Positions 1 through 64,000 of a stretch of DNA of 64,000 bases are shown here, piece by piece. The stretch covers positions 80,905,561 to 80,969,560 of the forward strand of contig NC_057718.1 in the NCBI RefSeq assembly GCF_004010195.1, read 5' to 3'. The notes beneath the pieces were generated by a model. It did not search any database. It was not told where the DNA came from and saw only the letters and a program-made list of their open reading frames with translations. Source of the DNA: Chiloscyllium plagiosum (lineage: Eukaryota). How positions within the stretch are numbered: position 1 is the stretch's first letter; each line of letters opens with the position of its first letter. Both the position numbers and the translations under genes were made by a program.

Positions 1-2632
1 GTGCTGAAGGAGGATATTCTCAGAAATACATCCAGGGAAGTTATTTGGGTGGAACTGAGAAATAAAAAAAGGGATGATCACCTTTTGGGATTGTATCATA
101 GTTCCCCTAATAGTCAGAGGGAAATTAAGAAACAAACTTGTAAGGCGATCTCAACTATCTGTAAGAATAATAGGGTAGTTATGGTAGGGGATTTTAACTT
201 TCCAAACATTGACTGGGATTGCCATTGTGTTAAAGGCTTAAATGGAGAGGAATTTCTTAAGTGCATACAAGACAATTTTCTGATTCAGTATGTGGATGTA
301 CCTTCTAGAGAAGGTGCAATTCTTGACCTACTCTTGGGAAATAAGGCAGGGTAGGTGACTAAGGTGTCAGTGGGGGAGCACTTTGGGGCCAGCGACCATA
401 ATTCTATTCTTTTTAAAATAGTGATGGAAAAGGATAGTTGAAGTTCTAAATTGGAGAAAGGCCAATTTTGACGGTATGAGGCAAGAACCTTCAAAAGCTG
501 ATTGGAGGAAGATGTTCGCAGGTAAAGGGACGTCTGGAAAATGGGAAGCCTTCAGAAATGAGATAACAAGAATCCAGAGAAAGTATATTCCTGTCAGGGT
601 GAAAGGGAAGGCTGGTCGGTATAGGGAACGCTGGATGACTAAAGAAATTGAGGATTTGGTTAAGAAAAAGAAGGAAGCATATGTCAGGTATAGACAGGAT
701 AGATTGAGTGAATCCTTAGAAGAGTATAAAGGAAGTAGGAGTATACTTAAAAGGGAAATCAGGAGGGCATAAAGGGGACATGAGATAGCTTTGGCAAATA
801 GAATTAAGGAGAATCCAAAGGGTGTTTACAAATATATTAAGGACAAAAGGGTAACTAGGGAGACAATAGGGCCCTAAAGCATCAGCAAGTGGCCTTTGTG
901 TGGAGCCACAGAAAATGGGGGAGATACTAAATTAATATTTTGCATCAGTATTTACTGTGGAAAAGGATATGGAAAATATAGACTGTAGGGAAATAGATGG
1001 TGACATCTTGCAAAATGTCCAGATTACAGAGAAGGAAATGTTGGATGTCTTGAAACGGTTAAGGGTGGATAATTCCCAGGACCTGATCAGGTGTACCTTA
1101 CAACTTTGTGGGAAGCCTAGGGAAGTGATTGCTGGGCCTTTTGTTGAGATATTTGTATCATCGATAGTCACAGTTGACGTGCTGGAAGACTGGAGGTTGG
1201 CTAATGTGGTGCCACTGTTTAAGAAATGTGGTAAAGACAAGCCAGGGAATTATTAACCTGACGTCAATGGTGGGCAAGTTGGTGGAGGGAATCCTGAGGG
1301 ACAGGATGTACATGTATTTGGAAAGGCAAGGACTGATTAGGGATAGTCAACACGGCTTTGTGCTTGGGAAATCATGTCTCACAAACTTGATTGAGTTTTT
1401 TGAAGAAGTAACAAAGAAGATTGATGAGGGCAGAGCAGTAGATGTGATCTATATGGAACTTCAGTAAGGCGTTCGACAAGGCTCCCCTTGGGAGATTTAT
1501 TATCAAGGTTAGATCTCATGGAATACAGGGAAAACTAGCCATTTGGATACAGAACTGGCTCAAAGGTAGAAGACAGAGGGTGGTGGTGGAAGGTTGTTTT
1601 TCAGACTGGAGGCCTGTGACCAGTGGAGTGTCACAAGGATCGGTGCTGTGTCCTCTACTTTTTGTCATTTACATAAATGATTTGGATGCAAGCAGAAGAG
1701 GTACAGTTAGTAAGTTTGCAGATGACACCAAAATTGGAGGTGTAGTGAACAGCGAAGAGGGTTACTTCAGATTACAACAGGATCCGGACCAGAGGGGCCA
1801 ATGGGCTGAAAAGTGGCAGATGGAGTTTAATTCAGATAAATGCGAGGTGCTGCATTTTGGGAAAGCAAATCTTATACACTTAATGGTAAGGTCCTAGGAA
1901 GTGTTGCTGAACAAAGAGACCTTTGAGTGCAGGTTCATTGCTCCTTGAAAGTGGAGGCATAGGTAGATCGGATAGTGAAGAAGGCATTTGGTATGCTTTC
2001 CTTTATTGGTCAGAGTATTGAGTACAGGAGTTGGGAGGTCATGTTGCGGCTGTACAGGACATTGGTTAGGCCACTGTTGGAATATTGCGTGCAGTTCTGG
2101 TCTCCTTCCTATCGGAAAGATGTTGTGAAACTTAGAAGGGTTCAGAAAGGATTTACAAGGATGTTGCCAGGGCTGGAGGATTTGAGCTACAGGGAGAGGC
2201 TGAACAGGCTGAGGCTGTTTTTCCTGAGCGTCGGAGGTTGAGGGGTGATCTTATAGAGGTTTACAAAATTATGAGGGGCATGGATAGGATAAATAGACCA
2301 AGTCTTTTCCCTGGGGTGGGGAGTCCAGAACTAGAGGGCATAGGTTTAGGGTAAGAGGGGAAAGATGTAAAAGAGACATAAGGGGAATCTTTTTCACGCA
2401 GAGGGTGGTACGTGTATGGAATGAGCTTCCAGAGGATGTGGTGGAGGCTGGTACAATTGCAACATTTAAGAGGCATTTGGATGGGTATATGAATAGGAAT
2501 GGTTTGTGGAGGGATATGGGCTGGGTTTTGGCAGGTGGGACTAGATTGTGTTGGGATATCTGGTTGGCATGGACAGGTTGTTCCGAAGGGTCTGTTTCCA
2601 TGCTGTGCATCTCTATGACTCTATGACTCTAT
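1..2632 (+). mobile_element. CR1-clade LINE, ORF2 (APE endonuclease + RT) with frameshifts and stops, through the 3' end; 5' part outside the window
   Basis: ORF fragments VMVGDFNFPNIDW (endonuclease), SQHGFVLGKSCLTNL, GVSQGSVL..KFADDTK (RT) and RPLLEYCVQFWSP; ends in a (CTATGACT)n tail at ~2611-2632. Confidence 0.95.
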
Positions 2633-2824
2633 ATCTTGTGTATGGCACACACCTCTGTCACTGTGCACTGATGACAGAGAGAGTGAATGTTTAAGATAAT
2701 GACTGGAGTGCCAATCAAGCAGGTTGCTTTTTTCTGGATGATGTTATGGACATGAGAGAAATGATTGTCCACCTTTCCGCTGACCCAGGACAGCATGTTG
2801 TGTCAAAGTGATTTGACCCCCAGG

Positions 2825-2900
2825 GTTGAGATATCTGGTCGGCATGGATGGGTAGGACTGAAGGGTCTGTTTCCATGCTGTACATCTCTGTGACTCTACT
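2825..2900 (+). mobile_element. Short CR1 3'-end fragment
   Basis: GATATCTGGTCGGCATGGA...GAAGGGTCTGTTTCCATGCTGTACATCTCTGTGACTCTA matches the 3' UTR at 2555-2632. Confidence 0.8.
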
Positions 2901-5374
2901 GTAACTGGAAGGAACACACCAGTGGCAGGTTTTCTCTTAAACTTTAAAAAAAAAGATAAATGTTTATGATTTAATACCACTAGAAAAGATTGCAATCATG
3001 AATGAAACTGTTTTGTTCTTTTGATTTCAAGAGTTCTCTGCTGCACTTGCTTTTCCCCAGGGTGAAGACTTCAGCAATGGAGATCTGTCATCCTTTTTTT
3101 TGTCCAGTAAGTAAAATGATCTTGGAGTTTTAGAAGGATGATTTGTATTTTCAGCAGCAAATCCATCTTATTTCACTCCAGTCAGGTGCAATTGCAAGGT
3201 TTGATAGCACAGGCCCATTACAGTTCTTCAGTTAGATAGTACAAGGTCAGTCTCTGCCTACCGGTATTTCTTAGTCAAGGTCTTTTCTCTACATTAACAT
3301 AGATGTTAAAGTACCTGCCTGCATTGAATATGCCTTATCAAAACATTTGATCAGGTTGGCATTTTCTCCTCCCTTGTGATGCCTGAGTGATGGGAAGAAA
3401 GATGGGAAAATACAATCATCATGAAAACATTTGATTCCTAACGTCAAAAAACATTTTCTACTCAAGTCTTAAATAATGACTTCACAATCTCACAGTTGAG
3501 CAGCACTATTTTATTTTTATGTATGTTCATCTCCCTAACACCCCAATCCAATGTATTCATTTTCATACTTCCAAACTTTCTACCCTCCAGCAAGAAACTA
3601 GACAGTGCAAATGCATAATATTAAAATCAAATCAGGCAGGTCAGTCGAGGTCAAGGAGTCTTGGCTTTTGAACAGATGGGGAGCAGTGGGAAACACTGTC
3701 TGTTGCTTTCCATTCCTCTGGGACCTGCAGGCACTGCCCTGTCTCCTTGACATATGACCCTGATAGAATCCCTGAGGACCCACTGGCCAGGAATGTGAAT
3801 GGTGTTTGGACAATGTTTGGAGCATCTTTTCAGGCCCTTTTTTATACTAGGAAGGTAAGCTGTGTTATCCTGAAAGGGTTGTTGAGTGGCTCCTGAGTTT
3901 CACTTCTGCTTCATTCCAGTGAAGAACAATGCTACGCCTTTAGTCATCTGTGTGCACATTTACAGCTACATTCCAAACTGCTGCTACATCACTCCTCTAT
4001 TGGCACAGGACTTGAGACAGATAGATCATGAATGAGAGATGATTGAAAGAAAATGAACTTGAAATGAGCATGAATTGTGTTAAAATAAGGGAGATTTGCA
4101 TATAGTCAACCTTATGCTTCCACCCTGACCTATCTTAGTCCATTGGTAAGGTGAACATAGACATCTGGACATAGATCTGGATGCAGTAGCTGACCAGGAC
4201 TTCTTACATCTCATTGAATGCTACATATTCCAAAACTTAGTGCTGACCTACTTTTAAGATTTTTAGGCCTGTGGTGTGTTTCATCCACACAGTTTGTCAG
4301 AATCCAACTTCACATACCAAGGTACACAAATCTCTCAGGAACTCAGTACGAATCTTGATGGATAACCGTATCTTGTTTTGTCTGCCTACTGAAGGTCTTT
4401 ACCAGAGTGTAACAGTTATTGCATACCAACAACTACTTGGAACCACAGATGAGACTGAAGATGAGGATGAATACAGGATGAGTCACTCAAGAGTGTGTTG
4501 ACCCTGCCTGTGAGAGGTGCTATCCCGCCAAACACGCTGGAGCTTAAGCTACAACAATAGAGAAAAGCAAGCAATCTTAGCCCATCCATCCCTGGCTTAA
4601 TCCTCTCCCTCAGATAACGTCTTGTGTCACTGGCCTAGGTACAAGTTTAGCTGAATTCGCTTTTAACATGGTGATTTAGGTTGTTATAGTGAATTAACAT
4701 GTTGTGAATGATTCAGCATGGGAAAATCAAAGAAATTGAATGAATGACACATTTTTATCCCCTTAGAGAGAAAGAGGAAAAGGTTGCCAATAACTTCACA
4801 ACTTTGGTACCCAGAACATTGATGCTCACTCAAAAGAAAGACACTGAAGAAATATCAAACCTATGTGCAATCTTTGAGAATAATGTTCCATGATGTGCTG
4901 CAGTTAGTTAAAGTGGCTGTTTGAATCTATACTCTCCTCTGTGACTTTTAAACAAAGTCTTCCTTGCTGGTAACAATGTAACAAGCATCAGTTGCTTGAT
5001 ATCTGTGCCAGGTGAGAGGTAGCAAGAGGCCATGGAGACCTCAATCTTCATATAAGCACAGATGGCAACTGGAGAAAGATTAGAATGCAGTACAGAATAT
5101 GGCTTCTAAGCAGTGGCTATTTCTGTGTCCCTTAAGTCTGCATGGATTTGACAGGTGCATTAGGCTTACTATCTGTCCGATGAATAGAGATGCAGATCCA
5201 GTGTTAAGTTGAATGACATTAGCTTGAGCTCTGATGCCTGATATAATTGTCTCTCAGGACAGCCACACATACCAGAACCCTAGCTAGCCCAGTGCTTTAC
5301 AATGTCTGTGTTTAGCAGTAGATGAGACCAGGTGGCCCAAGAATAGCGCCAGGTATGCAATCAGCAGTGGTAAA

Positions 5375-6260
5375 ACTGGGATTAGAAGAGTCTTTGATTA
5401 TAGTGGCTGTTTTCCTAAGGCAGCAGGAAGTATAGACAGAGTCAGTGGAAGGAAGCTTGGTTCTTGTGATAGATTGGGCCATGTTCACAACTCTCTGATT
5501 TCTTGAGGTCTTGGGCAGAGCAGTTGCCATTCCAAGCTGTGATGCATCCAGCTAGGAAGCTTTCTATGGTGAGTCTTTAAAAATTGGTAGGTTGTTGTGG
5601 ACATGCTAAATTTCCTTAGCATTCTAAGGAAGCAGATGCATTGTTGTGATTTCTTGTCTATAGGTTAATGTGGGTAGGCCAGAATAGATCGTTGGTGATA
5701 TTTATCCTTAGGAACTTGAAACTCTCGACCACCTCCACCTCAGCAACATTGATTCAGATAAGAACATGTTCTCAACTCCGCTTCCTGAAGTCAATGACTA
5801 GCTCTTTCATTTTGCTGATATTGAGGGTGAAATTGTTGTCATTACACCATGCCATTAAGCTGTCTATCTCTTTCCGATACTCTGTCTCATCATTGTTTGA
5901 GATCCAACCACTGTGGTGGTGTCATCAGCAAATTTGTAAATGGAGTTAGAGCTGAATTTGGCCCACTGCCATGAGTGTATAAGAAGAATAGTAAGGGGCT
6001 GAGAACGCAGTGTTGCGGGGCCCCAATATTGAGGACTATTGTGGAGGAGGTGTTGTCAACATGTCCTTTCTGATTGCAGTCTGAAGGTCAGGAAGTCAAG
6101 GATCCAGTTGCAGAGGGCGACACAGAGTCTCTGTGTTCAGAGATGGGTTTAATTGGAATAATGGAGTTGAAGGCAGAGCTGAAGTCAATAAATAGGAGGA
6201 TGATGTAGGTGTCCTTATTCTCCAGATGTTCCAGGGATGAGTTAGGACCAGGTAGATGTG
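5375..6260 (-). mobile_element. Decayed Rex1/Babar-like LINE RT and C-terminal fragment
   Basis: Minus strand reads ..[20 protein letters not shown].. at ~6160-6230 and ..QRVVNMAQSI..LPSTDSVYTSCCLRKTATIIKDSSNP; both are typical Rex1-type motifs. Confidence 0.75.
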
Positions 6261-8577
6261 ATGTGGTGACTTGAATGAAGTGATGCTACTGCAATTACAA
6301 TACCACACTCCCTTCAATGTTACTAAGTCAAAATCTTGGAACTTCCCATCTTAACAATACTGTTAGTATACCTAAACCAGATGGACCACGCAGTTATGGA
6401 AGATTACACAATTACCCTGCAAAGGACGAAGAGGCATGTGTGGTCAGTAATGGTTTTGCCCATGACACTCACATTTCAGTACAAAAAAACAAATTCCAGG
6501 AGGAATGGAAAGCACTCCAATAAGATATGGTGATTGGAGAAATACATGTAATCAGTCTGTGAAGTTAATGTCTCTTACGGTTTTTTTTGCGGGGAGGTAT
6601 ATTATTCTTTTGCTTCTTAACATAAGTTCAGAAGACCTCTGTGTACTTAAATAACACAGCTAAACAAATGGGCTTAAAGTAACTTTGATGGACATAAAAG
6701 TTTTATTATTAAAAAGATGTGGCAGCATTTGCATTTAATACAATAATGCTGCCTAAGTGGCAATAATACACTAAAGCACATATTTTCTCAAATGTTATAG
6801 TGCAATAACTGGTATAAGTCGTGAAGACAACAATGCACTTTACATTATCACATCTTTATTCATTTAAATTTAATTGCATTTTCCAAAAAAGTTTAACTTT
6901 TGAAGCAAACATAAAGAGTTGTGTTAGTTAAATTTGTTGACACAAAATAATGACTGATAGCTGTGATAAAGTAGTCTCTTATTCACTGGAAAATAATGAG
7001 GGAAGCAGATTAAAGGCTAAGGAAAATCTAAAAGTGACAGGGAAAGTGGGCAAATGGGAACTTATTTAATGGCTTAAATGGGAAAAAGTCAGGACAGCAA
7101 CTGTCACAAATTATTTGGGAAGAGTGCACCAATAATTAAGCCCCAAACTGTCACAAGTGTCAAAACATTTAAATGACCAAGATGATCAATTGCCTGACTG
7201 GCTTCAATTCAGACTAAAAGAAATACACACTAGGTTTTGGCTTTAACAAGAAAATAACTATTTATTGTAAACAAACTTATATTTTTACAAGTGGCAAAAG
7301 AATTGATTAATCTACTATTGTATGATTTACACTACACTTCTTTAAAATTCCAATCTCATATACACATATTTACACTCAGTCACAAAGATCTAGACAAAAT
7401 GATTGCTTCACAAATATTATGGACAGAAAAATGTGGACAAGAAAACAAATTCTGTAGATCAACACCTAGACCACAGCGGCAAGATGAGTTTTTGCTCACA
7501 TAATTTTGACCATTAGCAATGATGACACAATACTGTCCACAGAACAATAGTTGATCTTCAATTCTATAGCCAATCAGGTGGACTTTTCTCGCATTAGAAT
7601 TTTTTTCTTTTTAAAGTCTCTAGGCTTTTGTCTTTATTGTTCACAGAGAAAAGGGTGAGATGTTTTTTGTTGGCAGGCTTCTGGATGGGTGAACTGCATT
7701 CCAGGGCTATGAAACTGTAACTTCAAAAATAAATCTGAAAGGTTATTGCTTGGCAGTTTTCCTTTGAATCAAAAACTCCTGATGCCAATTTGTCTCAGAG
7801 TATACACCTTGCTATTTGAAAAATAACCAAATCTTATGTAGCTAAAGTTAACACCACATAATCCCACTTGATCTTCAAGTTGCAAAAATTATCCTGATAC
7901 TTTAGCTATATAACAGTGTCCATTTCCATTTTATAATCCAAAGGGAAATAAAAGTATATTGAATAGCAACAACAGGGACAGAAATCAAAGTTAGAGGGCT
8001 GTCAGAAATGGATGGTACAGTGGGATCACTAAGGAAAGCGGATAAAATTAGAACAAAAAAACCCAAGCAATGGGCTGCAAATGCCAAAGAAACTATTGAT
8101 GCCTGCATGCCACACATACCCTAAAACCTGCAATGGAAAATACAGTCTGCAGTCTCACTGATTCTTTTCTTTCCAAATCACTTGTAACTCACAAGAAATA
8201 AAAGTTGCAAAGATGAAACAAAAGTGAATGAGATTGAACAAAGCATGAGTAGTGGCAGAGAAAAATAAACAGAAAAACAATAAAGACAGGTGACAAAGAG
8301 ACTAAAATTCTCTGAATTAATAAAGAATTTATTAGTCTATATTTATAAGACTCTAAGAAATAGGAACAAGGTAGGTTGTTCAGCCCCTCAAACTTACTCC
8401 ACTATTCAATAGGATCATGGCTGATGTGGTAATCCTTACACTTACTTTCCTGTGTTTCCCCCATAACCTTGATTCCCCTCCTGATCTAGAATCTATCTAT
8501 CTATCTCAGCCTTAAATATACACAAGGACTCTTACACACATTATTATAGATATTTCTAATGAAGCTGTTCAGATGTA

Positions 8578-8662
8578 CAGGTAGTTCTTCTATAACACAA
8601 TGGTTGCGTTCTTGCGCAATCCTACATTATAGAAAAATCACTTTAGAAATAGCACTTAAAGT
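8578..8662. mobile_element. Left half of a TA-flanked non-autonomous DNA transposon (Tc1/mariner-pogo-like MITE)
   Basis: TA|CAGGTAGTTCTTCTATAACAC is an imperfect inverted repeat of GTGTTATAGCAGAATGACTTG|TA at 16150-16172. Confidence 0.65.
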
Positions 8663-8957
8663 CATAGAGTCAGAGTCCTACAGCATAGAGACAGGTTATT
8701 TGGACTAAACTGGTTCATGCCGGTCAAAATATCCATCCACGCTAACCCCATTTCCCTGCGCTTGGCTCATATCCTTCTAATCCTTTCCTATCCATGCATT
8801 TGTCTAAATGCCTTTTAAATGTTGTTAATGTTTCCACCTCAACCACTTCCGCTGGCAGCTCATTCTACATGTGTACCACCCTCTAAAAAGGTTGCCCCTC
8901 AGGTTCCCTTTTATTCTTTCCCCTCTAACCTTAAACTGATGCCCTCCAATGCTCGAT

Positions 8958-9272
8958 AACAGTGGCTCAGTGGTTAGCACTGCTGCCTCACAGCACCAGG
9001 GTCCCAGGTTTGATTCTAGCCTCAGGTGACTGTCTGTGTGGAGTTTGCACATTCTCCCTGTGTCTGCGTGGGTTTCCTCCGGGTGCTCCGGTTTCCTCCC
9101 ACAATCCAAAGATGTGCAGGCCAGGTGAATTGGCCATGCTAAATTGTCCACAGTGTTTGGTGCATTAGTCAGAGCGAAATGGGTCTGGGTGGGTTACTCT
9201 TTGGAGGGTTGGTGTTGACTGGTTGGGCCTAAGGGCCTGTTTCCGCACTGTAGGAAATCTAATCTAATCTAA
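8958..9272 (+). mobile_element. HE1/V-SINE-type tRNA-derived SINE nested in CR1
   Basis: tRNA-like head GTGGCTCAGTGGTTAGCACTGCTGCCTCACAGC..GGTTTGATTC, central TGTGGAGTTTGCACATTCTCCC core, (TCTAA)n tail. Confidence 0.9.
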
Positions 9273-9544
9273 AACTCCAAACCTGGGAAAAAAGTTGACA
9301 GTGCATTCACCATATCCATACCTCTCATCATCTTATACACCTCTATAAGGTCCCTCCTCAGTTTCCTATACTCTAAAGAAAAAAGTCCTAGCTTGTCCAA
9401 CCTCTCCCTATAACTTAGACCATTGAGTCCAGGCAACATCCTTGTAAATTTCTGCTGCACTCTTCCCAGTTTAATACCATCCTTCCTCTAACAAGGTGAC
9501 CAAAACTAAACATGATACTCCAAGTGTGGCCTCACCAATGTCAT

Positions 9545-9858
9545 GGAATCCCTACAGTGTGGAAACAGGCCATTTGGCCCTACAAGTCCACACTGACCCT
9601 CCAAAGAGTAACCCACCCAGGCCCATTCCCCTACTACTCTACATTTACCCCTAACTAATGCATCTCACCTCCACAATCCTTGAACACTATGGGCAATTTT
9701 ACCATGGTCAATTCACCTAACCTGTACATCTTTAGACTGTGGGAGGAAACCCACAGGGAGAATGTGTAAACACCACACAGACAATCACCTGAGGCTAGAA
9801 TATAACTCGGGTCCTTGGCACTGTGAGGCAGCAGTGCTAACCACTGAGCCACCATACC
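9545..9858 (-). mobile_element. HE1/V-SINE-type SINE nested in CR1
   Basis: Reverse complement of the same head, core and tail as 8958-9272. Confidence 0.9.
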
Positions 9859-11052
9859 ACTCTATATAAATCCTGTAGAACTGCAGCATAACTTCATAAC
9901 TTCTATGGTCAATGCCCTGGTTGATGAAGGCCAGTGTGCTTCACTACCCTGTCTACCTGTGACTCCACCTTCAGAGAACTGTGAACCTGAATACCAAGAT
10001 CCTGCTATTCCACTATCCTCCTTAAGGCCCTACCATTTACGATAAAACTCCTACCTTGAATTGACATTCCAAAATGCAGGACTTCACACCTATCTATATT
10101 AAACACTATTTGCCATTTCTCTGTCCACCTCCCCAGCTGATAAAGGTCCTGTTGCAATTTTTGACAACCTTCCTCACTGTCCACGATACCACCTATTTCA
10201 GTGTCATCAGCAAACATACTAATCTTGCCTTGTACATTCTCATTGAAATCATTGATCTAACCTTCCAGAGCAGCCTACCATATGGAATCTTATCAAAGGC
10301 TTCACTGAAATCCATATTGACTACATCTACCACCCTGCCCTTGTCAAACTTCCCAGTCACTTCATCAAAGAACTCTAACAAATTTGTGAGGTATGATCTC
10401 CCACTCACAAAGCCATGCTGACTCCTTCTAATCAAACCCTGACTTTCCAAATGCATGTGAATGTTATCCCTCAGAATCTTCTTGAAAAACTTACCTTCCA
10501 CAGATGTTAAGCTTACCATAGTTCGCAGGCTTTTCTTTGCAACCTTTCTTGAAAAATGGCACAACATTCACTACCCTCTCGTCTTCCGGGACCACATCCA
10601 TGGCTAGGCAATGATGCAAAAATATCAGCCAAAGCCCCCTCAATTTCTTCTCTAGCCTCCTGCAGTGTTCTTGGATATATCTGGTCATGACCAAGAGATT
10701 TATCCACCCTCATACATTCTAATACACCTCCTCTATGGACTGTCCCCAAGATATCACCACTAGCTTCCCCAGGTTCCCAAGTCTTCATGTGTTTCTCTAT
10801 GATAAACACAGAGGAGAAATATTCATTTAGGACCTCACCCACCTCCTGCGGTTCTACACATACATGTCCAAATTGGTCCTTGAGGAACCTATTCTCTCTC
10901 TTGCTATTCTTTTTCCTTTAATATACTTAAAGTATTTCTTTGGATTCACTCTAATCATCTCAACTAAGGCTATTTTGTGCCTCCTATTCACCCTTCTGAT
11001 TTCCTTCTTCAGTAAACGCCTGTGTTCACTCTATACCTCGAGGGATTCCCTT

Positions 11053-11300
11053 AGAGTCATAGAGTCATAGAGATATACAGCAGGGAACAGAATCTTTGAT
11101 CCAATTAGTCCATGCCGACCAGATATCCCAACCTAATCTCATCTCATTTGCCAGCACTTGGCCCATATCCCTCTAAACCCTTCCTATTCATATACCCATC
11201 CAGATGCCTTTTAAATGTTGCAATTGTACCAGCCTCCACCACTTCCTCTGGTAGCTCATTCCACACTCTGTGAAAAAAGTTGCCCCTTAGGTCTCTTTTA
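11053..11300 (-). mobile_element. Younger CR1 3' fragment inserted into the older CR1
   Basis: Starts with the AGAGTCATAGAGTCATAGAG tail; the host ORF2 resumes after ~11300. Confidence 0.85.
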
Positions 11301-13419
11301 TTCCTTTGATCCCAGCTGCCTGTACCTTTTTTCTTGTCAAAGTCTTAATATTTCTTAATATTAAGCCTTAATAGGATTCCCTATTCGTGCCAAACTTGCC
11401 CTTCACCCTCACAGGAACATATTGACTTTGAACTCTAGCTATCTCACTTTTAAAGTCCTCTCACTTTCCAGAGGTCCATTTGCCTGCAAACAAACTACTC
11501 CAATCAACCCCTGCAAGCTCCTGTTTAATTCGCCTTACCCCAATTTAGAACTTGAACCTGTTGAACCAGTTTTGTCCCATTCTATAGCTATTTTAAAATT
11601 AATAGAACTATGGTCACAGGTCCCAAAGTGCTTCCTCACTGTCACCTCTGTCACCTGTCCAGCCTATTTTCTAGAGTAGGTTGACTTTTGCATCTTCCCA
11701 AATAGTAGCCTCTATACATTGCTCGACAAAACTTTGCTGAACGCACTTAACAAATTCCACCCCATATAAGCCCTCAATGCTCTGGCAGTCCCAGTCTATG
11801 TTCGGAAACTTAAAATCTCCTACAATGACAAGTCTCCCCAGTCTCCCTGCGTATTTGTTCCTCTAACTCCTGTTGACTATTTGGAGGCCTACAGTACAAC
11901 TCCAATAAAGTCACCATTCCCATCTTATTTTTTAGTTCCACCCACAAAGCCTCACTGGATGATCTTTCAATTATTTCATCTCTGACTACTGCTGTGACAC
12001 TCGCCTTAATCAAAAACGTAACTCCTGCTCCGCTCCTTCCACCACTTCTGTCCCGCCTAAAGTACCTGTACCCTGGTACATCAGCCGTCAGTCCTGTCAC
12101 TCCCTTAGCCATGTTACTGTAATGTCTATAATATCCAAGTCTCACATACCTATCCACGCCATGAGTTCATTGGCCTTACCTGTCAGCCGTCATGCATTGA
12201 GATAAATGCAATTTATTCAATCAGACATTCCTTGCTCCCTGTCATATTCCAGCCTGACCTGTCTCTTCAACTTATTATTTCTGATTACTGTATCTCCTTC
12301 AAACCTCACACTTACCTCCCTGCTGTTGAGTATCCCACCCCCTGCCAATCTAGTTTAAACCCTATTTGCAGCCCTTGCAAACCTGGCCACCAAGATATTA
12401 GTCCCCCCCCAGTTCAGGTGCAACCCATCTCTCTTGACTAGTTCACCTCTGCCCCAGAAAAGACCCCAATGATCTAACAATCTGAATCCCTGTCCCCTGC
12501 ACCAATTTTCTAGCCCCGCATTCATCTGTCATATCCTCATTTTCTTCCCCTCACTAACACATGGTACTGGAAGTAATCGGAGAATATCACCAACAAGGTC
12601 CTGGTTTTTAACTTTGTTCCTAGCTTCTCTTTAATCATTCTGCAGGACCTCATCCCTATTTCTATCTATGTTATTTGTGCCAATGTGCACAATGACTTCT
12701 GGCTGCTCACCCTTCCCCTTGAAAACATTCTGCACCCGCTCAGAGACATCCTATCTGTCCCCCTAACTATCGAGTCTCCTATCACTGGGATCCTGTTTAC
12801 CTTTACCCTCTGTGGCCCAGAGCCAGTACTAATGCCACCAACCTGGCTACTGTTGCTTTCCCCTGAACGGACATCCTCCCCAACAGTGTCCAAAACGGTA
12901 TACTTGTTTTAGAGGGGAATGGCCACAGAGGATTCCTCCACTCTCTGCCTACTCCCTTTGCCTTTCCTGGTGGTCACCCAGTTACTCTCTGCCTGCACCT
13001 TAGGTGTGACCACCTCACTAAAACTGTTTTCTATGAAGTGCTCAGCAGCTCAGATGATCCTGTGTGCATCCAGCTCCCGAACATGGTCTTGCAGGAGCCG
13101 CAGCTGAGTGCACTTCCCACTGTGTACTCTTCAGGGACAATGGAAGTCTCTCTGATACTCCCAGATCTTGCAGGAGAAACATGTGACTGCCCTAACAGTC
13201 ATTTTAACTGCTGTAAAACTAAAAAGGAAAGTTAAAGGGTTTACTTGTACTTTTTGTTGAGCTGCTGCTCGCCAAAGCCCCTCAAGCCAAAGTCTTACTT
13301 CTTACTCTGCTATCAATAAATTTTGCAATATTAAATTTCTCTAGCCCTCCACTTTTTTTTGGTTCAAGGAGCGGGAAGAAGGGAAACAGTACAGTAATGT
13401 AGTGTTTGGGATTTAAGCA

Positions 13420-15477
13420 TTTTTTTAGTTCAAAAATATACTTTATTCATAAAATATTTTGATGATCTGTACAATTGGTCATGCCATACATACGTAGACA
13501 TTCCATTTCTTTGCATACAGAGACAGAGTAATCATTCATGTATACAGGTCTGTACGATTACTATCCACATATGTAGTTGGGGGGTCAGCGGAGCCCCCTT
13601 ACTGCGTTGGCAGGCAGATGTTACACGGTGGCCTTTCCCCACCGCGCCTTGGCAGCAGCTGCCCCAAGCTTCAGCGCGTCCCTCAACACGTAGTCCTGGA
13701 CCTTGGAATGTGCCAGTCTGCAACACTCAGTCAGAGTCAACTCCTTCAGCTGAAAGATCAACAGGTTTCGGACCGCCCAGAGAGTGTCCTTCACTGAGTT
13801 GATGATCCTCCAGGCGCAATTGATGTTCGTCTCGGTGTGCGTCCCGGGGAACAGGCCGTACAGCACGCGTCCCGCGTCACAGCGCTGCTTGGGACGAACC
13901 TCGACAAACACCACTGCATTCCTCTCCAGAATTCCTCTGCATAGGCACATTCCAGAAGGAGGTGTGTGACAGTCTCGTCCCCACTGCAGCCGCTTCGAGG
14001 GCAGCGTGCGGTGCGGCAGAGAGTCCGGGCGTGCATAAAGGATCTCACAGGCAGAGCCCTTCTCACCACCAGCCAAGCCATGTCTTGGTGCTTGTTGGAA
14101 AGTTCTGGCGATGAGGCATTCTGCCAAATGACTTTGACAGTCTGCTCAGGGAACCGCTCGACAGGATCCGCCCTCTCCTTTTCCCGAAGCCGTCTCTGAC
14201 CACTTCCTGATGGACTTGTGGTCAAAGGTGTTTGTCTTCATAAATTTCTCCACAAAGGACAGGTGGTATAGAACGGTCCAACTACTCGGAGCGTTCCGCG
14301 CAGCGAGGCCAGACCCATCCTTTGCAACACCAGGGATAGGTCGAACCTCAGTACGTAGTGACACTTGGTGTTTGTGTACCGGGATCCACGCACAGCTTGA
14401 TGCAGCCACACACAAAGGTGGCCATCAGGGTGAGGGTGGCATTGGGCATGTTTTTCCCCCATTGCCCAGGTCTTTGTTTATTGTGTCCCTTCGGACCTGG
14501 TACATCTTTGATCTCCACATGAAGTGGAAGATGGCCTGGGTGACTCAGCAGCACACGTTCTGGGGATAGGCCAGACCTGTGCCACATATAACAATACTGA
14601 GAGTACCTCACACCTGATGACCAGGTTTTTCCTGGCGATGGAGAGCGACTGTTGCTCCCATCTGCCTAGTTTCTGCCTCATTTTCCTGATCCGCTCCTCC
14701 CAGGTCTTGGCGCACACCCCAGCCCCACCGAACCAAATACCCAGCATCTTCAGGTGGTTGGTCCTGACGGTGAAGTGGATAGAGGATTGGTTGGCCCAGT
14801 TCCTGAAGAGCATGGCTTCGCTCTTGCCTCGGTTTACCTTGGCCCCCGAGGCCAGCTCCAACTGGTCACAGATGCACATGAGTTTGTGCACGGACAGTGG
14901 ATCCGAGCAGAAAACGAAGATGTCATCCAGGGAGGCTTTAACCTGCAGGCCCCCACAGCCAGGAATAGTCACCCCTCTCAGGCTCGCATCCTTCCTGATG
15001 GATTCGGCAAATGGTTCTATGCAGCACACAAACAAGGCAGGACAGAGAGGGCAGCCCTGCCTGACTCCAGATCTTACAGGGAAGCTATCTGTTTCCCACC
15101 CATTGATTGAGACTGCACTGACAATGTTGGTGTAGAACAGTCTAATCCAATTACAGATTCCCTCCCCAAAGTCCATTTTGGAGAGAACATCCCTCATATA
15201 TGTATGTGATATCCTGTCAAAGACTTTCTCCTGGTCCAGGCTGATGAGGCAGGTGTCCATTCCCCCTGTCCTGCACGCAGGCAATCGTATCTCTGAGGAG
15301 TGCAAGACTCTCAGGGATCTTCCTGCCCAGTACAGCACAGGTTTGGTCAGGTGGATCACCGGTCCCAGAGCAGACCTGACCCGGTTGGTGATGACCTTTG
15401 ACAAGATTTTGTAGTCTGTGTTTAACAGTGAGATTGGTCTCCAATTTCTAATTTCCTCCCTCTTCCCCCATCTGGGA
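13420..15477 (-). mobile_element. 5'-truncated Tx1-like (L1 group) non-LTR retrotransposon: RT + C-terminal zinc finger, frameshifted
   Basis: NWRPISLLNTDYKILSKVI, SLDQEKVFDRISH, SGVRQGCPL, CPRSGCSGDETVTHLLLEC; GC-rich; AATAAA plus A-tail at 13420-13447; 14-bp TSD TTGGGATTTAAGCA. Confidence 0.88.
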
Positions 15478-15491
15478 TTGGGATTTAAGCA

Positions 15492-15871
15492 TTTTTTAAA
15501 TTCCAAAAATATACTTTATTCATAAAATATTTTGATGATCTGTACAATTGGACATGCCATACATATGTAAACATTCAATTTCTTCGCATACCGAAACAGA
15601 GTAATCATTCATATTTACAGGTCTGTACGATTACATTTTTAGCTGATGCGTCAGCAGAGCCCAAATGACTGCGTGGGCCCCCTGTTCTTCTTAGGCAGGC
15701 AGTTGTTACACGGTCGTCTTTCCCCACCGCACCTTGGCGGCAGCTGCCCCAACCTTTAGCGCATCCCTCAACACGTAGTCCTGGACCTAGGAATGTGCCA
15801 GTCTGCAACACTCAGTCAGGGCCAACTCCTTCAGCTGGAAGATCAACAGGTTTCGGACCGCCCAGAGAAGC
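15492..15871 (-). mobile_element. Second, short Tx1-like 3' fragment in tandem
   Basis: Homologous to 13420-13780 but with many substitutions and indels; flanked by GGATTGGGATTTAAGCA at 15475-15491 and 15872-15888. Confidence 0.88.
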
Positions 15872-16037
15872 GGATTGGGATTTAAGCAATTCCTTGACAC
15901 CATGCCCACAACAAACTGTTCTTTAATGCAAATGACTGCGTGGCCTCGGAGGGTGTCTTGCTGAGGTCATCCTTCTGGTAGTGGTGACTGCGCTGATGCA
16001 AATCTTCACCCTGCCAATCCGCATTGTCACAGACTTC

Positions 16038-16170
16038 TGTTGGTGGTGTAATTGCATTACAGCCAACACATGTTTTAAAAGTTCGGACTTTAGAAACAGT
16101 GTCACCATTTTGTCAATCATGTTACAGCAAATTCACATGAACGAAATGCGTGTTATAGCAGAATGACTTG
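16038..16170. mobile_element. Right half of the split TA-flanked MITE
   Basis: Terminal inverted repeat to 8578-8598 followed by TA; shares the internal motif ACTTTAGAAA(T/C)AG with the left half. Confidence 0.65.
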
Positions 16171-16172
16171 TA

Positions 16173-16494
16173 TTAGATTAGATTGCTTACAGTGTGGAAA
16201 CAGGCCCTTTGGACCAACAAATCCACACTGAACCACCGAAACGCAACCCACCCAGACACATTCCCCCACATTTACCCCTGCCCTTAACACTACGGCCAAT
16301 TTAGCATGGCCAATTCACCGAACCTGCACATTTTTTTTGGACTGTGGGAGGAAACCAGAGCTCCCGGAGGAAACCCACACCGACACGGGGAGAATGTGCA
16401 AACTCCACACAGTCAGTCGCCTGAGGCGTGAATTGAACCCGGATCTCTGGTGCTATGAGGCAGCAGTGCTAACCACCATGCCACCGTGCCGCCC
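16173..16494 (-). mobile_element. HE1/V-SINE-type SINE
   Basis: (TTAGA)n tail at the left; GGGCGGCACGGTGGCATGGTGGTTAGCACTGCTGCC head on the minus strand. Confidence 0.92.
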
Positions 16495-16526
16495 ACACCT
16501 TTGGAATAGGTGGGGCTTCTACCCAG

Positions 16527-16611
16527 ATTCTGGATTAGTGGTGCTGGAAGAGCTCAGCAGTTCAGGAAGCATCCAAGGAGCTTCGAAATTGATGTTTCGG
16601 GCAAAAGCCCC
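16527..16611 (-). mobile_element. Short PLE-derived 3'-end insertion, truncated inside the hammerhead motif
   Basis: Minus strand GGGCTTTTGCCCGAAACATC..GGATGCTTCCTGAACTGCTG resembles 27445-27530; 15-bp TSD GGGGCTTC(T/A)ACCCAG at 16512-16526 and 16612-16626. Confidence 0.75.
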
Positions 16612-17007
16612 GGGGCTTCAACCCAGCCCTTTCTTAAGGTATCAACTCTTTAATTATGTAGATTTCCTGGTCTGGTCTCTGTTGTAGTTATTTTAATCAA
16701 GCTGTTTGGGAGGGCTATTATGATACAATTTTAGTGTCCATGTGTCTGAGCCATGATACTTGCATTCAGGTATGTCATGACACCTCTGAACAGGTTGATT
16801 AGAAATTATCTGTGTCACTAAACCTTCTGGTCCATATCATTGTATACTTGGCATTTTCAGGTGATCCCATTTTTAAGTATCGACTTTACAGATCTTTATC
16901 ACCACTGGGAAGAAAGCAGCAGTCAGTGAGACAAGACAGTCACCTTGGTGTTAAGATTAGTTTTTAAAGCTTCAATCAGCATATGATATCCAAACATTGT
17001 GCAATCA

Positions 17008-19055
17008 AGTCATAGAGTCATAGAGATGTACAGCATAAAAACAAACCCTTTGGTCCAACCTGTCCATGCAAACCAGATATCCCAACCCAATCTAGTCCCA
17101 CCTGCCAGCACCTGGCCCATATCCCTCCAAACCCGTCCTATTCATATACCCATCCAAATGCCTCTTAAATGTTGCAATTGTACCAGCCTCCACCACTTCC
17201 TCNNNNNNNNNNNNNNNNNNNNNNNNNNNNNNNNNNNNNNNNNNNNNNNNNNNNNNNNNNNNNNNNNNNNNNNNNNNNNNNNNNNNNNNNNNNNNNNNNN
17301 NNNNNNNNNNNNNNNNNNNNNNNNNNNNNNNNNNNNNNNNNNNNNNNNNNNNNNNNNNNNNNNNNNNNNNNNNNNNNNNNNNNNNNNNNNNNNNNNNNNN
17401 NNNNNNNNNNNNNNNNNNNNNNNNNNNNNNNNNNNNNNNNNNNNNNNNNNNNNNNNNNNNNNNNNNNNNNNNNNNNNNNNNNNNNNNNNNNNNNNNNNNN
17501 NNNNNNNNNNNNNNNNNNNNNNNNNNNNNNNNNNNNNNNNNNNNNNNNNNNNNNNNNNNNNNNNNNNNNNNGACCTTACCATTAAGTGTATAAGTCCTGC
17601 TAAGATTTGCTTTCCCAAAATGCAGCACCTCACATTTATCTGAATTAAACTCCATCTGCCACTTCTCAGCCCATTGGCCCATCTGGTCAAGATCCTGTTG
17701 TAATCTGAGGTAACCTTCTTCGCTGTCCACTACACCTCCAATATTGGTGTCATCTACAAACTTACTAACTATACCTCTTATGCTCGCATCCAAATCATTT
17801 ATGTAAATGACGAAAAGTCGTGGACTCAGCACCAATCCTTGTGGCACTCCACTGGTCAAAGGCCTCCAGTCTGCAAAACATCCTCCACGATCATCCTCTG
17901 TCTTCTAGCTTTGAGCCTGTTCTGTATCCAAATGGCTAGTTCTCCCTATATTCCGTGAGATCTAACCTTGCTAACCAGTCTCCCATGGGGAACCTTGTCG
18001 AACACCATACTGAAGTCCATATAGATCACATCTACCACTCTGCCCTCATCAATCGTCTTGGTTACTTCTTCAAAAAACTCAATCACGTTTGTGAAACACG
18101 ATTTCTTATGCACAAAGCCATGTTGACTATCCATAATCAGTCCGTGCCTTTCCAATACATACACATCATGTCCCTCAGAATTCCCTCCAACAACTTGCCC
18201 ACCACTGATGTCAGGTTCACTGGTCTATAGTTTCCTGGCTTGTCCTTACCACCCTTCTTAAACAGTGTCACCACGTTAGCCAACCTCTAGTCTTCCAGCA
18301 CCTCACCTGTGACTATCAATGATAGAAATATCTCAGCAAGACGCTCAGCAATCACTTTTCTAGCTTCCCACAGAGTTCTTGGGTACACCTGATCAGGTCC
18401 TGGGGATTTATCCAACTTTATGCATTTCAAGACATCCAGCACTTCCTCCTCTGTAATATGGACATTTTGCAAGATGTCACCATCTATTTCCCTCCATTCT
18501 ATATCTTCAATGTCCTTTTCCACAGTAAATATTAATGCAAAATACTCGTTTAGTATCTCCCCCATTTTCTGTGGCTCCACACAAAGGCCACCTTGCTGAT
18601 CTTTGAGGGGCCCTATTCTCTCCCTAGTTACCCTTTTGTCCTTAATGTATTTGTAAAAACCCTTTGGATTCTCCTTAATTCTATTTGCCAAAGCTATCTC
18701 ATGTCCCCTTTTTGCCCTCCTGATTTCCCTCTTAAGTATACTCCTACTGCCTTTATACTCTTCTAAGGATTCACTCAATCTATCCTGTCTATACCTTACA
18801 TATGCTTCCTTCTTTTTCTTAACCAAACCCTCAATTTCTTTAGTCAGCCAGCATTCCCTATACCTACCAGCCTTTCCTTTCACCCTAACAGGAGTATACT
18901 TTCACTGGATTCTTGTTATCTCATTTCTGAAGGCTTCCCATTTTCCAGCTGTCCCTTTGCCTGCGAACATCTGCCCCCAATTAGCTTTTGAAAGTTCTTG
19001 CCTAATGCCGTCAAAATTAGCCTTCTCCAATTTAGAACTTCCAACTTTTAGATCT
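17008..19055 (-). mobile_element. 5'-truncated CR1 LINE spanning an assembly gap
   Basis: Tail at 17008; GVPQGLVL..KFVDDTN; SQHGF; KSPGPDQVYPR. Confidence 0.93.
17203..17571. other. Assembly gap (N run)
   Basis: Run of N. Confidence 1.
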
Positions 19056-19224
19056 TCTCTTATGATTGGCAGCAGGTTGAGAACAACCGTGAAGTAACTC
19101 ATCTTCACCCTTCCATCATTAGTTAATCTTCAAAATTTCAGAGTTTTTCTGGACTGCTAAATTGCCCTGAAATGCTTGAAAATCCTGAAAGAGTGTTTAA
19201 CTTGAGAAATGCAGTGCTTTAAGA

Positions 19225-19750
19225 CAACAAGACATCGGAACAAGAGAAAGCAGAATGGTCCCTCCAGCTTGCTCTGCCATTTAATAAGATCATGGCTGAA
19301 CCGACATTCCTCACATCCACTTTCCTGACATCTCCCAATAAACCTCAATTCCCCTACTGATCAAGAATCTGTCTCAGCCTTAAATATACACCAGTCCTCT
19401 CCCTCCACAACTCTCAGTCGTCAGGAGTTCCAAAGATTCACAACCCTCGAGAGAAGAAATTCCTCCTTATCTTAATTTTGAATTGACACCGCTTTATTTT
19501 GAGATGATACCCTCTCGTCCTAGACTCTCTAATGAGGGGAAACATCGTCTGAGCATTTGTGCAGTCCTTAAGCCCTTAAGACTCTTACATATTTTAATGA
19601 GATTATCTCTCACTCTTCTAAATTCCAGTGAGTAAAGTCCCAACCCCTGGTTAGCCTTTGTTTATAAGACAAACTCTCCATTCCAAGGATCATCCTCCAA
19701 AGAACTGCCTCCAATGAAATTATATGTTTTTTCAAATAAGGGGTAACATA
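19225..19750 (-). mobile_element. Older CR1-like subfamily 3' fragment
   Basis: GCTCTGCCATTTAATAAGATCATGGCTGA tail type, also seen at ~8350-8530; GAGAAGAAATTCCTCC and CTAGACTCT motifs of the CR1 C-terminus. Confidence 0.65.
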
Positions 19751-19989
19751 TCGGATCACATAGATTGATTGGAGTGGTAGTTAGAGGCAATGTGGAATAT
19801 ACAGGAACTAGTGGGCGCGATGGTTGGCAGTTGCAGAATGGTAGATAAACCAAGGATACAGTCAGTCACTTGGATTTATATATTAATGAATTGAAACCTG
19901 CATCCTCATTTTAAATGATTAAAGACTTAACAGGAATCTAGATTTGTTCAAAACATTGCATCAGTTGTATGAGATTTTGATCTTTTACG

Positions 19990-20105
19990 ATAAATTCTGT
20001 GTCCTATGATCCTGCACCATTAGCTGCCTGACAAAGGAGCAGTGCTCCGAAAACTTGGACTTCCAAATAAACCTGTTAGACTGTAACCTGATGTGTGATT
20101 TTTAA
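19990..20105 (+). mobile_element. Decayed PLE terminal-repeat fragment with a degenerate hammerhead motif
   Basis: Aligns by eye to 22734-22855 (ATAAATTCTGTG..GGAGCAGTGCTCCGAAA..TAAACCTGTT..TGTGTGATTTTTAA). Confidence 0.75.
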
Positions 20106-21529
20106 AATTAAACTGCATTTATTTTAATGCAAGTGGCCCAACAGGTAACACAGCTGAACTCGGGCACGGTTGGGAACATGGGACTGGGGTATCATAGCAA
20201 TTACAGAGACGTGGCTCAAGGATGGACAGAACTAGCAGCTTAATGTTTCAGGTTATAGATGCTGTGGGAAGGGTAGAAAGGAAGGGAAAAGTGAAGGGGG
20301 AGTGGCATTTTTGATTAGGGATATCATTCTAGCTATACATAAGGAGGATATTCCTGGGAATACACCCAAGGAAGTTATTTGGGTGCAACGAAGAAATAAG
20401 AAAGGGATGATCAACTTATTGGGATTGTATTATAGACCCTCCCCCCATGCAATAGTCAGCGAGAAATTGAGAAACAAATTTGTAAGGAGGTCGCAGTTAT
20501 CTGTAAGAATAATAGGGTGGTTATGGTAGGGGATTTTAACTTTCCAAATATAGACTGGGATGGCCATAATTTTAAGGACTTGAATGGACAGGAATTTGTT
20601 AAGTGTGTACAAGAAAATTTTCTGATTCACTATGTGGATGTACCTGCTAGAAAAGGTGCAACACTTAACCTACTCTTGGGAAATAAGGCAGGGGAGGTGA
20701 CTGAGGTGTCAGTAGGGGAGTACCTGTACTGGGATCAGTGACCATAATTCTATTAGATTTAAAGTAATGATGGAAAAGGACAGACCGGATCTAAAAGTTG
20801 AAGTTCTAAATTGGAGCAAGGCCAATTTTGATGGTATGAGGCAAGTAATTTCAAAAGTTGACTGGGGACAAATATTTGCAGCTAAAGAGATGGCTGGAAA
20901 ATGGGGAGACTTCAAATGAGATAATGAGAGTCCAGAGTTGGTATGTTCTTGTTAGGCTAAAAAGGAAGGCTGGTAGGTGTAGGGAATGCTGGATGACTCG
21001 AGAAATTTATGATTCGGAGATGCCGGTATTGGACTGGGGTGTACAAAGTTAAAAGTCACACAACACCAGGTTATAGTCCAACAGGTTTAATTGGAAGCAC
21101 ACTAGCTTTTGGAGCGACGCTCCTTCATCAGGTGATTGTGGAGGGCTCGATCGTAACACAGAATTTATAGCAAAAATTTGCAGTGTGATGTAACTGAAAT
21201 TATACATTGAAGAATTGATTGTCTGTTCAGCCTTTCATCTGTTAGAATACAGTGATAGTTTCACTTCTTTCATGTGTAAATCACAAAACCCTTTTTTTAA
21301 AAGTTGCACTCTCGGGTGAGCTGTTAACAATGGTGATAGCTAGACAATGTGTTGAAAGTGTCTATCTCTATGACCTGATGTTTAGATTGATTCCAAACTA
21401 AAAAGTGAAATAACAGACTTTTACATAAATTCATGCAGTTTTTGAGCTCTGAGCTCGACATGAATCTATGTGGTTTTTGAGCAAAGTGCAATGTAACTTT
21501 GTACCAAAAGAATTGTCTGTCTGGGGTGG

Positions 21530-22314
21530 NNNNNNNNNNNNNNNNNNNNNNNNNNNNNNNNNNNNNNNNNNNNNNNNNNNNNNNNNNNNNNNNNNNNNNN
21601 NNNNNNNNNNNNNNNNNNNNNNNNNNNNNNNNNNNNNNNNNNNNNNNNNNNNNNNNNNNNNNNNNNNNNNNNNNNNNNNNNNNNNNNNNNNNNNNNNNNN
21701 NNNNNNNNNNNNNNNNNNNNNNNNNNNNNNNNNNNNNNNNNNNNNNNNNNNNNNNNNNNNNNNNNNNNNNNNNNNNNNNNNNNNNNNNNNNNNNNNNNNN
21801 NNNNNNNNNNNNNNNNNNNNNNNNNNNNNNNNNNNNNNNNNNNNNNNNNNNNNNNNNNNNNNNNNNNNNNNNNNNNNNNNNNNNNNNNNNNNNNNNNNNN
21901 NNNNNNNNNNNNNNNNNNNNNNNNNNNNNNNNNNNNNNNNNNNNNNNNNNNNNNNNNNNNNNNNNNNNNNNNNNNNNNNNNNNNNNNNNNNNNNNNNNNN
22001 NNNNNNNNNNNNNNNNNNNNNNNNNNNNNNNNNNNNNNNNNNNNNNNNNNNNNNNNNNNNNNNNNNNNNNNNNNNNNNNNNNNNNNNNNNNNNNNNNNNN
22101 NNNNNNNNNNNNNNNNNNNNNNNNNNNNNNNNNNNNNNNNNNNNNNNNNNNNNNNNNNNNNNNNNNNNNNNNNNNNNNNNNNNNNNNNNNNNNNNNNNNN
22201 NNNNNNNNNNNNNNNNNNNNNNNNNNNNNNNNNNNNNNNNNNNNNNNNNNNNNNNNNNNNNNNNNNNNNNNNNNNNNNNNNNNNNNNNNNNNNNNNNNNN
22301 NNNNNNNNNNNNNN
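21530..22314. other. Assembly gap (N run)
   Basis: Run of N. Confidence 1.
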
Positions 22315-22767
22315 CAGACACACACACAGACAGACAAAGACCCACATGCACACATATATATTGTGTGTGGTGAATTTTTTTGGTACAAAGTTACATTGCA
22401 CTTTGCTCAAAAACCACATAGATTCATGTTGAACTCTGAGCTCAAAAACTGCAAGAATTTATGTAAAAGTCTGTTATTTCACTTTTTAGATTGGAATCAA
22501 CCTAAACATCAGGCCATAGACAGAGAACACAGGGGGCTAACACCTTCAACACATTGTCTAGCTATCACCATTGTTAACAGCTCACCCGAGAGTGCAACTT
22601 TTAAAAGAAAGGGTTTTGTGATTTACACATGAAAGAAGTGAAACTATCATTGTATTCTAACAGATGAACGGCTTAACAGACAATCAATTCTTCAATGTAT
22701 AATTTCAGTTACATCACACTGCAAATTTTTGCTATAAATTCTGTGTTACGATCGAGCCCTCCACAAT

Positions 22768-22802
22768 CACCTGATGAAGGAGCGTCGCTCCGAAAGCTAG
22801 TG
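22768..22802 (+). ncRNA. Minimal type I hammerhead ribozyme motif (PLE-associated)
   Basis: CAC-CTGATGA-A-GGAGC(GTC)GCTCC-GAA-AGCT-A-GTG: intact core boxes, 5-bp stem II, palindromic AGCT stem III, CAC/GTG stem I. Confidence 0.72.
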
Positions 22803-25458
22803 TGCTTCCAATTAAACCTGTTGGACTATAACCTGGTGTTGTGTGATTTTTAACTTCGAGAAATTTAGGTTTTCATCAAGAAAAAGGAGGAAGCATACAT
22901 CAGGTACAGACAGCAGAGATCAAGTGAATCTTTAGAAGAGTATAAAGGCAGTTGGAATATACTTAAGAAGAAAATCAGGAGGGCAAAAAAAGGACATGAG
23001 ATAGCTTTGGCAAATAGGAGAATCCAGGAATTTTACAAATACATTAAGGACAAATGGGTAACAAAAGGGAGAATAGGACCTGTTAAAGATCAGCAAAGAC
23101 ACCTATGTATAAAACCACAGGAGGTGGGGGAGATACGAAATGAGTATTTTGCATCAGTGTTACCATGAAGAAGGATGTGGAAGAGATAGAATGTGGGGAA
23201 ATAAATAGTGACATCTTGGAAATGTCCATATTACAGAAGAGATGGTACTGGACAGCTTAGAACACATAAAGGTGGAGTCACAACTAAATAGGATAGTGAA
23301 GAAGATGTTTGGTATGCTTGCCTTAATTGGTCAGTGCATTGAATACAGGAGTTGGAAGGCCATTTTGCATTGTACAGGATATAGTTAGGCCACTTTTGGA
23401 ATACTGCATGCAATTCTGATCACCCCTGCAATAGGAAGGATTTTGTGAAACCTGAAAGGGCTCAGAAAAGATTTACAGACATGTTGCTGGGGATGGAGGA
23501 TTTGGGCTATAGAGAGAGGCTGAATAGGCTGGGTCTGTTTTCCCTGGAGCATTGGAAGCTGAGGGGTGACCTTATAGAATTTTATAAAATCATGGAGGGC
23601 ATGGACACAGTAAATAGACAAGGTCTTTTCCACAGGATAGCAGAGTCTAAAACTGGAGGACATAGTTTTAACGTGATGGGGAAAGATTTAAAAGGGATCT
23701 GAGGGACAATTTTTTTTTATGCAGAGAGTGATGCATGTATGGAATGAGCTGTCATCTACCAGTGAAGGAGGCTGGTATGATTATCACATTTAAAAGCATC
23801 TGGATGGGTTCATGAATAGGAAGGACTTGGGGGGATGTTGGCCAAATGCTAGCAAATAGGACTAGATTAATTTAAGATGTCTGATTGGCATGGATGAGTT
23901 GGTCCGAAGGGTCTGTTTCATCCCTATGACTATACGGGGACCAAAACTGCTTACAGTACTTCAGCTGTGGTCTCACCAACACCTTGTACAGATGCAGTAA
24001 GAATTCCCTACCCTTGTACTCCAACTCTCTTTAAATAAGAGCCAACATTTAATTAGCCTTCCTTATTACTTGTTGTATTTGTGTGCTAGCTTTCTGTACT
24101 TCATGTACAAGTGTCCCCAAGTCCTTTTGTGTTGCTGCTTTCTGCAGATTTTCCCCATTTAAATAATACTGCTGTTTTGTTCTTCTTTCCAAAATGAACA
24201 ATGTCAGAAATCCCACATTATACTCCATTTGCCAACTTTTTGTCCACATACTTAACCAATCAATACCTTTATGAAAACCTTTTCTTACTCCCTCTTACAA
24301 CCAGCTTTTCCACCAACAAACTAATACATATTGTAAATAATAGCAGTTCCAGCACTGATCCTTGTGGAAACCCACTGGTCATAGTTCACCAACCTGAAAA
24401 AGAACCCTCTGTCCTCGAACCAATTCTCCATCCATGCCAACATATCACCTCCAACACTGTGGGCTCTTTTGACTTAAACTTTTGTGAGGTACTTTGCAAA
24501 GTCCAAATTAAGGACATCTACTAGTTTCCCTCTGTTCACTCTGCTTAAGACTTCCTTAAAAAAACTTTAATTTCGTCAGACATGAATTCCCTTTCATGAT
24601 GCCATGGTGACTCTACTTGATTAGATAATGATTTTCCAAATGTACTGCTATTACTCCCTTGATAGTTTATTCTAATAGCTTTCCAACAATAGATTTAGGC
24701 TAATTGGTGTTTAGTTGCCTTTTTTTTGCCTCCTTCCATTTTTAAATAGGGGTGTCATATTAACAGCTTTCTAATCCTCTGGTACGACTCCAGATTCCAA
24801 TCATTCTTGCAATATTACAACTTAATGTATCCATTTTATTTCTATAGCTACTTCTTTTAGGATCCAAGGATGTAAGTCATCAGGGCCAGGGGACTTACCT
24901 GCTTTTAGCCCCATTAGTTTGTCTAATACTACTTCTCCAGCAATGGTTATTGTACTAAATTCTTCTCTAATATTTAGTATTAATGGGATGTTCATAGCAT
25001 CTTCCACCACAAAGGATGATGCAAAATATCTGTTTAACTCTGCAATTTCTTTGTCTCCCCTAAACCTTCTGCCAAATATTTTTCTAAGGGGCTATGTTCA
25101 CTTTGACCTCTCTCTTCCTTTTTGGATTTTTAAGGAATCTCTTATTGTCAGTTTATATATTCCTCACTAGTTTGCTCTTGTAGTTTAGTTTTTCTGTCTT
25201 TATTTTCTCTTTAATCCTCCCTTGCTAGATTCTGAATTTATTCATGTTCAGGCCTATCATTAACATTGTTTTTATGCTATTCCTTTCAACTAAATACCCT
25301 CCTTAACTTCCTTGGTTAGCTATAATTGGTTTATCCTTAGAATCTTTCTGCCTAACTGCGATGATTTGTTTACTAAACTATAAATCATGAATTACCTCCT
25401 TAAACATTTGCCACTGTTTGCTTCCTGTCATTCCTGTTGATCTACCTTCCCAAATCAC

Positions 25459-25694
25459 CATGACTTGGAGGTGCTGGTGTTGGACTGGGGTCGACAAAGG
25501 TTAAAAATCACACAACACCAGGTTATAGTCCAATAGGTATATTTGGAAGCACTAGTTTTTGGAGCACCGCTCCTTCTTCGGGTGGGTTGTGGAGAATTCT
25601 CCACAACCACCTGAAGAAGAAGCAGTGCTCCGAAAGCTACTGCTTCCAAATAAATCTATTGGACTATAACCTGGTATTATGTGATTTTTAACTT
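25459..25694 (-). mobile_element. Miniature fold-back PLE derivative of the same family as 21010-22855
   Basis: ~95-bp arms meeting at GTGGAGAATTCTCCAC; ~39-nt tail at the left; TSD TTCC(C/T)AAATCAC at 25447-25458 and 25695-25706. Confidence 0.8.
25608..25640 (+). ncRNA. Minimal hammerhead motif, slightly degenerate
   Basis: CAC-CTGAAGA-A-GAAGC(AGT)GCTCC-GAAAGCTA; one stem II mismatch. Confidence 0.5.
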
Positions 25695-26230
25695 TTCCTA
25701 AATCACTTTAGCTAACTCTATCCTGATTTCATTGTAATTCCCTTTTAGTTAAACACAGTTGTTTTTTGATTTAAGTTTCTCCCTTTTGAACAGAATATTA
25801 AATTTTATCAAGTTATGATCATGACTTCCGAGGGAATCTTTTACTCAGAGGTAATTTATTAACCCTGCCACATTGCCCGCCTCCAACCTCATAGTCCCAC
25901 AACCCCGCACCGCCCGTTTCTACCTCCTGCCCAAAATCCACAAACCTGACTGCCCCGGCCGACCCATTGTCTCCGCCTGCTCCTGCCCCACCAAACTCAT
26001 CTCCGCATACCTCGACACGATCCTGTCTTCCTTAGTCCAAGAACTCCCCACCTATGTTCGGGACACCACCCATGCCCTCCACCTCCTCCATGATTTCACT
26101 TCCCCGGTCCCCAATGCCTTATCTTCACCATGGACATCCAGTCCCTGTACACCTCCATCCCATCACAAAGGCCTCAAAGCCCTCCGCTTCTTCCTTTCCC
26201 GCCGTACCACCCAGTACCCTTCCACCGACA

Positions 26231-27337
26231 CCCTCCTTCGACTGACCGAACTGGTCCTCACCCTGAAACCCTCCTTCGACTGACCGAACTGGTCCTCACC
26301 CTGAAACCCTCCTTCGACTGACCGAACTGGTCCTCACCCTGAAACCCTCCTTCGACTGACCGAACTGGTCCTCACCCTGAAACCCTCCTTCGACTGACCG
26401 AACTGGTCCTCACCCTGAAACCCTCCTTCGACTGACCGAACTGGTCCTCACCCTGAAACCCTCCTTCGACTGACCGAACTGGTCCTCACCCTGAAACCCT
26501 CCTTCGACTGACCGAACTGGTCCTCACCCTGAAACCCTCCTTCGACTGACCGAACTGGTCCTCACCCTGAAACCCTCCTTCGACTGACCGAACTGGTCCT
26601 CACCCTGAAACCCTCCTTCGACTGACCGAACTGGTCCTCACCCTGAAACCCTCCTTCGACTGACCGAACTGGTCCTCACCCTGAAACCCTCCTTCGACTG
26701 ACCGAACTGGTCCTCACCCTGAAACCCTCCTTCGACTGACCGAACTGGTCCTCACCCTGAAACCCTCCTTCGACTGACCGAACTGGTCCTCACCCTGAAA
26801 CCCTCCTTCGACTGACCGAACTGGTCCTCACCCTGAAACCCTCCTTCGACTGACCGAACTGGTCCTCACCCTGAAACCCTCCTTCGACTGACCGAACTGG
26901 TCCTCACCCTGAAACCCTCCTTCGACTGACCGAACTGGTCCTCACCCTGAAACCCTCCTTCGACTGACCGAACTGGTCCTCACCCTGAAACCCTCCTTCG
27001 ACTGACCGAACTGGTCCTCACCCTGAAACCCTCCTTCGACTGACCGAACTGGTCCTCACCCTGAAACCCTCCTTCGACTGACCGAACTGGTCCTCACCCT
27101 GAAACCCTCCTTCGACTGACCGAACTGGTCCTCACCCTGAAACCCTCCTTCGACTGACCGAACTGGTCCTCACCCTGAAACCCTCCTTCGACTGACCGAA
27201 CTGGTCCTCACCCTGAAACCCTCCTTCGACTGACCGAACTGGTCCTCACCCTGAAACCCTCCTTCGACTGACCGAACTGGTCCTCACCCTGAAACCCTCC
27301 TTCGACTGACCGAACTGGTCCTCACCCTGAAACCCTC
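26231..27337 (+). repeat. Perfect tandem array, 29 copies of a 38-bp unit plus 5 bp
   Basis: Unit CCCTCCTTCGACTGACCGAACTGGTCCTCACCCTGAAA; (27333-26231)/38 = 29; no variant units seen. Confidence 0.97.
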
Positions 27338-27433
27338 ACCTTGACCTTTTTCCACCTATCGCATTTCCGACACCCCTCCCCCAAGTCCCTCCTCCCTACC
27401 TTTTATCTTAGCCTGCTGGACAAACTTTCCTCA

Positions 27434-27468
27434 TTCCTGAAGAAGGGCTTATGCCTGAAACGTCGATT
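27434..27468 (+). ncRNA. Minimal hammerhead motif in the PLE 3' repeat
   Basis: CTGAAGA-A-GGGC(TTAT)GCCT-GAA-ACGT-C: core boxes, 4-bp stem II with one G-U pair, palindromic ACGT, GUC cleavage triplet; stem I is weak. Confidence 0.62.
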
Positions 27469-28499
27469 CTCCTGTTCCCTGGATGCTGCCTGACCTGCTG
27501 CGCTTTTCCAGCAACACATTTTCAGCTCTGATCTCCAGCATCTGCAGACCTCACTTTCTCCTGCCCATTTCAGATCTAAAGTAACTCACTCCTTCATTGG
27601 CCGCATGACAAGTTGTTCTTGGAAATGATCCCTAATCAATTCTATGAATTCACTGCCTTAGCTCCCTTTCCAATTTGATTAACCCAATCAAAATGAAGAT
27701 TAAAGTCATTTATAATTATTGCTCAATCATTTTTACATTCTGTTGTTATCTGTTGGATTATAGCCTTTCTGACATAGTGGCTGTTTTGGGATTTGTACAT
27801 TATTCTGACCAATGTCTTCTTTCTCTTGTTGTTTTGTTCTACTTCTGCCCAAATAGAGCCCAATCTTCTGATTTTCGCTCACAACTGTGCTCATTTCATT
27901 TCCTATTAACAGTGCACCCTCCCAACCTTTTACATCCCTCCTATCTCTCTGAAAAGTCAATATCCTTGAATGTTACATTCCCAATTTTGATCTGGTTTCT
28001 GTAAGGGTTATAAGATCATTTTCATTTACCTCAATTTATGTGGTTTATGCAAATACAGAATTGAATGTGATACTATTATGTCAGTACACTCACTGGCGTT
28101 CTACATTCTTTACTGTCAAACACTTCAATGGATTTACTGGTTTCTACCATTACTAATAAGTATGTCTACTATTGCAGAAAAATGCATTGGAACCTGTGAA
28201 TAACCAACAGGTCTTTCATTATTATAATTTGTGGCGAGTTGTTAAGTGCCTTAAAAATTTGTAATGAAGAAGAAAATTTCATTATAATTGCTATTCCAAT
28301 TGAGCATTATCAAATAAAATCAGTTTATATTTAAAAGAAAATGAGATTAAAATTGTTAAGCTAGGCATTCTAAATATAGTATGATAAAAAAGTACACAAA
28401 TTATATGTTTAGTGATACTAAATTGCATAAATATATACATTCTTGTCTCTACAAAGATACATTTTTAGATTTACTGTACATGTCAGGACATGATAGAAT

Positions 28500-28812
28500 G
28501 ATCTTTTTCTCAGGCTAGGGGAGTCCAAAACTAGACGGCATACGTTTAAGGTGCGAGGGAAAAGAATTAAAAGGAACCTGAGGGGCAACTTTTTCACACA
28601 GAGGGTAGTGTGTGTATGGGATTAGCTGCCAGAAGAAGTGGCAGAGGTGGGTACAAATACAACATTTAAAAGGCACCTGAATGGGTACATAAATAGGAAG
28701 TGTTTAGAGAGATATGAGCCAAATGGGACTCGGTCAGTTTCGGATGTCTGGTCAGCCTGGATGAGTTGGACCGAAGGGTTTGTTTACCTGCTGTATAACC
28801 CTAAGACTCTAA
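28500..28812 (+). mobile_element. CR1 3' fragment
   Basis: GGGGAGTCCAAAACTAGA..FKRHLNGYINR..GGACCGAAGGG. Confidence 0.85.
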
Positions 28813-31800
28813 TTCAGAACTGTAAACACCAGGAGGTACAATGTAATATTTTTAATGCAAGTATTCTACAATTTCAATCAAACAAACTAAGTATTCATCA
28901 ATTGGCATTAATAATACACAAGTATGGCATAGGTTTTTGCAAAGAAGTTCTAATTGGAATTAAGAACTGAAAAGCACTAAGCTTCTATTCGGAATATAGG
29001 GTTGTGTTTACAATTCAGATTTTGCATTCATTAAACTATTTCAGATAAACTAAACTAGTAGTTTATCTGAAATTAAGGGCCACCTCCAGTAAGATTCCTC
29101 GGAATAAATTCAGTCCAGTGTCACACTTATTTAGGAGATCTGGGTTAAACCATTGGACTTTCCAGTGCACTTTACCTACCAAAGCCCAAGTTAAATGTCG
29201 ATGTACGGTTTTTTTGGTCCACGAAGTACTAAACTTGTTTTAAGGTTGGACTTGTCCCAAATACAAGTGCTGTCCTGGGTATGACTGCGAAAATCCCCAT
29301 CAGGCCATGTTGATGCGTTTCTGCTCGGATGATTGCTCAAACTATAACATCCCAAGCCAGCTGCTGCAATGTACAGTCAAATGACCTCGATGTTCTTATT
29401 TGGAAAAATTAACTGGTTGCCCTAAATGCAGTATTTTACATAGTAATAGAGACATATTCTGAATGCTGGTGTGACCTCATGAAATACGCATTATTAGTGT
29501 AGCAAAAATTATCTGGAGACCGAAAGAAGGTAATCATATGGTAAGTTGTTTGTTGAGGTTTACTGATTGCACATTTTAACGATAAATTATTGCAGAATTG
29601 ATGTTACTCTGTGCAAATTTTGAAGTGTGGCAATCCAATATTGTATACTTAACCTGCCTGTACTGATTAGTTGGGGTAGCAGGATTAAGTTATTCCTCAA
29701 ACTCCTGGAAATACATAAGTTCATATTTTTGTTTCTAGATATTTCAATAACTAGAGCTCATTTTTACTAAACAAGGACAATCAATCAAATCGGATTATTT
29801 ACATATATTGGAGTGGAACTGTGATTGATATGTGCAGCTCTAACACATTCATTTGGATTGGACAATGCCTTGTCCATTAACTGTAACCGTAGAAAGCAAT
29901 GGGAGGAAATAAAGATTTTATTGTAACCAGATTTAGAGAAAAGAATTGCCAATAAATATTCGTTGATTACGTCTGCAGCAACATCTATACAACTAAAAAC
30001 GATAAAGTGATTGATTTGACAATGTGTGAGTAAAGAATGTTGCAAATTGTTTTTTAAAATATGTTTTTAGTTTTATTGAGAATTCGCAACCGTAACGGTA
30101 ATGGGAAATAAACTCTCGCAAGCAATCTTTAAAATAAAAGATAATGAACGAAAGCGTGCATTTCTCTATATCAGTACATTTCAAAATTCTAAATACAATA
30201 GTTGAACCATCTCGAGCTTTAAAACACTCTCGTTTCATTCCACAAAGTTGCCGCCTCGCATAGAGAATTCTCTATAAAAGCTTGATTCGATTTTCTTTGC
30301 TCTTATTCAAAAAATTCCGTCGAAGGATTAAAGAAATTTTATTTCAACATTCAAAAAGATGTCGAATCGCAGAGATTTCACCAATTGCCTACAAAGTCCA
30401 GAGAAAAGTCAAAGTTATAATCAATTGCGTAATTGTTACAGATTTTGAGGTGGGTTGCAAAGAATGTTTGTAATTCAAAAAGTCAGTCCGATCCCACTGA
30501 TCACAGCAAATAGTTTGCTACGTTATGTAATTCAAGAACATAATTCTCCCCGTTTATTACTTTTCTGTGCGTATTTGCCAAAGAAAAGTTTGCAAAAGTG
30601 TATTTAATCATGCAGTCCTTTTAAGCAATTTGAATATTTTGCTTTACAAAGGTAAGTTGTTTATCAAAGAAAACGTGTAACCTCAACAAATTCGGCAGTA
30701 AAGTATTGTGAAATAATGATGAATAGTATACATCAATGCGTGAAGTGCAAAAATGTATCTGGATAAAGCTCGCGCTTTAGCACGGGCAGAGAATGGAGGA
30801 AGAAAAAAAATTGGCTGATATGGAATATTAATTAAATAGAAAACAAAGCTACAATTTCGATTCATCCCGATACTGTTATGATGCCTGTTTTTATCATTGA
30901 ATATTTTAGTGATCGCTTGAGAAGACAGAAACAACCTTTCCCTCAATTGCTAAATGGATAACATTCCAACGTTCTGACGCAGAAGCAAACGTACCCTTCT
31001 TTCCTCTCAACACGATGTCAACTCATTACCAAACTGCTGCTTTGCACAAGGAAATTCCAAACATCTGTCGTTAATCAATGTCGCAAATAAGAGTTGGAAT
31101 TGTAATAGTCCACGGTGTGATGACATCATTAACTTTTATTAAAACAGGGGAATTAAGTAACTGACAAATATAAATGCACAATTCAATTCAAACTGTTCAA
31201 GTGATTTTATTCCTTTGCTTCTACCAGATAGCACCAACTTTGAAAGATATACATTACTGCAAGTAAACATCAAGTTGTCAAGAGAGAACTGGTAAAACAT
31301 TTATTTATAAACTGTTCGATCATAAAGCTTTCTATCATAAATTCCTCAGATTTTGAATTGTCAAACTGGCACACTACAATGTGAAAACTTGAGCGGTCGC
31401 TGTGCAAACCATTATTTAACATTAGTACTAAAGTTTAAAATAGCATTTTAAATAAAATGTTTATCATTGGGGCACAACGTGTTTCTTTGGGGTAGGCAAC
31501 AGATTGAATTTCGCACTAACGGAGTCGTGAATTAAAATTTACCCCCTGGTAGTGGTTGAAAACATACTAATTTTCCTGTGTTGCTTCCATGGGAACAGTT
31601 TGAGTGTAGATTTTAAAGAAACAAAGCTTAACAATTCTTTCTTTACGCGGTTTATTTCCACGTGTGCAGGCATGCATTCGTTAACGCAATTCCTCCACAT
31701 TTCAACATCATCTAGGAAGACGAACCCAGAACCTACATAAGGGAGAGAGAAAAAAAATCATGAATATTTAAGTTCCCTCGCTACCTTCCACCCAAAGGAA

Positions 31801-31929
31801 TAGGTATTTAGCACCAACACAGTCCAGCTTATATGCATATGAATAAGCTAATTGCGCAGCATAAAAAAGCTAGTCGAAAGTGGAATACAAACCCACATCT
31901 CTAGGGGGTAATTCATCTGGGGTTTATCA

Positions 31930-32669
31930 AATGCTGAAGCGCCGCCGTGCTCTGCCTTACAACCCATCTCTTAAACCGTTCAGGCAACACGCATGCGCAG
32001 AATCTCGCCACTACACATCCCCCTTCTCACGCAATCACGCAACAAACCTTTATCTGCTTGGCACGCAAGCCGTGAGAGCGGCTGCGCAAAGTCCCAGCTT
32101 CCCCCACAACCTCCACCCGGAAGATGCTGCTGATGGGGATGTGCGCGAAGGTGACGGGCCTCTCATACCAACTCTCCCGCGTGCGTCTCTCTCTCTTTAT
32201 ACCCGTGCGCGTGCTATCTCCGCCGTCCGTGGGTCTCGAGCACGCAAAGGGGCGGGGAGGTTAGTTCGCTCGCGCAAGCGCGGATCACATGATAGTTGGT
32301 TTTTTTCCTCTCTGGAGGCTGTGACGGTGTCTGAGGGTTGAGAGCTCGAGCAGGATCAGGAGGGGAAAAAAAATCCACATAAGAGCCGTTAGTGTGAGAG
32401 CTGCTGCGTGTTAGTGTGGAGGGATCGCACTGCGTAGCAGAGATAAACTCTCACCACTCACATACAGGAGTTAAAAGAAAGGACCCTCCCCCGCGGGCAG
32501 CTTCCAGTAAAAGGACAAAAAAACCCTAAAAAGAGACGACACAACAAGAAAAAAAGGACAAGGTTTGGGACCGAGATAGAGAGACTCTTCGAACGCCGGA
32601 ACTTTTACAGCTTTTTCGTGTGTGCGTGTTATTGGGAGGAGGGGGGGGGGAAAGTATTTTTTTTGGAAT
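31930..32669 (+). promoter_or_regulatory. CpG-island promoter and 5' UTR of QKI
   Basis: Dense CpG; GC box GGGGCGGGG at 32249-32257; NRF1-like CGCATGCGCA at 31990-31999; directly upstream of the QKI ATG; TSS not determinable. Confidence 0.8.
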
Positions 32670-32811
32670 ATGGTAGGGGAAATGGAAAATAAGGAACGAC
32701 CAAAACCTACCCCAGACTATCTCATGCAACTGATGAACGACAAGAAGCTGATGAGTAGCCTGCCTAACTTCTGCGGCATTTTCAATCATTTGGAAAGGTT
32801 ACTGGATGAAG
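32670..32811 (+). CDS. QKI: Protein quaking (STAR family KH RNA-binding protein), coding exon 1 (QUA1 dimerisation domain)
   Basis: [47 protein letters not shown] is nearly identical to the vertebrate QKI N-terminus; 142 coding nt end at the phase-1 donor AAG|GTATGT. Confidence 0.97.
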
Positions 32812-35800
32812 GTATGTAAGGTGGCAACGTGTGTTGGAAGTGGGTGGGGAAAGAGGAGACATGCCTTCACAGAGATGCAAACACTTTAAAGGGAAAGTGG
32901 AAATCTGAATGGTACCTTTTGTGCTCCATGAATACTTGGGGGATATTTTGTGAGGTTGTTAGTTCGCTGGGAAGGGCGAGGTGGAGCAAAATATATACCC
33001 CCTACCCCAATTCCAGCCTTCTAAATAAACAGGGAAGTGGCCAAACTCGGGAAATGCATTTGGATAGAATCCATTTATTGTAAAGAATAGTCTGCTGCAG
33101 TTTGGCTACTATTAACATTTTCATGTGCCTTGAATGTTTATTTGAAAAGTGAAGTGACATTTGACTTTTTTTTCAACTGAGGAGAGAAAATCTAAATGGG
33201 ACAGTAATGAACTCGGCAAAGCACCGAGGTAAATGCTTGGTAGACTTCCAGCACAGAAACCCCTGCAGTTCGATTCATTTTGTAGCATTGAGGAACTCCA
33301 GCTATGATATGCTAAGTTTAGTATATGTACCCGCGACTAGGTGGTTCCCCTCTTTCCTGGTTTGGAGGAAATAAATGGATGTTAGTTTTGTTCTGATGTG
33401 TTTGCATGCAGTGTAGGTAATTTTAAAGTAATACGAGACGCAGTGATTTCGACAGTGATGGGTGGATACCTGTAGCCCAGGCGCGGTTTAAAAACCCGGC
33501 ATAGAGGTTACAAACATCTATGCTTGCTTGATGTTGAATGAGTGGGATGTAGTCGGGACAAAGAGAGCCCGGAGGGGAGGTGGCATAATATACCCGTGCA
33601 AGGATTGAGAAAAGTGGGTCCACAGGTTGGGCGGGGGAGATGGAAATACGTCTTGAAACTAGGGCAAATAATTTGAAGTAGGGAATAGAAGTATTTAAGA
33701 GGGTGGGCACCGATTTGAAATAGACGGCAAAGAGAGAAAAGACAGTAACTAATAGTTGACTCGGTTGCCTTGATCTCTACTTAATGGAAAATTTGTTCAG
33801 TATCGAAGTACAAGAAACTTATCGCACTTTTTTTTGCAGCTTTAGTAACTTGTCTAACTGACATCTTTAAATTTTCGACCCGGGTGTGGCGTGTGTGAAC
33901 ATGTCGGTGTTTAAATATTTCTGTTCCTATGAATGCAAAATATGAACAAATCATTTCTTGGTCCCCAGGGTGCCTATTTTTGCGAAGCTTGTCTTTGACC
34001 ATTATTCTAGTTTCATTTAGTCTTGGGTCACAAATAATGGGCGTTGCGCCAAATACGTCAAATAGAGGCAAAGAGGGAATAACAGTTAAGAACTTAACAG
34101 GAAATCGAGTGATGAGGGAAGCAGACGATTGAAGCGTCAAATTGACGTTATTTGAGGTTCAGTCAAGTATTTGTTTCACTGATTTTAGGTCGTGTTTCAT
34201 TTTTCGTTGGTAATAGTGTGTGTTTTAAAAGGAAGTTACAGTCGAAGGAATTAAACGTTTGGAAGGAGTTTTCAATAGAACAGTTCAGATTTTTGATTTG
34301 TAAGAGCTAGGCGATAAAAATGGAGAACAAAGCTTTAAAACATAAACGAGAATTGGGCTGTCATTGACTGGTCAAGTGGTTGGATCATATTTCAGACCCA
34401 TTTTGTTACAACATTATTACGAAACAGTGGCAGGTTTAACTAGAGGGGGAGGGGAGAAGAGCTATATTAGGAGGATGTGGTCCTATCGACATTTATCCAG
34501 CTACACTTGATACGCTGTACAAGTAGCATAAAACTTAAATAGCGGCAATACACAAACTCTTGAACTTTCTTTAGTAAACAGCATTTCCAGAGACCCGTAC
34601 TATCAAATTACAAAACAAGTTCCTCTGCGATATTTATTGACTAACGTTAGAAATAACACGTAATTGCTGTTATCTCTTCGTACAATCGAGCGTCAGAGCG
34701 GCGTGTGGCCCTTGTATTATGAGCACTCGCATCTTTTACACTCAAACATCCATTTGAAATCCATACACTGTTGTCTCGTACTGTAACTGTTCATGTTTCT
34801 AAATCGGTACTAGCTAACCCAGGCACTTGAGTTTGATAGTATTTCCCCTTTTCAGCAAAGGAAAGTTGTATTAAAGTCGAAACGAAATGCCTGTACAATT
34901 AAATCGTTGCTTCTGCTTTAGCCAGGCGTCGGATCACATTATTGAATCTAACGATGCTGTTAAATAAAGCTGTCAAACTTAGTAAAAGTTCCACTTTTGA
35001 GCGGTAGGGTGTGCCAGATCTTTCCTCAAGAATCAGTGAGGGTATTGTTTCCTTTTTTTGAAAAAAGAGAAACCTTAACTTCAGTAAATGCGTTCAGCCC
35101 ATGTGCCAGGCAGTTTTCCATGCTGTTCTGATCGATCTTCACATTCTAACAACTATTTGTTCCGCGTGCTGTTTGATAGTCAAATACCACTACGTCGTGG
35201 TTCTGCAGATTAATCTTAATTTCAGTAATCAAAGTATTTTGACGTATTTCAACAGTTTAAAAAAAAAGTAATTTGTTGAATTTGAGAGGCAAATATTATC
35301 AGAAAACTTACCTTGCCATCTCAGTTTTAATGTAATTTAAATGTTAAACTGAGAAAACTTGATTCAATCTTTAAAAAAAACAAAAAAAGCAATTGCTGTG
35401 CTCTTGTGCAATCATAATTTCTATTTTGTCGAACAAAAACCATCTCAACACTAACACTCGTGATTTAATAAAAGTTATATTGCTTCAATAATTCAGACAG
35501 AATTATTACTTGAATTTTTGAACCTTAACCAGATTTGCATTTTGAATGGGCAACCTACTATCTTTGTATATGTATATTTAATCAATAGCCATATGTGGTA
35601 CCTTTTTCTAAATTTAATATGTAGTCCGGAGGATGTGGTAACTACTTCTGAGTTTCTATTCCAGTAGTTACTACAGAACATTGAACTCCCAAATTTATTA
35701 AACTTTGCTGTGATAGCCATCTGTGCCTGACTGTCTAGAGGAGTTCACTTCCACATCTTCAGGAAACCACTTCTAGTGACTTGATTTAAAAACCAGCGTT

Positions 35801-38265
35801 TTTTTTGGTGATACATAATCATCTTTTGTCAGGAGGATTTGGAACATTTTTTACTGTTACTGTCATTTGTAAGGCACTCTGAGCTTTGCTATGCTGAACT
35901 TTTTTTTAAAAAGCATGCACCAACCTTGAGTAATTTTATAGTGAGTTAATAAGGGCATGTGACAGGATAATCAGCAGGAAGTGCATTTTTATCACCAGTG
36001 CAGCAAGCATTGAGAAGAGGGATTTTTGGGAGTGAGATTGTATGTTTCCTGTAATTAGGTTCCATGTCTGATTTGTATAAGGCAACGGGCTTATGATACT
36101 GAGTGGTGAAGCAATCAATAATTTGATACACTAAATCTTTCGACCCTCCTCCATCCATGTGTCTGAAGACACTCAATATTTTGTTCTATGGCTCTGTTTT
36201 AGTTTTTTTGTTTAATTATGTCATGTGAAATATTAAGATGAAGACCTACTTGTGTAAAAACTAGTTGCTATTATCTATTTTGTTTCCATAGTTTGATATT
36301 GCATTGAAAGGGAGAAGGATTATATGATTCACATGATTGTTCTGTAAAATGGTGGATTTAGATTGTAGATAAATGCTAATTTTAGCTGATCAATATGATT
36401 TATATTCCCTTACTGTTGTTCAAGCTATCAGAACCAGTAAAACTCTGCACGTATACTTGCTGAGATGAGTTCTGCTGCTGTCTGTTAAATTTAAAGTACA
36501 TTGTGCATTCAGGTGGAAGAACATTTCATTCATTTACACAAGCTTTGAAATTTTTGTACTGCATCTAGGTTGTCTTTTGCACTTTGTAAATTCAGTTTAC
36601 ATTTCACTGTGTGGTGTATTAAATCCAGAAGTTTCTTAGGTAAGATGAACCAACAAATGTTTTCCTGGCCATCATTTTTAATGTGTCTGTCACCACTTCT
36701 GTTGAGGGTCAGTTCAGAATTTTCTCGAGCAAAACTGCTTATACAATAAAACATTGATCTGATATTAGTGTACTGTATAATTTAAGTAGTATTTGTAAGA
36801 TGTGCAACTTGTAGCTTAAAATCCTGACAGTTAAAGGTATTTGCTTTGATTTTTAATTTATCTTGTAAGTGGTCAACCATAGGTTAGGAACAGATGGAGC
36901 AGTATTATTTTGACACATTTGCAATTTGATGGTTTTTATTTTTCTTTGAATGCAAAATAAATTGTAAAGAAACAGTAATTCTGTGGTGAAATATAAAGTG
37001 TGGGTGTTGGCAGAAGTGACTCTGAATTTCCAGAGTGATTTTTGCTGTCATTATGTACAAACGTGTACTCATTAATGATACACTGAAGATTCCAGCCCTA
37101 GTAGTCTGGCTCAGAGAAACTTACTGAAATGTTATTCAATCTGTTACATTCAATAACAAACTGATCCAATAATGTTAAGAGTTTGCATTTTGAACAGGTG
37201 TTATTTTTGGTTTAGGTTCTCAAGTCTTTTCAATTTTCTGGTTCAAATTACAAGGATGTTAAGGGTAACTTTTGAATATATTCAGTATTTTAAATAATAG
37301 GACTGCTTGATATTGAGCTAGTTTTGTTTTATTGCTCATAATGGAGATATGCATTGAAGCCTTTCATCTTGCATTTCACAGAGCAGAAGAACACATTGAG
37401 GACCAACAATGTTGCTGCATAATTAAAAAAGAGGCAATACTAGTCGATCTTATCAAACACGTCTCTGTTCATGGTTTACAGAAAGCAACCCAGTCCATGA
37501 TTGCAAAACTCGCAACATAATTATTAGATATGATTCTGCGATTGGACAGTCGTTGTCAAGCAATCCTAAGTGGGATATGAATTACACTAACCAATTTTAA
37601 GAATATCAATTGAGGGGGTGGGGGATGGAATTCAGAGGCTGGAATGCGGATAAGCAATTATTCCTTGGTGAATTTTGTATTGAACAGCTCGAACACAGTT
37701 CACTTGCCAAACAATGAGCATTTTCTTCCTTGTGCACTACTAATTGTTTTCTTTAAAATGTGGTGTTCTTGCATGTGAGAGCAAGATGGAAAGCTTTGAC
37801 AATATGCCTCAGTAATACTCAAGTTCTGAACTATTTCACAACTCAAATAATTTTAAGAAAGTTTGGGCCTCTTATTTTCTCAATTGATGCAGCAAGTGTC
37901 AACTGTGATCTTTAATATCAAACTGTCAGTGAAGAGTTAATGAGTGATTTATGACACGTTTTGGATGTTACAGCTAATCTAAAATTTTAAAGGGACAGTA
38001 ATTATCTAATTAGTAACTAAGCATACAGCTATATGCGATTTATACTTAATTTGGGTTTTAAGAACTCGGTAGATGGCTACTGTAGTATAATAGTTTCTTC
38101 AGAAATGAACTGTGAGCTCAATACTCGTACCCTTTTTTGTGACTGGTGAAGGACTGCTCTTTATTGTAAAAATTAGTTTATATAAGATTCTCCTGACCTC
38201 AATTCTTGAATTAGGTTCTGGGTCTGAATATATGTGCAAATACACATTTCCATGGGAGTTGCTGA

Positions 38266-38490
38266 TTTTTGATTTGATTTTATTGTAGTCTCATATACCT
38301 AAGTACAGTGAAAAGCTTTGTTTTGTGAACAGTACAGGCAGATCATAGCAAACCAGGACATAGATCAAAGGGTGTTTAGAGCGAGGCATACAGGTTAGAC
38401 TGCACAGGAGATGTGTGAAGTCAGATCACCATTATTTGAAATTAGAGAGCCAATTTAGCAGTCTAATAATGGCAGGGAAGAAGCTAATCT
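38266..38490 (-). mobile_element. LINE 3'-tail remnant (probably Rex1-type)
   Basis: Minus strand AAGCTTTTCACTGTACTTAGGTATATGAGAC..AATAAAATCAAATCAAA; a similar tail lies on + at ~59898-59940. Confidence 0.5.
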
Positions 38491-40396
38491 TGAAAGTCTG
38501 ATTTAAGAATGTTCATACTAATGCAACCACATATGCAGGTGTAATTTTAAAGATCTGAATATGAGCATTCCCTTGTGACCAGCTCCTTTACGTTGTCCTG
38601 CATTGTTTCAATTTGTGTACAAATCAACTGGCAAGTAGTCTTCAGTCTGGAACACATTTGCACCACAGTGACTGCCTGTGTATGTCAACAATTTCAGCTT
38701 GTTACCGTGAGACTGAATATTTCAGTTTGGTTCTTGAGTGCGTTAATGCAGACATAAACTGTATGTATAGTAAATGGTTGTGGCCTCTTGACCAATTCTG
38801 TAATGTTCATGTGATACCAATTTTCACAAGACTGCACTTTGCCTTTGTCAACCACCCCCTTTGATATTTTGCAGAGCTGCTATTAATCCAGCTCAAATTT
38901 TGTGAAAAATAAATTTCTAAAACAATATCCTGGCATGAAAGCTTTGAAATGTTGCATTATAATCTTCAGAAATACCTTACGGATCACACTTCCAGAATTC
39001 TAGTCAAATTACAGTTCACACTTGTACCCTTATGTAATGCTCAGATGTTATATGGGAAGGGTTACTTAACAGTTTCATTGTGTACAGTATTTGTATAAGA
39101 GATAAAGGGACAGAATAAAGATTTTTGACATTCTTTAATTTGTGGGTAAAAAACATTTATTTTATTCCAAGTAGTTCCATACATATTGCTCTAAACCCCT
39201 TCTCACACAGCTGTTACTTAGTGACAGCAAGTTCACACAATATAGCATCATTGAGTTTTGTACTGTCCTTTGGCATTTATAGTTAGAACTTTATTTCTAA
39301 TTCATACCGAAGTAATCCTACTACTTTTGTTTATTAACTGATCAAGACTCTTATTTACTGATGATGTAACTCCATTATTCCACCAATTCCAATAGTGTCC
39401 CATTCACACTTGCATCCTCAAAGACTTGTCATTCAATAGCAAGTTTGCATTAAAATTTAAATGATCAGAATGAGATGGTGTGTGGGCAGTGCACATACTG
39501 GATATTCATTAGGAACAAAACATTTGCTTAACTATCTGAAATCTGTTTATATGAGAACACGTTCACACTGTTGCTTGTGATTCTGTGCAGTCCCATGATA
39601 TGGGATAAATAACTTGATTTTTAATTTACCATTTTTTTTGCAAAATGGCAGGATTATCTGTGTAGCTAATTTCATTGCTGCAACACATTGCTGATTTTCC
39701 AAGCTTGCAAGATGGGAGGTGCTGAGCTGAGGTCTGAGATTTCTGCAGTTGAAGGGTTCAAAACCTGATGAAAAGAAAATGTGTGCGTTCACTGGAGGAT
39801 AATGCATCCTTGCGGGGGACAAAATGCTTCCTTTTGTCAGTTTGCAAAATGGGTAAATTAAATAAAGAAACCTGTCCCATGGCAGTTTTTTCTAGTCTCT
39901 TATTTATAGTTCTTTATAAGACTAATATTTTAGTTTACTAATACACTGTTGAAAACATGTCTATTTAGTGAAGTATACAACTGAATTCCGAGGAATCCAT
40001 ATCATGAGTTGCTCATTTGGGCTAATTCCAAATCAGGAAGTTGAGTTTGCATGATGCACTGAAACATCTAGAGAAAATACACACTCCAGCCCCTGTTTCC
40101 CAATGGAATTGTTTACTTTCCAAAGAACTGTCTGGTTTATAGTCTCCTGCATTGTGTGGTGGAAATTGTAGTCTTGATGGCGAGACACCCAGATCAAGAT
40201 TGACAAGAAGCACAGGTCTACTTGCATGGCTGCAAATTACAAGAAAGCTTAGTAGCGCTGCAGCTGGTTTGCTGTTTGTCCATAATCTTCAAGATAAGAT
40301 GCAGTCCCTCCTAGATTATGTACAATAAATCACATTTTAGAACAAAAATGTAAATGTGAGGTAATTGAAAATTTCTGTAATGAAATGTTTCTGTAC

Positions 40397-40580
40397 TGCT
40401 CCGGTTTCCTCCCACAGTCCAAAGATGTGCAGGTCAAGGTGAATTGACCACGCTAAATTGCCCGTAGTGTTAGGTAAGGGGTAAATGTAGGGGTATGGGT
40501 GGGTTGCGCTTCGGCGGGTCGGTGTGGACTTGTTGGGCCGAAGGGCCTGTTTCCACACTGTAATGTAATCTAATCTAATC
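40397..40580 (+). mobile_element. 5'-truncated HE1-type SINE
   Basis: CTCCGGTTTCCTCCCACAGTCCAAAGATGTGCAGG..GGGCCTGTTTCCACACTGTAATG(TAATC)n. Confidence 0.9.
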
Positions 40581-40589
40581 ATGAGACCA

Positions 40590-42330
40590 AATAAAATCAG
40601 TGAACATAACCAATAGTCTTCGGAGTGAGATTATTAGATAAACCATCTCACTGTGGCTCAGTAGTGCTACCGCTGACCAAACTAAAGGACATGTTGCTAG
40701 ACTGGGTCTGTGGCAGGTGATGAGGGAACCAACAAAAGGAATTCTCTATTTAAGATGGTAAGTGATGTAGTTGATCCAGAGATGAGAGTCTTGAAACAAA
40801 ATGAAGGAAAATACATTGGTATGAGGTGTTAGCTGACTATGGTGAATTGGGTAGTGTTTCTTAAGGGGATGATGGTGGAGAGACAATGGCAAACATTTAA
40901 AGTGTGCATGGTGGAATGGCAATAATTGTTCACATCTATCTGGCACAAAAATTAAAATGGGAAAGATAGCCTAACCATGGCTAACAAGGGAAATTAGGCA
41001 TAGTGTTAGATCCAAGGAAGGGGCTTACAAATTGGCGAACAAAACAACAGACCTGAGAATTTGGAGTGTTTAGATTTCAATAGAGGAGAACAAAAGGACT
41101 TGTTTGTTCTAAGAGGGGTCAAATAATGTAAGCTTACGGGGAACAAACTAATTGATTATAAAAGCTTCTATATGTACGTGAAGAGAAAAAAATGTTGAAA
41201 ATACATCTAGGTCCCATTCTGTCAAACAGGGGAAGTTACAATTGGCAGCAAAGATGGCAGACCAAATTCATACGTATTTTGGTTCTTCCTTCACAAAAGA
41301 TGCCAATAATGGTTCAAAAGTGTTGTGAAATGCAGAACCTAATGAGAGGTAGCACCTGTAGGAAATATGATGGCATTGGAGAAATTGATGGGGTTAAAGG
41401 TTGATAAATCCCCAGAGTACGCAAGGAAGTGGCCCTCATCGTCACCTTTCAAGATTCTATGGATTCTGGAACAGTTCCTATGGATCAGAGGGTAGCTATA
41501 ACCCTTTTCCTTTCTAACCAAAAAAAAAGAGAAAACTGAATTATAGACAGGTTCATCTGACATTGGTAATGGGAAAAATGCCAGAGACTGTTTTGAAAGA
41601 TTTAATAACAGAGCACTTAGAAAACAGTAACAGGATCAGACAAAGTCAGCATAAAATTATGAATGGGAAATCGTGCATGACAAATCTTGTAATTTTCAAG
41701 AATGTATCTAGTAGAGTCTATAAGGGGAAGAAAGTAGATGTGGTTTAGTTGGATTTTTTATAGATGGCTTTGATAATATCCCATGTAAGAGATTAGCACG
41801 TAAAGGTAAAGCCCATGGGATTAGTAGCAACATGGATAGCGAACTGGTGGGCATACAGCAGCCAAGCATCAGGGACAAATTGGTCTTTTTTTTCAAGTGA
41901 CAGGCACTGATCAGTGCTGGGATCCAGATTGGTTTAAGGTTGACCAGACTAATGTATGAAAAGAGACTGGACTGGTTAGGCCTACATTCACTGGAGTTTA
42001 GAAAAGGGAGGGATCTCTCAGAAATGTAGAAAGCATGTTCCTGATGCCTGGGAGTCCGGAGTTAGGACAGTTTAAGAAAAGGGGTAGACCATTTAGGAAT
42101 GCGATGAGAAATTTCTTCACCCAGAGAGTGGTAAGCCGATGGAATTCTCTGTCCGAGATGGTGGTTGAAGCCAAAACATTGAGTATTTTTCCAAGGAGTG
42201 AGATGCAGTTCTTGGGGCGAAAGGAATCAAAGGGATGCGAAAGGGGTGGGAATCAGATACTGAATTGGATGGTCAGCCCTGATCTTGGTGATTGGCAGAG
42301 CTGAATGGCCCAATTCTCTTATTTTTCCTA
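40590..42330 (+). mobile_element. Heavily decayed CR1-like ORF2
   Basis: IRQSQHKIMNGKSCMTNL; RNFFTQRVVSRWNSL. Confidence 0.75.
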
Positions 42331-42849
42331 TGTTTAACTCATCCTCACCAATCTGTCTATTGTCGCCGCACCTTTCCATGTCCTCTGTGACAAGATCCTG
42401 TTTTCACATTGAGAACATCCTCAATCTTGCTGTACAGTTGTACTGCGATGTTAAATTGATTAGATTTCAAATGTATCTAGCAACTTGAAATCTTTGCTTT
42501 CCTTGAGGCACTGTTAACAGCAAAATTGTATTCAACCATGCACTTCTCCATTACCATCAAATAAGGAAAGCAACTTTGGCTTAATGAGTGCAGGGCGTGG
42601 GTGTACCTAAAAATTGAGGTGTCCATCTGTTAAAGCGACATCACGGGACTCCTTGCAGCAAACGGCCTCTCTTACCAAATGATAGCCTTTGCTAAGCGAT
42701 TCCAAAGCCTATAGTTCAGAACTATAAACTCTGCAACCCTGTCGTCTACAGTAGTGAATGGTGCTAGATAATTAAACAACACTGGGTGATGGAGGCTTCA
42801 CAAATATACCCAGTGATTGTGGAGCCCAGTATACCAAGTGCAAAAGATG

Positions 42850-44200
42850 GGCTGAAATATCTGGAGTGCTGGTGGATGATCAGTCTTCGCCTTGTCCCAT
42901 TCAATGAGAAGAAACTGCTGAAAGCACTGGATACTGCAAAGGCTGCGGGCCATGACAACCTGGCAATAGTACTGAAGACATGCGGAATTTACCAAGCTGT
43001 TTCGGTACAGCAATAGCCTACTGAACTATACCTGACAATGTGGAAAATTGTCAGGTATGTCCATTAGGTGAAAGTGAGGACTGCAGATGCTGTAGATCTG
43101 AGTCGAAAGTGTGCTGCTGGAAAAGCACAGCAGGTCAGGCAACATCCGAGGAGCAGGGAAATTGACTTCTCGGGCAAAAGCCCTTCATCAGGTATGTCCA
43201 ATAGGCTTGATGCAGGACAAATTCAACCTGATTACTGATGAACAATAGAGACTTTACTGAGACAGTAAAGTAATGTAGGGGCCATCAACAGTACTATTGA
43301 GTATCCTGGCTTAGCTATAACTCATTCACTGATGCTTAGTTGGGATTCTGCCAGTACCACTCAGCAGCTGACCTCATTTCAGCCTTTGTTCAAACATAGG
43401 CAAAACAGTTGGACTCCAGAGATGAATTGATAGGGCGGTCTTTGTCAAGATCAAGTTTGATTCAGTATGGCATTAAGAGCCCTAGTGAAACTAATCATTT
43501 TGAATCTGGGCGGAATCGGGGAAGAGCCTGCCTAATGCAAAACAAGGAATATGGTTGTGGTTGATGGAAGCTGATCATCCTGGCACCAAGGCATCTCTGC
43601 AGGGCTTCTATAGGGTCATATCCTAAGCCTAACCATCTTCATATGCTTAATGAATGATCTTTCCTCAGAATTAGGTCAGAAGTGGCAATGTTTGTTTGCG
43701 CAATGTTGAGAACCACTGCAACTCATATACTGAAGCAGTCCATGGTCAAATGCAGTAAGACCTGGACAAAATATCAAGGCATGAGTTGACAATTGGCAAG
43801 TAAAATTCATACTCCACAACTACCAGACTGTACCCATCTCCAACAAGAGAGCTCATGCAACAATGTCACATTCAGTGACATTACCAATTCTCTGAATCCT
43901 CCACTGTCCACATCCTCGAGACTACTGTTGACCAGAAACAACTGGACTAGTCACTCAAATACCATGTCGACAGGACCAGGTCAGAGACCAGGAATCCTGC
44001 AGAAAGGAGCTCTCCTCCTGACTCTCTGAAACCTGCTTAACACTTACAAGGCACATGTTAGGAGTTTGCTGGAATGCCCCCCACTTGCCTGGATGAATGC
44101 AGCTCCAGTATCACTAAAGAAGCCTGACTCCATCCAGGACAGTGCAGCATGCTTGATATTAGCACCACATTCTCAAGCATTCATTTCTACCAAAACCAAG
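42850..44200 (+). mobile_element. Ancient non-LTR LINE RT remnant (CR1/L2/Jockey group, family uncertain)
   Basis: KKLLKALDTAKAAGHDNLAIVLKTC followed by decayed RT-like sequence; appears to continue at ~44750-45110. Confidence 0.6.
43069..43192 (-). mobile_element. Short PLE-derived 3'-end insertion beginning at the hammerhead core
   Basis: Minus strand CCTGATGAAGGGCTTTTGCCCGAGAAGTC..GCATCTGCAGTCCTCACTTTC is homologous to 27436-27560; 18-bp TSD TCAGGTATGTCCA(T/A)TAGG at 43051-43068 and 43188-43205. Confidence 0.82.
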
Positions 44201-44224
44201 GCACCCTGGTGCATTGACATAATA

Positions 44225-44752
44225 CAGGGTGTGGGTTAGGCCACTTTCGAATACCGCATTCAGTTCTGGTCTCCCTGATATCGGAAGGATATTGTGAAAT
44301 TTAGAAGGGTGCAGGGTATAGTTACAGGGATGTTGTCAGGTTTCGAGGTTTGAGCTATGGGAGAGGCTGAATAGGCCGAAGCTATTTTCCCTGGAACATT
44401 GGAGGGTGAGGGGTGACCACACAGCAGTTGATAAAATCGTGAAGGGCATGACCGGATGAATGGTGAAGGTCTTTTCCCCAGGGTATGAGAGTCCAAAACT
44501 AGAGGGCAGAGGTTTAAGGTGAGAGGGGAGGGATTTAAAGGGACCAAAGAGGCAACTTTATCACAATGGGTGCCAGAGATGGTGATGGAGGCTGGTGTGA
44601 TTACAACATTTAAAAGGCTTTGGATGGGTGTATGAATGGGAAGAGTTTGGGGGAATATGGGCTAAATGCTGACAAGTGGGGCTAGATTACTTTAGGATAT
44701 CTAGTCAGCATGGATGAGTTGGATCTGTTTCCATGCTGTACATCTCTGACTC
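44225..44752 (+). mobile_element. CR1 3' fragment
   Basis: GTTAGGCCACTT..CAGTTCTGGTCTCC through CTGTTTCCATGCTGTACATCTCTGACTCT. Confidence 0.88.
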
Positions 44753-45388
44753 TGGTGGCAGTGTGTACAACCTATAAGATGCGCTACAGACGCTCACCAA
44801 AGATTTTTCTAAAATGCTGTCGAAACCCACAAGAAGGTAAAGGTAGCAGATAAATGGGAGCACAACCTCCTGCAAGTTCCCCTCCAAGCATTTCACCATC
44901 CAGACTTGGAAATATACTGTTGTTCCTTCAGTGTTGCTGGATCAAAATCCTGAAACTCTTTTCAAAACAGTATTGTAATGTGGTGTACTTAGAAACCATG
45001 ATCTACAGCAGTTCAAGAAGGTCGTTCACCATCAGCACCTCAGGTACAAGGTTGGGCAATAAATGTTGGCCTGATTGGTAAGCCCATGTTCCCAGATGAA
45101 TTTTAAAAACAAAAATGATGGGATCGCAGGTCAGTATAACACCAGCTGCACAAGCTTGGATTTTGCCAGTCGATCACAGGTACACAGTACTTCTGGAGGT
45201 GACAAGATCCTGTCACATTGGTCATACTGTCTACCCTAATATGGTGTGGAGGTGGCAGGGGTTCATTTAGAGCAGGAGTGTTTGAGTATACATAAACCAG
45301 GATATTTTAAGAAAAGGTGAGACTAAGTGTTCAAATAAGAGAACAACTTAAATTGCTCACAGTACACAAAGTTAAGATCGGTTTTTTT

Positions 45389-45694
45389 GATTAGATTACA
45401 GTGTGGAAACAGGCCCTTCGGCCCAACAAGTCCACACCGACCCGCCGAAGCGAAACCCACCCATACCCCTACATTTACCCCTTACCTAACACTACGGGCA
45501 ATTTAGTATGGCCAATTCACCTAACCTGCATATCTTTGGACTGTCGGAGGAAACCGGAGCACCCGGAGGAAACCCACGCAGACACGGGGAGAACGTGCAA
45601 ACTCCACACAGTCAGTCGCCTGAGTCGGGAATTGAACCCGGGTCTCTGGCGCTGCGAGGCAGCAGTGCTAGCCACTGTGCCACCGTGCCGCCCA
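45389..45694 (-). mobile_element. Full-length, young HE1/V-SINE-type SINE
   Basis: Intact CpGs, tRNA-like A/B boxes, TCTAA tail. Confidence 0.93.
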
Positions 45695-47736
45695 CAATAA
45701 ATGTTGGCCTGATTGGTACATTTGCAAACCAGGGTCTAATTTAGGTTCTAGCATGCTGTTGCTATTTTGTGGTTAATTTAGGTTGGTTTCCCAATTTAAG
45801 ATTAATTCCAATTTACAAGGTAAACAAGTTTCAATGCACTTTGCATTGACTGGAATTCCTGTCTTCAACCTCGCACTCCCCTCTTTCACGCAAGTTAATT
45901 TCTTAGTTCTAATGGGAAATAATTGTTTGTAATTGAATTGAGATAAGCAATTTATTTGGTATATGCAAATGAAAAGTAATATTTTAATAACCATATTTGT
46001 GAGTTTTGTCTTGAAGAAAGTGTAAAACTTTATATTAAGATTCTGGATATGGTCAGAGCAGCAAAAGAAAAGAAAATATAACTTTGGCAATGAGGACTTG
46101 TATTTATGTAAAATTGTTAATGAGATTAAAAATTCCTAAACACTTCATAGATATATTATAATGCAAAATTTGACAACAAGCCAGCAAAGGGTGATATTGA
46201 GTAAGATGGCCATGGCTTGGTCAAAGAACTAGCCTTTAAGGAGAGACTTAAAGGAGGAAAGAAAAGTAGAACAATGGAGGTGAAGGCAGGGAAAGCCAGA
46301 CCTTTAAAATTAAGACGTTAAAGAGACGTTGGAAAAATACTGACGTCTCTCTCCCCCCCCCGCCTCATCGCCATAGAGTAAGTGTTGAGAGAGACATTTG
46401 CAAACCAGGATGAGAATTATAAAATCAAATTGTTGGTTTGCTCAGGGTCTAATTTAGGCCAGCAGTTACAGGCAACTTGTCAAGATAGGGACTGAGTCAT
46501 TTGGAAGATTATAATTTTGTCCAGTATAATATACAAGATGGTCTAGGAATATGGTGGAAAAGTCAAACTTGGAGGATAACAAAGGCATGGATGAGAGTTT
46601 CAGCAAGAGAGGAGCTGTTATCAATACCAAATCAGTTGATTTGTGAAGCTCGAAATAGGTACCTATGTGGAAGATGTAGGATTTCAGCTTCTTTTGGGTT
46701 CACCGTCTGATTTAGCCTTAGTAGGTTTGCCAGGAAGAGAATTGTAATTGGCAACTAGGGGGCGTGACTTTTTGCACATACTGCAGAGCTGGACAATTTT
46801 GGATAAATTCATGTCACCCCCCTGAAAAATGCTCTGTATGTTTCTTCTATACTTTTTTCTAAAAAAAATGCAACAGATAATCGCTGAACAATTCATCATT
46901 TGTAAACTTTCTGGTAAGTTTATGTGCAAAGAACCAAACCAATTCTGAGCACTTCCTTCAGACTGGTCCACATTTTAAGGAACTAAATGGAGCTAGCTCT
47001 CATATGCATTTGAAACCTTTTTTTTGATTTTCTCAATGCCATTTTAAGATCAGATGCTAGATCAACCATTTGATATTGAAGCACAGTTTAGATACTTTCG
47101 AAAACCTGAAGCAAAATTGAGGAGCACTTTCAGAAGGATATGTTGTTCTTTAACTGATAATTCACAACCAAATGATGAAACTTTATAAATTAGAATATTT
47201 CAGTGCAAACTTTGCATGTAAACTGGTGTTCACTTCCCCACGTAGTTATGTACTGGTTTCAGTTATGTTTATGGTTGGAGGGTGGAGTGCATGGAAGTAA
47301 GGTGTTTCTTCACAGAACACAAGTGAATTTAGATGAATTTCTGTTTTCTGTTTTTTCACACCTCATTTGGTTAGATTGAGAGCAATATATGCATGGCCTT
47401 AGGAAAGGTTCCTTCCCTGTTTCTTACAATTATGGATTGATGCAGGGTATAGTTGGACTTAAAAGAATAGTTTAGTTCATGCTGATGAGCTATTACTAAT
47501 TTGCTAAGTGCAGATTTTGTATTTACAATTTTGTAGCTACATTGAGCAATAGTAGCATATCTTTATTTGGTCATTGCTTTCATTGATTCTTTTTGTGCTA
47601 TATCATTCTATGAATCAACTTGGTCCGTTGTTGTTCAGTTGAACGAGCTCCCTGCCCTAATTTGCATGAAATGTCCATCAATCTAAAATGTTATTAAAAA
47701 GTTGACTTTGTTTCTGTTCTATTAATGCTGTCTGAC

Positions 47737-50700
47737 AGTCATAGAGATATACAACATGGAAACAGACCCTTCAGTCCAACCCATCCATGCCGACCAGATA
47801 TCCCAACCCAATCTAGTCCCACATGCCAGCACCTGGCCCATATCCCTCCAAACCCTTCCCATTCATATACCCATACAAATGCCTCTTAAATGTTGCAATT
47901 GTACTAGCCTCCACCACATCCTCTGGCAGCTCATTCCATACACGTAACCACCCTCTGCGTGAAAAAGTTGCCCCTTATATCTTTCCCCTCTCACCCTAAG
48001 CCAATGCCCTGTAGTTCTGGACTCCCTGACCCCTATTTATCCTATCCATGCCCCTCATAACTTTATAAACTTCTTTCAGGTCACCCCTCAGCCTCCGACG
48101 CTCCAGGGAAAACAGCCCCAGCCTATTCAGCGTCTCCCTCGAGCTCAAATCCTCCAACCCTGGCAACGTCCTTGTAAAACCTTTCTGAGCCCTTTCAAGT
48201 TTCACAACATCTTTCCGATAGGAAGGAGACCAGAATTGCACGCAATATTCCAACAGTGGCCTAACCAATGTCCTGTACAACTGCAACATGACCTCCCAAC
48301 TCCTGTACTCAATACTCTGACCAATAAAAGAAAGCATACCAAATGTCGCCTTCACTATCCTATCTACCTGCGACTCCACTTTCAAGGAGCTATGAACCTG
48401 CACTCCAAGGTGTCTTTGTTCAGCAACACTCCCTAGGACCTTACCATTAAGTGTATACGTCCTGCTAAGATTTGCTTTCCCAAAATGCAGCACCTCGCAT
48501 TTATCTGAATTAAACTCCATCTGCCACTTCTCAGCCCATTGGCCCCTCTGGTCCAGATCCTGTTGTAATCTGAGGTAACCTTCTTCGCTGTCCACTACAC
48601 TTCCAATTTTGGTGTCATCTGCAAACTTACTAAGTGTACCTCTTATGCTTGCATCCAAATCATTTATATAAATGACAAAAGGTAGAGGGCACAGCACCGA
48701 TCCTTGTGACGCTACACTGGTCACAGGCCACCAGTCTGAAAAACAACCTTCATCACCACCCTCTGTCTTCTACCTTTGAGCCAGTTCTGTATCCAAATGG
48801 CTAGTTTCCCTGTATTCCATGAGATCTAACCTTGCTACCCAGTCTCCCATGGGGCAGCTTGTCGAACGCCATACTGAATTCCATATAGATCACATCTACT
48901 GCTCTGCCCTCATCAATCCTCTTTGTTACTTCGTCAAAAAACTCAATTAAGTTTGTGACACATGATTTCCCAAGCACAAAGCCATGTTGACTATCCCTAA
49001 TCGGTCCTTGCCTTTCCAAGTACATGTACATCCTGTCCCTCAGGATTCCCTCCAACAACTTGCCCACCACCAACATCAGACTCACCGGTCTGTAGTTCCC
49101 TGGCTTGTCCTTACCACCCTTCTTAAACAGTGGCACCACACTTGCCAGTCTTCCGGCACCTCACCTGTGACTATCGATGATACAAATATCTCAGCAAGAG
49201 GCCCAGCAATCACTTCTCTAGCTTCCCATAGAGTTCTCGGGTACACCTGATCAGGTCCTGGGGATTTATCCACTTTTAACCATTTCAAGACATCCAGCAC
49301 TTCCTCTGTAATCTGGACATTTTGCAAGATGTCACCATCTATTTCCCTACAGTCTATCTTCTATATCCTTTTCCACAGTAAATACTGATGCAAAATATTC
49401 ATTTAGTATCTCCCCCATTTTCTGTGGCTCCACACAAAGGCCACCTTGCTGATCGTTGAGGGGCCCTATTCTCTCCCTAGTTACCCTTTTGTCCTTAATA
49501 TATTTGTAAAAACCCTTTGGATTCTCCTTAATTCTGTTTACCAAAGCTATCTCATGTCCCCTTTTTGCCCTCCTGATTTCCTTTATGCTCTTCTAAGGAT
49601 TCACTCGATCTATCCTGTCTATACCTGACATATGCTTCCTTTTTCTTAACCAAACCCTCAATTCTTTTAGTCATCCAGCATTCCCTGTACCTACCAGCCT
49701 TTCCTTTCACCCTGACAGGAATACACTTTCTCTGGATTCTTGTTATCTCATTTCTGAAGGCTTCCCATTTTCCAGCCGTCCCTTTACCTGGGAACATCTG
49801 CCACTTTCGAAAGTTCTTACCTAATACCGTCCAAATTGGCCTTTCTCCAATTTAGAACTTCAACGTTTAGATCTGATCTATCCTTTTTCGTCACTATTTT
49901 AAAACAAATAGAATTATGGTTGCTGGCCCCAAAGGCTCCCCCACTGACATCTCTGCCATAAATGTTGTTGGATGCGAATCTTATCAGATTGCTCTGACAC
50001 CTCTGTCACCTGCCCTGCCTTATTTCACAGGAGTAGGTCAAGTTTTGCACCTTCTCTAGTAGGTACATTCACATACTGAATCAGAAAATTCTCTTGTACG
50101 CATTTAAGAAATGCCTCTCCATCTAAACCTTTAACACTATGGCAGTCCCAGTCTGTGTTTGGAAAGTTAAAATCCCCTACCATAACAACCGATTGTTCTT
50201 GCAGATAGCTGAGATCTCCTTTAAAAGTTTGTTTCTCAATTTCCATCTGACTATTAGGGGGTCTATAATACAATCCCAATAAGGTTATCATTCCTTTCTT
50301 ATTGCTCAGTTCCATCCAAATAACTTTCCTGGATGGATTTCTGGGAATATCGTCTCTCCACACAGCTGTAATGCCTTATCAAAAATGCCACTCCCCCTCC
50401 TCTCTTGCCTCCCTTTCTCTCCTTCCTGTAGCATTTGTATGCAGGGACATGAAGCTGCCAGTCCTGCCCATCCCTGTGCCATGTTTCTGTAATTGTTATG
50501 ATATCCCAGTCCCATGTTCCTAACCATGCCCTGAGTTCATCTGCTTTCCCTGTTAGGCCCCTTGCATTGAAATAAATGCAGTTTAACTTTTTCATCCTAC
50601 CTTGCCCCTGCCTACCCTGACTGTTTTACTCATTTCTGTTCTCAACTGTACCAGTCTCAGACTGATCTCTTTTTTCCTCACTATCTCCCTGGGTCCCCCC

Positions 50701-51710
50701 CCCCACCCTACTAGTTTAAATTCTCCCAAGCAGTTCTAGCAAATTTCCCTGCGACTATATTAGTCCCCTTCCAATTTATGTGCAATCCGTCCTTCTTGTA
50801 CAAGTCACTTCATACCCCAAAAGAGATTCCAATGATCCAAAAATGTGAATCCTTGTCCCATACACCAGCTCCTCAGTCATGCATTCATCTGCTCTATCCT
50901 CCTATTCCTGCCCTCACTAGCTTGTATCACTGGGAGTAATCCAGATATTACTACTTTCGAGGACCTCCTTATTAAATTTCCGCCTAACTCTCTGTAATCT
51001 CCCTTCAGAATCTCAACCTTTTCCCTTCCTATATCATTGGCTCCAATGTGGACAATGACCTCTTTCTGGTCCCTCTTCCCCCGTGAGAACATTCTTCACC
51101 CTCTCTGAGACATCCGTGATCCTGGCATCAGGGAAACAACACACCATTCTGCTTTTTCTCTGCTGGCCACAAACGTCTGTTTGTATCTCGGACTACAGAA
51201 TCCCCTAACACAATTGATCTCTTGGAGGCCGACGTACCCCTCATTGCATTACAGCCAGTCTCAATACTAAAAATTTGGCTGTTCGTGCTACGTTCCCCTG
51301 AGAATCCATCACCCCCTACATTTTCCAAATCAGCATACCTGTTTGAAATGGGTATATCCACAAGACTCTCCTGCCCTAGGTGCCTACCTCTCTTACCCTT
51401 CCTGGAGTTAACCCATCTATGTGACTGTATCTGAGACTTTACCCCCTCCCTATACCTGCCATCCATCACATACTGTTGCTGTTGCAAATTTCTCATCGCT
51501 TCTAACTGTCTCTCCAACCGATCCATTCGATCTTATAAGATTCGCATTCAACAGCATTTATGGCAGATATAATCCACAGTAACCCTTAAACTCTCTTTAA
51601 ACTCTCACATCTGACAAGAAGTACATAGCACTGTACTAAAGGTCATTTTTGCTCCTTCACAATCTACAGACCCAGAAAATAACACCATCTTATTCCTCTA
51701 CCAAACACTG
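47737..51710 (-). mobile_element. Near full-length CR1 LINE (ORF1 + ORF2, frameshifted), antisense in the QKI intron
   Basis: ORF1 MDRLERQLEAMRNL..IVLGDSVVRDT..VIVHIGANDIGR; ORF2 CIYFNARGL..NYRPVSL..KFADDTK.. Confidence 0.95.
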
Positions 51711-52674
51711 CACCAGACTTTTCTTCAGTCACATTTTGTTCTTACTGCAAATGCTAGAAATCTGAAATATTTTGCTTTTGTGTTTCTGTTAAAGCAACAG
51801 ATGATGGGTCACTTTTTAAAAAGAAGAATTACCTTTCACAGTTGAGAACCATGTCATATTTTGTTGGGTCCTCACTGCATTAAGCAATAAATCTGCAGGA
51901 AATTAGCCCAAATTTCAAGTTTTAATGAAAATTTGTGTACACACAAATAGATTCCCCATGGCCACCACTCTTTCAATCAAAGTTACTAGGCTGGTCTAAT
52001 TTTAAATATTGAATGTAAATAATTCAACCTCATTTTCATGCTAATATGGTTCAATCAATCATTACTGCTCTAAAATATTCCCTGCCTGAGTTTAGTAGCT
52101 TGTGTTCCAGTCATAGAGATGTACAGCATGGAAACAGACCCTTCGATCCTTGTCACTTTTTTTTTGCAGAGTTTCATGATACTAACAGGCAGTATCTGTT
52201 CTTTGTTTTTGTATTTTTGGATATTGTCTGTTTCTCAAAACCGCAATCCTGATAGACATACAAAGGCATGTTCAAGCTCAATGACAGTCTGCTGACAGTC
52301 TGTTGGACTAATTTCTGAATTAATATTAAATGGTGGAGTTTTAAGCTTCGTGAAGTTTAGAGATGTTGTGGTGGAAGATAGGTTTCCATTTCTGGTGTCT
52401 ACAGCATCAGCTTCCAGAATCTTAACTGAAAGAAGGCAATTGTATTAAGTGTACAATTTTCCAATATAGACATGCATGTGCATGATTGGCAGTTTGTTTG
52501 TAATAAACTAATTTGCCATTATCCCAGAGAACCTTGGGGCTGCTCATTTATTAGAGGGAGATGACTTGTGCTGTTTAACCTGAGTCACCATGTCTCTCAT
52601 ATTGGGGGAGGGGTTCAGAAGTGGGATCTTTGTGGTGACCTTGGCTGATGCAGGAATTGAATCTGTGCTGTTGA

Positions 52675-52920
52675 CTTTTTTTATGCAAAGGGTAGTGCAG
52701 GTATGGAATGAGCTGCTAGAGGAAGTTATCGCTCATCAGCATGATGAATTGTGGCTGGTACAATTACGTTTCAAAAGCATCTGTATAGGTATATGAATTT
52801 TGGAGGGATATAGGCCAAGTGCTGGCAAATGGGGCTAGATTAATTTAGGATATCTGGTCTGCATAGATGAATTGGACCAAAGGGTCTGTTTCCGTGCTGT
52901 ACACCTGACTTTATGACTGT
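52675..52920 (+). mobile_element. CR1 3' fragment
   Basis: FFMQRVVQVWNEL..GGGTCTGTTTCCGTGCTGTAC. Confidence 0.8.
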
Positions 52921-53861
52921 ATCAAAAACCAGCCAGCGAGACAGAATTGATATTGTAGTCTTGCATCCAGCAGAAACTGGGTTGAGATCTTTCAAATTTA
53001 TGCCCGATAGGCTCTTTTCAGTCAGAAGGAAGTGCAGACTTCTATCCGGTCTGTCTGGCTTTGATGCAAACTCTTTAAAAGTTGGAAATACTAGAAAGAG
53101 GGGGCATATATGCAAGTTCTTTTTAATGCTTATTTGATGTGCTTGCAGGACAAACTTCAATTTGGGTAAATTAAGTAGAAGACTAATTCTTGGTTTTTTT
53201 TTTAATTTATGTGGACTGTTGGTTTGACTTCATGTTTTTGGAGCTAAATTACTCTTGTTTGCATTTTACTATATTCTGTAAAAGGGGAAATAATGGTCAA
53301 AGTATTCCATATGTTGGTATCTTTGACAATTTCTTAAATATGCGTTAGTGGATTTGCAAATTTTTTGATTGGAACACAATAACATGGATTTTGCAGTCAG
53401 TATTGTACAAATGGTATTAGTTGTCATTGTACTGACAGCAGTTCACAGATTTTCTATGCACTCTTGCACTGGAACCTGGGGTGATTAGAAGTCCAAGAAA
53501 GCACAGAATCCTCTGCAGGGATCTACACCCTGTTAAAGCAGGGAAAACAACTGTGAGTCTCTTTTACCAGTTAAATTGAAGAATTGTGAACAAGGCAGAA
53601 TCTGAAAAGGAAATGCAGTTCATTGAATGCCAATAAACAATTGAAAGTAAAATGGGAGCACGCAAAATACACATTAGGAGCAGGGGGGAGACCATCTGGC
53701 ACATTGAGTGTGTTCTGCCATTTGATATTGCGAGTTCTAGCCAAGTGGTTTGGGCACACCTTTCTGGTTACTGCTGAAAACTTTTGAGTTCTTTGTTAGC
53801 CAAAAACATATTTACCTTAGCCTCACGCCCACACAACAACCCTGCCTCCACCACCCTGAGA

Positions 53862-54935
53862 ATTATAGACATGTACAGCACAGCAACAGACCCTTTGGTC
53901 CAACTCATTCATGCCAACCAGAGAGCCTAAATTAATCTAGTCCCATTTGCCAGCATCCGGCCCATATCCCTTTTAAACCCTTCCTACTCATATCCCCAAA
54001 CAGATGTCTTTTAAATGCGTAATTGTACCAGCCTCCACCACCACCTCTGGCAGCTCATTCCAGCACCCCCTGCATGAAAAAGTTGCCCCATATGTCCCTT
54101 TTTAAATGTTTCCCCTGTCACCCTAAACCTAGGCCCTCTAGTTCTGGACTCCTCCACCCCAAGAAAAAGACCTTGTCTATTTACCCTATCCATGACTCTC
54201 ATGATTTTATAAACCTCTTTAGGGTCACCACTTATCTTCCAGTATTCCAATGAAAGTAGCCCCATTCTGTTTTGCCTTTCTCGAGAGCTTAAGCCATTCA
54301 ACCCTGGCAACATCCTTGTAAATCTTTCCTGAACCCTTTCAAGTTTAACAACATCTTTTCGATAGTAAGGGGTTCAGAATTGAATGCAGTATTCCAAAAG
54401 TTGCCTTATCAACGTCCATGACAGACGCAACATGACCTCCCAACTCCAATACTCAATACACTTACCAATAACAGCAAGCTTACCAAATGCTGCCTTCACT
54501 ACCCTGCTTATCTGTGACTCCACTTTCAAAGAGCTATGAACTTGCGCTCAAACGTCTCTATGTTCAACAAAACTTCCCAGGACTTGACCATTAAATGTAT
54601 TCATCCTGTCCTGATTCTCTCTACCAAAGTGCAGCAGCTCGCATTTATTTAAATTAAACTCCATCTGCCATTGCTTAGCCCACTGCCCCATCTGATCAAG
54701 GTCCTTTTGTACTGTGAGGTAACCTTCTTCTCTGTCAACTATACCATCAATTTTGTTGTCATCTGTAAACTTACTAACCATACTTCCTATATTGAATGTA
54801 GTATTCCAAAAGTTGCCTTATCAACGTCCATGACAGCCGCAACATGACCTCCCAACTCCAATACTCAATGCACTGACCAATAACAGCAAGCTTACCAAAC
54901 ACTGCCTTCACTACCCTGCTTATCTGTGACTCCAC
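53862..54935 (-). mobile_element. 5'-truncated CR1 with a 145-bp internal segment duplicated at its 5' junction
   Basis: KFTDDNKIDG..; 54379-54523 is repeated at 54791-54935. Confidence 0.88.
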
Positions 54936-55029
54936 CTCCAGCCCTATAAGCCTTCAAGATCTCTGCCCTAACGATAAATATCTTAAACTCAATTGGCTCT
55001 GAGCTCTGGGATTCCTTCTCTCTGCTCCC

Positions 55030-55355
55030 AAAAGGTGAGGGAGTACTGAATGAGTATTGCACTGTCAGGTATGCAGTCTTTCAGTCAACCCTACATGTCT
55101 TTACAGGTAGTTGTCACAAGTTCCACTTCAATATTTCGAAGGACAGGGAAGTTGTCTGTCACATCCTGGCCAATATCCCTCAATCAACATCACATCAAAA
55201 AAAGTTGTTCTTAATATAAGTGGGAGTTTGCTGTGTGGATGTTGCTGCATTTCCTCTATTATAATAGTGACTACATTTTCAAAGTTCTTAAATGGTTGTA
55301 AAGCTCCTTGAGGTGTCTGGTCATCATGAAAGATTGTATAAAAGTATAAGCCTTT
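55030..55355 (+). mobile_element. Decayed Deu-domain (SacSINE/AmnSINE-like) SINE
   Basis: GAGGGAGTACTG..GCACTGTCAG..TCTTTC; TCCTGGCCAATAT..CCTCAATCAACATCAC; GTGGGAGTTTGCTGTG; TGTAAAGC..TTG tail. Confidence 0.6.
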
Positions 55356-55424
55356 CCCTCATCTTTTAAGATGGCATCTTAAAACCTACATATATTCCCA
55401 GAGTTGTATTTTTTTTTTAACCCA

Positions 55425-55700
55425 GCCTCAGTGTCAGGGACGCTTGGGCAACTGTGTGGAGTTTGCACATTCTCCCCTTGTTTGCGTGGGTTCCCTCCAG
55501 GTGTTCTGGTTTTCTTCCACAGTCCAAATATGTGCAGGCTAGGTGGATCAGCCATGCTGAATTGCCCATAGTGTCTAGCAATGTGCAGGCTAGGTGGATT
55601 AGCCATGAGAAGTGCATGGATAGGGTAGTGGTGGGTCAAGGTGGGATGCTCTTTGGAGGGTCGGTATGGACTTGAGGGGCCAAGCGGCCTGCTGCCACAT
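55425..55700 (+). mobile_element. V-SINE variant with a short internal duplication
   Basis: TGTGGAGTTTGCACATTCTCCCC core; ATGTGCAGGCTAGGTGGAT(C/T)AGCCATG occurs twice (~55530 and ~55581). Confidence 0.8.
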
Positions 55701-55999
55701 TTTGGCAACGCTGTGATGAATCTGATTTTCTGATGTTCCTTTGTGAATGTCAAATTTTACCCTTTTCTGAAGTGAATGTGAAATTTTGCAATGCTAAGGG
55801 TGCTATATAACTACAAATGATAGTTTTCACCCAATTGATCAAATCTATCCAATTTTTCTGCACTGTTGTAAACAACCTTTTGTTTTTGAAATTTGGAATG
55901 AAGCAGTACTCCACATTGGCTTGGTAAATGTTAGAGTGTATCATGTGGACTGTTTGAGCTTTTCCCAACATATAGATTTACTTTAAGTCTATATTTTAA

Positions 56000-56298
56000 G
56001 GGTGGCACGGTGGCTCATTGGTTAGCACTACTGCCTCACAGCACCAGGACCCAGGTTCAATTCCAGCCTCGGGTGGCTGTCTGTGTGGAGTTTGCACATT
56101 CTCCCTGTGTCTGCGTCGGTTTCCTCTGTACTCCGGTTTCCTCCCACAGTCCAAAGATGTGCAGGTCAGGTGAATTGGCCTGTCTTAGGTGCATTAGTCA
56201 GAGGGAAATGGGTCTGGGTGGGCTACCTGGATGTGGACTTGTTGGGCCGAAGAGCCTGTTTTCACATTGTAGGGAATCTAATCAGAATGTAATCTAAT
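56000..56298 (+). mobile_element. HE1/V-SINE-type SINE
   Basis: GGGTGGCACGGTGGCTCATTGGTTAGCAC head, core, TCTAA tail. Confidence 0.9.
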
Positions 56299-56684
56299 TC
56301 ACAAAAATGTCATGTCTCCAAGTCTGCTTATTTGTTTGATTTTGAAAGTAGATTTTAGTCCTTTTTTGATATGAAAGCTTTAAAAGTCTACCGTGTCCAG
56401 CTTTCAACAGTTAATGCAGACTACATAATGAACTTACCGTTGTTGGAGGATAACTGCTGGTAAAAGTTACATGGACTAAATGACCAATGACTATTCCAGT
56501 TATGTTTATAATCCCACTAAATTATCAAGGTTTACCATATGATCAGAATGCCCAGCAATCTTTGGCAAAGAAATACCTCTGGATTCTGAATACACATATA
56601 TATCTGAAATCATAGCTCTACCACCGCAGTGATTAGAAAATATTTGGATATTTTTCTCCTTTCAATATAAGCTGTACTCCCCTC

Positions 56685-57280
56685 TATCACTTCCTCTGGC
56701 AGCTCATTCCATATATGCAACCTCTGTGGGAAGAGTTGTCCCTCAGGTCCCTCTTAAATCTTTCCCCTCTCACCTTAAACCTGTGCCATTAATTTTGGAC
56801 TCCCCTAACCTGGGGAAAAGTCCTTGGCTATTCACCTTACCTATGTCCCATATAATTTTATGAACCTTTATAAGGTCACCCCTCAGCCCCGTTATGCTCC
56901 AAGGAAAAAAAAGTCCCAGCCTCTCCTTATAATTCAAAACCTTCAGTCTCTGTATAATATTCTTAAATCTTTTTTGCATCCTTTTCAATTTAATAATATC
57001 TTTCCTGTGACCGAGCAACCATGATTGTACACAGTAGTCCACATGTAGCCTCACCAATGTCTTCTACAACCACAGCATGATTTCCAATACTCCAATACTC
57101 AATGCTCTGACTAAGGAGAACAACGTGCCAAATGCCACCTTAAGCACCCTATCTACCTGTGACTCCACTTTGAAGGAACTATGTACTTTCACCCTTAGCT
57201 CTTTCTGTTCGAGGTCACTCCCCAGGGCCCTACCATCAACTATGCAAGTTCTGCCCTGGTTTATCTTAGCAAAGTGGTAA
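56685..57280 (-). mobile_element. CR1 C-terminal fragment
   Basis: VRLHVDYCVQSW..LRGDLIKVHKII. Confidence 0.8.
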
Positions 57281-57284
57281 CCTT

Positions 57285-58090
57285 TAACTAGTAGGTTGTT
57301 ACAGGGATTAGTGCTGGGATCGTCATTATTTACACTGTTACTGATTCAAAAGGAAAGTGAATGTATCAAAACCAAGTTTAATGATATAAAAATAGGAAGA
57401 CAAGTGGTAAGGGTGCCAGAGTCTGAAGAGGGATTTGGGTTAAGTGAGTGGGTTAAACTTGGCAGATAGATATTATGTGGGAAAATGTGAAATTATGCAC
57501 TTTGGCAAGAAGAATGGAGGAGACGAATATTATTTGAATGGAAAGACTGTAGAAAACTGAAGCACAGTTAAATTTGGAAGTCTTCGTGCATAACTCACAA
57601 AAAGCTAGCATTTAAGTGTGGAGAATGCAGAAAGCAAATGGATAGCTAGCCTTCATTTGAAAGGGAATGGAGTTGAAAAATAGCGAGAATCTACTTAAAA
57701 TTATGCCAAGAACTAGTTAGGTTGCACTTGGAATACTGTGAGCTGTTTTGACCCCCTTATCTGAGAAAAGACATACTAGCATTGCAGGCAGTCACCAAGA
57801 AATGTTCACTAGGTTGATCCCAGGTATGGCGGAATTTTCTTATGAGAAGTTGAATTGGTTGGTCATGAATTAGTTGGAGTTTAGAAGAATGAAGAGTGAT
57901 CTTATTGAAAGAAGCTGGATTCATAGGGGTCTTGAGAGTATAAATGCTAAGAGATTGTATTCCCTTGTCGGAGTCTCGAACCAGAGAGAATAATCTGAGT
58001 GTGGGGCGGGGGGTTGCCCATTTAAGACTAAGAATTTCTTCAGAGCAGTGAGTCTGTGAAATTCTTTATTGTGAAGGCTGTGGAGTCTTG
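57285..58090 (+). mobile_element. Old CR1-like RT/C-terminal remnant
   Basis: TTACAGGGATTAGTGCTGGG; GAAAATGTGAAATTATGCACTTTGG; CTTGGAATACTGTGAGC. Confidence 0.7.
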
Positions 58091-58446
58091 TTGATCACTT
58101 ATTTAGGATGTTAGACCATCACGCCGTTATGCCCTTTTGATTATATTTGTAATTGGCAGTATTAAGATTTAAAAAACATCACTGTCCTATTACAAATAGT
58201 GACTTAAGTGAACCACACAGTAAGTTTGAGATGCTTTTTAATGTTTGTGTGAAACGTTTGCAACAAAAACTTCCAGCTCGGCGAACAGAACCACAACATG
58301 CTTTTTAATTTTTTCATTGTGTAGTATATGCAAATTTTTGTTAAAATACTGCATTAATAAAATAGTCAGTTTGTAGACTACGTGATATATAGACTACAAG
58401 ATATATAGTTATAGGAGCAAATTAGTCCAGATACAGGAATCTATAC

Positions 58447-58635
58447 TGAAAACAAAAATGCTGGAAGTCACAGCAGTCAGGGAACATCCATGGCGAGAGA
58501 GCAAGTTAACATTTTGAGTCTAGATGACGCTTCATCAGAGCTGCTGACGCTACAGTAATCTAGATGAAACATGAACTTGCTCTCTCTCCACAGATGCTGT
58601 TTGACTGCAATGATTTCCAGCATTTTTTGTTTTCA
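58447..58635. mobile_element. Decayed fold-back PLE-derived element (third family)
   Basis: TGAAAACAAAAATGCTGGAA..GAGAGAGCAAGTT pairs with AACTTGCTCTCTCTC..TTCCAGCATTTTTTGTTTTCA; minus strand CTGATGAAGCGTC(ATCTA)GACTC-AAAATGTT is a degenerate hammerhead. Confidence 0.65.
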
Positions 58636-58659
58636 CATGGTGTCTTCCTTGACCTCTAA

Positions 58660-59020
58660 GTCCCCAAGTAATTTAAAGCCAACAAAGTATCTTTTGAAGT
58701 GTAGCTTCTGTTGAGAAAGGTGGCAGACAATTAATGGACAGCAAGGTTTGATCACAAACAGCCTGTCTTTTGGTGTTGGTTGAGCATTAAGTATTGACAA
58801 GAACCACACTGCTCCTCTTAATAGTGCAGTGCAATCTGTTAATTCCACCTGAAGAGGGCAGACAAGGATGTCTCATCTGGAAAAAAAAGCCTTTCTGGTT
58901 TTGCAGCACCCTCAGTACTGCAAATGGGTCTGTCGATTTGGATTTATATTCAAGCCTCTGAGATAGGGATTGTAACTCAAACTTCCAGGTCAGATTTCCC
59001 ACTGAACCATAGCTGACACA
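58660..59020 (-). mobile_element. Decayed Deu-domain SINE
   Basis: TCCACCTGAAGAGGGCAGAC..GTCTCATCTG..GCAGCACCCTCAGTACTGCA is a reverse-complement match to 55030-55350. Confidence 0.6.
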
Positions 59021-60187
59021 GTCTTATCAATATTTCCTTTCCTTTTTTCCCAAAAATATAATTTATTCATAAGGGAAGTTCATTTCACAACAGTTGAAGC
59101 TTGACATTACATAATATAAAAATGAATTTCTTTCAACAGAAGACATGAGTTGCTTCATTAGACATAATGTTATTTGGTTGTCCAAGACAGTGATGGATGA
59201 GGATGCTCCAGCCAGAGCTCAACCGCTCCATCTGTTTTATTTCTTATTTCTTTCTCATTTTTTTTCTTTATTTTTGTCCTTTTCTCTTGATGTTTCTTCT
59301 TGGCCTCAGCACGGATCCAGAGAGACAGTGGCAGTGTCTCAGCATGATCTCTCAGCAGTTCATGGCAATATAGTGGCCTTTTCTTGGCAGGTCCTGGTCT
59401 GGCCTCTTGGCTTGTGGCGGGTATCTGCCTGGTCTCTTGGTAGCTTGTGGTGATATGTTGCACTGGTCTCTTGATGGCTCGTGGTGGTGTCTCAGCTTGG
59501 CATGCAAGTAGATGCTGCCCAGTCTTGTTCCAAAGGCACCGGGGGTGATAGGGAAAGTGGCAGCATCAGAAGGATCAATGGAGTCATGGCCCAATATGGG
59601 AACAGTGAGCATGGAGGAAGGTCCCCTGGTATGTCAAGTAGTGGCGTTGAGAACAGGCAACTGAGGTCTCCTGGAGAGCGAGATAAGCAGAGGTCTTATC
59701 AAAGACTGTTGGTCTTTTAGCTTGATTCCTTTATTCTCTAGTGTAAATTTAGTAAGACTTTAATATTAACTATTATCTTATTTCTTATTCTATGAAGATA
59801 ATGCTCAACATTTTAACTCTGTTTCTCTTACTACTTTGTACCTAGGTTTTTTTTGTAACTATGTACTTAAGATGGTACGTGTGTGGTGACATTATGCACT
59901 TTTCACTGTACTGTTGTACTTGAGTACATGTGATAATAACATTTATATTTCTTGTGTACTTAAATCTATATTATAAATAAGAGCAGGAGTGGTCCATTCA
60001 ACCTTTCTGAGCCAGGTCTGCGATTTAATTAGAATTTTTTAAATCATTTATGGGATGTGGGCATTGGTGGCTGGCCAGTATTTATTGCCCATCTTGCCAA
60101 GTGGGGAACATCCCATCACACTCCTGACTTGTGCCTTTTAAAGATGTGGCTTTGGGGAGTCAGGAGGTGAGTCATTCATCACAGTAC

Positions 60188-63100
60188 AGTCATAGAGATG
60201 TCCAGTACGGAAACAGACCCTTTGGTCCAACGCGACCAGATATCCCAACCCAATCTAGTCCCACCTGCCAGCACCCGGCCCAGATCCCTCCAAACCCTTT
60301 TTATTCATATACCTTTTTAAATGTTGCAATTGTGCTAGTCTCCACCACTTCCTCTGGCAGCTCATTCCATGCACGTACCACCTTCTGTGAAAAAGTTGCC
60401 CCTTAGGTCTCTTTTATATCTTTCCCCTCTCACCCTAAATCTATGCCCTTTAGATCTGGACTCCGCCCACCCTAGGGAAAAGACTTTGTCTGTTTATCCT
60501 ATCTGTGCCCCTCATGATTTTATAAACCTCTATAAGATCACCCCTCAGCTTCCGGCGCTCAGGGAAAACAGCCCCAGTCTGTTCAGCCTCTCCCTATAGC
60601 TCAAATCCTCCAACCCTGGCAACATCCTTGTAAATCTTTTCTAAACCCTTTCAAGTTTCACAACAACTTTCCCATAGGAAGGAGACCAGAATTGAATGCA
60701 ATATTCCAACAGTGGCCTAACCAATGTCCTGTGTGGCCGCAACATGACCTCCCAACTCCTGGACTCAATACTCTGATCAATAAAGGAAAGCATACTAACC
60801 GCCACCTTCACTATCCTATCTACCTGTGCCTCCACTTTCAAGGAGCTATGGACCTGCATTCCAAGGTCTCTTTGTTCAGCAACACTTCCTAGAACCTCAG
60901 CCCATTGGCCCATCTGATCAAGATCCCATTGTAATCTGAGGTAACTTTCTCCACTGTCCACTACACCTCCAATTTTGGTGTCATCTGCAAACTTACTAAC
61001 TATACCTCTTATGCTCACATCCAAATCATTTATATAATTGCTGGGTCCACTACTTTTCATCATCTATCCTTGTGGCACTCCACTGGTCACAGGCCTCCAG
61101 TTTGAAAAACAACCCTCCACCACACCCTCTGTCTTCTACCTTTGAGCCAGTTCTGTATCCAAGTGGCTAGTTCTCCCTGTATTCCATGAGATCTAACCTT
61201 GCTAATCAGTCTCCCATGGGGAACCTTGTCAAATGCCTTACTGAGGTCCATATAGATCACATCTACTGCTCTACTCTCATCAATCCTCATTGTTACTTCT
61301 TCACAAAACTCAATCAAGTTTGTGAAACATTATTTCCTATGCACAAAGCCATGTTGACTATCCTTAATCAGTCATTGCCTTTCCAAATACATGTACATCC
61401 TGTCCCTCAGGATTCCCTCAGCAACTTGCCCACCACCAACGTCAGGTTCTCACCGGTCTATAGTTCCCTGGCTTGTCCTTACCACCCTTCTTAAACAGTG
61501 GCACCACACTTGCCAACCTCCAGTCTTCCGGCACCTCACTTATGACTATCGATGATACAAATATCTCAGCAAGGGGCTCAGCAATCACTTCCCAAGCTTC
61601 CCACAGAGTTCCCGGGTACACCTGATCAGGCCCTGGGGATTTATCCACTTTCATGTGTTTCAAGACATCCACCACTTCCTCCTCTGTAGTATGGACATTT
61701 TTCAAGATGTCACCTCTATTTTCCTACATTCCATATCTTCAGTGTCCTTTTCCACAGTAAATACTGATGCAAAATACTTGTTTAGTATCTTCCCCCCTTT
61801 TTCTGCGGCTTCACACAAAGGCCACCTTGCTGATCTTTGAGGGGCCCTGTTCTCTCCCGAGTTACCCTTTTGTCCTTCATGTATTTGTAAAACCCCTTTG
61901 GATTCTCCTTAATTCTATTTGTCAAAGCTATCTCATGTCCCCTTTTTGCCCTCCTGATTTCCCTCTTAGGTGTACTTCTACTGCCTTTATACACTTTTAA
62001 GGATTCCCTCGATCTATCCTGTCTGTACCTGACATATGCTTCCTCCTTTTTCTTAATCAAACCCTCAATTTCTTTAGTCATCCCGCATTCCCTATACCTA
62101 CCAGCCTTCCCCTTTAACCCTAAACAGGAATGTAATTTCTCTGGACACTCATTATCTCATTTCTGAAGGCTTCCCATTTTCCAGCTGTCCTTTTACCTGC
62201 AAACATCTGCCCCCGATCAGCCTAATACCGTCAAAATTGGCCTTTCTCCAATTTAGAACTTCAACTTTTAGATCTAGTCTATCCTTTTTCATCACTATTT
62301 TAAATCTAATAGAATTATGGTTGCTGACCCCAAAGTGCTCACCCACTGACACCTCAGTCACCTGCCCTACCTTATTTCGCAAGAGTGGCTCAAGTTTTGC
62401 ACCTTCTCTAGTAGGTACATCCACATACTGAATCAGAACATTTTCTTGTACACACTTAACAAATTCCTTTCCATCTATACACTTAACACTATGGCAGTCC
62501 CAGTCTATGTTTGGAAAGTTAAAATCCCCTACCATAACCACCCTATTATTCTTGCAGATGACGGAGATCTCCTTACAAAATTGTTTCTCAATTTCTCTCT
62601 GACTATTAGGGGGTGTGTAATACAATCCCAATAAGATGATCATCCCTTTCCTATTTCTCAGTTCAACCCTAATAACTTGTGTACTTCTGTGAATACCCTG
62701 CCTCAGTACAGCTGTAATGCTATCCCTTAACAAAAACATTGCTCTCCCTTCTCTCTCGCCTTCCTGTAGCATTTATATCTTGGAATATTAAGCTTCCAGT
62801 CCTGTCTATCCCTGAGCCATGTTTCTATAATTGCTATGATAGCCCTGTCCCATGTTCTTAACCCTGCCCTGAGTTTATCTGCCTTCTTTGTTATTGCATT
62901 GAAATAAATGCAGTTTAGTTTATCAGCCCTACCTTGTTCTTTGCTTTGTCCCTGCCTGCCCTAACTGTTTGACTCGCTTCTGTTCTCAACTGTACCGGTC
63001 TCAGATTGATCTCTCTCCTCACTCGCTCCCTGGGTCCCATCCCCCCACTTTACTAGTTTAAATACTCCCGATCAGCTCTATCAAATTTCCCTGCCAGTAT

Positions 63101-64000
63101 ATTAGTCCACTTCCAGTTTAGATGCAATCTGTCCTCCTTATGCAGGTTACTTCATACCCCAAAAGAGATTCCAATGATCCAAAAATGTGAATCCTTCTCT
63201 CATACACCAGCTCCTCAGTCATGCATGCCTCTGCTCTAACCTCCTATTCTTGCCCTCACTAGCTTGTAGCACTGGGAGTAATCCAGATATTACTACTGTC
63301 GAGGACCTCCTTTTTAAATTCCTGCTTAACTCTCCGTAATCTCTCTTCAGAATCTCAACCTTTTCTCTTCCTATGTCGTTGGTTCCAATGTGTACAATGA
63401 CCTCTTGCTGGCCCCTCTTCCCCCTTGAGAATATTCTGTACCCTCTCTGAGACATCCTTGATCCTGGCACCAGGGTAGCAACACACCATTCTGATTTTTT
63501 GCTGCTGGCCGCAGAAACATCTGTCTGTACCTTGTAGTAGAGAGTCGCCTAACATAATTGATCTCTTGGAACCTGACAGACCCCCTCATTGCAATAGAGC
63601 CAGTCTCAATACCAGAAACTTGGCTGTTGGTGCTACGTTCCCTTGAGAATCCATCACCCCCTACATTTTGCAAAACAGCATACTTATTTGAAATGGGGAT
63701 AGCCACAAAAGACTCCTGCACTAGCTGCCTACCTCTCTTACCTTTCCTGGAGTTAACCTATCAATGTGACTGTATCTGCGACTTTTCCGCCTTCCTATAA
63801 CTGTCATCCATCACACCCCCTTACTCTTGTGAGTTCCTCATTGCCTCTGTCTCTCCAACTGATCCATTCGAGCTGATAGGATTCGCAACCAACTGCATTT
63901 GTTGCAGATATAATCTGCAGTAACCTGTAAACTCTCCCCAAACACACACACCTGACAAGAGCATATCTCTTGATTAAAGGCCATTTTTTGCTCCTTCACA
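60188..64000 (-). mobile_element. Near full-length CR1 LINE running off the window end, antisense in the QKI intron
   Basis: Tail at 60188; KFADDTKIGG; NYRPV; endonuclease ORF 62152-62772; ORF1 LGDSLLQGTDR..VIVHIGTNDIGR. Confidence 0.95.

Follow-up and report, generated by a model that had tools for sequence, protein, structure and literature searches.

Minimal type I hammerhead motifs in pseudo-LTR ends of endonuclease-bearing Penelope-like elements of Chiloscyllium plagiosum, with predicted cleavage as palindrome-paired dimers

Minimal hammerhead ribozymes (min-HHRs) without helix III or loop 3 were described by Cervera and De la Pena in 2014 (PMC4209133). Their recurring traits are a base between positions 9 and 10.1, a G10.1-C11.1 pair and a palindromic 15.2-16.2 pair. 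Monomers showed no cleavage, dimers and trimers cleaved at a low level in vitro, and motif pairs on opposite strands were found 100-700 bp apart. Fig. S3 of that paper gives the consensus CUGANGAH, with the bare 4-nt form in all 11 vertebrate rows. A review (PMC6765202) reports from Lunse et al. hammerheads of Penelope-like elements (PLEs) that have a very short palindromic stem III and cleave as dimers. For PAc, a Poseidon element of Anolis carolinensis, hammerhead cleavage is protein-dependent but dispensable for insertion in vitro; no RNA-seq ends were found at the cut, and the unprocessed RNA is the main template (Frangieh et al. 2024, PMC11167929). Type I hammerheads from PLE pseudo-LTRs (pLTRs) are also carried by non-LTR retrozymes, in a study that sampled one chondrichthyan genome (bioRxiv 10.64898/2026.07.22.740005). 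These and all later statements on cited papers refer to the accessible portions of each source.

The window analyzed here comprises 64,000 nt of Chiloscyllium plagiosum (NC_057718.1, positions 80,905,561-80,969,560, forward strand) from a genome of 3.56 Gb. Both strands were searched with a descriptor consisting of the core box, zero or one extra base, a stem II of at least 4 bp, and GAAA-N-N-T-H with complementary NN. Without mismatches it matched at 22771 and 27437, against a mean of 0.013 matches in 300 dinucleotide shuffles; with one stem mismatch exactly three matches were obtained, 25611 being added (shuffles: mean 0.033, maximum 1, n = 300). At these three positions the first-pass annotation had placed a core box followed by one extra base, stem II, GAA, a 4-nt palindrome and H, and the motifs were located there as claimed. 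All three retain the core boxes CUGANGA and GAAA, U16.1 and H17. A search of the whole window against Rfam, with E-values up to 5, returned no hammerhead and three unrelated weak matches, because the Rfam models miss the min-HHR form.

The motif at 22768-22802 (plus strand) belongs to subfamily A1 of family A and is the sole fully intact copy in the window. It consists of a 3-bp stem I (CAC/GTG), the core box at 22771-22777, an extra A at 22778, stem II at 22779-22783 and 22787-22791, GAA, the palindrome AGCT at 22795-22798, and A17 at 22799, after which the cut is predicted. The family B motif (27435-27466, plus strand; subfamily B1, without AWTAAA) has a stem I of just 2 bp, the palindrome ACGT at 27460-27463 and C17 at 27464, with the predicted cut after 27464. 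Both cuts agree with those proposed earlier. The copy at 25611 (palindrome AGCT) is not intact: its stem II, GAAGC/GCTCC, contains an A.C mismatch, and stem I is broken by the C that directly follows the cut. The earlier view that stem II differs between families while its pairing is kept was borne out as to pairing, but the copy at 25611 represents subfamily A2 of the 22771 family, and the copy at 27437 reads GGGC/GCCT, in which a G.U replaces the G10.1-C11.1 pair of the family form GGGC/GCCC.

The window motifs are the min-HHR form described in 2014, not a new ribozyme class. The 4-nt palindrome and the extra base, for which the first-pass annotation had coined an 'ultra-minimal' form, are both part of the published definition (PMC4209133). 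Shared with that form are the type I topology, CUGANGA-H, G10.1-C11.1, GAAA-N-N-U-H without loop 3, the palindromic 15.2-16.2 pair, a short stem I, the location in pLTRs, the prevalence of solitary or opposite-strand copies and the predicted dimer. Two Nematostella rows and an Acropora row of PMC4209133 resemble family B, and in its turtle row an AGCU palindrome is followed by AAUAAA, as in family A. Stem II has 4-6 bp here, compared with 7-8 bp in Schistosoma (PMC4209133). The motif tables of the supplement contain no shark row ('shark' and 'Callorhinchus' both absent), while other supplements of that paper may list shark families. A literature search on hammerheads of shark PLEs returned a single review. 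The association with PLEs and the short palindromic stem III are likewise common to the window motifs and the variants of Lunse et al., as reviewed in PMC6765202.

The carriers of the motifs were inventoried by BLAST with the natural ends of six families. The 22771 motif lies in a single family A insertion (21010-22855) made up of two inverted arms with an assembly gap between them: a 5'-side arm with a tail (approximately 21010-21530, minus strand) and a direct arm without a tail (approximately 22315-22855, plus strand). The insertion is flanked by a 12-bp target-site duplication (20998-21009 and 22856-22867). The 22771 arm is 97% complementary over 257 nt to the inverted arm 1.3 kb upstream, whose own A1 motif (21100-21134, minus strand, core box from 21131) carries a G12 to A change and is predicted to be dead. 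The 25611 motif is part of a 236-bp fold-back stub (25459-25694) in which two family A2 ends stand head-to-head. One of its arms has a tail, and the stub is flanked by a 12-bp target-site duplication with one mismatch (25447-25458 and 25695-25706). The minus-strand motif of this stub, at approximately 25581, has three core or palindrome changes, and the plus-strand motif at 25611 has its mismatches in stems I and II. The predicted fold of the stub is one long hairpin (-151 kcal/mol, z -19.7). Both units match insertions of endonuclease-bearing (EN+) PLEs in their head-to-head arms, one-sided tail and 12-bp duplication, and no difference from that pattern was found in the accessible portions of PMC8557442 and PMC3846280.

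The 27437 motif ends a 5'-truncated and internally deleted family B element (25855-27561, plus strand), which begins with a reverse transcriptase (RT) fragment at 25855 and has a tail at its 3' end. The fragment is 76% identical to the family B RT of locus L079 (tblastn, E 3e-53), and this 142-aa RT piece was not recognized by Pfam. Where the remaining open reading frame (ORF) is absent, a 38-bp piece of family B RT is repeated about 30 times with 98% identity (26218-27353), and a similar short internal repeat is present in L079; the array is possibly an assembly artefact or the product of template slippage. Non-LTR retrozymes are tandem arrays of hammerhead-bearing units (bioRxiv 10.64898/2026.07.22.740005), and none was found in the window; the 38-bp array was rejected as a candidate, being within RT sequence and without a motif.

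Five decayed copies had also been listed, and all exist: at 20028 (plus strand) and, on the minus strand, at 21131 (with the G12 to A change), approximately 25581, 43191 and 58538. The core boxes, U16.1 or H17 are broken in these five. The copy at 20028 is an old, A3-like family A end (20025-20105) with damaged core box and palindrome and a retained AATAAA at 20066. The family B3 end at 43067-43196 (core box from 43191) has A14 changed to G and a broken palindrome. A head-to-head pair of family C ends occupies 58418-58635; its minus-strand motif, from 58538, has G12 changed to A and a broken palindrome, and its plus-strand partner (58536-58635) is a more decayed mirror copy. This partner and two other stubs had been overlooked: a family F end (58251-58298, plus strand; 98% over 48 nt) truncated at the GAAA box, with the 5' half of the ribozyme absent, and a family B3-like end (16610-16542, minus strand) truncated inside stem II.

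The first coding exon of a STAR-domain gene was identified at 32670-32811 on the plus strand (Pfam STAR_dimer, E 6.5e-16), with a GT donor after the exon; we take the exon to be QKI-like. A GC-rich region is situated nearby, at approximately 32050-32450. The PLE copies at 16-27 kb are upstream of this exon. The copy at 43191, antisense to the gene and behind its exon 1, and those at 58251-58635 are likely inside its long first intron. Many CR1-like repeats are further present in the window. On the minus strand, 13400-15515 contains a reverse transcriptase frame that does not belong to a PLE (RVT_1, E 1.5e-26) and is followed by a cysteine-rich frame; the type is presumably Tx1/L1-like. Assembly gaps, such as those at 21530-22314 and 17170-17575 and in many of the fetched loci, fall between inverted PLE arms and inside ORFs; intact source elements are therefore probably under-assembled.

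The proposed link to PLE pLTRs was confirmed by relatives that encode an RT and a GIY-YIG-type endonuclease, and by full-length family A copies bounded by two motifs. Upstream, copies of the 22771 end continue into a frame whose product carries RT motifs together with a C-x4-C-x2-C linker and the YIG motif of an endonuclease. Among 25 family A loci chosen by protein, L121 and L122 have two direct-repeat motifs 3,282 and 3,438 nt apart, with the RT/endonuclease frame between them and its ATG 92 nt past the upstream cut. The family A protein was recognized as RVT_1 (Pfam, E 8e-8) with no GIY-YIG call; its endonuclease was identified by motifs and by similarity to that of family B (blastp, 30% over 101 aa, E 1e-9). 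For the family B protein, which has the C-x4-C-x2-C linker as well, Pfam returned both RVT_1 (E 2e-7) and GIY-YIG (E 9e-5). The family B motif is located 3' of RT and endonuclease in L079 and other loci. No clean family B copy with two pLTRs was found among 20 loci fetched for long open frames, most of which were runs of N; the two motifs of L077 were rejected as a pLTR pair because they are separate insertions.

Remnants of PLE proteins are present upstream of the motif in four of 30 family C loci (L205, L211, L213 and L216). For family D the one nearby protein match (L276) is downstream of the motif and uninformative, and families E and F yielded one upstream RT (L239). The CX2-5CxxC linker between RT and endonuclease, a mark of Neptune or Nematis according to PMC8557442, was seen in families A and B and in the family C remnants. 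Families A to D appear to have a cysteine linker of the Neptune or Nematis type. An RT is present upstream of the family F motif in L239, and in L217 the endonuclease fragment lacks a cysteine linker; we take both to look Poseidon-like. On that ground the extra base may follow the clade, with U in families E and F and A in the linker-bearing families. The supposedly constant extra A is found in all window copies that retain the base, but most motifs of families E and F have U; over 290 grouped rows of the alignment described below, A was counted 248 times, T 38, C three times and G once. As in PAc, the hammerhead is placed at the pLTR-ORF junction, and two genomic 3' ends that define the tail occur in both PAc and family A, where the alternatives are about 38 nt apart. 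The PAc ORF begins inside stem II, whereas that of family A begins 92 nt after the cut; cleavage of PAc was shown with protein (PMC11167929), whereas here it is a prediction.

Exact patterns were counted genome-wide as 14,923 for family A, 87,506 for family B, 13,204 for E/F, 189 for D and 40 for C, with no match to the reversed control of any. A generic pattern with 13-24 nt between the boxes, which excludes family B, gave 70,046 matches against 1,013 for its reversed control. With family B added, the genome total exceeds 157,000 pattern matches, compared with about 4,000 in the coelacanth and about 9,000 in Xenopus under different descriptors (PMC4209133). In 400 kb of unselected genome the palindromic form occurred 17 times, with 0.25 expected by chance. 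The relaxed descriptor, without the palindrome rule, has 3.85 chance matches per 400 kb, and all 32 relaxed matches in the 400 kb took exactly one extra base although 0-2 were permitted. The motifs might be regarded as chance matches to a short, loose descriptor, and this figure of 3.85 speaks for such a view; the approximately 70- to 90-fold excess, the fixed position in the pLTR and the covariation given below have already refuted it, and its probability is negligible. Within 1.06 Mb, ten pairs of family A motifs were at most 4 kb apart, six head-to-head, three tail-to-tail and one direct. The 49 close pairs of family B comprised 26 head-to-head, ten tail-to-tail (four of them self-overlaps of the pattern) and 13 direct.

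Core-anchored rows from all fetched loci were aligned (319 rows); 290 were grouped, and after two groups of fewer than three rows were dropped, 13 subfamily majorities remained. Stem I, of 2-4 bp with three pair types each at positions 1 and 2, was paired at positions 1-3 in 37 of 39 cells, against 18.2 with shuffled partners; none of 20,000 shuffles reached 37, although this comparison overstates independence since the 13 subfamilies are kin (about six families). The most numerous subfamilies, B1 and B3, have a 2-bp stem I and U.U at position 3. Stem II was paired at positions 1-3 in all 39 cells, and G10.1-C11.1 was G-C in 12 majorities and G.U in one. The 15.2-16.2 pair was kept in 13/13 subfamilies, with a palindrome of AGCT or ACGT (GC in three, CG in ten); departures among the 290 copies were mostly CpG decay (CA 21, TG 14). 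The 11 core letters, H17 and the palindrome were retained in all 13 majorities while the stems turned over. The core served as the search anchor for these majorities, and copies anchored by their flanks gave the same core for families A and B.

Decay of single copies was followed in 1.064 Mb of unselected sequence, in which copies were found by their 3' flank. Use was made of 28 of 49 matches for family A and 80 of 194 for family B; 20 and 110, respectively, were too truncated or diverged upstream, and the rest were affected by N or edges. Against a base-matched background with subfamily-diagnostic and CpG positions removed, no excess conservation of the core was detected in single copies of family A (11 changes, 16.0 expected, 28 copies, p 0.24) or of family B (49 changes, 42.3 expected, 80 copies, p 0.30). 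Stem II changes in family B were above expectation (50 versus 28.4). Core, palindrome and H17 were all intact in 7/28 family A and 29/80 family B copies, the family A count being possibly a few too low because of gap placement. The raw conservation contrast (p 0.03 and 1e-4) was discounted because it arises from subfamily differences in the flank. Non-CpG subfamily-diagnostic changes were found at none of 39 structured positions but at 15 of 103 free ones (Fisher p 0.011, pooled after the fact). The covariation and excess conservation that the first-pass annotation had proposed as a test are thus present between subfamilies and families, but single copies decay neutrally, and selection is therefore taken to have acted on the source elements, leaving the dispersed copies unaffected.

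With high confidence, the motifs are read as minimal type I hammerheads in the pLTR ends of endonuclease-bearing PLEs, predicted to cut only as palindrome-paired dimers and probably with the aid of the element's own protein, while the truncated window copies are likely inactive. The first-pass annotation anticipated that dimerization or a protein would be needed, in agreement with the published model (PMC4209133; PMC11167929). Because 4 nt are too few to close a hairpin, stem III needs a second copy. In the proposed mechanism, two motifs in a full-length or tandem transcript would exchange strands so that each A15.1-N-N-U16.1 palindrome pairs with that of the other; this would form a 4-bp stem III and lead to a cut after position 17. 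Selection would act solely on a small number of source elements. Genomic copies extend beyond the cut and the poly(A) site, from which it follows that the RNA serving as template for DNA would have escaped both cleavage and tailing.

The energies calculated for this arrangement are modest. By nearest-neighbor calculation the duplex gains are small, -4.5 and -3.1 kcal/mol, or -3.9 and -0.3 kcal/mol with one stem I closed. For family A the active dimer is at -18.3 kcal/mol against -32.7 kcal/mol for the best predicted fold, with no further gain from closing stem I. Being a pseudoknot, the two-headed dimer was scored only in part. Cleavage by the window copies is predicted to be unlikely because of the small duplex gain, the better alternative folds, neighbors in the wrong orientation and the hairpin or inverted-arm contexts. 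The traits of canonical monomeric type I hammerheads, an intramolecular stem III and loop I-loop II contacts, are absent. A 3-bp AGC/GCT hairpin behind GAA is possible in A1 and A2, lost in A3 and found in no other family; a monomeric family A fold by way of this hairpin was rejected, as no stem I follows.

Behind the family A motif a polyadenylation signal was recognized at 22811-22855 (plus strand), with ATTAAA at 22811-22816. The poly(A) site is equivalent to 22829 (the next two A's being ambiguous) and is followed by a GT/T-rich stretch; the evidence for it comes from the homologous copy L122. RNA data were taken from X21, a single poly(A) single-cell run of which about 2% was read; it shares its species label with some of the DNA data sets and is presumed to match this genome. 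At the pLTR-ORF junction of L122, 2,501 reads were aligned, mostly of one polarity and read as sense RNA. Of these, 739 end in non-templated poly(A) at one site 30 nt past the predicted cut, 400 after L122:3315 and 339 as C plus an A run after 3312; both classes represent one site (after 3313) in two sequence variants. The site is 13 nt after the AWTAAA hexamer and ahead of the GT/T-rich stretch. In the genome, 43,358 copies run on through this site and none has an A run there; the tail is therefore not templated. Past the site, the genomic copies of family A continue for 27 or about 65 nt before they end.

Among 123 family A copies the hexamer reads ATTAAA in 85 and AATAAA in 25. AWTAAA is missing in B1 and B3 as well as in families C to F, and B2 has it at +49. 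For a family B stretch with B1 and B2 ends, no poly(A) was found among the six loose ends listed for X21. In X21 the read depth stays near 1,000 across the family A cut, and read starts or ends pile up at the predicted cut of neither family A nor family B; cut pieces would, however, escape a poly(A)-primed library. The depth of about 1,000 at the signal drops to 1-8 over the ORF start, and a large part of the tailed RNA therefore probably comes from host or read-through transcripts that end in stubs. A published link between PLE pLTRs and polyadenylation was not found in the literature searched, most subscription papers being outside its coverage. No report of pLTR polyadenylation occurs in the accessible passages of PMC4209133, PMC2377424 and PMC3846280, and the main text of the first, as far as accessible, does not mention polyadenylation. 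In Fig. S3 of PMC4209133, 11 of 56 rows were counted by eye as having AAUAAA or AUUAAA at most about 15 nt from the cut, with no control and in AU-rich flanks.

Several further features of these stretches were recorded. Runs that resemble a branch point with a 3' splice site are present just before the ATG in L122 (3330-3352, TTTAAC-pyrimidine-CAG) and behind the family B motif in the window (27490-27512, CTGAC-pyrimidine-CAG); no splice joint was found among those listed for X21 reads on the family A and B stretches. Four X21 reads and one X1 contig jump back 218 nt, from L122:3464 in the ORF start to 3247 just before the motif, likely reflecting a genomic partial tandem and not a circle joined at the cut. 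At L166:2104, 166 X21 reads pass from the family B end into one AATAAA-containing flank with 0.89 agreement; this is probably one host 3' UTR with a family B stub.

It is unlikely that the motif is kept as a signal for protein binding or folding, in RNP assembly or in placing RT starts, with negligible cleavage in vivo. Such a role would suit the poly(A) RNA that spans the cut without a pile of ends, the lack of any core change at 10% or more of reads among the changes listed, and the weak predicted dimer energetics; it would also suit the normal in vitro insertion of catalytic mutants (PMC11167929) and the success of Naiads without canonical hammerheads (PMC8557442). It accounts poorly for the retention of all 11 core letters, H17 and the palindrome in 13/13 subfamilies though the stems turn over, and the anole element does cleave with its protein, with rescue by C3G/G8C (PMC11167929). 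Still less probable is a domesticated ribozyme, the 22771 copy or its neighbors acting on the host near the STAR-domain gene. An intact motif on the same strand as the exon at 32670-32811 would favor this very improbable reading, but the 22771 copy is 97% complementary to its own inverted arm with a dead motif and lies about 10 kb upstream of the exon within another repeat, copies decay at the background rate, and those behind the exon are broken.

A further proposal, which we hold to be rather doubtful, is that hammerhead and poly(A) signal of family A form one switch, in which protein-licensed cleavage clips off the tail and so exerts feedback on element expression or parts mRNA from template RNA. 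It draws on the 739 of 2,501 reads that end in poly(A) at a single site, on the absence of genomic A runs against 43,358 read-through copies, on a hexamer that alternates only between ATTAAA (85/123) and AATAAA (25/123), and on the by-eye count of AAUAAA/AUUAAA near the cut in 11/56 rows of Fig. S3 (PMC4209133). The hexamer is, however, limited to family A and B2 (at +49) and is missing in B1 and B3 and in families C to F; none of the six loose ends listed for family B has poly(A), and the depth of 1-8 at the ORF start against about 1,000 at the signal makes most of the tailed RNA probably host or read-through. The RNA is from one run with a presumed species match, and the 11/56 count is without control in AU-rich flanks. 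The reading preferred here remains that of pLTR hammerheads predicted to cut as palindrome-paired dimers.

For a test of that dimer model, family A offers practical material in its young full-length sources with two tandem motifs, and the six families provide natural compensatory variants (AGCU versus ACGU). The in vivo role of PLE hammerheads has been called unclear (PMC8557442), and polyadenylation 30 nt downstream of the cut supplies a concrete hypothesis for it. This site also suggests that tens of thousands of dispersed ends are able to terminate transcripts in this genome. If cleavage and polyadenylation do act together in family A, a built-in feedback would explain the purpose of the hammerhead in PLEs, host transcripts could be terminated by the signal in its more than 43,000 dispersed copies, and the same design would underlie the AAUAAA or AUUAAA that follows the cut in 11 of the 56 published motifs, which range from cnidarians to a turtle (PMC4209133).

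Follow-up and report, generated by a model that had tools for sequence, protein, structure and literature searches.

A 38-nt tandem array at a deletion join in a Penelope-like element, probably a transposon-derived minisatellite

Introduction

A short piece of reverse transcriptase (RT) coding sequence stands 29 times in a row within a broken Penelope-like element, at the point where the rest of the coding sequence has been lost. The element lies in a 64-kb stretch of assembled DNA, the whole of which is called the window here. The question raised by this locus is who wrote the array: the RT of the element itself, a DNA-repair event, the ordinary growth of a minisatellite, or the software that assembled the sequence. 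The explanation favoured here, as probable though far from secure, is a transposon-derived minisatellite seeded by the deletion join, with a length and a perfection that were possibly shaped by gap filling. A preliminary description of the locus had put telomerase-like or rolling-circle copying by the RT in the foreground, and had named a later minisatellite expansion and a loop of the assembler or gap filler as alternatives; it is these alternatives that have become the leading explanations.

The array in the assembled sequence

The assembled sequence has a 38-nt unit in 29 exact copies, at positions 26230–27331 (+ strand). The preliminary description had set the start at 26231, one base too far to the right, while its count of 29 perfect units agrees with the assembly, both by exact copies and by Tandem Repeats Finder (29.2 copies, 100% matches, 0% indels, score 2216). 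The first unit (26230–26267) is native sequence, the final 38 nt of the RT fragment, and six further matching letters run past the array, up to 27337. According to Tandem Repeats Finder it is the sole long tandem array of the window, the other row being a single 2.2-copy 16-mer, and no other perfect tandem duplication with a period of 12–299 is present in the 64 kb.

The unit was correctly recognised at the outset as part of the RT coding frame, in which it reads TLLRLTELVLTL, and the early remark that no long ORF runs through the array also stands, as stop-free runs reach at most 30 codons on the + strand and 37 on the − strand. A protein encoded by the array is ruled out, with stops every 38 codons or less. 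Hairpins within the unit are of 4–5 bp only, the array has 58 CpG sites, and the runs of G on the − strand of the unit could, judging from the letters, form a weak two-tier quadruplex.

The host element

The insertion is flanked on both sides by a 5-bp target-site duplication, TGCCC. The left copy (25874–25878, +) is the longest word common to both insert ends, and the right one (27562–27566, +) repeats the same 5 bp. Between them lie a 5'-truncated Penelope-like RT fragment with two frameshifts (25879–26267, +), recognised through its protein relatives, the rest of the array, and the 3' piece, a pseudo-LTR end of very high copy number (27332–27561, +). Relatives of the RT are abundant (526 of 548 candidates at E≤0.001), the best named one being a carpet-shark protein (P0001, 89% over 72 aa). 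At the unit, the closest protein is P0121; its source label is Proteus mirabilis (a 474-bp contig), the protein is a shark-type Penelope RT piece, and it is probably host contamination of a bacterial assembly. No related loci were found among viral contigs or among plasmids, and a single distant match (48%) among prokaryote genomes.

The relatives match the Pfam families RVT_1 and GIY-YIG; the broken RT piece of the window itself has no Pfam match. The GIY-YIG endonuclease is present in the full-length relatives P0050 and P0102 and deleted in the copy studied, where the array runs straight into the 3' piece, just as first reported, with the rest of the RT and the endonuclease missing. Of the 38 relatives with a located RT motif, 18 have 400–408 residues after it (0/18 shark proteins), so that about 1.2 kb of coding sequence, plus a spacer, is missing at the join, the native length of the deleted part being known from proteins alone. 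The two frameshifts in the RT piece are of 1 nt (near 26095–26099) and 2 nt (near 26160–26166), a net change of −3. Since −1 and −2 cancel, one frame is open for 134 codons (25879–26280, +), with the catalytic motif FTMD read out of frame; this open frame is probably due to chance.

A pattern scan places a minimal-hammerhead-like core (CUGANGA, a 4-bp stem II and GAAA) in the 3' piece at 27437–27466 (+). The core has no hammerhead match in Rfam, and its folding is no better than that of shuffled sequences (z 0.68); a hammerhead motif of this type has been described for Penelope-like elements in the available text of PMC4209133. Many family reads change strand at 27432–27457, at or just before the core, and in each run 3,000 reads have loose ends before 27433: it is at the ribozyme motif that inverted and truncated insertions start.

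Public reads and the family

Public reads were aligned to 27256–29535, a segment comprising the last two units and the right side, for 4 of 22 runs; the raw reads are 150 nt long and give about 0.3–0.5-fold depth. Over the unique flank, single-copy depth is 0.24 and 0.44, against 54,795 in the last full bin of the 3' piece, and the family size estimated from reads is about 3,600–6,300 RT copies and 100,000–160,000 terminal copies. At the junction base, 27293, the native letter dominates (2084 of 2148 reads in X19, 1895 of 1950 in X20). A non-native base is therefore carried by at most 64/2148 and 55/1950 reads, and unit arrays make up no more than 3% of family reads. The number of array reads expected per run is 2.6–4.1, the higher figure assuming a 3.6-Gb genome, compared with a background of up to 55–64. 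The word shares of the runs (0.75–0.78 in the best ones) were rejected as evidence on whether array words are missing, the rule by which words were counted not being given. Two matches to the junction 20-mer in metagenome contigs were likewise set aside as chance matches in unrelated GC-rich DNA.

On the right side of the insertion, contig 6 of X1 (organism A) connects the flank with 28 letters from the end of the element, a little short of the bridge criterion of 31. In organism B, contig 11 leaves the window at 27561 with 162 unlike letters, and its sequence probably represents an empty site, the insertion being absent there; the flanks of the two organisms differ by 3.3%. At three positions in the 3' piece (27369, 27423 and 27479), the letter of the window differs from that in 56–61% of the reads of organism A and in 97–99.6% of the contig depth of organism B. 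Because the window letters are carried by about 40% of the reads in the former and at most 3% of the depth in the latter, the copy belongs to a young subfamily that has grown in organism A.

The deletion join

The six letters following the last unit (ACCCTC, 27332–27337, +) are common to the start of the unit and the start of the native 3' piece, and form the direct repeat that bounds the unit. Family reads that align from 27332 onwards have other letters before that point (6385 in X19 and 6150 in X20). The 3' piece thus natively begins with ACCCTC, and for this reason the apparent partial 30th unit is sequence that the 3' piece has in common with the unit start. These loose ends also make real the ACCCTC microhomology that had been noticed in the sequence. 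Within the element the word occurs at unit starts and at 27332 only, and the unit-unit and unit-to-3' joins are identical over 38+6 letters. With the deletion in place, two copies of ACCCTC stand in the element with 32 nt between them, and the 11-letter stretches that end at the two words are alike at 9/11 positions. A second microhomology had been claimed for the block CCTCACC(C/T)TGA. The resemblance holds (a 10/11 match between the unit and the 3' piece), but both copies were kept at the join, and the block was therefore not used as a microhomology that collapses.

The join itself, GAA|ACC, has zero common letters, and stays so under any order of events. When the two C-rich pieces are joined at other points, 39% of such trial joins have a 6-mer of the first 25 nt recurring within 60 nt upstream, so that seeds of this kind are common. 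The very first 6-mer, however, recurs in only 2–5% of them. Both breakpoints border the 10/11 block that was kept twice, and the precision of the join hints that the deletion and the first duplication were one event.

Age of the copy and of the units

The RT piece shows signs of decay. Within its 125 codons, compared with 8–17 close relatives per segment, four residues are absent from all relatives used, namely S at 26029, C at 26115, K at 26167 and T at 26209 (0/17, 0/11, 0/4 and 0/8); the last of these is contradicted at the DNA level by the loose-end consensus of the family in X1 and X5. A fifth residue, H at 26089, was left out, being present in P0121, which covered too little of the segment, and K at 25993 was not counted, as it is common to 5/17 relatives. 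At the rate of the RT piece about 15 substitutions would be expected in the 1102 bp of the array, against none in the assembly (P about 2e-7). If the units are really identical, they would postdate the decay of the copy by far, or would have been renewed since. The private residues could alternatively have been inherited from a defective source copy, the comparison being with other subfamilies and species, and if the assembly wrote a consensus unit the timing argument falls.

Other features of the window

The window has two N-gaps, one of 369 letters inside a LINE copy and one of 785 letters inside an inverted repeat. The arms of the latter (484 bp, 93.6% identical, 21046–21514 and 22373–22856) surround the gap; each ends in a Penelope-like terminus, and a hammerhead-like core is found at 22771. 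Both arms include 230 bp that are also found at 19873–20105, which suggests captured local DNA. A palindrome (25460–25696, 88% self-complementary), formed by two ends of a second Penelope-like family in inverted orientation, is located 180 bp to the left of the insertion; Rfam matches at 25561–25631 fall below the gathering scores, reflect the palindrome and were discarded. On the other side, the segment at 29140–29530 looks less like a repeat than the sequence around it, and near 29520 it ends in a GT donor-like motif. About 5 kb downstream of the array, positions 32670–32813 (+) hold the first coding exon of a gene for a STAR-family RNA-binding protein (Pfam STAR_dimer, E 7e-16), followed by a GT donor; we take this gene to be QKI/Quaking. 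A direct duplication of 145 bp (95.9%) lies inside a LINE copy, at 54379–54523 and 54791–54935, with the two members 412 bp apart.

Origin of the array

The most probable course of events has four steps. A 5'-truncated copy inserted with its 5-bp target duplication, as the structure of the locus shows, and probably did so after organisms A and B split. The loss of at least about 1.2 kb joined the RT to the 3' piece, so that a second ACCCTC came to stand 38 nt after the first. Between the two direct repeats, slipped mispairing or repair synthesis could have duplicated the 38 nt, and expansion of the VNTR type may have followed after the decay of the copy, or the units may have been renewed since. 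The unit is the segment between two short direct repeats, and is therefore a classical minisatellite seed. It is transposon-derived and longer than 10–20 bp, and the repeat that bounds it, ACCCTC, falls within the range of 5–20 bp; this 6-nt repeat exists only through the deletion join. The contrast between a decayed RT piece (four private residues, two frameshifts) and an unchanged array points the same way. Precedents are available for both parts of the process: 300 of 7,276 tandem repeats that arose from transposable elements (TEs) in the human genome are reported to be flanked by direct repeats of 5–20 bp, mostly of 7 bp (PMC3389668), and internal deletions through microhomology have been reported as a route by which Penelope elements die (PMC3846280). 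Against a minisatellite, the unit-unit junction is known from the assembly alone, the shared word stands exactly at the join, as in only a small share of the trial joins, and the long human arrays derived from TEs are described as usually diverged and imperfect (PMC3389668). The count of 29 and the full identity of the units were probably set in part by short-read gap filling, and the real array may have fewer or more units than assembled, or be less perfect.

From here it is a short way to the view that the array is mostly or wholly a product of the assembly, a gap filler having looped on the 38-nt unit until the scaffold gap was full. We consider this unlikely, but with enough weight to be kept in mind. 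The real allele would have 1–3 units; with lower likelihood it would hold the element's intact middle, in which case the array could stand in a gap that truly holds this middle. Perfect identity is what a k-mer loop writes, and the array is the only long one in the window. Its 28 extra units (1064 nt) amount to 87–89% of the missing coding length (1200–1221 nt), and the 369-N gap amounts to 69–72% of the corresponding interval in two sister LINE copies (513 and 538). As sized N-gaps fall in ordinary repeats, the contigs would be short-read contigs, unable to span a perfect array of 1.1 kb. A loop of this kind needs reads of the unit-unit junction, and its exit needs either the unit-to-3' junction or a merge over six letters. 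Weighing against it, the exit into the 3' piece shares just those six letters, and a second perfect tandem duplication (period 12–299) is missing from the window. In a benchmark of four tools, tandem repeats made up 75–100% of wrongly closed gaps (PMC10265787, available text). Less likely again is a single DNA-repair event that made both the deletion and the repeats: an end with the complement of ACCCTC would have re-primed 38 nt inside the other end, in an iterative templated insertion of the polymerase-theta or MMBIR type, with little later expansion. Such an event explains the shared word exactly at the join as well as the breakpoints at the 10/11 block, and, as it may postdate the insertion, a decayed copy with a perfect array is compatible with it. 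Repeated cycles of priming and extension at the junctions of deletions have been described (PMC4032859), but the deletions there are typically of 50–200 bp, the available text of that source holds no case of 28 exact cycles, and GAA|ACC is a join without common letters.

Copying by the RT of the element at integration, the origin first proposed, is not supported, and we regard it as highly improbable in either of its forms. In the telomerase-like form, the product would have realigned on an RNA that was already deleted and had the layout A-B-A', where A is ACCCUC and B is 32 nt; in the rolling-circle form, a 38-nt circle would have been entered via ACCCTC and left by a switch to the full-length RNA. 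The attraction of the idea is that the deleted form has the very layout that drives repeat addition in DRT10 and telomerase (PMC12632851), that Penelope RTs are described as close to telomerase, that the cDNA, coming from the 3' piece, enters the array by way of the shared word, and that the copy belongs to a young subfamily and is seemingly absent in organism B. The intact RNA has no A', however: all 59 relatives with the motif, drawn from 121 proteins, continue with N/D-x-F and none with K-P. No strong boundary stem-loop is predicted either, the three stretches 5' of the unit folding at −2.4 to −7.3 kcal/mol where shuffles average −0.9 to −4.3, that is, about 0.8 to 1.7 SD below the shuffles. 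The last pass continues for 350 nt beyond the unit, and DRT10 is reported to have tolerated a B of 10 nt and lost repeat addition with a 20-mer (PMC12632851). With the junction base in no more than 3% of family reads, there is no programmed site in the family, and the array is unchanged inside a decayed copy. A deleted source family was not found, a weak argument; when gene models were screened for this pair of frameshifts or this junction, 1 of 20 candidates matched, an intact-frame relative. The available text of an in vitro study of Penelope RT reports internal initiation by the purified protein and makes no mention of repeat addition (PMC11167929), and listings of the open literature contain no account of a Penelope RT making perfect internal arrays. 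As to rolling circles, those proposed for Penelope-like elements come from ribozyme-cut ends (PMC4209133), and a pattern scan found no ribozyme core bordering the unit. The tandem forms described for Penelope-like elements are hammerhead retrozymes related to the pseudo-LTR, not pieces of an ORF (10.64898/2026.07.22.740005). The lack of A', the weak fold, the small share of reads and the contrast in decay together leave the proposal without support. Assembly can erase unit variation, which leaves RT copying a slender chance, and a real array of about 29 perfect units, written in one go by the Penelope RT on an internally deleted RNA, is the least probable version of all. The array is at most like an A-B-A' slip, and fails the telomerase-type class on three tested features, these being an A' downstream of the template, a boundary stem-loop and repeats from the same template site.

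Significance and relation to known systems

As a minisatellite, the locus is of little consequence, thousands of TE-derived tandem repeats having been catalogued in the human genome (PMC3389668). It is a tidy example of an internal deletion that created a short direct repeat and seeded an array, and it also cautions that reads are needed to back a perfect array in a gapped assembly. If the RT did write the array, Penelope RTs would be linked to telomerase-type repeat addition in vivo, and the locus would be a natural genomic record that telomerase's relatives among the retroelements can add repeats processively. The deleted RNA is an exact and cheap substrate for the purified Penelope protein system (PMC11167929).

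Among known systems, the gap-closing errors in the available text of PMC10265787 are alike in that identical units are written where short reads cannot span; they differ in scale, GapCloser having turned 2.9 copies into 7.9, and gap filling at the present array is inferred. Telomerase and DRT10 (PMC12632851) share with the deleted form its A-B-A' geometry and a perfect tandem product. Unlike in those systems, as described there, the intact RNA here lacks A', a boundary stem-loop is missing, B measures 32 nt, synthesis goes past the presumed boundary, and the array is found at one locus among thousands of copies. Polymerase-theta end joining (PMC4032859) likewise copies a junction insert from beside the break with minimal homology, whereas the deletion here exceeds 1 kb and the insert consists of 28 exact repeats, unlike the cases reported.

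Closer to the present copy are the dead endonuclease-type Penelope-like copies of Arkhipova et al. 2013 (PMC3846280), with their 5'-truncated RT, pseudo-LTR, frameshifts, short target duplication and internal deletion, which is there a microhomology deletion; the available text mentions no tandem array at the deletion. The TE-derived tandem repeats of the human genome (Ahmed and Liang 2012, PMC3389668), for which the Haber-Louis and slipped-strand models are cited in the same source, resemble the array in having a unit above 20 bp that comes from within a retroelement's body, at a single locus, with a bounding direct repeat, here of 6 nt, and a G+C content above 40%. They differ in that the direct repeat of the present locus was made by an internal deletion, and in that its 29 identical units, as assembled, far exceed the mean of 2.3–2.4 units reported for the Alu case.
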